Shown: positions 1-64,000 of the stretch, piece after piece
Position numbering within the stretch: the stretch's first letter is position 1
Layout: every line of letters starts with the position of its first letter
The notes under the pieces: generated by a model
What the model was told of the DNA's origin: nothing
The model's input: the letters and a program-made list of their open reading frames with translations, nothing else
The model's database searches: none
Made by a program: the position numbers and the translations under genes
Source of the DNA: Torpedo marmorata
Lineage: Eukaryota
Direction of reading: 5' to 3'
Length of the DNA: 64,000 bases
Assembly (NCBI GenBank): GCA_977017645.1
Contig: OZ360233.1
Coordinates: 18,104,001-18,168,000, forward strand

Positions 1-646
1 GAGAGGAGGAGTGACAGGAACTGCTTGGATAGGGAGTGAGCGAAAGGGTGAAAGGAATTTAGAGAGAAAGGTGAGGAGTGAGAGAGAGCGGATGAAAGTG
101 AGAGATCGTGATTGACGAAGAGAGATATCACAGGAGGGAGGAAGTGGACAGGGAGTTGTAAGTGAGAAAGAGTGAGAAAATGATTTAATGAAGGAGACAT
201 TGAGAGGGCAAGAACGGGAGTGAAAGGGACAGGCGGTAGGTGCGACTGTGGGAATTGAAGGGAGGGAGAGATTGGCACTGCTCACGAAAGTTTAAATAAG
301 TGTAAGTCGGAGTCGCATAGAGGTAGGAAGCGTTAAAGAACGCGAGAAGGGGCGAGAGAGTGCAGGAAAACGAGTGAAGGTGATGGAAATGGCGGAGCAA
401 GAGAGAAGAGAGAGACGTGAGGAGTGTAAATATAGATGGAGAAACACGTGCGAAAACAACGGAGAATGAGAAACGGCCAACATTAACAACGAGTTTTCAT
501 TGGTCCAACAACGGCGTCCTTTTGAGCCCCTATATGAGGGGAGCGCCCTCCTGTGTGTCCAAGAGGATTGGCGGCTACTGACGTGACCCCTCTTTTTATA
601 TCGGGGTAGCATATGGAAATATTCGGCTGTTTACCTTCACACTGGC

Positions 647-1098
647 ATGGTCCCCATTGAGTTTTTTGATGATTCCATGGGCCTTTCTGCTTGGCGAGTC
701 TCTGTCTGATTGGTCAGCGCTTGTCCCTCCCGGCTCAGCGCAATCCTGCGCATCTCAGACACTGCGTGTTTCGCGCCAGGCACAAACTGGGAACATTTGG
801 TGATCCACGGACAGCCGTAACGGATGGCCGCGGGAAGACAGACCGTGTCACTGAGTTCTTGGTACCCGACAAGTATTACCGTATATTTTTGGTACATTCA
901 AAATCCCGCGGAATCTTCCATATGTTTGCTGAAAGTTTACAGCTCAGGAGATGTGGTTCCGTCGCACGATTTCCCAGACAGAATGACGGTTTCTTTGCAG
1001 AAAAATGGTCGAATATTCCACCTCAATATCTCCGAACCTCTTGGAGCGTACTTCGCCGTTTACACTATTACTGGTGATTGGGGAGACTTACAAAAGCT
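647..1098 (+). pseudogene. TCR V pseudogene at the array's left flank (related to family D)
   Basis: Leader from ATG 647 is 47 nt rather than 46 (frameshift) and has a GC donor. The V exon has an early TAA, then TVSLSS..YFWYIQNPAESSICLLKVYSSGDVVPSHDFPDRM. The second Cys region is deleted. The RSS is degenerate (TACACTA, 22 nt, ACAAAAGCT). TGACGTGA and a TATA-like motif lie upstream. Confidence 0.85.
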
Positions 1099-1475
1099 CA
1101 TTCTGATAATTTTCAATGGACGCTGTCACTAGGCGGCGCTCTTGGTAGCCGCCAGCCTATCCTGACCCGCCCATGGAATAAATGCGACAGCGAGATTTCC
1201 CTGGTGAGGGTCTTCTCACAATACAGAGTTGAGCAACAGGAGTTCATAGCTGCTCTGAGAAAAGACGTTTCTCTTTCTCTCAGTCTCCAGTGACGGAGGT
1301 TCTGAGGTGGAGGGGAAGAAGACCAAGTGATGCAGATTTGGGTGGACATTGTTTCGCGAGAGAGTAGCAGAGACAGGAAAATGTTGGCGAAAGGGATGGA
1401 GGGATAGTGTAGAATAAAGAGGGAGGGACTCAAACGGGACAGATGAGAGAGAGTGAGAAGAAATGAGGTAGAGAT

Positions 1476-2581
1476 TTAGATAAAAATCTATGAATCTTCA
1501 TATCATCATGATCAATCTCAGATCTATATAAATTCTGATAATTATCTTTAAAAGATTCATTTATTTCTTGTGGCTTATAAGTTATTTCCCCAGTATTTCT
1601 TTTCCTTATAGCATTTATAGTTTTAGAAACTTGTTCTTTTTTTAATTGCCATGATAAAACCTTATGAGCTTTTTCCCCTAATTCATAATATCTTTGCTTC
1701 GTTCTTTCAATTAATTTTTCAGTCTTACGAGTTTGTAATAAATTATAATGTAATTTCCTCCTAACTAAACGATTTCTCTTAAAAATTGACTTATTTCTTT
1801 GTAAATCCTTTTCCATGAATTCAATCTCCTTCTCTAATTTTTCTTCTTCTTTCAAATAATCTTTCTTAATCTTTGCTGAAAAACTTATTATTAAACCTCT
1901 TAAATAAGTTTTCAAAGCTTCCCATATCATACATTTATCATTAATCGAATTGTTATTTATTCTTAAAATGTCCTGAATTTCTTTTCTCATATATTCACAA
2001 AAATCCTCCCTTTCCAATAAACAAGAGTCAAATCTCCAATTGTATATAGTTTTTTCCTTCTCCGGGATTATACATGTCATTAATAAAGGTGAATGATCTG
2101 AAATTATTCTTGCTTTATAAGATACTTGTGTTATTCTATCCTGAATTTGTGAAGATAATAAGAATACATCTATCCTAGAAAATGAATTATGTCTGAATGA
2201 ATAAAATGAGTAATCTTTCTCTCTAGGATTCAATTTTCTCCAAATATCTACCAAATCTAAATCCTCCATCAGATTAATAATCTTTTTAACTATTTTAGGT
2301 CTAACAGATGACTTAGAAGTTTTATCCATTACTGGATTTAAACAACAATTGAAATCTCTACCAATTAGAATATTTTCCTTAGCATCTGACAAGTGTAAAA
2401 AAGCATCTTGAATAAATTGTTCATCATCTGGATTTGACACATATAAATTCATGAGTGCAAAATTCTGAATAAATTTGACAATATATCAAAACATATCTTC
2501 CTGCCATATCAGTCACTATCGATTGTATCTTAAAAGGTAATTTTTTATTAACTAAAATAACTACACCTCTAGCTTTAGATT
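1476..2581 (-). pseudogene. Inverted L1 ORF2 N-terminal fragment (APE endonuclease plus linker)
   Basis: Minus-strand translation gives SKARGVVIL..GRYVL (then a frameshift), NLYVSN, GRDFN, DIWR, SRIDVFL, SDHSP, WRFD and WEALK. It ends at RFLSK, where the plus-strand part resumes. Confidence 0.9.
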
Positions 2582-2614
2582 AATAGATTTTTATCTAAAA
2601 TTACTCTACCTAAA

Positions 2615-5083
2615 TTGAATGTTCAGAATAAATATTCTTTGGACTTACCTTTTACGATGAGAGAAGTTACTGAGGCAATATCGACGTTGAAAAGTGGTAA
2701 ATCTCCGGGTGACGATGGGTTTCCAGTAGAATTTTATAAAGAATTTAAAGACTTATTGATACCTTTATATATGGAGGTATTGAATCAAGTTACTGAAACT
2801 CATTTATTACCGAAGACATTTTTAAACGCTATCATTACAGTTATACCAAAGAAAGATAGAGATGTGTTGAAAACTGAGTCTTATCGACCTATTTCATTGT
2901 TAAATGTAGATTATAAAATAATGGCAAAAATTTTAGCAAATAGATTAGCTGAATATTTACCAAACTTGATACATTCAGATCAAGCTGGATTTATTAAGAA
3001 TAGATATTCGAAAGATAATATAGCTAGATTGATAAGTTTAATTAATTTACATAAGAAGAAACAAGATTTACCATTGGTGGTAACATTGGATGCAGAGAAG
3101 GCTTTTGATAGGTTAGAGTGGAATTTTTTATTTAAGGTTTTAGAAAAATTTGGTTTTGGAAATATTTTTATAAATTGGATTAAAACTATATACAAAGAGC
3201 CTACAGCTAAAGTAGTTACAAATGGACAAGTATCGTCAAAATTTTTATTATCACGATCAACAAGACAGGGATGTCCCCTGTCACCTGCTTTATTTGTTTT
3301 GGCAATAGAACCTTTAGCTGAATTGATTAGAGAAGATAGAAATATAATGGGTATAAAAGTTGGTAGGGAAGAACATAAGATTAGCTTGTTTGCAGATGAT
3401 GTATTAATATATATGACAAAATCTGTTACATCACTTCAGCAATTGGCTACCATATTGACAGAATATGGTGCGATATCTGGATATAAAATTAATTCAGATA
3501 AAAGTGAGATTCTGGCTTTATCTCAAGGTGATTATACTAGATGTAGAGAGGTTACGGAGTTTAAATGGGCTAAAGAAAGTATTAAATATTTGGGAGTTAA
3601 AGTGGATACAAAGTTGGAAAATTTGTATAAATTAAACTATATACCTTTATTCATGAAAATAAAAAAAGATTTAGAACTTTGGAAAGACTTACCTATAACT
3701 TTGATGGGAAGAGTAAATTGTATCAAAATGAATGTTTTTCCAAGAATTCAATATCTTTTTCAATCGATTCCTTTTGGAATCCCAAATAAATTTTTTAAGG
3801 ATTTAAAATTTGTTATTAGGAAATTTTTATGGAAAGGAAAGTTGGCAAGAGGAAGTATAGATAAATTAACATGGAATTATGAGATGGGAGGATTGCAACT
3901 TCCTAATTTTCAGTATTACTATAAAGCAGCTCAACTAAAATTTATTAATGAATTTTTTGATTCAACTAAATCTTCTGCTTGGATTAATATAGAATTGAAT
4001 AATATAGGAGAAATACATAAAGAAGAGATTATTTATAAGAGGAACTCTAAACTATTGTTAGCTAAAAATAAAAATTCACCAATTATTAAACATTTGTTGG
4101 AAATTTGGTCACAATTAGATAAAGAAATAGGTTGGAAAGGATCAATTTCTTTAAATACACCAATATACCAAAATTTGCTTATACCATTCTCTATTGATAA
4201 TCAGTTACTTAAATTATGGTTTCAAAAGGGAATTAAGACCTTGAAAGATTGTTTTGAAGCTGGTAGATTTGTTACTTTTCAAAGGTTAAAAGAAAAATTT
4301 AATATACTAGACAATACAATGTTAGTTTATTTTCAAGTTAAAGCCTTTTTGACTGAGATATTAGGGAATGAATTAATAGCACCAAGACAAAATGAATTGG
4401 AATTGTTAATTACTAAAGTTAATATTAATAAGTTTATATCACAAATGTATAAATTATTTCAGAGAAAGATGTCTAAGGTAGGGTTACATAAATCTAGATT
4501 AAAATGGGAACTAGACTTAAATGTTAATATAGATGAAAATCATTGGAGAGACTTATGTAAATTAAGTATGACTAAAGTCTTGAATGTTAGATATAGACTA
4601 GTACAATATAATTTCTTTCATCAATTATATTTAACACCTAAAAAATTAAAGAAATTTAATCCAGCATTATCAGATATGTGTTTTAGATGTAAGAGTGAAA
4701 TAGGCTCTTTTGTTCACTGTACATGGTTATGTTCAAAAATTCAAGACTTTTGGTTGAAAGTTAAGAATTTTTTAGAGAGAATTTTTAATGTTGTGTTTAC
4801 GATGGATCCTATGTTATTTTTATTTGGAGATATTAGAAAATTTATTATTAGAAATAGATTAAATATGTATCAGGTAGAACTTTTACGTATAGTTTTAGCA
4901 GTTTCGAAAAAATGTATAGCTATTACTTGGAAGTCAGATGCAGATTTAAATTTAGAAAGATGGCATGCAGAATTACGTTCATCAATACCATTAGAAAAAA
5001 TTACCTATAATTTGCGTAATAAATATAATTTTTTCTTGAAAATTTGGGGCCCATATATGAGAATTACGGGTTTAACAATTTAA
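2615..5083 (+). CDS. L1 ORF2 C-terminal part: reverse transcriptase plus CCHC zinc knuckle (N-terminally truncated)
   Basis: 822-aa open frame with KSPGDDG, YRPISLLNVDYKI, LDAEKAFD, RQGCPLSP, LFADD, YLGV and CFRC...HCTWLC. Confidence 0.92.
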   Translation: MNVQNKYSLDLPFTMREVTEAISTLKSGKSPGDDGFPVEFYKEFKDLLIPLYMEVLNQVTETHLLPKTFLNAIITVIPKKDRDVLKTESYRPISLLNVDYKIMAKILANRLAEYLPNLIHSDQAGFIKNRYSKDNIARLISLINLHKKKQDLPLVVTLDAEKAFDRLEWNFLFKVLEKFGFGNIFINWIKTIYKEPTAKVVTNGQVSSKFLLSRSTRQGCPLSPALFVLAIEPLAELIREDRNIMGIKVGREEHKISLFADDVLIYMTKSVTSLQQLATILTEYGAISGYKINSDKSEILALSQGDYTRCREVTEFKWAKESIKYLGVKVDTKLENLYKLNYIPLFMKIKKDLELWKDLPITLMGRVNCIKMNVFPRIQYLFQSIPFGIPNKFFKDLKFVIRKFLWKGKLARGSIDKLTWNYEMGGLQLPNFQYYYKAAQLKFINEFFDSTKSSAWINIELNNIGEIHKEEIIYKRNSKLLLAKNKNSPIIKHLLEIWSQLDKEIGWKGSISLNTPIYQNLLIPFSIDNQLLKLWFQKGIKTLKDCFEAGRFVTFQRLKEKFNILDNTMLVYFQVKAFLTEILGNELIAPRQNELELLITKVNINKFISQMYKLFQRKMSKVGLHKSRLKWELDLNVNIDENHWRDLCKLSMTKVLNVRYRLVQYNFFHQLYLTPKKLKKFNPALSDMCFRCKSEIGSFVHCTWLCSKIQDFWLKVKNFLERIFNVVFTMDPMLFLFGDIRKFIIRNRLNMYQVELLRIVLAVSKKCIAITWKSDADLNLERWHAELRSSIPLEKITYNLRNKYNFFLKIWGPYMRITGLTI

Positions 5084-5689
5084 ATTCTCTGGATATCGGA
5101 TCCACTGGCGAAAATAACCTCTATGGTAGAATTAGTTTGTAACTTGTTTTCTCCTCACTCTATTTTTCTATCTTTCTTTTTTCTTTTTCTCTTTTACTAT
5201 ATTTTTTTTATATATATATATTTTTAGACTAGTGGGGATGTAGGGGTTAGGGAGGGGAGGGTGGGAAGAGGGGGGGAGAAAATGTATATCACATGTATTT
5301 TCAAATATATGCATTTTATTCTATGTATTTTGTGATTTAAAAATTTAAATAAAAGAAAAAAAAAGAAAAAAAAAAAGAAAAAAAAAAGAAATGAGGTAGA
5401 GATAGAGAGCGCGAAATTGAGAGTGAGAGAGATGGGAAGCGGTTTGAGAGAAAACGGGAGAAAGAGGACGGGAGAGCGTGTTAAGGATTGCGAAAAGTTA
5501 AGCAGGTGAAAACGTGAGACAGAGTGAGGTGGAGGAATAGAACGACAGAAGGGGAGAGAGGGTGGAGTGAGTGAAAGCGAGGGAGGAGATACAAGGAGGG
5601 AAGGAGAAAGACGCGGTGAATGTACAGATAGAGGAAGAAACTTGCGTGAAGGACGGGGAACGAGATGCAGACTGTCTTAACAACTCGGT

Positions 5690-5888
5690 TTGATTGGTTT
5701 AATAATGGCCACACCAACCAATCCTGTGTGAGGGAAACACTCTCATATCTGTCCCAGGCCTTGGTTCGCTCATAACATCGACCCACCCCTTGTATAGCGG
5801 TAACACATAGAAATATTTGCTTTTGACCTTATTCCGCGTACCATGTACCTGCTGAGTTGTTTTCTGCTTCTATGGGCCGTTCTGACAG
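5690..5888 (+). other. Orphan promoter plus leader exon E1 (MYLLSCFLLLWAVLT/G, exon 5843-5888)
   Basis: ATTGG and CCAAT boxes, TATA-like TTGTATAG, ACCATG start, a 46-nt phase-1 hydrophobic exon and a GT donor. It has no V exon of its own. Confidence 0.8.
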
Positions 5889-6210
5889 GTGCGTCTTTCT
5901 GATTGGTCACCGACTTCTGTCCATCTTCCTTGCTCTACGTGTCTCCCACTTTAACCTAATAAAAGTTCGGTGATACCCCAAGACACACAGTCCTTCTCTC
6001 TCCCTCCGTTTACTCATTTACACTTTCACTCTGTGCTTACTGATCTCCCTTGCGCGGTCTCTCCCGCACTCTCTCGCTCCTCGCCGCTCTCGTGCGAGGG
6101 AAACAACCCCTGTCTCCAAGAGAGGTTCTTCTTCTTCCGACATGAGCTTGCGGCCTTTTATCCGGCGAGCATTTGGAAAATATCGTTCTACCGAATTTAA
6201 GCTGGGCATC

Positions 6211-6672
6211 ATATTCCTCCTGAGTTGTTGGCTGATTCCATGGGCCGTTCTGCCTGGTGAGATTGATTGCCAACTCATGTTGCGTGGATTCAGCGCCATC
6301 CAGCGCAGTTCACACATTCTGTTTTGTTCCAGGGGTGAGTGGGAACGATGCAGTGACCCAAAGACCGCCGGAACTGATAGTCGCTGAAGGGCAGATCGTA
6401 TCACTGAGCTGCAGTTACTCGATGAGAGCCGAGGCATATTTATGGTACATTCAACGCCCCGGAGAATCTCCTAAATACTTGCTAAAAATGTACACGTCAG
6501 GAGATGTGGTTCAGTCTCACGATTTTCCGGAGAAGATATCGGGTTCCTTGGAGAAACAGAGCCAGAGATTCCACCTCAATATCTCAAAAACCTGTGAGGA
6601 GGATTCCGCCGTGTATCACTGCGCTGTGGTTTTCACTCTGTTCCAGGGCGGTGGAGGATCCGCATAAAAACT
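6211..6672 (+). CDS. TRAV: TCR alpha/delta-type V segment A1 (own leader start is ATA; V exon 6333-6633 open; 23-RSS)
   Basis: DAVTQRPPELIVAEGQIVSLSCSYS..WYIQRPGESPKYLL..EDSAVYHCAV. RSS is CACTCTG (6634), 23 nt, ATAAAAACT (6664). Confidence 0.8.
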
Positions 6673-6994
6673 CACCTCGAGAATTTCCATCGCTCACTGT
6701 GGCTAGTGGGTGCACTCGGTGACGGGCAGCCAGTCCTGCCCGTCCGCTCAATGGAAGCGACAACACGACCTTCCTGGAGAGTCTGCTGAAAACGGCAACG
6801 CCGAGTTGCAGGAGATTTGTGCTCCTCTGAGCGTTTCTCTTTCTCTGCCTCCTCTGTGTCCGATTCCTTAGTTTGAGGTGGAAGGTAGGAAGTCAGGGAG
6901 AGAGAAGGAAATGGATAGCTGTTTCCAAGAATATTGTAGGAAAAGGGAAGGAGTGTTTTAGTGATGGAAATTGATAGATTAAAAAAAGTGGTGT

Positions 6995-8275
6995 GGGTAG
7001 GACAGGAGCGTTACCCCTCGGCCTGTCCTTCCTAAAATCAACAAGCTCCTTGGTCTTGGTGTCATTAAGAAACAGATTGTTTATACTCCAGATGGAGCTA
7101 CGACCCAATCCAATAACTGCGCTTTTCGGGGTTATTGACCAGACATAGGGAGATTTTCTGTACCTGTTCAACGGGTTGTGGCCTTCTCTACATTGTTGGC
7201 TCGGAGAGCCATACCATTCAAATGGAAAGACTCTAGACCTCCAACAGTGTTTCAAAATTTTCCTCTTATTATGTCTTGTTTAAGCTTAGAAAAAATTAGA
7301 TATCATGTATTTGATTCATCGGTGAAATTTGAAGATACATGGCGACCTTTATGTCTTATTTTCATATGATGTAAGTGTTTCTAATGTAATTAGATGTATT
7401 TACGCTTCCTTTGCGGCTTGATTTACGGTAGGAACCAAAAATTACAAAATATATATAACCTTCAGGATAAGCTGCTCAGCTCTTCTTTGTTAGTTGTTTT
7501 TTTTTTAAATTAGTGTAGGTTCGGTGGGATTTTTTTAATATATAATACTTTTCATTTTTTAAAAATTGTCACCTATTGCAGTGGAGGGGGGATCGAATTT
7601 ATACTGTTTGAAGTTTTATTTTAATATTTATAAATATGTGATATTGTATTTTCAATTTCGTTCTAATTTCTTCATAGTATTGTATTTCTTATAAAAATAA
7701 AAATAAAAAGATTGAAAAAGAAAGATTGTTGTTCTGGAACCACACAACCAGGTTCTTGATTTCCATCCTGCATTCTGGCTCATCTTTTCCAGTTATTCAC
7801 CCAACACTGGTGGTGTCGCCATCTAATTTGTAGATTGAGTTGGAGCTGAACTTGGCTGCACAGTCATGGATGCCCATGTCATCGAGTACGGAACAAAGCA
7901 GGCAGCCTTGGAGTGCTCCTGTGTTGATGGTCAGCGAGGAGGAGGTGATGTGGTTGATTAGCACTGTTTGGGTCTGACAAAGAGGAAGTCAAAGATCCAG
8001 TCGCAGTGGGATGGACAGAGTTCTAGATCCTTCAGCTTGGTCATAGGCTTTGCAGGTATGAGGGTGTTGAACGCCGAGCTGTAGTCAATGAACAACAGCC
8101 CCACGAATGTGTTTCGGTGGTCCAGGTGATTTAATGCAGAGTAGAGAGTCAGCGATATGACGCCGTCAGTTGACCTTTTGTGGCGATAGGTGAACTGATA
8201 TGGGACCAGGTCCTTCCAGAGATAGGAGTAAATTCGCTCCATAACCAACCTCTGAAAACATTTCATCACAGTCGG
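6995..8275 (-). mobile_element. Rex1/Babar-type non-LTR RT fragment, interrupted by an L1 3' end (present in every cassette)
   Basis: MKCFQRLVM..QFTYR..RSTDG..LFIDYSSAFNT..TGALQGC..WFQNNNL, continuing after the insertion as NNLFLNDTKTKELVDFRK. Confidence 0.8.
7082..7720 (+). mobile_element. Old L1 3' fragment (ORF2 C-terminus, 3' UTR, A-rich tail) nested in the Rex1 fragment
   Basis: LLARRAI..KWKDSRPPT..LSLEKIRY..KFEDTWRP resembles the end of the 822-aa L1 ORF2. It has an A-rich tail and is flanked by a ~10-bp duplication (AAAGATTGTT-like). Confidence 0.8.
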
Positions 8276-8329
8276 TCAACTTGCTCTTCTTGGGCACGTG
8301 GGGGAGGGAGGAGATTGGAAGCAAATACA

Positions 8330-9040
8330 CACCGAAATGCTGGAGGAACACAACCGGTCTCGCAGCGTCCATAGGAGGAACAGATATCTTACCAACGTTT
8401 CGGCCTAAGCCCTTTTTCAGGAACTAAGCAAAGCTCAGGAAGGTGTCAGAATAAAAACTGACGACTGGCAGGGGCAGGAGTCCAGAATAACAGGTGTTAA
8501 TTGGATATGGATGGAGGAGAAGTGAGAATTGATTTTGGCTCTGTGAAGGGAGNNNNNNNNNNNNNNNNNNNNNNNNNNNNNNNNNNNNNNNNNNNNNNNN
8601 NNNNNNNNNNNNNNNNNNNNNNNNNNNNNNNNNNNNNNNNNNNNNNNNNNNNNNNNNNNNNNNNNNNNNNNNNNNNNNNNNNNNNNNNNNNNNNNNNNNN
8701 NNNNNNNNNNNNNNNNNNNNNNNNNNNNNNNNNNNNCGATGGGAGGAAGAACAACGGGGGATGTAGAACGAAAAATTGAGAAGTCGATGTTAATGCCACC
8801 CGGTTGGAGGTAGCACAGACGGAAGATGAGGTGTTGTTCCTCCAACTTGCACGTGGTCACAGTCTGGCCGTGCATGAGTCCACGGACAGACATGTCAGAA
8901 AGTGAGTGGATCGGGGAATTGAAATGGGTGGCCACTGGGAGATCCACGCTTTTGCGGCGGAGAGAGAAGAGGTGCTCAACAAAGCGATCTCAGAGTCTGC
9001 GCCCAGTGTCTGCGATGTAGAGGAGACAAGAGCAGACTGG
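8330..9040 (-). mobile_element. Penelope-like element 3' fragment (GIY-YIG endonuclease end, microsatellite, terminal repeat)
   Basis: LLYIADTGRRL*DRFVEHL..DLPVATHFNSPIHSLSDMSVRGL..KLEEQHLIFRL..LQPGGINIDFS, followed by a hammerhead-like CTGAAAAAGGGCTTAGGCCGAAACG. Confidence 0.8.
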
Positions 9041-9108
9041 AAACGAAGCATGTACGGGAAGGGCAGAGAAAGACAACCAGAGAGACTGCATTTAGACCTG
9101 CTCGTTTA

Positions 9109-9216
9109 TATTGGTTCCAGCGCAGCGTCATCCAGAGGGAATGACCAATCCTGTGCGAGGGAAAGCCGCCAATCTCGGAGCGGCGGCTGCTGCTGACGTG
9201 AAGTTGTAAATATAGC
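9109..9216 (+). promoter_or_regulatory. V-B promoter: CCAAT boxes, CRE-like TGACGTGA, TATA-like TAAATATA (repeated before every V-B)
   Basis: ATTGG, two CCAAT, TGACGTGA at 9194 and TAAATATA at 9207, about 50-60 nt before the leader ATG. I saw no Ig octamer. Confidence 0.7.
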
Positions 9217-9265
9217 AGGACAACATGTTTGAAAATATTCATCCTTTGACCTTCATTCGGACACC

Positions 9266-9734
9266 ATGTCCCTCAAGAGGTACTTGCTGACTGTATAGGC
9301 CATTCTGGCAGGTGAGTCTCTGTCTGATCAGTCAGTGCGTCCCGCGGATTCAGCGCAATCCCGTGCCGCTCACACACTCCGTGTTTCATTCCAGGCACGA
9401 GTGGGGAGGAATCCGTGACCCAAGGACCTCAGGAAATGACGGCCGAGGAAAGGCAGACCGTGCCACTGAGCTGTAGTTACTCGGCGAGTCACACCGCATA
9501 TTTTTGGTACCTTCAACATCTTGGAGAACCTCCCAAATATTTGGTGAAAATGTACACCTCGGGAGAAGTGGTTCCGTCTCACGATTGTCCGGATCGGATG
9601 TCGGGTTCTTTGGAGAAAAAGAACCAGCGCTTTCACTTGAGTATCTCTGGGGCTCTTGTGGAGGACTCCGCCACGTATTTCTGCGCAGTGCGGCCCACAC
9701 TGTTCCTGGGCGATGACGGATCCGCACAAAAACT
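9266..9734 (+). pseudogene. TRAV: TCR V segment B1: stop codon in leader, V exon 9395-9695 open, RSS intact
   Basis: Leader reads MSLKRYLLTV* (TGG to TAG). V exon is ESVTQGPQEM..LSCSYS..WYLQ..EDSATYFCAVR. RSS is CACACTG (9696), 23 nt, ACAAAAACT. Confidence 0.85.
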
Positions 9735-10406
9735 CGATTTGAGAATGAGGAAGGTGCCGTGCAGCGCCGCGATTTAGCCTTGCGTGAGCAAAGGCGTTTC
9801 TCTTCCTCCCCGTTCCAAGAAAAACGGGGATCAAGGTGAACAGCGTTTTACCAGAGAGGAGCGGTGACAGGAAATAAAGGGAAAGAGAGTTAGCGAGAGA
9901 CTGATAGAAATTGAGAGAGAGAGGAAGAGAGAAATTAAGTTGAGCAGTGAGAGAGAGGGAGTGAATGGAAGAGTGAGGGATGTGATGGAGGAAGAGAGAC
10001 GAAAACGCAAGAGATGGCGACCGAGAGCGGTACTGAGAGAGAGTAAGATAGTGAGTGAATGAGGGATACATTGAGCGAGGAGGATGGGGAGTGAGCGGGA
10101 GTGGGTTCAGAAAGAGAGAGAGAGAGAGACAGAGAGAGACAGAGAGAGAGCGAGAGCGAGAGAGAGAGAGAGAGAGAGAGATGTGGAGTATACACAGAGG
10201 CGGTGAAACGCGAGAAGGACGGAGAATTGGAGACGGTCGGCATTAACAACCTGCTCAATGGTAGCGTCAACCTGACCCAACAAGAAATGCTGTGCGACGA
10301 AAACGACCGGTGCGTCCCCCGGGGTTGGATGCTCCTGACTTCACCCCATTTCGTATATCGGAGTAACATGAGGAAATGTTCTTCTTTTGACTTACACTCG
10401 GGCACC

Positions 10407-10850
10407 ATGTACCCCCTGATTTGTTTGCTGACTCTATCGGCCGTTCTGCCTGGTGAGTGTCTCTCTGGTTTATCAGCACGTGTCCGCCGGTTCAGCGATT
10501 CGTGTTTCGTTCTCGAAATGATTGGGGAAGTTTATGTAACCTATGGACCGCCGGAACGCATGACAGAGGAATTACAGACCGTGTCACTGAGCAGCAGTTA
10601 TTTGATGAGTACCTCCGCACAGTTTTGGTACATTCAATATCCTGGAGAACCTCCCAGATTTTGATGAAAATGTACAACTGCGGCGATGTGGTTACGCCTC
10701 AAGATAGCGGAAGAAGATGTCAGGTTTCTTTGAGACAAAGAGCCAGAGGGTCCACACTGACTGTCTACGGGACGCTTGAGTCGGACTCCGCCGTGTATAT
10801 CTGCGTCGTGAAGCCCACTATTCCAGAGCGATGGCGGGTCCGAATAAAAC
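10407..10850 (+). pseudogene. TCR V pseudogene C1
   Basis: Leader MYPLICLLTLSAVLP/G with GT donor. The acceptor is lost, there is a frameshift and stop after GEPPRF, the SDSAVYICVV remnant survives, and the RSS is degenerate. Confidence 0.85.
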
Positions 10851-11732
10851 GAAATCGAAATGGGCAGTGCCACCAGGGGGCGTGCTCTTCCCCCAACACA
10901 GTCCGGACCAGTGCACAGGACGGAGTCGGCAACTGTGCCTCCGGGCGAGAGTCGTCTCTAAAATGCAGCGCCGAGGTTTAGCCTCGCGTGATCAAGGACG
11001 TTTGTCTCACTCTCTGTTCCGAGGCAGAGGGGAGGAATTGAGAGAAAAGCGCGAATCTGGTGCTCACCCTTTTGCGAGAGAGGGGGAGAGACAGGATCTA
11101 CTGCGAAAGGAAGTGAGCGAAAGGGTGAAACAAATTCAGAGAGAAAAAAGGTGAGGAGTGAGGGAGAGTGAATGATAGAGAGAGATCGTGATTGACGAAG
11201 AGAGATATCACAGGAGGGAGGCAGTGGGGAGGGAGTGGTAAGTAAGGAAGAGTGTGAAAATTATTTAATGAAGGAGACATTGAGAGTGCAAGAGCGGGAG
11301 AGGGACAGAGGGAATGTGTGACTGGGGGAGAAAGAAATTGAAGGGAGGGGAGCGATAGGCACTGCTCTCGAAAGATTAAATAAGTGTAAGACGGAGTCAC
11401 GTAGAGGTAGGAAGCTTAACAGAACGCGAGAAGGGGCGTGACGGTGCAGTAAAACGAGTGAAGGTGATGGAAAGGGCGGAACGAGAGAAAAGAAGAGAGA
11501 GACGTGGGGAGTGTAAATATAGGTGGAGAAACACGTCAGAAAAAGACGGAGAATGAGAAACGGCCAACATTAACAACCAGTTTTCATTGGTTCAACAACG
11601 GCGCTCTCCTGATCCCATGTGCGAGGAGGGCGCCCTCCTGTGTGTCCCAGAGTATGGGCTGCTACTAACGAGACCCCACTGTCTTATATCGGGGCAGAAT
11701 ATGGAAATATTCGGCTGTTCACCTTCATTCTG

Positions 11733-12193
11733 GCTTCCTCACCATCCAGTAGTTTGCTGATTCTATGGGCCGTTCTGCTTGGCGAGTCTCTGTTTGATTG
11801 ATCAGCGCGTGTCCATCCCGGCTCAGCGCAATTCCTCGCATATCACACACTGCGTGTTTCATTCCAGGCACAAATGTGGAAAACTAGTGACCCACGGACG
11901 GATGGAACGGATGGCCGCGGTAAGTGTCGCTGAGCTCTGGTTACCCGAAAAAGGCTGCCGTATGTTTTTGGTACGTTCAAGTTCCCGTGGAGTCTTGGAT
12001 ACATTTGCTGAAAATGTACAGCGCAGGAGATGAGGTTCCGTGTCACGATTGTCCGGTCAGGATGACGGGTTCCTTGGAGAAAAGGGGCCGGATACCTTAA
12101 TATCTCCGAAGCTATTGAAGCGGACCTGGCCGTTTATGTCTGCGCGGTGCGGCTCACAATGTTCCTGGGATATTGCGGAGACGCACAAAAGCT
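11733..12193 (+). pseudogene. TCR V pseudogene D1 (RSS retained)
   Basis: Leader lacks an ATG and has a GC donor. The V exon is frameshifted and ends DLAVYVCAVR. RSS is CACAATG (12155), 23 nt, ACAAAAGCT. Confidence 0.85.
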
Positions 12194-12598
12194 CATTCTG
12201 AGATGGGAAGAGGTTTGACAGAAAATGGCAGAAAGAAGACGGGATTGCGAAAAGTTAAGCAGGTGAAAACGTGAGACAGAGTGAGGTAGAGCAATAGAAC
12301 GAAAGAAGGGGAGAGAGGGTGGAGTGAGTGAAAGGGAGGGAGGAGATACACAGATGGAAGGAGAAAGATGCGGCGAGTGTACAGATAGAGGGTGATATTT
12401 GCTTGAAGGAACGGGAACGAGATGCAGACTGTCTTACCAACTCGGTCTGATTGGTTCAATAATGGCCACTCGAACCAATCCTGTGGGAGGGAAACACTCA
12501 CATATCTGTCCTTGCCGTTGGTTCGCTCATAACATCGCCCCACCCCTTGTATAGCGGTAACACAAAGAAATATTCGATTTTGATCTTAATCCCGTACG

Positions 12599-12644
12599 AT
12601 GTCCTCCCTGAGTTGTTTGCTGATTCTGTGGGCCGTTCTGACTG
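12599..12644 (+). other. Orphan leader exon E2 (MSSLSCLLILWAVLT/G)
   Basis: 46-nt open exon with GTGAGT donor and upstream CCAAT/TATA-like promoter. Confidence 0.8.
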
Positions 12645-12975
12645 GTGAGTCTGTCTGATTGGTCAGTGACGTCTGTCCATCGTCCTTGCTCTACGAGTCT
12701 CCCTCTTTAACTTAATTAAAGGTAGACAATTCCCCCAAGTCAAACCCTCTCCGTCGCACGTTCTCCCACCGTTTACTCATTTACACACTCTCTGTTTACT
12801 GAACTTCCTCACGGTCGATCTGTCGCTCTATCTCTCTCTCCCTCCTCGCCGTTCTCGTGAAAGGGAAACGGCTCGTGTCTCCAACAGAGTTTCTGCTGCT
12901 TCCGACGTGAGTTTACGCACTTCTATCGGGCGAGCATTTTTAAAATATCCTTCCTTCGAATTTAATCCGGGCATC

Positions 12976-13440
12976 ATGCTCCTCCTTTGTCGTTCGCTGA
13001 TTCTATGGGCCGTTCTGCCTGGTGAGACTGATTGATCAACACGAGTCCCGCGGGGTCAGTGCCGTTTCGCGCAGTTCACACATTCTGTCTTTTGTTCCAG
13101 TGGCGAGTGGGAACGATTCAGTGACCCAAGAACCCCCGGAACTGATTGTCAATGAAGGGCAGATCGTATCACTGAGCTGTAGTTACTCGATTAATCCCGC
13201 TGCATTTTTTTGGTACATTCAACGTCCTGGAGAATCTCCCAAATATTTGCTGAAAATCTACACGTCAGGAGATGTGGTTCCGTCTCCCGATTGTCCGGAG
13301 AGGATATCGAGTTCATTGGAGAAAAAGAGCCAGACATTCCACCTCAATAACTCGAAAACCCTTGTGGAGGATTCTGCCGTGTATCTCTGCGCCGTGAAGC
13401 TCACACTGTTCCAGGGCGGTGGCAGATCCGCACAAAAACT
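12976..13440 (+). CDS. TRAV: TCR V segment A2 (leader 12976-13021, V exon 13101-13401, 23-RSS)
   Basis: Open leader and V exon with the conserved Cys, Trp and Cys. RSS is CACACTG (13402), 23 nt, ACAAAAACT. Confidence 0.88.
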
Positions 13441-13718
13441 CACCTCGAGACATTGAATCGGACCCTATGGCTAGGGGGCGCTCTCGGCCACGCAATGGAA
13501 GCGACTACACGACGTTTCTGAAGAGTCTGCTGAAAACTGTAACGCCGAGTTGCAGGAGATTTGTCCTCCTATGAGCGTTTCTCTTTCTCTGCCTCCTCTG
13601 TGTCCGATTCCTTAGTTTGAGGTGGAAGGTAGGAAGTGAGGAAAAGAGAAAGAAATGGATAGCTGGAAAAGGGAAGTAGTGTTCTTTTGATGGAAATTGA
13701 GAGATTAAAAAAAGTGGT

Positions 13719-13900
13719 AGATGGAGGTTCAATTTTAATCTTTAAGGAAAAGTTGGATAGGTATATGGACGAGAGAGGTGCGGAGGGTTATGGGCCGGGT
13801 GCGGGTCAGTGGGACGAGGTGGGAGAATGTATTCGGCATGGACTAGAAGGACCGAACTGGCCTGTTTCTGTGCTGTAAATGTTATATGGTTATATATGGT
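13719..13900 (+). mobile_element. CR1-type LINE/SINE 3' tail insertion (units 2, 3, 5, 7, 9 only)
   Basis: ~180 bp absent from units 1, 4, 6 and 8. It encodes FKEKLDRYM and ends GGCCTGTTTCTGTGCTGT plus a short ATGGTTAT-type tail. TGGT is repeated at both edges. Other copies lie at ~21231-21412, 34703-34884, 48195-48376 and 61738-61919. Confidence 0.75.
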
Positions 13901-16520
13901 GTGGGTAGGACAGTAGCGTGGCCCCTCGGCCTGTCCTTTCTAAAATCAACAAGCTCCTTGGTCTTGGTGTCATTAAGAAAAAGATTGTTTATACTCCAGG
14001 TAGAGCTACAACCCAATCCAATAACTGCTCTTTTCGGGGTTATTGACCCAGACACAGGGAGTTTTTCTGTACCTGTTCAACGGGTTGTGACTTTCTCTAC
14101 ATTGTTGGCTAGAAGAGCCATCCTATTGAAATGGAAAGACTCTTGACCTCCAACAGTGTTTCAATGGTTTTCTCATATTATGTCTTGTTTAAGCTTAGAA
14201 AAAAAATCGATATTATGCATTTGATTCATCGGTGAAATTTGAAGATACATGGCGACCTTTTATGTCTTATTTTCATATGATGTAAGTGTTTCTAATGTAA
14301 TTAGATGTATTTACTCTTCCTATTATGGTGACGTCGATCCAACAATAGTCACCTGGAGGCTAAGTGAGATACTTGTCTTTGACGCGTTTTAAATAATTTA
14401 CCAACAAAGTCCAATATGTTCAAAATCTTTATTTACACACGTGGTTTGCAGTAATCTTCAATGACTTCAATATAAACAGTTCTTGAAAACGATGTATGAT
14501 GAGTTTCTTTAAATGATTCTATAAACAATTCTAAACTACAAAGCAACCAGTTCAATGTTCTGAAACACTCGATGAAACAATAAAGAAACGATATAAAACG
14601 GTCAATAAAGATATGGAGATCTCACACACCCTCCTACATCTTATTCTTTCTCCTATTCTCTAATTCGCGCATGCCCCGTCGCTCCTATACCACTGCGCAC
14701 CCTACACCGCGCATACTTCATTTCCCAGACTACACCGCGCACAATGACGTCACTCCAGACTGCGCATGCGCCCTTTGGCACTCCAGCACATGCGCAGAGC
14801 ACAGAACGGGCCGAGGACGGCCTACAGACAACGCGAGTGCTGTACACCCGACGAGACATCGGAGCACCGCAGCAACGGTAAGTTAATGAGCCTACGGCTC
14901 TTACACTTCCTTTGCTTTTTGATTTACGGTAGGAACCAAAAATTACAAAATATACATAACCTTCAGGATAAGCGGCTCATCTCTTTTTTTGTTAGTTGGT
15001 TTTTTTAAAATTAGTGAAGGATTGGTGTTTTTTTTTGAAATATAATACTTTTGATTTTTTTTTAATTGTTACCCATTGCAGTGGAGGGGGGATCGAATTT
15101 ATACTGTTTGAAGTTTTATTTTAATATAATCATATGTGATATTGTATTTTCAATTTCGTTCCCTTATCTTTATTAAATTGTATTTCTTATAAAAATAAAA
15201 ATATTGAAAAAGAAAGATTGTTGTTCTGGAACCACCCAACCAGGTTCTTGATTTCCATCGTGCATTCTGGCTCATCTTTTCCAGTTATTCACCCAACACT
15301 GGTGGTGTCGCCATCTAATTTGTAGATTGAGTTGGAGCTGAACTTGGCTGCACAGTCATGGATGCCCATGGCATGGAGTGGGGGACAAAGCAGGCAGCCT
15401 TGGAGTGCTCCTGTGTTGGTGGTCAGCGAGGAGGAGGTGATGTGGTTGATTAGCACTGTTTGGGTCTGCCAAAGAGGAATTCAAAGATCCAGTCGCAGTG
15501 GGATGGACAGTGTTCTAGATCCTTCAGCTTGGTCATAGGCTTTGCAGGTATGAGGGTGTTGAACGCCGAGCTGTAGTCAATGAACAACAGCTCCACGAAG
15601 GTGTTTCGGTGGTCCAGGTGATTTAATGCAGAGTGGAGAGTCAGCGATATGACGCCGTCAGTTGAACTTTTGTGGCAATAGGTGAACTTAATTGGGACCA
15701 GGTTCTTCCAGAGATAGGAGTAAATTCGCTCCATAACCAACATCTGAAAACATTTCATCACAGTCGGTCAACTTGCTCTTCTTGGGCAAGTCGGGGAGGG
15801 AGGAGATTGGAAGCAAACACACCGAAATGCTGGAGGAACACAGCCGGTCTCGCAGCGTCCATAGGAGGGACAGATATCTAACCAACGTTTCCGCCTAAGC
15901 CCTTTTTTCAAGAAATAAGCAAAGCTCAGGAAGGCGTCAGAATAAAAACTGACGATTGGCAGGTGGAGGAGACAGAATAACAGGTGTTAATTGGATATGG
16001 ATGGAGGAGAAGTGAGAATTGATTTTGGCTCTGTGAAGGGAGNNNNNNNNNNNNNNNNNNNNNNNNNNNNNNNNNNNNNNNNNNNNNNNNNNNNNNNNNN
16101 NNNNNNNNNNNNNNNNNNNNNNNNNNNNNNNNNNNNNNNNNNNNNNNNNNNNNNNNNNNNNNNNNNNNNNNNNNNNNNNNNNNNNNNNNNNNNNNNNNNN
16201 NGATCTGGGGGAAAAGCGACAGGAGGAAGTAGAACGGGGGATGTTTAACGAAAAATTGAGAAGTCGATGTTAATGCCATCCGGTTGGAAGGTGCCCAGAC
16301 GGAAGATGAGGTGTTGTTCCTCCAATTGTCACGTGGTCACAGTCTAGCAGTGCATGAGACCATGGACAGACATGTTAGAAAATGAGTGGATCGGGGAATT
16401 GAAATGGGTGGCCACTGGGAGATCCACGCGTTTACGCTGGAGAGAGCCGAGGTGCTCAACAAAGCGATCTCAGAGTCTGCGCCCGGTATCTGCGATGTAG
16501 AGGAGACAAGAGCAGACTGG
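13901..16520. mobile_element. Unit 2 retroelement stack (Rex1, nested L1 3' end, Penelope fragment)
   Basis: Same motifs as unit 1. RT ORF at 15450-15761 (-). Confidence 0.8.
14321..14905 (-). mobile_element. Solo LTR (585 bp) with 5-bp TSD CTTCC, unique to unit 2
   Basis: Absent from all other units. CTTCC at 14316-14320 and 14906-14910. Minus-strand termini are TGTAA...ATAATA (TG..CA with one change), with a minus-strand AATAAA ~110 nt from its 3' end. Confidence 0.75.
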
Positions 16521-16729
16521 AAACGAAGCATGTACGGGAAGGGCAGAGAAAGACAACCAGAGAGACTGCCTTGAGACCTGCTGGTTTATATTGGTTCCAG
16601 CGCAGCGTCATCCAGAGCGAATGACCAATCCTGTGCGAGGGAAAGCCACCAATCTCGGAGCGGCGGCTGCTGCTGACGTGAAGTTGTAAATATAGCAAAT
16701 ATTGTTCTTTTGACCTTCATTCGGGCACC

Positions 16730-17198
16730 ATGTCCCTCAAGAGGTACCTGCTGATTGTATGGGCCATTCTGGCAGGTGAGTCTCTGTCTGATCAGTCAGT
16801 GCGTCCCGCGGATTCAGCGCAATCCCGTGCCGCTCACACACTCCGTGTTTCATTCCAGGCACGAGTGGGGAGGAATCCGTGACCCAAGGACCGTCGGAAA
16901 TGATGGCGGAGGAAAGACAGACCGTGCCACTGAGCTGTAGTTATTCGACGAGTCACACCGCATATTTGTGGTACCTTAAACATCTTGGAGAACCTCCCAA
17001 ATATTTGCTGAAAATGTACAGCTCGGGAGAAGTGGTTCCGTCTCACGATTGTCCGGATCGGATGTCGGGTTCTTTGGAGAAAAAGAGCCAGCGCTTTCAC
17101 TTGAGTATCTCTGGGGCTCTTGTGGAGGACTCCGCCACGTATTTCTGCGCCGTGCGGCCCACACTGTTCCTGGGCGATGACGGATCCGCACAAAAACT
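16730..17198 (+). CDS. TRAV: TCR V segment B2 (leader 16730-16775, V exon 16859-17159, 23-RSS)
   Basis: MSLKRYLLIVWAILA/G plus an open V exon ending YFCAVR. RSS is CACACTG (17160), 23 nt, ACAAAAACT. Confidence 0.88.
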
Positions 17199-17878
17199 CG
17201 TTTTGAGAATGAGGAAGGTGCCGTGCAGCGCCGCGATTTACCCTTGCGTGAGCAAAGGCGATTATCTTCCTCCCCGTTCCGAGAAAAACGGGGATCAATG
17301 TGAACAGCGTTTTACCAGAGAGGAGCGGAGACAGGAAATAAAGGGAAAGAGAGTTAGCGAGAGATTGATAGAAATTGAGAGAGAGAGAGGAAGAGAGAGA
17401 TTAATTTGAGCAGTGAGAGAGAGAGGGAGTGAATGGAAGAGGGAGGGATGTGATGGGCGAAGAGAGACGAAAACGCAAGGGTTGGCGACCGAGAGCGGTA
17501 CTGAGAGAGAGTACGATAGTGAGTGAATGAGGGATACATTGAGCGAGGAGGATGGGGAGTGAGCGGGAGTGGGTTCAGAAAGAGAGAGAGAGAGGGAGAG
17601 AGACAGAAAGAGAGTGAGAGCGAGAGAGAGAGAAAGAGAGAGAGAGTGAGAGATGTGGAGTATACAGAGAGGCGGAGAAACGCGAGAAGAACGGAGAATG
17701 GGAGCCGGTCGGCATTAACAACCTGCTCAATGGTAGCGTCAACCTGACCCAACAAGAAATGCTGTGCGACGAAAACGGCCGGTGCGTCCCACGGGGTTGG
17801 ATGCTCCTGACTTCACCCCATCTCGTATATCGGGGTAACATGAGGAAATGTTCTTCTTTTGACTTACACTCGGGCACC

Positions 17879-18320
17879 ATGTACCCCCTGATTTGTTTGC
17901 TGACTCTATCGGCCGTTCTGCCTGGTGAGTGTCTCTCTGGTTTATCAGCACGTGTCCGCCGGTTCAACGATTCGTGTTTCGTTCTCGAAATGATTGGGGA
18001 AGTTTATGTGACCTTTGGACCGCCGGAACGCATGACAGAGGAATTACAGACCGTGTCACTGAGCTGCAGTTATTTGATGAGTACCTCCGCACAGTTTTGG
18101 TACATTCAATATCCCGGAGAACCTCCCTGATTTTGATGAAAATGTACAACTGCGGCGATGTGGTTACGCCTCAAGATTGCGGAAGAAGTTGTCAGGTTTC
18201 TTTGAGACAAAGAGCCAGCGAGTACACCTGATTGTCTAGGGACGTTTGAGTCGGACTCCGCCGTGTATATCTGCGTCGTGAAGCCCACTATTCCAGAGCG
18301 ATGGCGGGTCCGTATAAAAC
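17879..18320 (+). pseudogene. TCR V pseudogene C2
   Basis: Leader intact, acceptor lost, stop after GEPP, RSS degenerate. Confidence 0.85.
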
Positions 18321-19202
18321 GAAATTGAAATGGGCAGTGCCACCAGGGGGCGTGCTCCTCCCACAACACATTGCGGACCAGTGCACAGGACGGAGTCGGC
18401 AACTGTGCCTCCGGGCGAGAGTCGTCTCTTAAATGCAGCGCAGAGGTTGACCCTTGCGTGATCAAGGACGTTTGTCTCACTCTCTGTTCCGAGGCGGAGG
18501 GGAGGAATTGAGAGGAAAGCGCGGAATCTGGTGCTCCCCCTTTTGCGAGAGAGGGGGAGAGACAGGATCTGCTGAGAAAGGGAGTGAGCGAAAGGGTGAA
18601 AGAAATTCAGTAGAAAGAAGGTGAGGAGTGAGAGAGAGTGAATGATAGAGAGAGATCGTGATTGACGAAGAGAGATATCACAGGAGGGAGGCAGTGGGGA
18701 GGGAGTGGTAAGTAAGGAAGAGTGTGAAAATTATTTAATGAAGGAGACATTGAGAGTGCAAGAGCGGGAGAAGGACAGAGGGAACGTGTGACAGTGGGAG
18801 AAAGTGATTGAAGGGAGGGGAGCGATAGGCACTGCTCTCGAAAGATTAAATAACTGTAAGACGGAGTCGCGTAGAGGCAGGAAGCTTAACAGAACGCGAG
18901 AAGGGGCGTGAAGGTGCAGGAAAACGAGTGAAGGTGCTGGAAAGAGCGGAACGAGAGAAAATAAGAGAGAGACGTGGGGAGTGCAAATATAGGTGGCGAA
19001 ACACGTCCGAAAAAGACGGAGAATGAGAAACGGCCAACATTAACAACCAGTTTTCATTGGTACAACAACAGCGCTCTCTTGAGCCCATGTGCGAGGAGGG
19101 CGCCCTCCTGTGTGTCCCAGAGGATGGGCCGCTACTAACGAGACCCCACTGTCTGAAATCGGGGCAGAATATGGAAATATTCGGCTGTTCACCTTCATTC
19201 TG

Positions 19203-19663
19203 GCTTCCTCACCATCCAGTAGTTTGCTGATTCTATGGGCCGTTCTGCTTGGCGAGTCTCTGTCTGATTGGTCAGCGCGTGTCCCTCCCGGCTCAGCGCA
19301 ATTCCTCGCATATCACACACTGCGTGTTTCATTCCAGGCACAAATGTGGAAATCTAGTGACCCACCGACCGATGGAACGGATGGCCGCAGGAAGTGTCGC
19401 TGACATCTAGTTACCCGAAAAAGGCTACCGTATGTTTTTGGTACATTCAAATTCTCGTGGGGACTTGGATATATTTGCTGAAAATGTACAGCGCAGGAGA
19501 TGAGGTTCCGTGTCACGATTGCCCGGACAGGATGACGGGTTCCTTGGAGAAAAGTGGCCGTATACCTCAATATTTCCAAGGCTCCTGAAGCGGACCTGGC
19601 CGTTTATGTCTGCGCGGTGCGGCCCACACTGTTCCTGGGATATTGCGGAGAGGCACAAAAGCT
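19203..19663 (+). pseudogene. TCR V pseudogene D2 (RSS retained)
   Basis: No ATG, GC donor, first Cys lost, frameshifts. RSS is CACACTG (19625), 23 nt, ACAAAAGCT. Confidence 0.85.
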
Positions 19664-20083
19664 CATTCTGAGATGGGAAGTGGTTTGAGAGAAAATGGCA
19701 GAAAGAAGACGGGAGAGCGTGTTAAGGATTGCGAAAAGCTAAGCAGGTGAAAACGTGAGACAGAGTGAGGTAGAACAATAGAACGAAAGAAGGGGAGTGA
19801 GAGTGAAGTGAGTGAAAGGGAAGGAAGAGATACACAGATGGAAGGAGAAAGATGCAGCGAGTGTACAGATAGAGCGTGAAATTTGCGTGAAGGACCGGGA
19901 ACGAGATACAGACTGTCTTATCAACTCGGTCTGATTGGTTCAATAATGACCACTCGAACCAATCCTGTGTGAGGGAAACACTCACATATCTGTCCAAGGC
20001 GTTGGTTCGCTCTTAACATCGCCCCACCCCTTGTATAGTGGTAACACAAAGAAATATTCGATTTTAAACTTAATCCGCGTACC

Positions 20084-20129
20084 ATGTCCTCCCTGAGTTG
20101 TTTGCTGATTCTGTGGGCCATTCTGACTG
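20084..20129 (+). other. Orphan leader exon E3
   Basis: ACCATG, 46-nt open exon, GTGAGT donor. Confidence 0.8.
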
Positions 20130-20487
20130 GTGAGTCTGTCTGATTGGTCAGCGACGTCTGTCCATCGTCCTTGCTCTAAAGTCTCACTCTTTAACTTAAT
20201 TAAAGGTGGACAATTCCCCCAAGTCAAACCCTCTCCGTCGCACGTTCTCCCACCGTTTACTCATTTACACACTCTTTGTTTACTGGACTTCCTCACGGTC
20301 GCTCTGTCGCTCTATCTCTGTAGCTCTATCTCTCTCTCTCTCTCTCTCTCTCCCTCCTCGCCGTTCTCGTGAGAGGGAAACGGCCCGTGTCTCCAAAAGA
20401 GTTTCTGCTGCTTCCGACGTGAATTTGCGCTCTTCCATCCGGCGAGGATTTGTAAAATATCCTTCCTTCGAATTTAATCCGGGCATC

Positions 20488-20952
20488 ATGTTCCTCCTTT
20501 GTCCTTCGCTGATTCTATGGGCCGTTCTGCCTGGTGAGACTGATTGATCAACACGTGTCCCGCGGGGTCAGTGCCGTTTCGCCCCGTTCACAAATTCTGT
20601 CTTTTGTTCCAGGGGCCAGTGGGAACGATTCAGTGACCCAAGAATCCCCGGAATTGATTGTCAATGAAGGACAGATCGTATCACTGAGCTGCAGTTACTC
20701 GAAAAATCCCGATGCATATTTTTGGTACATTCAACGTCCTGGAGAATCTCCCAAATATTTGCTGAAAATCTACGCGTCAGGAGATGTGGCTCCGTCTCCC
20801 GATTGTCCGGAGAGGATATCGGGTTCATTGGAGAAAAAGAGCCAGACATTCCACCTAAATAACTCGAAAACCCTTGTGGAGGATTCTGCCGTGTATCTCT
20901 GCGCCGTGAAGCTCACACTGTTCCAGGGCGGTGGCAAATCCGCACAAAAACT
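20488..20952 (+). CDS. TRAV: TCR V segment A3 (leader 20488-20533, V exon 20613-20913, 23-RSS)
   Basis: Open frame with CDR1 SKNPDAY. RSS is CACACTG (20914), 23 nt, ACAAAAACT. Confidence 0.88.
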
Positions 20953-21230
20953 CACCTCGAGACATTGAATCGGACCCTATGGCTAGGGGGCGCTCTCGGC
21001 CACGCAATGGAAGCGACTACACGACGTTCCTGGAGAGTCTTCTGAAAAGTGCAACGCCGAGTTGCAGGAGATTTGTCCTCCTCTGAGCGTTTCTCTTTCT
21101 CTGCCTCCTCTGTGTCCGATTCCTTAGTTTGAGGTGGAAGGTGGGAAGTCAGGGAAAGAGAAAGAAATGGATAGCTGGAAAAGGGAAGTCGTGTTCTTTT
21201 GATGGAAATTGAGAGATTAAAAAAAGTGGT

Positions 21231-23051
21231 AGATGCAGGATCAATTTAAATGTTTAAGGAAAATTTGGATAGGTATATGGACGAGAGAGGTGTGGAAGGT
21301 TATGGGCCGGGTGCGGGTCAGTGGGACGAGGTGGGAGAATGTGTTCGGCATGGACTAGAGGGGCCGAACTGGCCTGTGACTGTGCTGTAAATGTTATATG
21401 GTTATATATGGTGTGGGTAGGACAGGAGCGTGGCCCCTCGGCCTGTCCTTTCTAAAATCAACAAGCTCCTTGGTCTTGGTGTCATTAAGAAAAATGTTGT
21501 TAATTCTCCAGGTGGAGCTACAACCCAATCCAATAACTGCTCTTTTCGGGGTTATTGACCCAGACATAGGGAGTTTTTCTGTACCTGTTCAACGGGTTGT
21601 GGCCTTCTCTACATTGTTGGCTAGAAGAGCCATCCTATTGAAAGGGAAAGACTCTAGACCTCCAACAGTGTATCAATGGTTTTCTCATATTATGTCTTGT
21701 TTAAGCTTAGAAAAAATTAGATATCATGTATTTGATTTATCGGTGAAATTTGAAGATACATGGCGACCTTTTATGTCTTATTCTCATATGATGTAAGTGT
21801 TTCTAATGTGATTAGATGTATTTGCTCTTCCTTTGTTTTTTAATTTACGGTAGGAACCAAAAATTACAAAATATATATAACCTTCAGGATAAGCTGCTCA
21901 GCTGTTTGTTGTTAGTTTTTTTTTATTAGAGTAGGTTAGGTGGTTTTCTAAAAATATATATACATATAATACGTTTGATTTTTTTCATTGTCACCTATTG
22001 CAGTGGAGGGCGGATCGAATTTATATTGTTTGAAGTTTTATTTTAATATATATACACATGTGATGTTGTATTTTCAATTTGTTTCCTTTCCTTCATTGTA
22101 TTGTATTTCTTATTAAAATCAATAAAAAATATTGAAAAAGAAAGATTGTTGATCTGGAACCACCCAACCAGGTTCGTGATTTCCATCCTGCATTCTGGCT
22201 CATCTTTTCCAGTTATTCACCCAACACTGGTGGTGTCGCCATCTCATTTGTAGATTGAGTTGGAGCTGAACTTGGCTGCACAGTCATGGATGCCCATGGC
22301 ATGGAGTGGGGGACAAAGCAGGCAGCCTTGGAGCGCTCTTGTGTTGATGGTCAGCGAGGAGGAGGTGATGTGGTTGATTAGCACTGTTTGGGTCTGACAA
22401 AGAGGAATTCAAAGATCCAGTCGCAGTGGGATGGACAGAGTTCTAGATCCTTCAACTTGGTCATAGGCTTTGCAGGTATGAGGGTGTTGAACGCCGAGCT
22501 GTAGTCAATGAACAACAGCCCCACGAAGGTGTTTCGGTGGTCCAGGTGATTTAATGCAGAGTGGAGAGTCAGCGATATTGCGCCGTCAGTTGACCCTTTG
22601 TGCCGATAGGTGAACTGAAGTGGGACAAGCTCCTTCCAGAGATAGGAGTAAATTCGCTCCATAACCAACCTCTGAAAACACTTCATCACAGTCGGTCAAC
22701 TTGCTCTTCTTGGGCACGTCGGGAAGGGAGGAGATTGGAAGCAAACACACCGAAATGCTGGAGGAACACAGCCGGTCTCGCAGAGTCCATAGAAGGGACA
22801 GATATCTAACCAACGTTTCGGCCTAAGCCCTTTATCAAGGAATAAGCAAAGCGCAGGAAGGCGTCAGAATAAAAACTGAAAACTGGCAGGTGGAGGAGTC
22901 CAGAATAACAGGTGTTAATTGGATATTGATGGAGGAGAAGTGAGAATTGATTTTGGCTCTGTGAAGGGAGACACAAGGAGAAGCGAAGAGACATAGACAG
23001 AGGCAGAGAGCGAGAGAGAGAGAAAGGGAGAGAGAGAGAGAGAGAGAGCGG

Positions 23052-23093
<42 letters not shown>

Positions 23094-23424
23094 TTGAGAT
23101 AAAGAGATCTGGGGTAAAAGCGACAGGAGGAAGAACAACGGGGGATGTTTAACGAAACATTGAGAAGTCGATGTTCATGCGATATGGTTGGAGGTAGCCC
23201 AGACGGAAGATGAGGTGTTGTTCCTCCAATTTCCGCGTGGTCACTGTCTGGCAGTGCATGAGACCACGGACAGACATGTCAGAAAGTGAGTGGATCGGGG
23301 AATTCAAATGGGTGGCCACTGGGAGATCCACGCTTTTGCGGCGGAGAGAGCCGAGGTGTTCAACAAAGCGATCTCAGAGACTGCGCCCAGTGTCTGCGAT
23401 GTAGAGGAGACAAGAGCAGACTGG
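21231..23424. mobile_element. Unit 3 retroelement stack (CR1 tail, Rex1, nested L1 3' end, Penelope fragment)
   Basis: ORFs at 21398-21796 (+, L1 end), 22378-22689 (-, RT) and 23149-23331 (-, GIY-YIG end). Confidence 0.8.
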
Positions 23425-23648
23425 AAACGAAGCAGGAGCGGGAAGGGCAGAGAAATACAACCAGAGAGACTGCATTTAGACCTGCTCGTTTATATTGGTT
23501 CAGCGCAGCGTCATCCAGAGGGAATGACCAATCCTGTGCGAGGGAAAGCCACCAATCTCGGAGCGGCGGCTGCTGCTGACGTGAAGTTGTAAATATAGCA
23601 GGACATCATGTGAGAAAATATTGTTCTTTTGACCTTCATTCGGACTCC

Positions 23649-24117
23649 ATGTCCCTCAAGAGGTACCTGCTGATTGTATGGACCATTCTGGCAGGTGAGT
23701 CTCTGTCTGATCAGTCAGTGCCTCCCACGGATTCAGTGCAATCCCGTGCCGCTCACACACTCCGTGTTTCATTCCAGACACGAGTGGGGATGAATCCGTG
23801 ACCCAAAGACCTCCGGAAATAACGGCCGAGGAAAGACAGACCGTGCCACTGAGCTGTAGTTACTCGACGAGTCACGCCGGATATTTTTGGTACCTTCCAC
23901 ATCTTGGAGAACCTCCCAAATATTTGGTGAAAATGTACAGCTCGGGAGAAGTGGTTCCGTCTCACGATTATCCGGATCGGATGTCGGGTTCTTTGGAGAA
24001 AAAGAGCCAGCGCTTTCACTTGACTATCTCTGGGGCTCTTGTGGAGGACTCCGCCACGTATTTCTGCGCCGTGCGGCCCACATTGTTCCTGGGCGATGAC
24101 GGCTCCGCACAAAAACT
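23649..24117 (+). CDS. TRAV: TCR V segment B3 (leader 23649-23694, V exon 23778-24078, 23-RSS)
   Basis: Open frame. RSS is CACATTG (24079), 23 nt, ACAAAAACT. Confidence 0.87.
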
Positions 24118-24794
24118 CGTTTTGAGAATGAGGAAGTTGCCGTGCAAGCGCCGCGATTTACCCTTGCGTGCGCAAAGGCGATTATTTTCCTCCCCGTTCC
24201 GAGAAAAACGGGGATCAATGTGAACAGCGTTTTACCAGAGAGGAACGGAGACAGGAAATAAAGGGAAAGAGAGATGGCGAGAGATTGATAGAAATTGTGA
24301 GAGAGAGAGGAAGAGAGAGATTAATTTGAGCAGTGAGAGAGAGAGGGAGTGAATGGAAGAGTGAGGGATGTGATGGGCGAAGAGAGACGAAAACGCAAGG
24401 GTTGGCGACCGAGAGCGGTACTGAGAGAGAGTATGATAGTGAGTGAATGAGGGATACATTGAGCGAGGAGGATGGGGAGTGAGCGGGAGTGGGTTCAGAA
24501 AGAGAGTGAGAGAGGGAGAGAGACAGAGAGAGAGTGAGAGCGAGAGAGAGAGAGAGAAAGAGAGAGAGTGAGAGATGTGGAGTATACAGAGAGGCGGAGA
24601 AACGCGAGAAGGACGGAGAATGGGAGACGGTCGGCATTAACAACCTGCTCAATGGCAGCGTCAACCTGACCCAACAAGAAATGCTGTGCGACGAAAACGA
24701 CCGGTGCGTCCCACGGGGTTGGATGCTCCTGACTTCACCCTATCTCGTATATCGATGTAACCTGAGGAAATGTTCTTCTTTTGACCTACATTCT

Positions 24795-25060
24795 TGTCAC
24801 TGAGCTGCAGTTACTTGATGAGTACCTGCGCACAGTTTTGGTACATTCAATATCCTGGATTACCTCCCAGGTTTTGATGAAAATGTACAGCTGCGGCGAT
24901 GTGGTTACGTCTCAGATTGCGGAAGAAGATGTCGGGTTTCTTTGAGACAAAGAGCCAGAGGGTCCACTTGACTGTCTACGGGAAGCTTGAGTCGGAATCC
25001 GCCGTGTATATCTGCGTCGTGAAGCCCACTATTCCAGAGCGATGGCGGGTCCGTATAAAA
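24795..25060 (+). pseudogene. TCR V pseudogene C3 (leader, intron and FR1 deleted)
   Basis: The promoter joins directly to GTCACTGAGCTGC. The SAVYICVV remnant survives. Confidence 0.82.
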
Positions 25061-25943
25061 CGAAATCAAAATGGGCAGTGCCACCAGGGGGCGTGCTCTT
25101 CCCCCAACACAGTGAGGACCAGTGCACAGGACGGAGTCGGCAACTGTGCCTCCGGGCGAGAGTCGTCCCTTAAATGCAGCGCCGAGGTTGAGCCTCGCGT
25201 GAGCAAGGACGTTTGTCTCACTCTCTGTTCCGAGGCGGAGGGGAGGAATTGAGAGAAAAGCGCGGAATCTGGTGGTCCGCCTTTTGAGAGAGAGGGGGAG
25301 AGACAGGATCTGCTGAGATAGGGAGTGAGCGAAAGGGTGAAAGAAATTCAGTAGAAAGAAGGTGAGGAGTGAGAGAGAGTGAATGATAGAGAGAGATCGT
25401 GATTGAAGAAGAGAGATATCACAGGAGGGAGGCAGTGGGGAGGGAATGGTAAGTAAGGAAGAGTGTGAAAATTATGTAATGAAGGAGACATTGAGAGTGC
25501 AAGAGCGGGAGAGGAACAGAGGGAATGTGTGACAGTGGGAGAAAGAGATTGAAGGGAGGGGAGCGATAGGTACTGCTCTCGAAAGATTAAATAAGTGTAA
25601 GACCGAGTCGCGTAGAGGTAGGGAACTTAACAGAACGCGAGAAGGGGCGTGAAGGTGCAGGAAAGCGAGTGAAGGTGCTGGAAAGAGCGGAACGAGAGAA
25701 AAGAAGAGAGAGACGTGGGGAGTGTAAATATAGGTGGCGAAACACGTCCGAAAAAGACGGAGAATGAGAAACGGCCAACATTAACAACCAGTTTTCATTG
25801 GTTCTGCAACGGCGCTCTCCTGAGCCCATGTGCGAAGAGGGCGCCCTCCTGTGTGTCCTAGAGGATGGGCCGCTGCTAACGAGACCCCACTGTCTTATAT
25901 CGGGACAGAATATGGAAATATTCGGCTGCTCACCTTCATTCTG

Positions 25944-26402
25944 GCTTCCTCACCATCCAGTAGTTTGCTGATTCTAAGGGCCGTTCTGCTTGGCGAGTCT
26001 CTGTCTGATTGGTCAGCGCGTGTCCCTTCCGGCTCAGCGCAATTCCTCGCATATCACACACTGCGTGTTTCATTCCAGGCACAAATGTGGAAAACTAGTG
26101 ACCCACCGATCGATGGAACGGATGGCCGCGGGAAGTGTCGCTGAGCTCCAGTTACCCGAAACAGGCGACCGTATGATTTTGGTACATTCAAATTCCCGTG
26201 GAATCTTGGATATATTTGGTGAAAATCTACAGCGCAGTAGATGAGGTTCCGTCTCACCATTGACCGGACAGGATGACGGGTTCCTTGGAGAAAATGGGCG
26301 GGTAACCTCAATATCTCCAAAGCTCTTGAAGCAGACTTGGCCGTTTATGTGCGCGGTGCGGCTCACACTGTTCCTGGGATATTGCGGAGACGCACAAAAT
26401 CT
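25944..26402 (+). pseudogene. TCR V pseudogene D3
   Basis: No ATG, frameshifts. RSS is CACACTG (26364), 23 nt, ACAAAATCT. Confidence 0.85.
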
Positions 26403-26822
26403 CATTTTGAGATGGGAAGTGGTTTGAGAGAAAATGGCAGAAAGAAGACGGGAGAGCGTGTTAAGGATTGCGAAAAGTTAAGCAGGTGAAAACGTGAGAC
26501 AGAGTGAGGTAGAGCAATAGAACGAAAGAAGGGGAAAGAGGGTGGACTGATCGAAAGCGAGGGAGGAGATACACAGATGGAAGGAGAAAGATGCGGCGAG
26601 TGTACAGATAGAGGGTGAAATTTGCGTGAAGGACGGGGAATGAGATGCAGACTGTCTTATCAACTAGGTCTGATTGGTTCAATAATGGCTACTCGAACTA
26701 ATCCTGTGTGAGGGAAACACTCACATATCTGTCCTTGGCGTTGGTTCGCTCATAACATCGCCCCGCCCCTTGTTTGGCGGTAACACAAAGAAATATTCGA
26801 TTTTGTCCTTAATCCGCGTACC

Positions 26823-26868
26823 ATGTCCTACCTGAGTTGTTTGCTGATTCTGTGGGCCGTTCTGACTG
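26823..26868 (+). other. Orphan leader exon E4 (MSYLSCLLILWAVLT/G)
   Basis: 46-nt open exon, GTGAGT donor. Confidence 0.8.
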
Positions 26869-27194
26869 GTGAGTCTGTCTGATTGGTCAGCGACCTCTGT
26901 CCATCGTCCTTGCTCTACGAGTCTCACTCTTTAACTTAATTAAAGGTGGACAATTCCCCCAAGTCATACCCTCTCCGTCGCACGTTCTCCCACCGTTTAC
27001 TTATTTACACACTCTCTGTTTACTGAACTTACTCACGGTCGCTCTGTCGCTCTATCTCTCTCTCCTTCTGTTCTCGTGAGAGGGAAACGGCCCGTGTCTC
27101 CAACAGAGTTTCTGCTGCTTCCGACGTGAGTTTGCGCTCTTCTATCGGGAGAGCATTTGTAAAATATCCTTCCTTCGAATTTAATCCGGGCATA

Positions 27195-27659
27195 ATGTTC
27201 CTCCTTAGTTGTTCGCTGATTCTATGGGCCGTTCTGCCTGGTGAGATTGATTGATCAACACGTGTCTCGCGGGGTCAGCGGCGTTTCGCGCAGTTCACAC
27301 ATTCTGTCTTTTGTTACAGGGGCCAGTGGGAACGATTCAGTGACCCAAGAACCACCGGAATTGATTGTCAACGAAGGGCACATCGTATCACTGAGCTGCA
27401 GTTACTCGATTAATCCTGCTGCATTTTTTTGGTACATTCAACGTCCTGGAGAATCTCCCAAATATTTGCTGAAAATCTACACGTCAGGAGATGTGGTTCC
27501 GTCTCCCGATTGTCCGGAGCGGATATCGGGTTCATTGGAGAAAAAGAGCCAGAGATCCCACCTCAATAACTCGAAAACCCTTGTGGAGGATTCTGCCGTG
27601 TATCTCTGCGCCGTGGAGCTCACACTGTTCCAGGGCGGTGGCAGATACGCACAAAAACT
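27195..27659 (+). CDS. TRAV: TCR V segment A4 (leader 27195-27240, V exon 27320-27620, 23-RSS)
   Basis: Open frame ending YLCAVE. RSS is CACACTG (27621), 23 nt, ACAAAAACT. Confidence 0.87.
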
Positions 27660-27949
27660 CACCTCGAGACATTGAATCGGACCCTATGGCTAGGGGGCGC
27701 TCTCGGCCACTCAATGGAAGCGAATACACGACCTTCCTGGAGAGACTGCTGCAACGCCGAGATGCAGGAGATTTCCCCTCCTCTGAGCGTTTCTCTTTCT
27801 CGGCCTCCTCTGTGTCTGATTCCGTAATTTGAGGTGGAAGGTAGGAAGTCAGGGAGAGAAAAGGAAATGGATAGCTGTTTCCAAGAATATTGTAGGAAAA
27901 GGGAAGGAGTGTTCTTGTGATGGAATTTGAGAGATTAAAAAAAGTGGTG

Positions 27950-29977
27950 TTGGTAGGACAGGAGCGTGGCCCCTCGGCCTGTCCTTCCTAAAATCAACAA
28001 GCTCCTTGGTCTTGGTGTCATTAAGAAAAAGATTGTTTATACTCCAGGTGGAGCTACGACCCAATCCAATAACTGCGCTTTTCGGGGTTATTGACCCAGA
28101 CATAGGGAGTTTTTCTGTACCTGTTCAACGGGTTGTGGCCTTCTCTACATTGTTGGCTAGGTGAGACATCCCATTCAAATGGAAAGACTCTGGATCTCCA
28201 ACAGTGTTTCAATATTTTCCTCTTAATTATGTCTTGTTTAAGCTTAGAAAAAAATTAGAAATTATTTATTTGATTCATCGGTGAAATTTTAAGATACATG
28301 GCGACCTTTTATGTCTTATTTTCATATGATGTAAGTGTTTCTAATGTAATTAGATGTATTTACTCTTCATTTGTTTTTTGATTTACGGTAGGAACCAAAA
28401 ATTACAAAATATATATAACCTTCAGGATAAGCTGCTCAGCTGTTCTTTGTTAGTTGTTTTTTTTTAAAATTAATGTAGGTTCGGTGGGTTTTTTTAATAT
28501 ATAATACTTATGATTTTTTTAAAAAAGTGTCACCTATTGCAGTGGAGTTGGGATCGAATTTATACTTTTTGAAGTTTTATTTTAATATTTATAAATGTGT
28601 GATATTGTATTTTCAATTTCGTTCACTTTTCTTGATCGTATTGTATTTCTTATAAAAATAAAAATAAAATGATTGAAAAAGAAAGATTGTTGTTCTGGAA
28701 CCACCCAACCAGGTTCGTGATTTCCATCCTGCATTCTGGCTCATCTTTTCCAGTTATTCACCCAACACTGGTGGTGTCGCCATCTAATTTGTAGATTGAG
28801 TTGGAGCTGAACTTAGCTGCAGAGTCATGGATGCCCATGGCATGGAGTGGGGGACAAAGCAGGCAGCCTTGGAGTGCTCCTGAGTTGATGGTCAGCGAGG
28901 AGGTGGTTGATTAGCACTGTTTGGGACTGCCAAAGAGGAATTCAAAGATCCAGTCGCAGTGGGATGGACAGAGTTCTAGATCCTTCAGCTTGGTCATAGG
29001 CTTTGCAGGTATGAGGGTGTTGAACGCCGAGCTGTAGTCAATGAACAACAGCCCCACGAAGGTGTTTCGGTGGTCCAGGTGATTTAATGCAGAGTGGAGA
29101 GTCAGCGATATAGCGCCGTCAGTTGACCTTTTGTGGCGATAGGTGAACTGAAGTGGGACCAGGTCCTTCGAGAGATAGGAGTAAATTCGCTCCATAACCA
29201 AATTCTGAAAACACTTCATCACAGTCGGTCAACTTGCTCTTCTTGGGCAAGTCGGGGAGGGAGGAGATTGGAAGCAAATACACCGAAATGCTGGAGGAAC
29301 ACAGCCGGTCTCGCAGCGTCCATAGGAGGGACAGATATCTAACCAACGTTTCGGCCTAAGCCTTTTTTCAAGAAATAAGCAAAGCTCAGGAAGGCGTCAG
29401 AATTAAAACTGACGACTGGCAGGGGCAGGAGTCCAGAATAACAGGTGTTAATTGGATATGGATGGAGGAGAAGTGAGAATAGATTTTGGCTCTGTGAAGG
29501 GAGACAGAGGGAAAAGCGAAGANNNNNNNNNNNNNNNNNNNNNNNNNNNNNNNNNNNNNNNNNNNNNNNNNNNNNNNNNNNNNNNNNNNNNNNNNNNNNN
29601 NNNNNNNNNNNNNNNNNNNNNNNNNNNNNNNNNNNNNNNNNNNNNNNNNNNNNNNNNNGATCTGGGGGAAAAGCGACAGGAGGAAGTAGAACGGGGGATG
29701 TTTAACGAAAAATTGAGAAGTCGATGTTAATGCCATCCGGTTGGAAGGTGCCCAGACGGAAGATGAGGTGTTGTTCCTCCAATTTTCACGTGGTCACTGT
29801 CTAGCAGTGCATGAGACCATGGACAGACATGTTAGAAAATGAGTGGATTGGGGAATTGAAATGGGTGGCCACTGGGAGATCCACGCGTTTACGCTGGAGA
29901 GAGCCGAGGTGCTCAACAAAGCGATCTCAGAGTCTGCGCCTTGTATCTGCGATGTAGAGGAGACAAGAGCAGACTGA
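27950..29977. mobile_element. Unit 4 retroelement stack (Rex1, nested L1 3' end, Penelope fragment)
   Basis: RT ORF at 28911-29222 (-). No CR1 tail. Confidence 0.8.
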
Positions 29978-30202
29978 AAACGAAGCATGTACGGGAAGGG
30001 CAGAGAAAGACAACCAGAGAGACTGCATTTAGACCTGCTCGTTTATATTGGTTCCAGCGCAGCGTCATCCAGAGGGAATGTCCAATCCTGTGCGAGGAAA
30101 AGCCACCAATCTCGGAGCGGCAGCTGCTGCTGACGTGAAGTTGTAAATATAGCAGGACATCATGTGAGAAAATATTGTTATTTTGACCTTCATTCGGGCA
30201 TC

Positions 30203-30671
30203 ATGTCCCTCAAGAGGTACCTGCTGATTGTATGGGCCATTCTGGCAGGTGAGTCTCTGTCTGATCAGTCAGTGCGTCCCGCGGATTCAGCGCAATCACG
30301 TGCCGCTCACACACTCCGTGTTTCATTCCAGGCACGAGTGGGGATGAATCCGTGACCCAAGGACCGCCGGAAATGATGGCGGAGGAAAGACAGACCGTGC
30401 CACGGAGCTGTAGTTATTCGACGAGTCAATCCGCATATTTTTGGTACCTTCAACATCTTGGAGAACCTCCCAAATATTTGGTGAAAATGTACAGCTCGGG
30501 AGAAGTGGTTCCGTCTCACGATTGTCCGGATCGGATGTCGGGTTCTTTGGAGAAAAAGAGCCAGCGCTTTCACTTGACTATCTCTGGGGCTCTTGTGGAG
30601 GACTCCGCCACGTATTTCTGCGCCGTGCGGCCCACACTGTTCCTGGGCGATGACGGATCCGCACAAAAACT
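30203..30671 (+). CDS. TRAV: TCR V segment B4 (leader 30203-30248, V exon 30332-30632, 23-RSS)
   Basis: Open frame, with an L to R change two residues before the first Cys. RSS is CACACTG (30633), 23 nt, ACAAAAACT. Confidence 0.85.
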
Positions 30672-31347
30672 CGTTTTGAGAATGAGGAAGGTGCCGTGCA
30701 GCGCCGCGATTTACCCTTGCGTGCGCAAAGGCGATTATCTTCCTCCCCGTTCCGAGAAAAACGGGGATCAATGTGAACAGCGTTTTACCAGAGAGGAACG
30801 GAGACAGGAAATAAAGGGAAAGAGAGTTAGCGAGAGATTGATAGAAATTGAGAGAGAGAGAGGAAGAGAGAGATTAATTTGAGCAGTGAGAGAGAGAGGG
30901 AGTGAATGGAAGAGTGAGGGATGTGATGGGCGAAGAGAGACGAAAACGCAAGGGTTGGCGACCGAGAGCGGTACTGAGAGAGAGTACGATAGTGAGTGAA
31001 TGAGGGATACATTGAGCGAAGAGGATGGGGAGTGAGCGGGAGTGGGTTCAGAAAGAGAGAGAGAGAGGGAGAGAGACAGAGAGAGAGTGAGAGCCAGAGA
31101 GAGAGAGAGAGAGAGAGTGAGAGATGTGGAGTATACAGAGAGGTGGTGAAACGCGAGAAGGACGGAGAATGGGAGACGGTCGGCATTAGCAACCTGCTCA
31201 ATGGTAGCGTCAACCTGACCCAACATGAAATGCTGTGCGACGAAAACGACCGGTGCGTCCCACGGGGTTGGATGCTCCTGACCACCCCATCTCGTATATC
31301 GGAGTAACATGAGGAAATGTTCTTCTTTTGACTTACATTCGGGCACC

Positions 31348-31790
31348 ATGTACCCCCTGATTTGTTTGCTGACTCTATCGGCCGTTCTGCCTGGTGAGTG
31401 TCTCTCTGGTTTATCAGCACGTGTCCGCCGGGTTCAGCGATTCGTGTTTCGTTCTCGAAATGATTGGGGAAGTTTATGTAACCTTTGCACCGCCGGAACG
31501 CATGACAGAGGAATTACAGACCGTGTCACTGAGCTGCAGTTATTTGATGAGTACCTCCGCACAGTTTTGGTACATTCAATATCCTGGAGAACCTCCCAGA
31601 TTTTGATGAAAATGTACAACTGCGGCGATGTGGTTACGCCTCAAGATTGCGGAAGAAGATGTCAGGTTTCTTTGAGACAAAGAGCCAGAGAGTACATCTG
31701 ATTGTCTACGGGACGCTTGAGTCGGACTCCGCCGTGTATATCTGCGTCGTGAAGCCCACTATTCCAGAGCGATGGCGGGTCCGTATAAAA
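31348..31790 (+). pseudogene. TCR V pseudogene C4
   Basis: Same lesions as C1. Confidence 0.85.
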
Positions 31791-32672
31791 CGAAATTGAA
31801 ATGGGCAGTGCCACCAGGGGGCGTGCTCCTCCCACAACACATTGCGGACCAGTGCACAGGACGGAGTCGGCAACTGTGCCTCCGGGCGAGAGTCGTCTCT
31901 AAAATGCAGCGCAGAGGTTGACCCTTGCGTGATCAAGGACGTTTGTCTCACTCTCTGTTCCGAGGCGGAGGGGAGGAATTGAGAGAAAAGCGCGGAATCT
32001 GGTGCTCCCCCTTTTGCGAGAGAGGGGGAGAGACAGGGTCTGCTGAGAAACGGAGTGAGCGAAAGTGTGAAAGAAATTCAGTAGAAAGAAGGTTAGGAGT
32101 GAGCGAGAGTGAATGATAGAGAGAGATCGTGATTGACGAAGAGAGATATCACAGGAGGGAGGCAGTGGGGAGGGAGTGGTAAGTAAGGAAGAGTGTGAAA
32201 ATTATTTAATGAAGGAGACATTGAGAGTGCAAAAGCGGGAGAGGGACGGAGGGAATGTGTGACAGTGGGAGAAAGAGATTGAAGGGAGGGGAGCGATAGG
32301 CACTGCTCTCGAAAGATTAAATAAGTGTAAGACGGAGTCGCGTAGAGGTAGGAAGCGTAACAGAACGCGAGAAGGGGCGTGAAGGTGCAGGAAAACGAGT
32401 GAAGGTGCTGGAAAGGGCGGAACGAGAGAAAAGAAGAGAGAGACGTGGGGAGTGTAAATATAGGTGGAGAAACACGTCCGAAAAAGACGGAGAATGAGAA
32501 ACGGCCAACATTAACAACCAGTTTTCATTGGTTCAAAAATGGCGCTCTCTTGATCCCATGTACGAGGAGGGCGCCTTCCTGTGTGTCCTAGAGGATGGGC
32601 TGCTACTAACGAGATCCCACTGTCTTATATCGGGGCAGTATATAGAAATATTCGGCTGTTCACCTTCATTCT

Positions 32673-33134
32673 GGCTTCCTCACCATCCAGTAGTTTGCTG
32701 ATTCTATGGGCCGTTCTGCTTGGCGAGTCTCTGTCTGATTGGTCAGCGCGTGTCCCTCCCGGCTCAGCGCAATTCCTCGCATATCACACACTGTGTGTTT
32801 CATTCCAGGCACAAATGTGGAAATCTAGTGACCCACGGACCGACGGAACGGATGGCCGCGGGAAGTGTCGCTGACATCTAGTTACCCGAAAAAGGCTGCC
32901 GTTTGTTTTTGGTACATTCAAATTCCCGTGGGGACTTGTATATATTTGCTGAAAATCTACAGCGCAGGAGATGAGGTTCCGTGTCACGATTGTCCGGACA
33001 GGATGACGGGTTCCTTGGAGAAAAGGGGCCGGATACCTTAATATCTCCGAAGCTCTTGAAGCGGAGTTGGCCGTTTATGTCTGCGCGGTGCGGCTCACAC
33101 TGTTCCTGGGATATTGCGGAGAGGCAAAAAAGCT
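32673..33134 (+). pseudogene. TCR V pseudogene D4
   Basis: Same pattern as D2. RSS is CACACTG (33096), 23 nt, AAAAAAGCT. Confidence 0.85.
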
Positions 33135-33554
33135 CATTCTGAGATGGGAAGTGTTTTGAGAGAAAATGGCAGAAAGAAGACGGGAGAGCGTGTTAAGGTT
33201 TGCGAAAAGTTAAGCAGGTGAAAACGTGAGACAGAGTGAGGTAGAGCAATAGAACGAAAGAAGGGGAGTGAGAGTGGAGTGAGTGAAAGGGAGGGAGGAG
33301 ATACACAGATGGAAGGAGAAAGATGCGGCGAGTGTACAGATAGACGGTGAAATTTGCGTGAAGGACCGGGAACGAGATACAGACTGTCTTATCAACTCGG
33401 TCTGATTGGTTCAATAATGACCACTCGAACCAATCCTGTGTGAGGGAAACAGTCACATATCTGTCCAAGGCGTTGATTCGCTCTTAACATCGCCCCACCC
33501 CTTGTATAGCGGTAACACAAAGAACTATTCGATTTTGACCTTAATCCGCGTACC

Positions 33555-33600
33555 ATGTCCTCCCTGAGTTGTTTGCTGATTCTGTGGGCCGTTCTGACTG
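33555..33600 (+). other. Orphan leader exon E5
   Basis: 46-nt open exon, GTGAGT donor. Confidence 0.8.
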
Positions 33601-33959
33601 GTGAGTCTGTCTGATTGGTCAGCGACGTCTGTCCATCGTCCTTGCTGTACGAGTCTCACTCTTTAACTTAATTAATGGTGCACAATTCCCCCAAGTCAAA
33701 CCTTCTCCGTCGCACGTTCTCCCACCGTTTACTCATTTACACACTCTCTGTTTACTGGACTTCCTCACGGTCGCTCTGTCGCTCTATCTCTGTCGTTCTG
33801 TCTCTCTCTCTCTCTCTCTCTCTCGCTCCTCGCCGTTCTCGTGAGAGGGAAACGGCCCGTGTCTCCAAAAGAGTTTCTGCTGCTTCCGACGTGAATTTGC
33901 GCTCTTCCATCGGGCGAGGATTTGTTAAATATCCTTCCTTCGAATTTAATCCGGGCATC

Positions 33960-34424
33960 ATGTTCCTCCTTTGTCCATCGCTGATTCTATGGGCCGTTCT
34001 GCCTGGTGAGACTGATTGATCAACACGTGTCCCGCGGGGTCAGTGCCGTTTCGCGCCGTTCACACATTCTGTCTTTTGTTCCAGGGGCCAGTGGGAACGA
34101 TTCAGTGACCCAAGAACCCCCGGAATTGATTGTCAATGAAGGGCAGATCGTATCACTGAGCTGCAGTTACTCGAAAAATCCCGATGCATATTTTTGGTAC
34201 ATTCAACGTCCTGGAGAATCTCCCAAATATTTGCTGAAAATCTACGCGTCAGGAGATGTGGCTCCGTCTCCCGATTGTCCGGAGAGGATATCGGGTTCAT
34301 TGGAGAAAAAGAGCCAGAGATCCCACCTCAATAACTCGAAAACCCTTGTGGAGGATTCTGCCGTGTATCTCTGCGCCGTGGAGCTCACACTGTTCCAGGT
34401 CGGTGGCAGATCCGCACAAAAACT
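33960..34424 (+). CDS. TRAV: TCR V segment A5 (leader 33960-34005, V exon 34085-34385, 23-RSS)
   Basis: Open frame. RSS is CACACTG (34386), 23 nt, ACAAAAACT. Confidence 0.87.
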
Positions 34425-34702
34425 CACCTCGTGACATTGAATCGGACCCTATCGCTAGGGGGCGCTCTCGGCCACGCAATGGAAGCGACTACACGACGTT
34501 TCTGGAAAGTCTTCTTAAAACTGCAACGCCGAGTTGCAGGAGATTTGTCCTCCTATGAGCGTTTCTCTTTCTCGGCCTCCTCTGTGTCCGATTCCTTAGT
34601 TTGAGGTGGAAGGTGGGAAGTCAGGGAAAGAGAAAGAAATGGATAGCTGGAAAAGGGAAGTAGTGTTCTTTTGATGGAAATTGAGAGATTAAAAAAAGTG
34701 GT

Positions 34703-36923
34703 AGATGCAGGTTCAATTTTAATCTTTAAGGAAAAGTTGGATAGGTATATGGACGAGATAGGTGTGGAGGGTTATGGGCCGGGTGCGGGTCAGTGGGACT
34801 AGGTGGGAGAATGTGTTCGGCATGGACTAGAAGGGCCGAACTGGCCTGTTTCTGTGCTGTAAATGTTATATGGTTATATATGGTGTTGGTAGGACAGGAG
34901 CGTGGCCCCTCGGCCTGTTCTTTCTAAAATCAACAAGCTCCTTGTTCTTGGTGTCATTAAGAAAAATTTTGTTTATTCTCCAGGTGGAGCTACAACCCAA
35001 TCCAATAACTGCTCTTTTCGGGGTTATTGACCCAGACATAGGGAGTTTTTCTGTACCTGTTCAACGGGTTGTGTTCTTCTCTACATTGTTGGCTAGAAGA
35101 GCCATCCTATTCAAAGGGATAGACTCTGGACCTCCAACAGTGTTTCAATGGTTTTCTCATATTATGTCTTGTTTCAGCTTAGAAAAAATTAGATATCATG
35201 TATTTGATTTATCGGTGAAATTTGAAGATACATGGCGACCTTTTATGTCTTATTTTCATATGATGTAAGTGTTTCTAATGTGATTAGATGTATTTGCTCT
35301 TCCTTTGCTTTTTAATTTACGGTAGGAACCAAAAATTACAAAATATATATAACCTTCAGGATAAGCTGCTCAGCTGTTTATTGTTAGTTTTTTTTAAATT
35401 AGAGTAGGTTAGGTGGTTTTCTAAAAATATATATACATATAATACTTTTGATTTTTTTCATTGTCACCTATTGCAGTGGAGGGCGGATCGAATTTATACT
35501 GTTTGAAGTTTTATTTTAATATATATACACATGTGATTTTGTATTTTCAATTTGTTTCCTTTCCTTCATTGTATTGTATTTCTTATTAAAATCAATAAAA
35601 AACATTGAAAAAGAGAGATTGTTGTTCTGGAACCACCCAACCAGGTTCGTGATTTCCATCCTGCATTCTGGCTCATCTTTTCCAGGTATTCACCCAACAC
35701 TGGTGGTGTCGACATCTAATTTGTAGATTGAGTTGGAGCTGAACTTGGCTGCACAGTCATGGATGTCCATGGCATGGAGTGGGGGACAAAGCAGGCAGCC
35801 TTGGAGTGCTCCTGTGTTGATGGCCAGCGAGGAGGAGGTGATGTTGTTGATTAGCACTGTTTGGGTCTGACAAAGAGGAATTCAAAGATCCAGTCGCAGT
35901 GGGATGGACAGAGTTCTAGATCCTTCAACTTGGTCATAGGCTTTGCAGGTATGAGGGTGTTGAACGCCGAGCTGTAGTCAATGAACAACAGCCCCACGAA
36001 TGTGTTTCGGTGGTCCAGGTGATTTAATGCAGAGTGGAGAGTCAGCGATATTGCGCCGTCAGTTGACCCTTTGTGCTGATAGGTGAACTGAAGTGGGACA
36101 AGGTCCTTCCAGAGATAGGAGTAAATTCGCTCCATAACCAACCTCTGAAAACACTTCATCACAGTCGGTCAACTTTCTCTTCTTGGGCACGTCGGGGAGG
36201 GAGGAGATTGGAAGCAAACACACCGAAATGCTGGAGGAACACAGCCGGTCTCGCAGAGTCCATAGGAGGGACAGATATCTAACCAACGTTTCGGCCTAAG
36301 CCCTTTTTCAAGGAATAAGCAAAGCGCAGGAAGGCATCAGAATAAAAACTGAAAAATGGCAGGTGGAGGAGTCCCGAATAACAGGTGTTAATTGGATATG
36401 GATGGAGGAGAAGTGAGAATTGATTTTGGCTCTGTGAAGGGAGACACAGGGAGAAGCGAAGAGACATAGACAGAGGCAGAGAGNNNNNNNNNNNNNNNNN
36501 NNNNNNNNNNNNNNNNNNNNNNNNNNNNNNNNNNNNNNNNNNNNNNNNNNNNNNNNNNNNNNNNNNNNNNNNNNNNNNNNNNNNNNNNNNNNNNNNNNNN
36601 NNNNNNNNNNNNNNAAAAGCGACAGGAGGAAGAACAACGGGGGATGTTTTACGAAACATTGAGAAGTCGATGTTCATGCGATATGGTTGGAGGTAGCCCA
36701 GACGGAAGATGAGGTGTTGTTCCTCCAATTTCCGCGTGGTCACTGTCTGGCAGTGCATGAGACCACGGACAGACATGTCAGAAAGTGAGTGGATCGGGGA
36801 ATTCAAATGGGTGGCCACTGGGAGATCCACGCTTTTGCGGCGGAGAGAGCCGAGGTGTTCAACAAAGCGATCTCAGAGACTGCGCCCAGTGTCTGCGATG
36901 TAGAGGAGACAAGAGCAGACTGG
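34703..36923. mobile_element. Unit 5 retroelement stack (CR1 tail, Rex1, nested L1 3' end, Penelope fragment)
   Basis: ORFs at 34870-35268 (+), 35851-36162 (-) and 36279-36830 (-). Confidence 0.8.
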
Positions 36924-37148
36924 AAACGAAGCAGGAGCGGGAAGGTCAGAGAAATACAACCAGAGAGAGTGCATTTAGACCTGCTCGTTTATATTGGTTC
37001 CAGCGAAGCGTCATCCAGAGGGAATGACCAATCCTGTGCGAGGGAAAGCCACCAATCTCGGAGCGGCGGCTGCTGCTGACGTGAAGTTGTAAATATAGCA
37101 GGACATCATGTGAGAAAATATTGTTCTTTTGACCTTCATTCGGACTCC

Positions 37149-37616
37149 ATGTCCCTCAAGAGGTACCTGCTGACTGTATGGGCCATTCTGGCAGGTGAGT
37201 CTCTGTCTGATCAGTCAGTGCGTCCCGCGGATTCAGCGCAATCCCGAGCCGCTCACACACTCCGTGTTTCATTCCAGGCACGAGTGGGGATGAATCCGTG
37301 ACCCAAGGACCTCCGGAAATAACGGCCGAGGAAAGACAGACCGTGCCACTGAGCTGTAGTTACTCGACGAGTCACGCCAATATTTTTGGTACCTTCAACA
37401 TCTTGGAGAACCTCCCAAATATTTGGTGAAAATGTACAGCTCGGGAGAAGTGGTTCCGTCTCACGATTGTCCGGATCGGATGTCGGGTTCTTTGGAGAAA
37501 AAGAGCCAGCGCTTTCACTTGACTATCTCTGGGGCTCTTGTGGAGGACTCCGCCACGTATTTCTGCGCCATGTGGCAAACACTGTTCCTGGGCGATGACG
37601 GATCCGCACAAAAACT
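37149..37616 (+). pseudogene. TRAV: TCR V pseudogene B5 (1-nt deletion in CDR1, broken heptamer)
   Basis: CACGCCAATATTTTTGG here versus CACGCCGGATATTTTTGG in B3. The heptamer is AACACTG (37578). Confidence 0.87.
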
Positions 37617-38281
37617 CGATTTGAGAATGAGGAAGGTGCCGTACAGCGCCGCGATTTAGCCTTGCGTGAGAAAAGGCGTTTCTCTTCCTCCCCGATCCGA
37701 GAAAAACGGGGATCAATGTAAACAGCGTTTTACCAGAGAGGAGCGGAGACAGGAAATGAAGGTGAAGAGAGTTAGCGAGAGATTGATAGAAATTGAGAGA
37801 GAGAGAGGAAGAGAGAGATTATGTTGAGCAGTGAGAGAGAGAGGGAGTGAATGGAAGAGGGAGGGATGTGATGGAGGAAGAGAGACGAAAACGCAAGGGA
37901 GAGTGACAGAGAGCGGTACTGAGAGAGAGTATGATAGTGAGTGAATGAGGGATACATTGAGCGAGGAGGATGGGGAGTGAGCGGGAGTGGGTTCAGAGAG
38001 AGAGAGAGTGACAGACAGAGCGAGAGCGAGAGAGAAGGAGAGAGAGAGAGAGAGAGAGAGAGATGTGGAGAATACAGAGAGGCGGAGAAACGCGACAAGG
38101 ACGGAGAATGGGAGACGTTCGCCATAAACTACCTGCTCAATGGTAGCGTCACCCTGACCTAACAAGAAATGCTGTGCGACAAAAACGGCCGGTGCGTCCC
38201 ACAGGGTTGGATGTTCCTGACTTCACCCTATCTCGTATATCGATGTAACCTGAGGAAATGTTCTTCTTTTGACCTACATTC

Positions 38282-38550
38282 GTGTCACTGAGCTGCAGTT
38301 ACTTGATGAGTACCTCCGCACAGTTTTGTACATTCAATATCCTGGATTACCTCCCAGGTTTTGATGAAAATGTACAGCTGCGGCGATGTGGTTACGTCTC
38401 TGATTGCGGAAGAAGATGTCGGGTTTCTTTGAGACAAAGATCCAGAGGGTCCACTTGACTGTCTACGGGACGCTTGAGTCGGAATCCGCCGTGTATATCT
38501 GCGTCGTGAAGCCCACTATTCCAGAGCGATACCGGGTCATTATAAAACCA
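38282..38550 (+). pseudogene. TCR V pseudogene C5 (5' deleted)
   Basis: Same deletion as C3. Confidence 0.82.
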
Positions 38551-39432
38551 AATCAAAATGGGCAGTGCCACCAGGGGGCGTGCTCTTCCCCCAACACATT
38601 GCGGACCAGTGCACAGGACGGAGTCGGCAACTGTGCCTCCGGGCGAGAGTCGTCTCTAAAATGCAGCGCCGAGGTTGAGCCTCGCGTGAGCAAGGACGTT
38701 TGTCTCACTCTCTGTTCCGAGGCGGAGGGGAGGAATTGAGAGAAAAGCGCGGAATCTGGTGGTCCGCCTTTTGAGAGAGAGGGGGAGAGACAGGATCTGC
38801 TGAGATAGGGAGTGAGCGAAAGGGTGAAAGAAATTCAGTAGAAAGATGGTGAGGAGTGAGAGAGAGAGTGAATGATAGAGAGAGATCGTGATTGACGAAG
38901 AGAGATATCACAGGAGGGAGGCAGTGGGGAGGGAATGGTAAGTAAGGAAGAGTGTGAAAATTATGTAATGAAGGAGACATTGAGAGTGCAAGAGCGGGAG
39001 AGGAACAGAGGGAATGTGTGACAGTGGGAGAAAGAGATTGAAGGGAGGGGAGCGATAGGCACTGCTCTCGAAAGATTAAATAAGTGTAAGACCGAGTCGC
39101 TTAGAGGTAGGGAACTTAACAGAACGCGAGAAGGGGCGTGAAGGTGCAGGAAAACGAGTGAAGGTGCTGGAAAGAGAGGAACGAGAGAAAACAAGAGAGA
39201 GACGTGGGGAGTGTAAATATAGGTGGAGAAACACGTCCGAAAAAGACGGAGAATGAGAAACGGCCAACATTAACAACCAGTTTTCATTGGTTCTGCAACG
39301 GCGCTCTCCTGAGCCCATGTGCGAAGAGGGCGCCCTCCTGTGTGTCCTAGAGGATGGGCCGCTGCTAACGAGACCCCACTGTCTTATATCGGGACAGAAT
39401 ATGGAAATATTCGGCTGTTCACCTTCATTCTG

Positions 39433-39891
39433 GCTTCCTCACCACCCAGTAGTTTGCTGATTCTAAGGGCCGTTCTGCTTGGCGAGTCTCTGTCTGATTG
39501 GTCAGCGCGTGTCCCTCCCGGCTCAGCGCAATTCCTCGCATATCACACACTGCGTGTTTCATTCCAGGCACAAATGTGGAAAACTAGTGACCCACCGATC
39601 GATGGAACGGATGGCCGCGGGAAGTGTCGCTGAGCTCCAGTTACCCGAAAAAGGCGACCGTATGATTTTGGTACATTCAAATTCCCGTGGAATCTTGGAT
39701 ATATTTGGTGAAAATCTACAGCGCAGTAGATGAGGTTCCGTCTCACCATTGACCGGACAGGATGACGGGTTCCTTGGAGAAAATGGGCGGGTAACCTCAA
39801 TATCTCCAAAGCTCTTGAAGCAGACTTGGCCGTTTATGTGCGCGGTGCGGCTCACACTGTTCCTGGGATATTGCGGAGACGCACAAAATCT
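39433..39891 (+). pseudogene. TCR V pseudogene D5
   Basis: Near-identical to D3. RSS is CACACTG (39853), 23 nt, ACAAAATCT. Confidence 0.85.
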
Positions 39892-40311
39892 CATTTTGAG
39901 ATGGGAAGTGGTTTGAGAGAAAATGGCAGAAAGACGACGGGAGAGCGTGTTAAGGATTGCGAAAAGTTAAGCAGGTGAAAACGTGAGACAGAGTGAGGTA
40001 GAGCAATAGAACGAAAGAAGGGGAAAGAGGGTGGACTGAGCGAAAGCGAGGGAGGAGATACACAGATGGAAGGAGAAAGATGCGGCGAGTGTACAGATAG
40101 AGGGTGAAATTTGCGTGAAGGACGGGGAACGAGATGCAGACTGTCTTATCAACTAGGTATGAGTGGTTCAATAATGGCTACTCGAACTAATCCTGTGTGA
40201 GGGAAACACTCACATATCTGTCCTTGGCGTTGGTTCGCTCATAACATCGCCCCGCCCCTTGAATAGCGGTAACACAAAGAAATATTCGATTTTGTCCTTA
40301 ATCCGCGTACC

Positions 40312-40357
40312 ATGTCCTACCTGAGTTGTTTGCTGATTCTGTGGGCCGTTCTGACTG
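40312..40357 (+). other. Orphan leader exon E6
   Basis: 46-nt open exon, GTGAGT donor. Confidence 0.8.
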
Positions 40358-40683
40358 GTGAGTCTGTCTGATTGGTCAGCGACCTCTGTCCATCGTCCTT
40401 GCTCTAAGAGTCTCACTCTTTAACTTAATTAAAGGTGGACAATTCCCCCAAGTCATACCCTCTCCGTCGCACGTTCTCCCACCGTTTACTTATTTACACA
40501 CTCTCTGTTTACTGAACTTACTCACGGTCGCTCTGTCGCTCTATCTCTCTCTCCTTCTGTTCTCGTGAGAGGGAAACGGCCCGTGTCTCCAACAGAGTTT
40601 CTGCTGCTTCCGACGTGAGTTTGCGCTCTTCTATCGGGAGAGCATTTGTAAAATATCCTTCCTTCGAATTTAATCCGGGCATA

Positions 40684-41148
40684 ATGTTCCTCCTTAGTTG
40701 TTCGCTGATTCTATGGGCCGTTCTGCCTGGTGAGATTGATTGATCAACACGTGTCTCGCGGGGTCAGCGGCGTTTCGCGCAGTTCACACATTCTGTCTTT
40801 TGTTACAGGGGCCAGTGGGAACGATTCAGTGACCCAAGAACCACCGGAATTGATTGTCAACGAAGGGCACATCGTATCACTGAGCTGCAGTTACTCGATT
40901 AATCCTGCTGCATTTTTTTGGTACATTCAACGTCCTGGAGAATCTCCCAAATATTTGCTGAAAATCTACACGTCAGGAGATGTGGTTCCGTCTCCCGATT
41001 GTCCGGAGCGGATATCGGGTTCATTGGAGAAAAAGAGCCAGAGATCCCACCTCAATAACTCGAAAACCCTTGTGGAGGATTCTGCCGTGTATCTCTGCGC
41101 CGTGGAGCTCACACTGTTCCAGGGCGGTGGCAGATACGCACAAAAATT
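40684..41148 (+). CDS. TRAV: TCR V segment A6 (leader 40684-40729, V exon 40809-41109, 23-RSS)
   Basis: Protein same as A4. RSS is CACACTG (41110), 23 nt, ACAAAAATT. Confidence 0.87.
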
Positions 41149-41439
41149 CACCTCGAGACATTGAATCGGACCCTATGGCTAGGGGGCGCTCTCGGCCAAT
41201 CAATGGAAGCGACTACACGACGTTCCTGGAGAGACTGCTGCAACACCGAGATGCAGGAGATTTCCCCTCTTCTGAGCGTTTCTCTTTCTCTGCGTCCTCT
41301 GTGTCTGATTCCGTAATTTGAGGTGGAAGGTAGGAAGTCAGGGAGAGAAAAGGAAATGGATAGCTGTTTCCAAGAATATTGTAGGAAAAGGGAAGGAGTG
41401 TTCTTGTGATGGAATTTGAGAGATTAAAAAAAGTGTTGT

Positions 41440-43470
41440 GGGTAGGACAGGAGCGTGGCCCCTCGGCCTGTCCTTCCTAAAATCAACAAGCTCCTTGGTC
41501 TTGGTGTCATTAAGAAAAAGATTGTTTATACTCCAGGTGGAGCTACGACCCAATCCAATAACTGCGCTTTTCGGGGTTATTGATCCAGACATAGGGAGTT
41601 TTTCTGTACCTGTTCAACGGGTTGTGGCCTTCTCGACATTGTTGGCAAGAAGAGCCATCCCATTCAAATGGAAATACTCTGGATCTCCAACAGTGGTTCA
41701 ATATTTTCCTCTTAATTATGTCTTGTTTAAGCTTAGAACAAAATTAGAAATTATTTATTTGATTCATCGGTGAAATGTTAAGATGCATGGCGACCTTTTA
41801 TGTCTTATTTTCATATGATGTAAGTGTTTCTAATGTAATTAGATGTATTTACTCTTCCTTTGTTTTTTGATTTACGGTAGGAACCAAAAATTACAAAATA
41901 TATATAACCTTCAGGATAAGCTGCTCAGCTGTTCTTTGTTAGTTGTTTTTTTTTTAAATTAATGTAGGTTCGGTGGGTTTTTTTAATATATAATACTTAT
42001 GATTTTTTAAAAAAAGTGTCACCTATTGCAGTGGAGTTGGGATCGAATTTATACTTTTTGAAGTTTTATTTTAATATTTATAAATGTGTGATATTGTATT
42101 TTCAATTTCGTTCACTTTTCTTGATTGTATTGTATTTCTTATAAAAATAAAAATAAAATGATTGAAAAAGAAAGATTGTTGTTCTGGAACCACACAACCA
42201 GGTTCGTGATTTCCATCCTGCATTCTGGCTCATCTTTTCCAGTTATTCACCCAACACTGGTGGTGTCGCCATCTAATTTGTAGATTGAGTTGGAGCTGAA
42301 CTTAGCTGCAGAGTCATGGATGCCCATGGCATGGAGTGGGGGACAAAGCAGGCAGCCTTGGAGTGCTCCTGAGTTGATGGTCAGCGAGGAGGTGGTTGAT
42401 TAGCACTGTTTGGGACTGCCAAAGAGGAATTCAAAGATCCAGTCGCAGTGGGATGGACAGAGTTCTAGATCCTTCAGCTTGGTCATAGGCTTTGCAGGTA
42501 TGAGGGTGTTGAACGCCGAGCTGTAGTCAATGAACAACAGCCCCACGAAGGTGTTTCGGTGGTCCAGGTGATTTAATGCAGAGTGGAGAGTCAGCGATAT
42601 AGCGCCGTCAGTTGACCTTTTGTGGCGATAGGTGAACTGAAGTGGGACCAGGTCCTTCGAGAGATAGGAGTAAATTCGCTCCATAACCAAGTTCTGAAAA
42701 CACTTCATCACAGTCGGTCAACTTGCTCTTCTTGGGCAAGTCGGGGAGGGAGGAGATTGGAAGCAAATACACCGAAATGCTGGAGGAACACAGCCGGTCT
42801 CGCAGCGTCCATAGGAGGGACAGATATCTAACCAACGTTTCGGCCTAAGCCTTTTTTCAAGAAATAAGCAAAGCTCAGGAAGGCGTCAGAATAAAAACTG
42901 ACGACTGGCAGGGGCAGGAGTCCAGAATAAGAGGTGTTAATTGGATATGGATGGAGGAGAAGTGAGAATAGATTTTGGCTCTGTGAAGGGAGACAGAGGG
43001 AAAAGCGAAGANNNNNNNNNNNNNNNNNNNNNNNNNNNNNNNNNNNNNNNNNNNNNNNNNNNNNNNNNNNNNNNNNNNNNNNNNNNNNNNNNNNNNNNNN
43101 NNNNNNNNNNNNNNNNNNNNNNNNNNNNNNNNNNNNNNNNNNNNNNNNNNNGATCTGGGGGAAAAGCGACAGGAGGAAGTAGAACGGGGGATGTTTAACG
43201 AAAAATTGAGAAGTCGATGTTAATGCCATCCGGTTGGAAGGTGCCCAGACGGAAGATGAGGTGTTGTTCCTCCAATTTTCACGTGGTCACAGTCTAGCAG
43301 TGCATGAGACCATGGACAGACATGTTAGAAAATGAGTGGATTGGGGAATTGAAATGGGTGGCCACTGGGAGATCCACGCGTTTACGCTGGAGAGAGCCGA
43401 GGTGCTCAACAAAGCGATCTCAGAGTCTGCGCCTTGTATCTGCGATGTAGAGGAGACAAGAGCAGACTGG
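41440..43470. mobile_element. Unit 6 retroelement stack (Rex1, nested L1 3' end, Penelope fragment)
   Basis: RT ORF at 42400-42711 (-). No CR1 tail. Confidence 0.8.
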
Positions 43471-43695
43471 AAACGGAGCATGTACGGGAAGGGCAGAGAA
43501 AGACAACCAGAGAGACTGCATTTAGACCTGCTCGTTTATATTGGTTCCAGCGCAGCGTCATCCAGAGGGAATGACCAATCCTGTGCGAGGAAAAGCCACC
43601 AATCTCGGAGCGGCAGCTGCTGCTGACGTGAAGTTGTAAATATAGCAGGACATCATGTGAGAAAATATTGTTCTTTTGACCTTCATTCGGGCATC

Positions 43696-44164
43696 ATGTC
43701 CCTCAAGAGGTACCTGCTGATTGTATGGGCCATTCTGGCAGGTGAGTCTCTGTCTGATCAGTCAGTGCGTCCCGCGGATTCAGCGCAATCCCGTGCCGCT
43801 CACACACTCCGTGTTTCATTCCAGGCACGAGTGGGGATGAATCCGTGACCCAAGGACCGCCGGAAATGATGGCGGAGGAAAGACAGACCGTGCCACTGAG
43901 CTGTAGTTATTCGACGAGTCAATCCGCATATTTTTGGTACCTTCAACATCTTGGAGAACCTCCCAAATATTTGCTGAAAATGTACAGCTCGGGAGAAGTG
44001 GTTCCGTCTCACGATTGTCCGGATCGGATGTCGGGTTCTTTGGAGAAAAAGAGCCAGCGCTTTCACTTGACTATCTCTGGGGCTCTTGTGGAGGACTCCG
44101 CCACGTATTTCTGCGCCGTGCGGCCCACACTGTTCCTGGGCGATGACGGATCCGCACAAAAACT
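43696..44164 (+). CDS. TRAV: TCR V segment B6 (leader 43696-43741, V exon 43825-44125, 23-RSS)
   Basis: Open frame. RSS is CACACTG (44126), 23 nt, ACAAAAACT. Confidence 0.88.
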
Positions 44165-44840
44165 CGTTTTGAGAATGAGGAAGGTGCCGTGCAGCGCCGC
44201 GATTTACCCTTGCGTGCGCAAAGGCGATTATCTTCCTCCCCGTTCCGAGAAAAACGGGGATCAATGTTAACAGCGTTTTACCAGAGAGGAACGGAGACAG
44301 GAAATAAAGGGAAAGAGAGTTAGCGAGAGATTGATAGAAATTGAGAGAGAGAGAGGAAGAGAGAGATTAATTTGAGCAGTGAGAGAGAGAGGGAGTGAAT
44401 GGAAGAGTGAGGGATGTGATGGGCGAAGAGAGACGAAAACGCAAGTGTTGGCGACCGAGAGCGGTACTGAGAGAGAGTACGATAGTGAGTGAATGAGGGA
44501 TACATTGAGCGAAGAGGATGGGGAGTGAGCGGGAGTGGGTTCAGAAAGAGAGAGAGAGAGGGAGAGAGACAGAGAGAGAGTGAGAGCCAGAGAGAGAGAG
44601 AGAGAGAGAGTGAGAGATGTGGAGTATACAGAGAGGTGGTGAAACGCGAGAAGGACGGAGAATGGGAGACGGTCGGCATTAACAACCTGCTCAATGGTAG
44701 CGTCAACCTGACCCAACAAGAAATGCTGTGCGACGAAAACGGCCGGTGCGTCCCACGGGGTTGGATGCTCCTGACCACCCCATCTCGTATATCGGAGTAA
44801 CATGAGGAAATGTTCTTCTTTTGACTTACACTCGGACACC

Positions 44841-45285
44841 ATGTACCCCCTGATTTGTTTGCTGAATCTATCGGCCGTTCTGCCTGGTGAGTGTCTCTCC
44901 GGTTTATCAGCACGTGTCCGCCGGTTCAACGATTCGTGTTTCGTTCTCGAAATGATTGGGGAAGTTTATGTAACCTATGGACCGCCGGAACGTATGACAG
45001 AGGAATTACAGACCGTGTCACTGAGTTGCAGTTACTTGATGAGTACCTCCGCACAGTTTTGGTACATTCTATATCCCGGAGAACCTCCAAGATTTTGATG
45101 AAAATGTAAAACTGCGGCGATGTGGTTACGCCTCAAGATTGCGGAAGAAGATGTCAGGTTTCTTTGAGACAAAGAGCCAGAGAGTACATCTGATTGTCTA
45201 CGGGACGCTTGAGTCGGACTCCGCCGTGTATATCTGCGTCGTGAAGCCCACTATTCCAGAGCGATGGCGGGTCCGTATAAAACGA
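44841..45285 (+). pseudogene. TCR V pseudogene C6
   Basis: Same lesions as C1 and C4. Confidence 0.85.
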
Positions 45286-46164
45286 AATTGAAATGGGCAG
45301 TGCCACCAGGGGGCGTGCTCTTCCCCCAACACAGTGCGGACCAGTGCACAGGACGGAGTCGGCAACTATGCCTCCGGGCGAGAGTCGTCTCTAAAATGCA
45401 GCGCAGAGGTTGAGCCTTGCGTGATCAAGGACGTTTGTCTCACTCTCTGTTCCGAGGCGGAGGGGAGGAATTGAGAGAAAAGCGCGGAATCTGGTGCTCC
45501 CCCTTTTGCGAGAGAGGGGGAGAGACAGGGTCTGCTGAGAAACGGAGTGAGCGAAAGGGTGAAAGAAATTCAGTAGAAAGAAGGTTAGGAGTGAGGGAGA
45601 GTGAATGATAGAGAGAGATCGTGATTGACGAAGAGAGATATCACAGGAGGGAGGCAGTGGGGAGGGAGTGGTAAGTAAGGAAGAGTATGAAAATTATTTA
45701 ATGAAGGAGACATTGAGAGTGCAAAAGCGGGAGAGGGACGGAGGGAATGTGTGACAGTGGGAGAAAGAGATTGAAGGGAGGGGAGCGATAGGCCCTGCTC
45801 TCGAAAGATTACATAAGTGTAAGACGGAGTCGCGTCGAGGTAGGAAGCGTAACAGAACGCGAGAAGGGGCGTGAAGGTGCAGGAAAACGAGTGAAGGTGC
45901 TGGAAAGGGCGGAACGAGAGAAAAGAAGAGAGAGACGTGGGGAGTGTAAATATAGGTGGAGAAACACGTCCGAAAAAGACGGAGAATGAGAAACGGCCAA
46001 CATTAACAACCAGTTTTCATTGGTTCACAAATGGCGCTCTCTTGATCCCATGTACGAGGAGGGCGCCCTCCTGTGTGTCCTAGAGGATGGGCTGCTACTA
46101 ACGAGATCCCACTGTCTTATATCGGGGCAGTATATAGAAATATTCGGCTGTTCACCTTCATTCT

Positions 46165-46626
46165 GGCTTCCTCACCATCCAGTAGTTTGCTGATTCTATG
46201 GGCCGTTCTGCTTGGCGAGTCTCTGTCTGATTGGTCAGCGCGTGTCCCTCCCGGCTCAGCGCAATTCCTCGCATATCACACACTGTGTGTTTCATTCCAG
46301 GCACAAATGTGGAAATCTAGTGACCCACGGACCGACGGAACGGATGGCCGCGGGAAGTGTCGCTGACATCTAGTTACCCGAAAAAGGCTGCCGTTTGTTT
46401 TTGGTACATTCAAATTCCCGTGGGGACTTGTATATATTTGCTGAAAATCTACAGCGCAGGAGATGAGGTTCCGTGTCACCATTGTCCGGACAGGATGACG
46501 GGTTCCTTGGAGAAAAGTGGCCGGATACCTTAATATCTCCGAAGCTCTTGAAGCGGAGTTGGCCGTTTATGTCTGCGCGGTGCGGCTCACACTGTTCCTG
46601 GGATATTGCGGAGAGGCAAAAAAGCT
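46165..46626 (+). pseudogene. TCR V pseudogene D6
   Basis: Near-identical to D4. Heptamer at 46588. Confidence 0.85.
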
Positions 46627-47046
46627 CATTCTGAGATGGGAAGTGTTTTGAGAGAAAATGGCAGAAAGAAGACGGGAGAGCGTGTTAAGGTTTGCGAAAA
46701 GTTAAGCAGGTGAAAACGTGAGACAGAGTGAGGTAGAGCAATAGAACGAAAGAAGGGGAGTGAGAGTGGAGTGAGTGAAAGGGAGGGAGGAGATACACAG
46801 ATGGAAGGAGAAAGATGCGGCGAGTGTACAGATAGACGGTGAAATTTGCGTGAAGGACCGGGAACGAGATACAGACTGTCTTATCAACTCGGTCTGATTG
46901 GTTCAATAATGACCACTCGAACCAATCCTGTGTGAGGGAAACAGTCACATATCTGTCCAAGGCGTTGATTCGCTCTTAACATCGCCCCACCCCTTGTATA
47001 GCGGTAACACAAAGAACTATTCGATTTTGACCTTAATCCGCGTACC

Positions 47047-47092
47047 ATGTCCTCCCTGAGTTGTTTGCTGATTCTGTGGGCCGTTCTGACTG
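47047..47092 (+). other. Orphan leader exon E7
   Basis: 46-nt open exon, GTGAGT donor. Confidence 0.8.
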
Positions 47093-47451
47093 GTGAGTCT
47101 GTCTGATTGGTCAGCGACGTCTGTCCATCGTCCTTGCTGTACGAGTCTCACTCTTTAACTTAATTAATGGTGCACAATTCCCCCAAGTCAAACCTTCTCC
47201 GTCGCACGTTCTCCCACCGTTTACTCATTTACACACTCTCTGTTTACTGGACTTCCTCACGGTCGCTCTGTCGCTCTATCTCTGTCGCTCTGTCTCTCTC
47301 TCTCTCTCTCTCTCTCGCTCCTCGCCGTTCTCGTGAGAGGGAAACGGCCCGTGTCTCCAAAAGAGTTTCTGCTGCTTCCGACGTGAATTTGCGCTCTTCC
47401 ATCGGGCGAGGATTTGTTAAATATCCTTCCTTCGAATTTAATCCGGGCATC

Positions 47452-47916
47452 ATGTTCCTCCTTTGTCCTTCGCTGATTCTATGGGCCGTTCTGCCTGGTG
47501 AGACTGATTGATCAATACGTGTCCCGCGGGGTCAGTGCCGTTTCGCGCCGTTCACACATTCTGTCTTTTGTTCCAGGGGCCAGTGGGAACGATTCAGTGA
47601 CCCAAGAACCCCCGGAATTGATTGTCAATGAAGGGCAGATCGTTTCACTGAGCTGCAGTTACTCGAAAAATCCCGATGCATATTTTTGGTACATTCAACG
47701 TCCTGGAGAATCTCCCAAATATTTGCTGAAAATCTACGCGTCAGGAGATGTGGCTCCGTCTCCCGATTGTCCGGAGAGGATATCGGGTTCATTGGAGAAA
47801 AAGAGCCAGAGATCCCACCTCAATAACTCGAAAACCCTTGTGGAGGATTCTGCCGTGTATCTCTGCGCCGTGGAGCTCACACTGTTCCAGGTCGGTGGCA
47901 GATCCGCACAAAAACT
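47452..47916 (+). CDS. TRAV: TCR V segment A7 (leader 47452-47497, V exon 47577-47877, 23-RSS)
   Basis: Protein same as A5. RSS is CACACTG (47878), 23 nt, ACAAAAACT. Confidence 0.87.
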
Positions 47917-48194
47917 CACCTCGTGACATTGAATCGGACCCTATCGCTAGGGGGCGCTCTCGGCCACGCAATGGAAGCGACTACACGACGTTTCTGGAAA
48001 GTCTTCTTAAAACTGCAACGCCGAGTTGCAGGAGATTTGTCCTCCTCTGAGCGTTTCTCTTTCTCGGCCTCCTCTGTGTCCGATTCATTAGTTTGAGGTG
48101 GAAGGTGGGAAGTCAGGGAAAGAGAAAGAAATGGATAGCTGGAAAAGGGAAGTAGTGTTCTTTTTATGGAAATTGAGAGATTAAAACAAGTGGT

Positions 48195-50419
48195 AGATGC
48201 AGGTTCAATTTTAATCTTTAAGGAAAAGTTGGATAGGTATATGGACGAGATAGGTGTGGAGGGTTATGGGCCGGGTGCGGGTCAGTGGGACTAGGTGGGA
48301 GAATGTGTTCGGCATGGACTAGAAGGGCCGAACTGGCCTGTGTCTGTGCTGTAAATGTTATATGGTTATATATGGTGTGGGTAGGACAGGGGCGTGGCCC
48401 CTCGGCCTGTCCTTTCTAAAATCAACAAGCTCCTTGGTCTTGGTGTCATTAAGAAAAATGTTGTTTATACTCCAGGTGGAGCTACAACCCAATCCAATAA
48501 CTGCTCTTTTCGGGGTTATTGACCCAGACATAGGGAGTTTTTCTGTACCTGTTCAACGGGTTGTGTTCTTCTCTACATTGTTGGCTAGAAGAGCCATCCT
48601 ATTCAAAGGGAAAGACTCTAGACCTCCAACAGTGTTTCAATGGTTTTCTCATATTATGTCTTGTTTCAGCTTAGAAAAAATTAGATATCATGTATTTGAT
48701 TTATCGGTGAAATTTGAAGATACATGGCGACCTTTTATGTCTTATTTTCATATGATGTAAGTGTTTCTAATGTGATTAGATGTATTTGCTCTTCCTTTGC
48801 TTTTTAATTTACGGTAGGAACCAAAAATTACAAAATATATATAACCTTCAGGATAAGCTGCTCAGCTGTTTATTGTTAGTTTTTTTTAAATTAGAGTAGG
48901 TTAGGTGGTTTTCTAAAAATATATATACATATAATACTTTTGATTTTTTTCATTGTCACCTATTGCAGTGGAGGGCGGATCGAATTTATACTGTTTGAAG
49001 TTTTATTTTAATATATATACACATGTGATTTTGTATTTTCAATTTGTTTCCTTTCCTTCATTGTATTGTATTTCTTATTAAAATCAATAAAAAACATTGA
49101 AAAAGAGAGATTGTTGTTCTGGAACCACCCAACCAGGTTCGTGATTTCCATCCTGCATTCTGGCTCATCTTTTCCAGTTATTCACCCAACACTGGTGGTG
49201 TCGACATCTAATTTGTAGATTGAGTTGGAGCTGAACTTGGCTGCACAGTCATGGATGCCCATGGCATGGAGTGGGGGACAAAGCAGGCAGCCTTGGAGTG
49301 CTCCTGTGTTGATGGCCAGCGAGGAGGAGGTGATGTTGTTGATTAGCACTGTTTGGGTCTGACAAAGAGGAATTCAAAGATCCAGTCGCAGTGGGATGGA
49401 CAGAGTTCTAGATCCTTCAACTTGGTCATAGGCTTTGCAGGTATGAGGGTGTTGAACGCCGAGCTGTAGTCAATGAACAACAGCCCCACGAATGTGTTTC
49501 GGTGGTCCAGGTGATTTAATGCAGAGTGGAGAGTCAGCGATATTGCGCCGTCAGTTGACCCTTTGTGCTGATAGGTGAACTGAAGTGGGACAAGGTCCTT
49601 CCAGAGATAGGAGTAAATTCGCTCCATAACCAACCTCTGAAAACACTTCATCACAGTCGGTCAACTTTCTCTTCTTGGGCACGTCGGGGAGGGAGGAGAT
49701 TGGAAGCAAACACACCGAAATGCTGGAGGAACACAGCCGGTCTCGCAGAGTCCATAGGAGGGACAGATATCTAACCAACGTTTCGGCCTAAGCCCTTTTT
49801 CAAGGAATAAGCAAAGCGCAGGAAGGCATCAGAATAAAAACTGAAAAATGGCAGGTGGAGGAGTCCCGAATTACAGGTGTTAATTGGATATGGATGGAGG
49901 AGAAGTGAGAATTGATTTTGGCTCTGTGAAGGGAGACACAGGGAGAAGCGAAGAGACATAGACAGAGGCAGAGAGNNNNNNNNNNNNNNNNNNNNNNNNN
50001 NNNNNNNNNNNNNNNNNNNNNNNNNNNNNNNNNNNNNNNNNNNNNNNNNNNNNNNNNNNNNNNNNNNNNNNNNNNNNNNNNNNNNNNNNNNNNNNNNNNN
50101 NNNNNNNNNNAAAAGCGACAGGAGGAAGAACAACGGGGGATGTTTAACGAAACATTGAGAAGTCGATGTTCATGCGATATGGTTGGAGGTAGCCCAGACG
50201 GAAGATGAGGTGTTGTTCCTCCAATTTCCGCGTGGTCACTGTCTGGCAGTGCATGAGACCACGGACAGACATGTCAGAAAGTGAGTGGATCGGGGAATTC
50301 AAATGGGTGGCCACTGGGAGATCCACGCTTTTGCGGCGGAGAGAGCCGAGGTGTTCAACAAAGCGATCTCAGAGTCTGCGCCCAGTGTCTGCGATGTAGA
50401 GGAGACAAGAGCAGACTGG
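48195..50419. mobile_element. Unit 7 retroelement stack (CR1 tail, Rex1, nested L1 3' end, Penelope fragment)
   Basis: ORFs at 48362-48760 (+), 49343-49654 (-) and 50144-50326 (-). Confidence 0.8.
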
Positions 50420-50644
50420 AAACGAAGCAGGAGCGGGAAGGTCAGAGAAATACAACCAGAGAGAGTGCATTTAGACCTGCTCGTTTATATTGGTTCCAGC
50501 GCAGCGTCATCCAGAGGGAATGACCAATCCTGTGCGAGGGAAAGCCACCAATCTCGGAGCGGCGGCTGCTGCTGACGTGAAGTTGTAAATATAGCAGGAC
50601 ATCATGTGAGAAAATATTGTTCTTTTGACCTTCATTCGGACTCC

Positions 50645-51111
50645 ATGTCCCTCAAGAGGTACCTGCTGACTGTATGGGCCATTCTGGCAGGTGAGTCTCT
50701 GTCTGATCAGTCAGTGCGTCCCGCGGATTCAGCGCATCCCGTGCCGCTCACACACTCCGTGTTTCATTCCAGGCACGAGTGGGGATGAATCCGTGACCCA
50801 AGGACCTCCGGAAATAACGGCCGAGGAAAGACAGACCGTGCCACTGAGCTGTAGTTACTCGACGAGTCACGCCAATATTTTTGGTACCTTCAACATCTTG
50901 GAGAACCTCCCAAATATTTGGTGAAAATGTACAGCTCGGGAGAAGTGGTTCCGTCTCACGATTGTCCGGATCGGATGTCGGGATCTTTGGAGAAAAAGAG
51001 CCAGCGCTTTCACTTGACTATCTCTGGGGCTCTTGTGGAGGACTCCGCCGTGTATTTCTGCGCCATGTGGCAAACACTGTTCCTGGGCGATGACGGATCC
51101 GCACAAAAACT
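50645..51111 (+). pseudogene. TRAV: TCR V pseudogene B7 (same frameshift and broken heptamer as B5)
   Basis: 1-nt CDR1 deletion. Heptamer is AACACTG (51073). Confidence 0.87.
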
Positions 51112-51528
51112 CGATTTGAGAATGAGGAAGGTGCCGTACAGCGCCGCGATTTAGCCTTGCGTGAGAAAAGTCGTTTCTCTTCCTCCCCGATCCGAGAAAA
51201 ACGGGGATCAATGTGAACAGCGTTTTACCAGAGAGGAGCGGAGACAGGAAATGAAGGTGAAGAGAGTTAGCGAGAGATTGATAGAAATTGAGAGAGAGAG
51301 AAAGAGAGAGATTATGTTGAGCAGTGAGAGAGAGAGGGAGTGAATGGAAGAGGGAGGGATGTGATGGAGGAAGAGAGACGAAAACGCAAGGGAGAGTGAC
51401 AGAGAGCGGTACTGAGAGAGAGTACGATAGTGAGTGAATGAGGGATACATTGAGCGAGAAGGATGGGGAGTGAGCGGGAGTGGGTTCAGAGAGAGAGAGA
51501 GTGACAGACAGAGCGAGAGCGAGAGAGA

Positions 51529-51566
<38 letters not shown>

Positions 51567-51784
51567 TGTGGAATATACAAAGAGGCGGAGAAACGCGACA
51601 AGGACGGAGAATGGGAGACGGTCGCCATAAACTACCTGCTCAATGGTAGCGTCACCCTGACCTAACAAGAAATGCTGTGCGACAAAAACGGCCGGTGCGT
51701 CCCACGGGGTTGGATGCTCCTGACTTCACCCTATCTCGTATATCGGTGTAACCTGAGGAAATGTTCTTGTTTTGACCTACATTC

Positions 51785-52050
51785 TTGTCACTGAGCTGCA
51801 GTTACTTGATGAGTACCTGCGTACAGTTTTGGTACATTCAATATCCTGGAGAACCTCCCAGGTTTTGATGAAAATGTACAGCTGCGGCGATGTGGTTACG
51901 TCTCAGATTGCGGAAGAAGATGTCGGGTTTCTTTGAGACAAAGATCCAGAGGGTCCACTTGACTGTCTATGGGAAGCTTGAGTCGGACTCCGCCGTGTAT
52001 ATCTGCGTCGTGAAGCCCACTATTCCAAACCGATACCGGGTCATTATAAA
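51785..52050 (+). pseudogene. TCR V pseudogene C7 (5' deleted)
   Basis: Same deletion as C3 and C5. Confidence 0.82.
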
Positions 52051-52933
52051 ACCAAATCAAAATGGGCAGTGCCACCAGGGGGCGTGCTCTTCCCCCAACA
52101 CATTGCGGACCAGTGCACAGGACGGAGTCGGCAACTGTGCCTCCGGGCGAGAGTCGTCTCTAAAATGCAGCGCAGAGGTTGAGCCTCGCGTGATCAACGA
52201 CGTTTGTCTCACTCTCTGTTCCGAGGCGGAGGGGAGGAATTGAGAGAAAAGCACGGAATCTGGTGGTCCGCCTTTTGCGAGAGAGGGGGAGAGACAGGAT
52301 CTGCTGAGAAAGGGAGTGAGCGAAAGGGTGAAAGAAATTCAGTAGAAAGAAGGTGAGGAGTGAGAGAGAGTGAATGATAGAGAGAGATCGTGATTGACGA
52401 AGAGAGATATCACAGGAGGGAGGCAGTGGGGAGGGAGTGGTAAGTAAGGAAGAGTGTGAAAATTATTTAATGAAGGAGACATTGAGAGTGCCAGAGCGGG
52501 AGAGGGACAGAGGGAATGTGTGACAGTGGGAGAAAGAGATTGAAGGGAGGGGAGCGATAGGCACTGCTCTCGAAAGATTACATAAGTGTAAGACGGAGTC
52601 ACGTAGAGGTAGGAAGCTTAACAGAACGCGAGAAGGGGCGTGAGGGTGCAGGAAAACGAGTGAAGTTGATGGAAAGGGCCGAACGAGAGAAAAGAAGAGA
52701 GAGACGTGGGGAGTGCAAATATAGGTGGAGAAACACGTCCGAAAAAGTAGGAGAATGAGAAACGGCCAACATTAACAACCAGTTTTCATTGGTTCAACAA
52801 GGGCGCTCTCTTGAGCCTATGTAAGAGTAGGGCGCCCTCCTGTGTGTCCCAGAGGACGGGCTGCTACTAACGAGACCCCATTGTCTGATATCGGGGCAGA
52901 ATATGGAAATATTCGGCTGTTCACCTTCATTCT

Positions 52934-53395
52934 GGCTTCCTCACCATCCAGCAGTTTGCTGATTCTATGGGCCGTTCTGCTTGGCGAGTCTCTGTCTGAT
53001 TGGTCAGCGCGTGTCCCTCCCGGCTCAGCGCAATTCCTCGCATATCACACACTGCGTGTTTCATTCCAGGCACAAATGTGGAAAACTAGTGACCCACGGA
53101 CAGATGGAACGGATGGCCGCGGGAAGTGTCGCTGAGCTCATGTCAGCCGAAAAAGGTTACCGTATGTTTTTGGTACATTCAAATTCCCGTGGGGACTTGG
53201 ATATATTTGCTGAAAATCTACAGCGCAGGAGATGAGGTTCCGTGTCACGATTGTCCGGACAGGATGACGGGTTCCTTGGAGAAAAGGGGCCGGATACCTT
53301 AATATCTCCAAAGCTCTTGAAGCGGACGTGGCCGTTTATGTCTGCGTGGTGCGGCTCACACTGTTCCTGGGATATTACGGAGACGCACAAAAGCT
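52934..53395 (+). pseudogene. TCR V pseudogene D7
   Basis: No ATG, frameshifts. RSS is CACACTG (53357), 23 nt, ACAAAAGCT. Confidence 0.85.
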
Positions 53396-53815
53396 CATTC
53401 TGAGATGGGAAGTGGTTTGAGAGAAAATGGCAGAAAGAAGACGGGAGAGCGTGTTAAGGTTTGCGAAAAGTTAAGCAGGTGAAAACGTGAGACAGAGTGA
53501 GGTAGAGCAATAGAACGAAAGAAGGGGAGAGAGGGTGGAGTGAGTGAAAGCGAGGGAGGAGATACACAGATGGAAGGAGAAAGATGCGGGGAGTGTACAG
53601 ATAGAGGGTGATATTTGCGTGAAGGACCGGGAACGAGATGCAGACTGTCTTATCAACCAGGTCTGATTTGTTCAATAATGGCCACTCGAACCAATCCTCT
53701 GTGAGGGAAACACTCACATATCTGTCCTTGGCGTTGGTTCGCTCATAACATCGCCCCGCCCCTTGTATAGCGGTAACACAAAGAAATATTCGATTTTGAC
53801 CTTAATCCGCGTACC

Positions 53816-53861
53816 ATGTCCTCCCTGAGTTGTTTGCTGATTCTGTGGGCCGTTCTGACTG
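53816..53861 (+). other. Orphan leader exon E8
   Basis: 46-nt open exon, GTGAGT donor. Confidence 0.8.
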
Positions 53862-54214
53862 GTGAGTCTGTCTGATTGGTCAGCGACGTCTGTCCTTCGT
53901 CCTTGCTCTACGAGTCTCACTCTTTAACTTAATTAAAGGTGGACAATTTCCCCAAGTCATACCCTCTCCGTCGCACGTTCTCCCACCGTTTACTCATTTA
54001 CACACTTTCTGTTTACTGAACTTCCTCACGGTCGCTCTGTCGCTCTATCGCTGTCGCTCTATCTCTCTCTCTCTCTCTCGCTCCTCGCCGTTCTCGTGAG
54101 AGGGAAACGGCCCGTGTCTCCAAAAGAGTTTCTGCTACTTCCGACGTGAATTTGCGCTCTTCTATCGGGCGAGCATTTGTAAAATATTCTTCCTTCGAAT
54201 TTAATCCGGGCATC

Positions 54215-54679
54215 ATGTTCCTCCTTTGTCGTTCGCTGATTCTATGGGCCGTTCTGCCTGGTGAGACTGACTGATCAACACGTGTCCCGCGGGGTCAGTG
54301 CCGTTTCGCGCAGTTCACACATTCTGTCTTTTGTTCCAGGGTCCAGTGGGAACGATTCAGTGACCCAAGAACCCCCGGAATTGATTGTCAACGAAGGGCA
54401 GATCGTATCACTGAGCTGCAGTTACTCGATTAATCCCGCTGCATTTTTTTGGTATATTCAACGTCCTGGAGAATCTCCCAAATATTTGCTGAAAATCTAC
54501 ACGTCAGGGGATGTGGTTCCGTCTCCCGATTGTCCGGAGAGGATATCGGGTTCATTGAAGAAAAAGAGCCAGACATTCCACCTCAATAACTCGAAAACCC
54601 GTGTGGAGGATTCTGCCGTGTATCTCTGCGCCGTGAAGCTCACACTGTTCCAGGGCGGAGGCAGATCCGCACAAAAACT
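54215..54679 (+). CDS. TRAV: TCR V segment A8 (leader 54215-54260, V exon 54340-54640, 23-RSS)
   Basis: Open frame. RSS is CACACTG (54641), 23 nt, ACAAAAACT. Confidence 0.87.
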
Positions 54680-54969
54680 CACCTCGAGACATTGAATCGG
54701 ACCCTATGGCTAGGGGGCGCTCTCGGTCACGCAATGGAAGCGACTACACGACGTTCCTGGAGAGTCTGCTGCAACACCGAGATGCAGGAGATTTCCCCTC
54801 CTCTGAGCGTTTCTCTTTCTCTGCGTCCTCAGTGTCTGATTCCGTAATTTGAGGTGGAAGGTAGGAAGTCAGGGAGAGAGAAGGAAATGGATAGCTGTTT
54901 CCAATAATATTGTAGGAAAAGGGAAGGAGTGTTCTTGTGATGGAAATTGAGAAATTATAAAAAGTGGTG

Positions 54970-57010
54970 TTGGTAGGACAGGAGCGTGGCCCCTCGGCCT
55001 GTCCTTCCTAAAATCAACAAGCACCTTGGTCTTGGTGTCATTAAGAAAAAGATTGTTTATGCTCCAGGTGGAGCTACGACCCAATCCAATAACTGCGCTT
55101 TTCGGGGTTATTGACCCTGACATAGGGAGTTTTTCTGTACCTGTTCAACGGGTTGTGGCCTTCTCTACATTGTTGGCTCGGAGAGCCATCCCATTGAAAT
55201 GGAAAGACTCTAGATCTCCAACAGTGGTTCAATATTTTCCTCGTAATTATGTCTTGTTTAAGCTTAGAAAAAAATTAGATATTATGTATTTGATTCATCG
55301 GTGAAATTTGAAGATACATGGCGACCTTTTATGTCTTATTTTCATATGATGTAAGTGTTTCTAATGTGATTAGATGTATTTACTCTTCCTTTGTTTTTTG
55401 ATTTACGGTACGAACCAAAAATTACAAAATATATTTACCCGTCAGGATAAGCTGCTCAGCTGTTCTTTGTTAGTTGCTTTTTTAAAAAATTAGTGTAGGT
55501 TCGGTGGTTTTTTTTAAATATATAATACTTTTGCTTTAAAAAAAATTGTCACCTATTGCAGTGGAGGGGAGATCGAATTTATACTGTTTGAAGTTTTATT
55601 TTAATATTTATAAATATGTGATATTGTATTTTCAATTTCGTTCCCTTTTCTTCATTTTATTGTATTTCTTATAAAAATAAAAAGATTGAAACAGAAAGAT
55701 TGTTGTCCTGGAACCACCCAACCAGGTTCGTGATTTCCATCCTGCATTCTGGCTCATCTTTTCCAGTTATTCACCCAACACTGGTGGTGTCGACATCTAA
55801 TTTGTAGATTGAGTTGGAGCTGAACTTGGCTGCACAGTCATGGATGCCCATGGCATGGAGTGGGGGACAAAGCAGGCAGCCTTGGAGTGCTCCTGAGTTG
55901 ATGGTCAGCGAGGAGGAGGTGATGTGGTTGATCAACACTGTTTGGGTCTGACAAAGAGGAATTCAAAGATCCAGTCGCAGTGGGATGGACAGAGTTCTAG
56001 ATCCTTCGGCTTGGTCATAGGCATTGCAGGTATGAGGGTGTTGAACGCCGAGCTGCAGTCAATGAGCAACAGCCCCACGAATGTGTTTCGGTGGTCCAGT
56101 TGATTTAATGCAGAGTGGAGAGTCAGCGATATTGCGCCGTCAGTTGACCTTTTGTGCCGATAGGTGAACTGAAGTGGGACAAGGTCCTTCCAGAGATAGG
56201 AGTAAATTCGCTCCATAACCAACCTCTGAAAACATTTCATCACAGTCGGTCAACTTGCTCTTCTTGGGCAAGTCGGGGAGGGAGGAGATTGGAAGCAAAT
56301 ACACACCGAAATGCTGGAGGAACACAGCCGGTCTCGCAGCGTCCATAGGAGGAACAGATATCTAACCAACGTTTCCGCCTAAGCCTTTTTTCAAGAAATA
56401 AGCAAAGCTCAGGAAGGCGTCAGAATAAAAACTGACGACTGGCAGGGTCAGGAGTCCAGAATAACAGGTGTTAATTGGATATGGATGGAGGAGAAGTGAG
56501 AAGAGATTTTGGCTCTGTGAAGGGAGACAGAGGGAAAAGCGAAGANNNNNNNNNNNNNNNNNNNNNNNNNNNNNNNNNNNNNNNNNNNNNNNNNNNNNNN
56601 NNNNNNNNNNNNNNNNNNNNNNNNNNNNNNNNNNNNNNNNNNNNNNNNNNNNNNNNNNNNNNNNNNNNNNNNNNNNNNNNNNNNNNNNNNNGATCTGGGG
56701 GAAAAGCGACAGGAGGAAATAGAACGGGGGATGTTTAACGAAAAATTGAGAAGTCGATATTAATGCCATCCGGTTGGAAGGTGCCCAGACGGAAGATGAG
56801 GTGTTGTTCCTCCAATTTCCACGTGGTCACAGTCTAGCAGTGCATGAGACCATGGACAGACATGTTAGAAAATGAGTGGATTGGGGAATTGAAATGGGTG
56901 GCCACTGGGAGATCCACGCGTTTACGCTGGAGAGAGCCGAGGTGCTCAACAAAGCGATCTCAGAGTCTGCGCCCGGTATCTGCGATGTAGAGGAGACAAG
57001 AGCAGACTGG
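54970..57010. mobile_element. Unit 8 retroelement stack (Rex1, nested L1 3' end, Penelope fragment)
   Basis: RT ORF at 55932-56243 (-). No CR1 tail. Confidence 0.8.
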
Positions 57011-57235
57011 AAACGAAGCATGTACGGGAAGGGCAGAGAAAGACAACCAGAGAGACTGCATTTAGACCTGCTCGTTTATATTGGTTCCAGCGCAGCGTCA
57101 TCCAGAGGGAATGACCAATCCTGTGCGAGGAAAAGCCACCAATCTCGGAGCGGCAGCTGCTGCTGACGTGAAGTTGTAAATATAGCAGGACATCATGTGA
57201 GAAAATATTGTTCTTTTGACCTTCATTCGGGCATC

Positions 57236-57704
57236 ATGTCCCTCAAGAAGTACCTGCTGATTGTTTGGGCCATTCTGGCAGGTGAGTCTCTGTCTGATCA
57301 GTCAGTGCGTCCCGCGGATTCAGCGCAATCCCGTGCCGCTCACACACTCCGTGTTTCATTCCAGGCACGAGTGGGGAGGAATCCGTGACCCAAGGACCGC
57401 CGGAAATGAAGGCGGAGGGAAGACAGACCGTGCCACTGAGGTGCAGTTATTCGACGAGTCAATCCGCATATTTTTGGTACCTTCAACATCTTGGAGAACC
57501 TCCCAAATATTTGCTGAAAATGTACAGCTCGGGAGAAGTGGTTCCGTCTCACGATTGTCCGGATCGGATGTCGGGTTCTTTGGAGAAAAAGAGCCAGCGC
57601 TTTCACTTGACTATCTCTGGGGCTCTTGTGGAGGACTCCGCCACGTATTTCTGCGCCGTGCGGCCCACACTGTTCCTGGGCGATGACGGATCCGCACAAA
57701 AACT
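57236..57704 (+). CDS. TRAV: TCR V segment B8 (leader 57236-57281, V exon 57365-57665, 23-RSS)
   Basis: Open frame ESVTQGPPEMKAEGRQTVPLRCSYS..YFCAVR. RSS is CACACTG (57666), 23 nt, ACAAAAACT. Confidence 0.88.
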
Positions 57705-58388
57705 CGTTTTGAGAATGAGGAAGGTGCCGTGCAGCGCCGCGATTTACCCTTGCGTGCGCATAGGCGATTATGTTCCTCCCCGTTCCGAGAAAAACGGGGA
57801 TCAATGTGAACAGCGTTTTACCAGAGAGGAACGGAGACAGGAAATAAAGGGAAAGAGAGTTAGCGAGAGATTGATAGAAATTGAGAGAGAGAGAGAGGAA
57901 GAGAGATATTAATTTGAGCAGTGAGAGAGAGAGGGAGTGAATGGAAGAGGGAGTGATGTGATGGACGAAGAGAGACGAAAACGCAAGGGATGGTGACAGA
58001 GAGCGGTACTGAGAGAGAGTATGATAGTGAGTGAATGAGGGATACATTGAGCGAGGAGGATGGGGAGTGAGCGGGAGTGGGTTCAGAAAGAGAGTGAGAG
58101 AGGGAGAGAGACAGAGAGAGAGTGAGAGCGAGAGAGAGAGAGAGAAAGAGAGAGAGTGAGAGATGTGGAGTATACAGAGAGGCGGAGAAACGCGAGAAGG
58201 ACGGAGAATGGGAGCCGGTCGGCATTAACAACCTGCTCAATGGCAGCGTCAACCTGACCCAACAAGAAATGCTGTGCGACGAAAACGACCGGTGCGTCCC
58301 ACGGGGTTGGATGCTCCTGACTTCACCCCATCTCGTATATCGGGGTAACATGAGGAAATGTTCTTCTTTTGACTTACACTCGGGCACC

Positions 58389-58830
58389 ATGTACCCCCTG
58401 ATTTGTTTGCTGATTCTATCGGCCGTTCTGCCTGGTGAGTGTCTCTATGGTTTATCAGCACGAGTCCGCCCGGTTCAGCGATTCTGTTTCGTTCTCGAAA
58501 TGATTGGGGAAGTTTATGTAACCTATGGACCGCCGGAACGCATGACAGAGGAATTACAGACCGTGTCACTGAGCTGCAGTTATTTGATGAGTACCTCCGC
58601 ACAGTTTTGGTACATTCAATATCCTGGAGAACCTCCCAGATTTTGATGAAAATGTAAAACTGCGGCGATGTGGTTACGCCTCAAGATTGCGGAAGAAGAT
58701 GTCAGGTTTCTTTGAGACAAAGAGCCAGAGGGTCCACACTGACTGTCTACGGGACGCTTGAGTCGGACTCCGCCGTGTATATCTGCGTCGTGAAGCCCAC
58801 TATTCCAGAGCGATGGCGGGTCCGTATAAA
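58389..58830 (+). pseudogene. TCR V pseudogene C8
   Basis: Same lesions as C1. Confidence 0.85.
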
Positions 58831-59713
58831 ACGAAATTGAAATGGTCAGTGCCACCAGGGGGCGTGCTCTTCCCCCAACACAGTGCGGACCAGTGCAGAG
58901 GACGGAGTCGGCAACTGTGCCTCCGGGCGAGAGTCGTCTCTAAAATGCAGCGCAGAGGTTGATCCTCGCGTGATCAAGGACGTTTGTCTCACTCTCTGTT
59001 CCGAGGCGGAGGGGAGGAATTGAGAGAAAAGCGCGGAATCTGGTGCTCCCCCTTTTGCGAGAGAGGGGGAGAGACAGGATCTGCTGAGAAAGGGAGTGAG
59101 CGAAAGGGTGAAAGAAATTCAGTAGAAAGAAGGTGAGGAGTGAGAGAGAGTGAATGATAGAGAGAGATCGTGATTGACGAAGAGAGATATCCCAGGAGAG
59201 AGGCAGTGGGGAGGGAGTGGTAAGTAAGGAAGAGTGTGAAAATTATTTAATGAAGGAGACATTGAGAGTGCAAGAGCGGGAGAGGGACAGAGGGAATGTG
59301 TGACAGTGGGAGAAAGAGATTGAAGGGAGGGGAGCGATAGGCACTGCTCTCGAAAGATTAAATAAGTGTAAGACGGAGTCGGGTAGAGGTAGGAAGCTTA
59401 ACAGAACGCGAGAAGGGGCGTGAAGGTACAGGAAAACGAGTGAAGGTGCTGGAAAGGGCGGAACGAGAGAAAAGAAGAGAGAGACGTGGGGAGTGTAAAT
59501 ATAGGTGGCGAAACACGTCCGAAAAAGACCGAGAATGAGAAACGGCCAACATTAACAACCAGTTTTCATTGGTTCAACAAGGGCGCTCTCTTGAGCCCAT
59601 GTGCGAGGAGGGCGCCCTCCTGTGTGTCCCAGAGGACGGGCCGCTACTAACGAGACCCCACTGTCTTATATCGGGGCAGAATATAGAAACATTCGGCTGT
59701 TCACCTTCATTCT

Positions 59714-60175
59714 GTCTTCCTCACCATCCAGTAGTTTGCTGATTCTATGGGCCGTTCTGCTTGGCGAGTCTCTGTCTGATTGGTCAGCGCGTGTCCCTCC
59801 CGGCTCAGCGCAGTTCCTCGCATATCACATACTGCGTGTTTCATTGCAGGCACAAATGTGGAAATCTAGTGACCGACGGACCGATGGAACGGATGGCCGC
59901 AGGAAGTGTCGCTGAGCTCTAGTTACCCGAAAAAGGCGACCGTATGTTTTTGGTACATTCAAATTCCCGTGGGGACTTGGATATATTTGCTGAAAATGTA
60001 CAGCGCAGGAGATGAGGTTCCGTGTCACGATTGTCCGGACAGGATAACGGGTTCCTTGGAGAAAAGCGGCCGGATACCTTAATATCTCCAAGGCTCCTGA
60101 AGCGGACTTGGCCGTTTATGTCTGCGCGGTGCGGCTCACACTGTTCCTGGGATATTGCGGAGAGGCACAAAAGCT
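59714..60175 (+). pseudogene. TCR V pseudogene D8
   Basis: No ATG, frameshifts. RSS is CACACTG (60137), 23 nt, ACAAAAGCT. Confidence 0.85.
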
Positions 60176-60595
60176 CATTCTGAGATGGGAAGTGGTTTGA
60201 GAGAAAATGGCAGAAAGAAGACGGGAGAACGTGTTAAGGATTGCGAAAAGTTAAGCAGGTGAAAACGTGAGACAGAGTGAGGTAGAGCAATAGAACGAAA
60301 GAAGGGGAGTGAGAATGGAGTGAGTGAAAGGGAGGGAAGAGATACACAGATGGAAGGAGAAAGATGCGGGGAGTGTACAGATGGAGGGTGAAATTTGCGT
60401 GAAGGACCGGGAACGAGATGCAGACTGTCTTATCAACTCGGTCTGATTGGTTCAATAATGGCCACTCGAACCAATCCTGTGTGAGGGAAACACTCACATA
60501 TCTGTCCAAGGCGTTGGTTCGCTCTTAACATCGCCCCACCCCTTGTATAGCGGTAACACAAAGAACTATTCGATTTTAACCTTAATCCGCGTACC

Positions 60596-60641
60596 ATGTC
60601 CTCCCTGAGTTGTTTGCTGATTCTGTGGGCCGTTCTGACTG
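60596..60641 (+). other. Orphan leader exon E9
   Basis: 46-nt open exon, GTGAGT donor. Confidence 0.8.
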
Positions 60642-60994
60642 GTGAGTCTGTCTGATTGGTCAGCGACGACTGTCCATCGTCCTTGCTCTACGAGTCTCAC
60701 TCTTTAACTTAATTAAAGGTGGACAATTCCCCCAAGTCAAACCCTCTTCGTCGCACGTTCTCCCACCGTTTACTCATTTACACACTCTCTGTTTACTGGA
60801 CTTCCACACGGTCGCTCTGTCGCTCTATCTCTGTCGCTCTGTCTCTCTCTCTCTCTCTCGCTCCTCGCCGTTCTCGTGAGAGGGAAACGGCCCGTGTCTC
60901 CAAAAGAGTTTCTGCTGCTTCCGACGTGAATTTGCGCTCTTCCATCGGGCGAGGATTTGTAAAATATCCTTCCTTCGAATTTAATCCGGGCATC

Positions 60995-61459
60995 ATGTTC
61001 CTCCTTTGTCGTTCGCTGATTCTATGGGCCGTTCTGCCTGGTGAGACTGATTGATCAATACGTGTCCCGCGGGGTCAGTGCCGTTTCGCGCCGTTCACAC
61101 ATTCTGTCTTTTGTTCCAGGGGCCAGTGGGAACGATTCAGTGACCCAAGAACCCCCGGAATTGATTGTCAATGAAGGGCAGATCGTATCACTGAGCTGCA
61201 GTTACTCGAAAAATCCCGATGCATGTTTTTGGTACATTCAACGTCCTGGAGAATCTCCCAAATATTTGCTGAAAATCGACACGTCAGGAGATGTGGTTCC
61301 GTCTCCCGATTGTCCGGAGAGGATATCGGGTTCATTGGAGAAAAAGAGCCAGAGATCCCACCTCAATAACTCGAAAACCCTTGTGGAGGATTCTGCCGTG
61401 TATCTCTGCGCCGTGAAGCTCACACTGTTCCAGGTCGGTGGCAGATCCGCACAAAAACT
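60995..61459 (+). CDS. TRAV: TCR V segment A9 (leader 60995-61040, V exon 61120-61420, 23-RSS)
   Basis: Open frame with an extra Cys at the end of CDR1 (PDACFWY). RSS is CACACTG (61421), 23 nt, ACAAAAACT. Confidence 0.85.
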
Positions 61460-61737
61460 CACCTCGAGACATTGAATCGGACCCTATGGCTAGGGGGCGC
61501 TCTCGGCCACGCAATGGAAGCGACTACACGACGTTCCTGGAGAGTCTGCTGAAAAGTGCAACGCCGAGTTGCAGGAGATTTGTCCTCCTATGAGCGTTTC
61601 TCTTTCTCTGCCTCCTCTGTGTCCGATTCGTTAGTTTGAGGTGGAAGGTAGGAAGTCAGGGAAAGAGAAAGAAATGGATAGCTGGAAAAGGGAAGTCGTG
61701 TTCTTTTGACGGAAATTGAGAGATTAAAAAAAGTGGT

Positions 61738-63542
61738 AGATGCAGGATCAATTTAAATGTTTAAGGAAAATTTGGATAGGTATATGGACGAGAGAGGTGT
61801 GGAGGGTTATGGGCCGGGTGCGGGTCAGTGGGACGAGGTGGGAGAATGTGTTGGGCATGGACTAGAAGGGCCGAACGGGCCTGTGTCTGTGCTGTAAATG
61901 TTATATGGTTATATATGGTGTGGGTAGGACAGGAGCGTGGCCCCTCGGCCTGTCCTTTCTAAAATCAACAAGCTCCTTGGTCTTGGTGTCATTCAGAAAA
62001 ATTTTGTTTATTCTCCAGGTGGAGCTACAACCCAATCCAATAACTGCTCTTTTCGGGGTTATTGACCCAGACATAGGGAGTTTTTCTGCACCTGTTCAAC
62101 GGGTTGTGGCCTTCTCTACATTGTTGGCTAGAAGAGCCATCCTATTCAAAGGGAAAGACTCTAGACCTCCAACAGTGTTTCAATGGTTTTCTCATATTAT
62201 GTCTTGTTTAAGCTTAGAAAAGATTAGATATCATGTATTTGATTTATCGGTGAAATTTGAAGAGACATGGCGACTTTTTATGTCTTATTTTCATATGATG
62301 TAAGTGATTCTAATGTGATTAGATGTATTTGCTCTTCCTTTGTTTTTTAATTTACGGTAGGAACCAAAAATTACAAAATATATATAACCTTCAGGATAAG
62401 CTGCTCAGCTGTTTGTTGTTAGTTTTTTTTATTAGAGTAGGTTAGGTGGTTTTCTAAAAATATATATACATATAATACGTTTGATTTTTTTCATTGTCAC
62501 CTATTGCAGTGGAGGGCGGATCGAATTTATACTGTTTGAAGTTTTATTTTAATATATATACACATGTGATGTTGTATTTTCAATTTGTTTCCTTTCCTTC
62601 ATTGTATTGTATTTCTTATTAAAATCAATAAAAAACATTGAAAAAGAAAGATTGTTGTTCTGGAACCACCCAACCAGGTTCGTGATTTCCATCGTGCATT
62701 TTGGCTCATCGTTTCCAGTTATTCACCCAACACTGGTGGTGTCGACATCTCATTTGTAGATTGAGTTGGAGCTGAACTTGGCTGCACAGTCATGGATGCC
62801 CATGGCATGGAGTGGGGGACAAAGCAGGCAGCCTTGGAGTGCTCCTGTGTTGATGACCAGCGGGGAGGTGGTGATGTGGTTGATTAGCACTGTTTGGGTC
62901 TGCCAAAGAGGAATTCAAAGATCCAGTCGCAGTGGGATGGACAGAGTTCTACATCCTTCAACTTGGTCATAGGCTTTGCAGGTATGAGGGTGTTGAACGC
63001 CGAGCTGCAGTCAATGAACAACAGCCCCACGAAAGTGTTTCGGTGGTCCAGGTGATTTAATGCAGAGTGGAGAGTCAGCGATATTGCGCCGTCAGTTGAC
63101 CCTTTGTGCCGATAGGTGAACTGAAGTGGGACAAGGTCCTTCCAGAGATAGGAGTAAATTCGCTCCACAACCAACCTCTGAAAACACTTCATCACAGTCG
63201 ATCAACTTGCTCTTCTTGGGCACGTCGGGGAGGGAGGAGATTGGAAGCAAACACACCGAAATGCTGGTCTCGCAGAGTCCATAGGAGGGACAGATATCTA
63301 ACCAACGTTTCGGCCTAAGCCCTTTTTCAAGGAATAAGCAAAGCGCAGGAAGGCGTCAGAATAAAAACTGAAAACTGGCAGGTGGAGGAGTCCAGAATAA
63401 CAGGTGTTAATTGGATATGGATGGAGGAGAAGTGAGAATTGATTTTGGCTCTGTGAAGGGAGACACAGGGAGAAGCGAAGAGACATAGACAGAGGCAGAG
63501 AGCGAGAGAGAGAGAAAGGGAGAGAGAGAGAGAGAGAGAGAG

Positions 63543-63591
<49 letters not shown>

Positions 63592-63922
63592 TTGAGATAA
63601 AGAGATCTGGGGGAAAAGCGACAGGAGGAAGAACAACGGGGGATGTTTTACGAAACATTGAGAAGTCGATGTTCATGCGATATGGTTGGAGGTAGCCCAG
63701 ACGGAAGATGAGGTGTTGTTCCTCCAATTTGCGCGTGGTCACTGTCTGGCAGTGCATGAGACCACGGACAGACATGTCAGAAAGTGAGTGGATCGGGGAA
63801 TTGAAATGGGTGGCCACTGGGAGATCCACGCTTTTGCGGCGGAGAGAGCCGAGGTGTTCAACAAAGCGATCTCAAAGACTGCGCCCAGTGTCTGCGATGT
63901 AGAGGAGACAAGAGCAGACTGG
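61738..63922. mobile_element. Unit 9 retroelement stack (CR1 tail, Rex1, nested L1 3' end, Penelope fragment)
   Basis: ORFs at 61905-62303 (+), 62884-63195 (-) and 63407-63829 (-). A (GA)n(GATA)n microsatellite lies at ~63500-63600. Confidence 0.8.
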
Positions 63923-64000
63923 AAACGAAGCAGGAGCGGGAAGGGCAGAGAAATACAACCAGAGAGACTGCATTTAGAGCTGCTCGTTTATATTGGTTCC

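What the first reader, a model, noticed from the sequence alone, without database searches (positions are those of the whole stretch)
5690..6672. Two-leader V gene: an orphan promoter and leader exon ~370-400 bp upstream of every V-A may supply its signal peptide
Seen: all nine cassettes have a 46-nt phase-1 leader exon (E) with an intact ATG, a hydrophobic core, a GT donor and its own CCAAT/TATA-like promoter, but no V exon. Seen: the proximal V-A leader has the same length and phase, but its promoter is a decayed homologue of the V-B promoter (CRE T to C change, no TATA or CCAAT, CT microsatellite upstream). In A1 the proximal start codon is ATA while E1 is intact. E1 differs from E2-E9 at several codons yet stays hydrophobic. 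Inference: E splices in frame to the V-A acceptor, giving alternative or replacement leader use and rescuing A1. An automatic annotator would call A1 a pseudogene.
Basis: partly seen in the sequence, partly recalled or inferred. Interest (0 to 1): 0.72.

Follow-up and report, generated by a model that had tools for sequence, protein, structure and literature searches.

The report
Two-leader T-cell receptor V genes
In a shark-or-ray genome, all 55 copies of one T-cell receptor gene segment carry a spare promoter-like stretch and signal-peptide exon just upstream, which likely supplies the signal peptide for part of the family while the segment's own one has broken in nine copies; no RNA was available to show it.

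Summary
The anatomy is real and larger than reported. All 55 V-A exons in 464 kb around the window have an extra 46-nt, same-phase leader (E) 336-411 bp upstream of their own leader (P). E has ATG, GT and an open frame in 55 of 55. P has lost its start (7 copies, 2 changes on the tree) or gained a stop (2), while V-A is open in 52. E keeps the CCAAT/TATA-like layout of single-leader neighbours and usually has the better donor. It appears to be the leader of a different V gene whose V exon was lost. E-to-V splicing is plausible and has a mouse precedent (TRBV12-2 leader on TRBV13-2), but it is not shown. No RNA run was listed, and my selection tests were weak: dead genes C and D keep equally conserved leader exons. 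No earlier scan note on this arrangement was returned. New variant of a known kind, moderate interest.

The parts
5693..5842 (+). E promoter-like region: inverted CCAAT 5693, CCAAT 5718, shared box 5730, degenerate CRE position 5773, TATA-like 5791
   Evidence: motif names are recalled consensus, function untested
5843..5888 (+). E1, orphan leader exon, 46 nt, phase 1, ATG intact, donor 7 of 9 to the U1 consensus
5889..6095 (+). E intron start (about 20 nt like other V introns), then a pyrimidine-rich spacer that weakly resembles inverted intergenic DNA; AATAAA at 5958
6096..6210 (+). P promoter remnant (proximal half only); in this copy the CRE-like core is changed so that an in-frame ATG stands at 6142
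6211..6256 (+). P1, native leader exon, start codon ATA, Leu10Pro in the hydrophobic core, donor 6 of 9
6257..6332 (+). 76-nt intron with the shared acceptor
6333..6633 (+). V-A1 exon, open, V-set domain with both cysteines and the tryptophan
6634..6672 (+). 23-spacer RSS with one change each in heptamer and nonamer against the A2 copies
12599..13440 (+). E2-P2-V-A2 unit, first of eight window units of the large A2 clade (other E starts 20084, 26823, 33555, 40312, 47047, 53816, 60596)

Best explanation
V-A is a T-cell receptor alpha/delta-type V family in which every copy has two leader exons, and the upstream one (E) likely serves as a real signal-peptide exon for part of the family. Inferred origin: a neighbouring V gene lost its V exon in one old rearrangement that also removed the far half of V-A's own promoter, leaving E and its promoter 0.34-0.41 kb upstream; the unit was then copied at least 55 times. 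Inferred working: after V-J joining, transcripts start at E's promoter and splice from E to the V acceptor, skipping P inside a 412-490 nt intron; transcripts from P's remaining promoter half may still use P. This redundancy would let P break in some lineages.
For: Shown: 55 of 55 V-A exons lie in E-P-V units. E has ATG, GT, 46 nt and no stop in 55 of 55; P has ATA in 7 and a stop in 2, and its last base is T in 5. ATA needs 2 changes on the tree and the ATA copies are rejected as one clade (p-AU 0.0004). V-A is open in 52 of 55, with 1 nonsense variant against 14.4 expected. Zero start/GT/stop hits in E against 4.6 expected from flank rates (P=0.0045; about 0.05 at the exon's own rate). E keeps the inverted CCAAT at about -150 (46 of 55) also seen in V-B (26 of 38) and family F (33 of 33); P has it in 0 of 55. 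E donor matches the U1 consensus at 7 of 9 in 45 of 55; P never exceeds 6 of 9. No CAG/TAG acceptor with a pyrimidine tract lies in the spacer in 39 of 55. All 9 P-dead copies keep E's three motifs, against 25 of 46 others (only 3 lineages, so about p=0.16 by my arithmetic). In the A2 clade E has 7 variants and P 18 (p=0.043, post hoc). Precedent: 46,029 of 69,248 mouse TRBV13-2 transcripts use the TRBV12-2 leader.
Against: No transcript seen. N/S on E is 1.32, no purifying signal. Negative controls behave alike: the leader of dead V-C keeps ATG in 25 of 26 with no stop (about 2 hits against 4.3 expected); the dead D leader exon is as conserved against its flanks (ratio 0.42, p=0.003) as E in A2 (0.35, p=0.002), and intact family F shows no such dip. 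Over all 55 copies E and P vary alike (22 vs 27, p=0.57). E lacks the CRE-like core that P (49 of 55) and B (30 of 38) have; E's promoter varies at the neutral rate in A2 (0.43 vs 0.44). In clade A0 E varies more than P (may be one mosaic copy). AATAAA or ATTAAA stands 70 nt into the E intron in 50 of 55. P's GT is intact in 55 of 55 and could win as the nearer donor.
Confidence: 0.55

Rival explanations
1. E is an inert relic. It was left by the rearrangement and looks intact only because the array is young and leader exons here change slowly or are homogenised by gene conversion; P is the only working leader, and copies with ATA or a stop are ordinary pseudogenes.
For: Dead-gene leaders C and D are about as conserved. 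P keeps GT in 55 of 55, ATG in 48 of 55 and the CRE-like core in 49 of 55. All 10 A1-clade copies have a changed heptamer and nonamer and a +4 change in E's donor. ATA copies show no clear selection on V: 3 amino-acid variants vs 6.4 expected in one group, 6 vs 3.6 and a frameshift in the other.
Against: P's promoter lost its CCAAT half in the founding event, yet V-A stays under selection. E has no disabling change in 55 copies spanning about 15% divergence, P has several.
Confidence: 0.27
2. E's promoter is what matters, not its peptide. Transcripts start at E's promoter but splice from the nearer P donor, so E's ATG heads a short upstream frame (19 codons) and P, or in A1 the new ATG at 6142, supplies the signal peptide; or E's CCAAT boxes simply boost P's start site.
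For: The unspliced E frame stops after 19 codons in 55 of 55, 311-348 nt before P in the window copies. P's donor is nearly invariant. A1 and one sister copy have an in-frame ATG 69 nt before the ATA.
Against: That upstream ATG exists in only 2 of the 7 ATA copies. It does not explain why E's ATG and GT persist, since an upstream ATG would lower output (inference). E's donor is usually the better match.
Confidence: 0.13
3. E is transcribed but ends early at the poly(A)-like hexamer 70 nt into its intron, giving short sterile RNAs that at most open the chromatin for recombination.
For: Hexamer present in 50 of 55 copies, canonical AATAAA at 5958 in A1.
Against: It is one inherited site in AT-rich filler; a donor this close normally suppresses such sites (recalled, U1 protection).
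Confidence: 0.05

Closest known systems
Mouse TRBV12-2 leader spliced onto TRBV13-2 (bioRxiv 10.64898/2026.01.30.702900, passages read)
   Same: The leader exon of one V gene joined in frame to the V exon of a downstream one, in competition with the native leader.
   Different: Shown by transcripts in mouse, not here. The mouse donor gene has its own V exon and the paper found few or no such events outside the TRBV12/13 families. Here the donor has no V exon, sits under 0.5 kb away, and the pair has been copied 55 times with the native leader broken in 9.
Cartilaginous-fish TCR alpha/delta V segments; nearest named protein Leucoraja erinacea XP_055487445.1, 51% identity
   Same: Short phase-1 leader, about 80-nt intron, V-set exon, 23-RSS; the leader resembles a nurse-shark alphaV4 leader primer peptide in PMC5931798 (passage read; resemblance by eye only).
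   Different: Two leaders per V. In the F family and the other V genes inspected I called one leader each and did not search them for a divergent second one.
V remnants in fish TCR loci (catfish, PMC8656973, passages read)
   Same: 5'-end-only fragments of V genes are common in these loci.
   Different: Those are described as scattered remnants; E is in a fixed position and frame in front of every member of an intact family.

Membership tests
TCR alpha/delta V segment | Leader exon, short intron, V-set exon with Cys, Trp, Cys | tested here: met
TCR alpha/delta V segment | 23-spacer RSS at the 3' end | tested here: met
   55 of 55; weaker in the 10 A1-clade copies
TCR alpha/delta V segment | Closest natural chains are TCR alpha V domains | tested here: met
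   After engineered multi-domain antibody constructs, the best PDB chains are TCR alpha
TCR alpha/delta V segment | Linked J and C alpha/delta genes downstream | tested here: inconclusive
   PF09291 found nothing, and nothing in its controls; C1-set top 150 of 707 candidates gave C45 hits only from 22.5 Mb, not identified; further V exons at 19.59-19.61 Mb, one with a 23-RSS, no J found in 30 kb
TCR alpha/delta V segment | Rearranged and expressed | not testable with these tools
   no RNA holder listed
Borrowed-leader splicing (TRBV12-2/13-2 type) | Upstream leader in the same phase, giving an open fusion | tested here: met
   E+V open in 52 of 55; the 3 failures are breaks in V
Borrowed-leader splicing (TRBV12-2/13-2 type) | Leader comes from a different V gene | tested here: inconclusive
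   P groups with B (97/94), E with C and D; E+P as one clade is borderline, p-AU 0.053; V-exon tree did not resolve V-A's sister
Borrowed-leader splicing (TRBV12-2/13-2 type) | Donor gene keeps its own V exon | tested here: not met
   No E copy is followed by its own V in 55
Borrowed-leader splicing (TRBV12-2/13-2 type) | Active upstream promoter | tested here: inconclusive
   Motifs only; CCAAT-like kept, CRE-like lost, no excess conservation
Borrowed-leader splicing (TRBV12-2/13-2 type) | Junction seen in mRNA | not testable with these tools

The most novel reading that the evidence does not exclude
A leader takeover caught in progress and fixed in the germline: an orphan promoter and leader from a deleted V gene has become the main 5' end of one of the largest V families in this T-cell receptor locus, different subfamilies lean on different leaders (E in A2 and A1, P in A0), and V genes that annotators would call pseudogenes are expressed.
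Probability: 0.35. Interest if true: 0.6.

Novelty: new variant of a known kind. Interest (0 to 1): 0.42.

Why it matters
If true, a V gene can swap its promoter and signal peptide for a neighbour's and keep expanding, so start-codon or leader-stop rules undercount working V genes (9 of 55 here, 8 with open V exons). It would also give 55 natural variants of one two-promoter, two-donor unit for testing what a cartilaginous-fish TCR promoter needs. It does not change receptor specificity, because the leader is cleaved, and a similar splice is known in mouse, which caps the surprise.

Tried and rejected
Processed genomic copies of the E-V junction: none found, uninformative. N/S on leaders: no signal. 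Exon-versus-flank conservation: looked supportive for E in A2 but failed its negative control D and positive control F, so I do not count it. CpG content: near 1 everywhere, no contrast. Inverted origin of the spacer: best alignments are to reversed DNA upstream of D but weak (z 2.3-4.6; blast hits are mostly microsatellite). Tandem duplication of P as the origin of E: disfavoured, not rejected. A cryptic internal exon from the CT tract to P's donor: candidate AGs vary in place and frame among copies, and in A1 both are GAG and out of frame. Branch-wise substitution counts from ancestral states were not made, so all rates are counts of distinct variants among living copies and are open to gene conversion. 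C-region search failed. No relative genomes are held, so the age and species range of the arrangement are unknown. No SignalP was available; only a hydrophobicity window was used (E 2.7-3.4, P 2.4-2.6). The TATA-like count is permissive: in some A0 copies it matches a nearer AT-rich site. Literature: nine searches returned no description of a two-leader V family in cartilaginous fish; the library lacks most subscription papers. The 1987 mouse report of the borrowed leader is recalled and was not held. Supplements of the bioRxiv mouse paper (Tables S5K-L) were not seen and may list further pairs.

Full report
Setting. The window is G000:C45:18104001-18168000 in a 6.2-Gb genome. It is a tandem array of V gene segments on the + strand with 23-spacer RSS. 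The V-A domain is a Pfam V-set; its best natural matches among solved structures are TCR alpha chains and its nearest named protein is a little-skate model at 51% identity. I read it as a cartilaginous-fish TCR alpha/delta V array. J and C genes were not located, so the chain assignment rests on similarity.

Observation. In the window each of 9 V-A exons has two 46-nt phase-1 leaders, E and P, 368-405 bp apart. At the reported place E1 is 5843-5888, P1 6211-6256 with ATA, the V exon 6333-6633 and the RSS 6634-6672. I fetched 400 kb of flanking DNA. In the 464 kb, 55 of 55 V-A exons lie in E-P-V units, in three clades: A0 (8), A1 (10), A2 (37). The repeat also holds V-B (38 leaders; 12 with ATG, open V and RSS), V-C (26; none with an RSS) and V-D (54; none with ATG). 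The unit is one event copied many times, not many events.

State of the two leaders. E has ATG, GT, full length and no stop in 55 of 55. P has ATA in 7, a stop at codon 7 in 2 and T as last base in 5; its GT is intact in all. ATA needs 2 changes on trees built without P's exon, and the ATA copies are rejected as one clade (p-AU 0.0004): two origins, or one with conversion. V-A is open in 52 of 55, with one nonsense variant against 14.4 expected, so the family is under selection. E's donor matches the U1 consensus (recalled) at 7 of 9 places in 45 copies and 6 in 10; P scores 6 in 50 copies and less in 5. In 39 of 55 spacers no CAG or TAG acceptor with a pyrimidine tract intervenes.

Promoters. 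E keeps an inverted CCAAT near -150 (46 of 55), a CCAAT near -125 (46) and a TATA-like site (47). V-B has the same layout (26, 34, 26 of 38) and the separate intact family F has the inverted CCAAT in 33 of 33; P has 0, 0 and 4 of 55. P's homology to the other promoters begins only at about -115, where the CT-rich spacer ends. Against this, the CRE-like core is in 49 of 55 P, 30 of 38 B and 0 of 55 E (also 0 of 33 F); dead D keeps the inverted CCAAT in 41 of 54; and both promoters vary at the neutral rate in A2. Only 6 of the 9 window copies keep all three E motifs. None of these motifs is tested in this animal.

Origin. In a tree of promoter plus leader (48 rows chosen from the five classes), P groups with B (97/94) and E with C and D; forcing E and P together is borderline (p-AU 0.053). 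E's intron follows other V introns for about 20 nt and then changes to sequence that aligns weakly to reversed intergenic DNA (z 2.3-4.6). The simplest reading, inferred, is one deletion with an inverted fill-in that removed E's V exon and the far half of P's promoter.

Selection tests, with controls. With flank rates, 4.6 start, GT or stop variants are expected in E and none is seen (P=0.0045; about 0.05 at the exon's own rate); P has 2 (P=0.16). But the dead-gene leader C has about 2 against 4.3, so E's excess over the control is small. N/S is 1.32 for E, 0.89 for P, 0.59 for V. In A2, E has 7 variants and P 18 (p=0.043, post hoc); over all copies 22 and 27 (p=0.57); in A0 the order reverses, possibly through one mosaic copy. 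The exon-versus-flank dip of E in A2 (0.35) is matched by dead D (0.42) and absent in intact F (1.04), so it is not diagnostic. All 9 P-dead copies keep E's three motifs, against 25 of 46 others, but they are three lineages.

The A1 copy. P1 has ATA and Leu10Pro; E1 has gained a consensus base at -2 of its donor. That fits a handover. However all 10 A1-clade copies have a changed heptamer and nonamer, the sister ATA copy has a frameshift in V, and V shows no clear constraint among ATA copies. A1 and that sister also have an in-frame ATG at 6142, inside P's promoter remnant, which would add 23 residues to P if a transcript included it. AATAAA stands at 5958. Rescue of A1 is an open possibility, about 40% by my judgement.

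Mechanism. Most likely (0.55): E's promoter fires after V-J joining and E splices to the V acceptor across 412-490 nt, beside some use of P. Shown: order, phase, open frames, motif presence, breakage counts. Inferred: transcription, splicing, signal-peptide function, origin. Rivals: inert relic (0.27), E promoter with P-type splicing (0.13), early termination (0.05).

Comparison. In mouse, 46,029 of 69,248 TRBV13-2 transcripts carry the TRBV12-2 leader (bioRxiv 10.64898/2026.01.30.702900, passages). This locus would work like that but differs in having a donor without a V exon, built into every copy of an expanded family. Catfish TCR loci hold scattered 5' remnants (PMC8656973, passages). Passages of PMC5931798, PMC6795676, PMC8559430, PMC4199765, 10.1101/761437 and 10.64898/2026.06.05.730236 gave nothing on two-leader V genes; other papers were seen as search listings only. 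Look-ups of earlier scan notes by place, words and sequence returned no note on this arrangement.

Verdict. Observation confirmed, interpretation partly supported, decisive RNA test not available. New variant of a known kind; interest 0.42.

Noticed in passing
window about 1476-5389: A 3.9-kb AT-rich insertion ending in a poly(A) run, with an apparent target-site duplication near 1459 and 5386, lies about 300 bp upstream of E1's promoter; it widens the D-to-E gap to 4781 bp against 420-835 elsewhere. Looks like a LINE by eye; not tested.
   Followed up: no
window 6142-6144: In-frame ATG 69 nt before P1's ATA, made by the change that breaks the CRE-like core; shared only with the copy at C45:18067501.
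   Followed up: partly
window 9266-9311: V-B1 leader has a stop at codon 11 while its V exon frame is open.
   Followed up: no
V-D leaders, e.g. window 11736-11781: None of 54 V-D leaders has ATG and 51 have a GC donor, yet the exon is conserved against its flanks as strongly as E; cause unexplained, gene conversion among leader exons is a guess.
   Followed up: partly
V-C leaders, e.g. window 10407-10452: 25 of 26 keep ATG and none has a stop although V-C has no RSS and mostly no acceptor: a second class of intact leader without a working V exon.
   Followed up: partly
window 26823 and 40312: These E copies have lost two and three promoter motifs while P keeps ATG and V is open.
   Followed up: partly
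C45:18.05-18.45 Mb (L003-L036): Higher-order repeats with identical V-A proteins (window units at 33555 and 47047 and one at C45:18190749) suggest very recent unequal crossing-over; assembly duplication was not excluded.
   Followed up: no
C45:18.32-18.59 Mb and beyond to at least 19.27 Mb: Further V families (F and others, 43-59% identical to V-A) continue downstream, mostly intact.
   Followed up: partly
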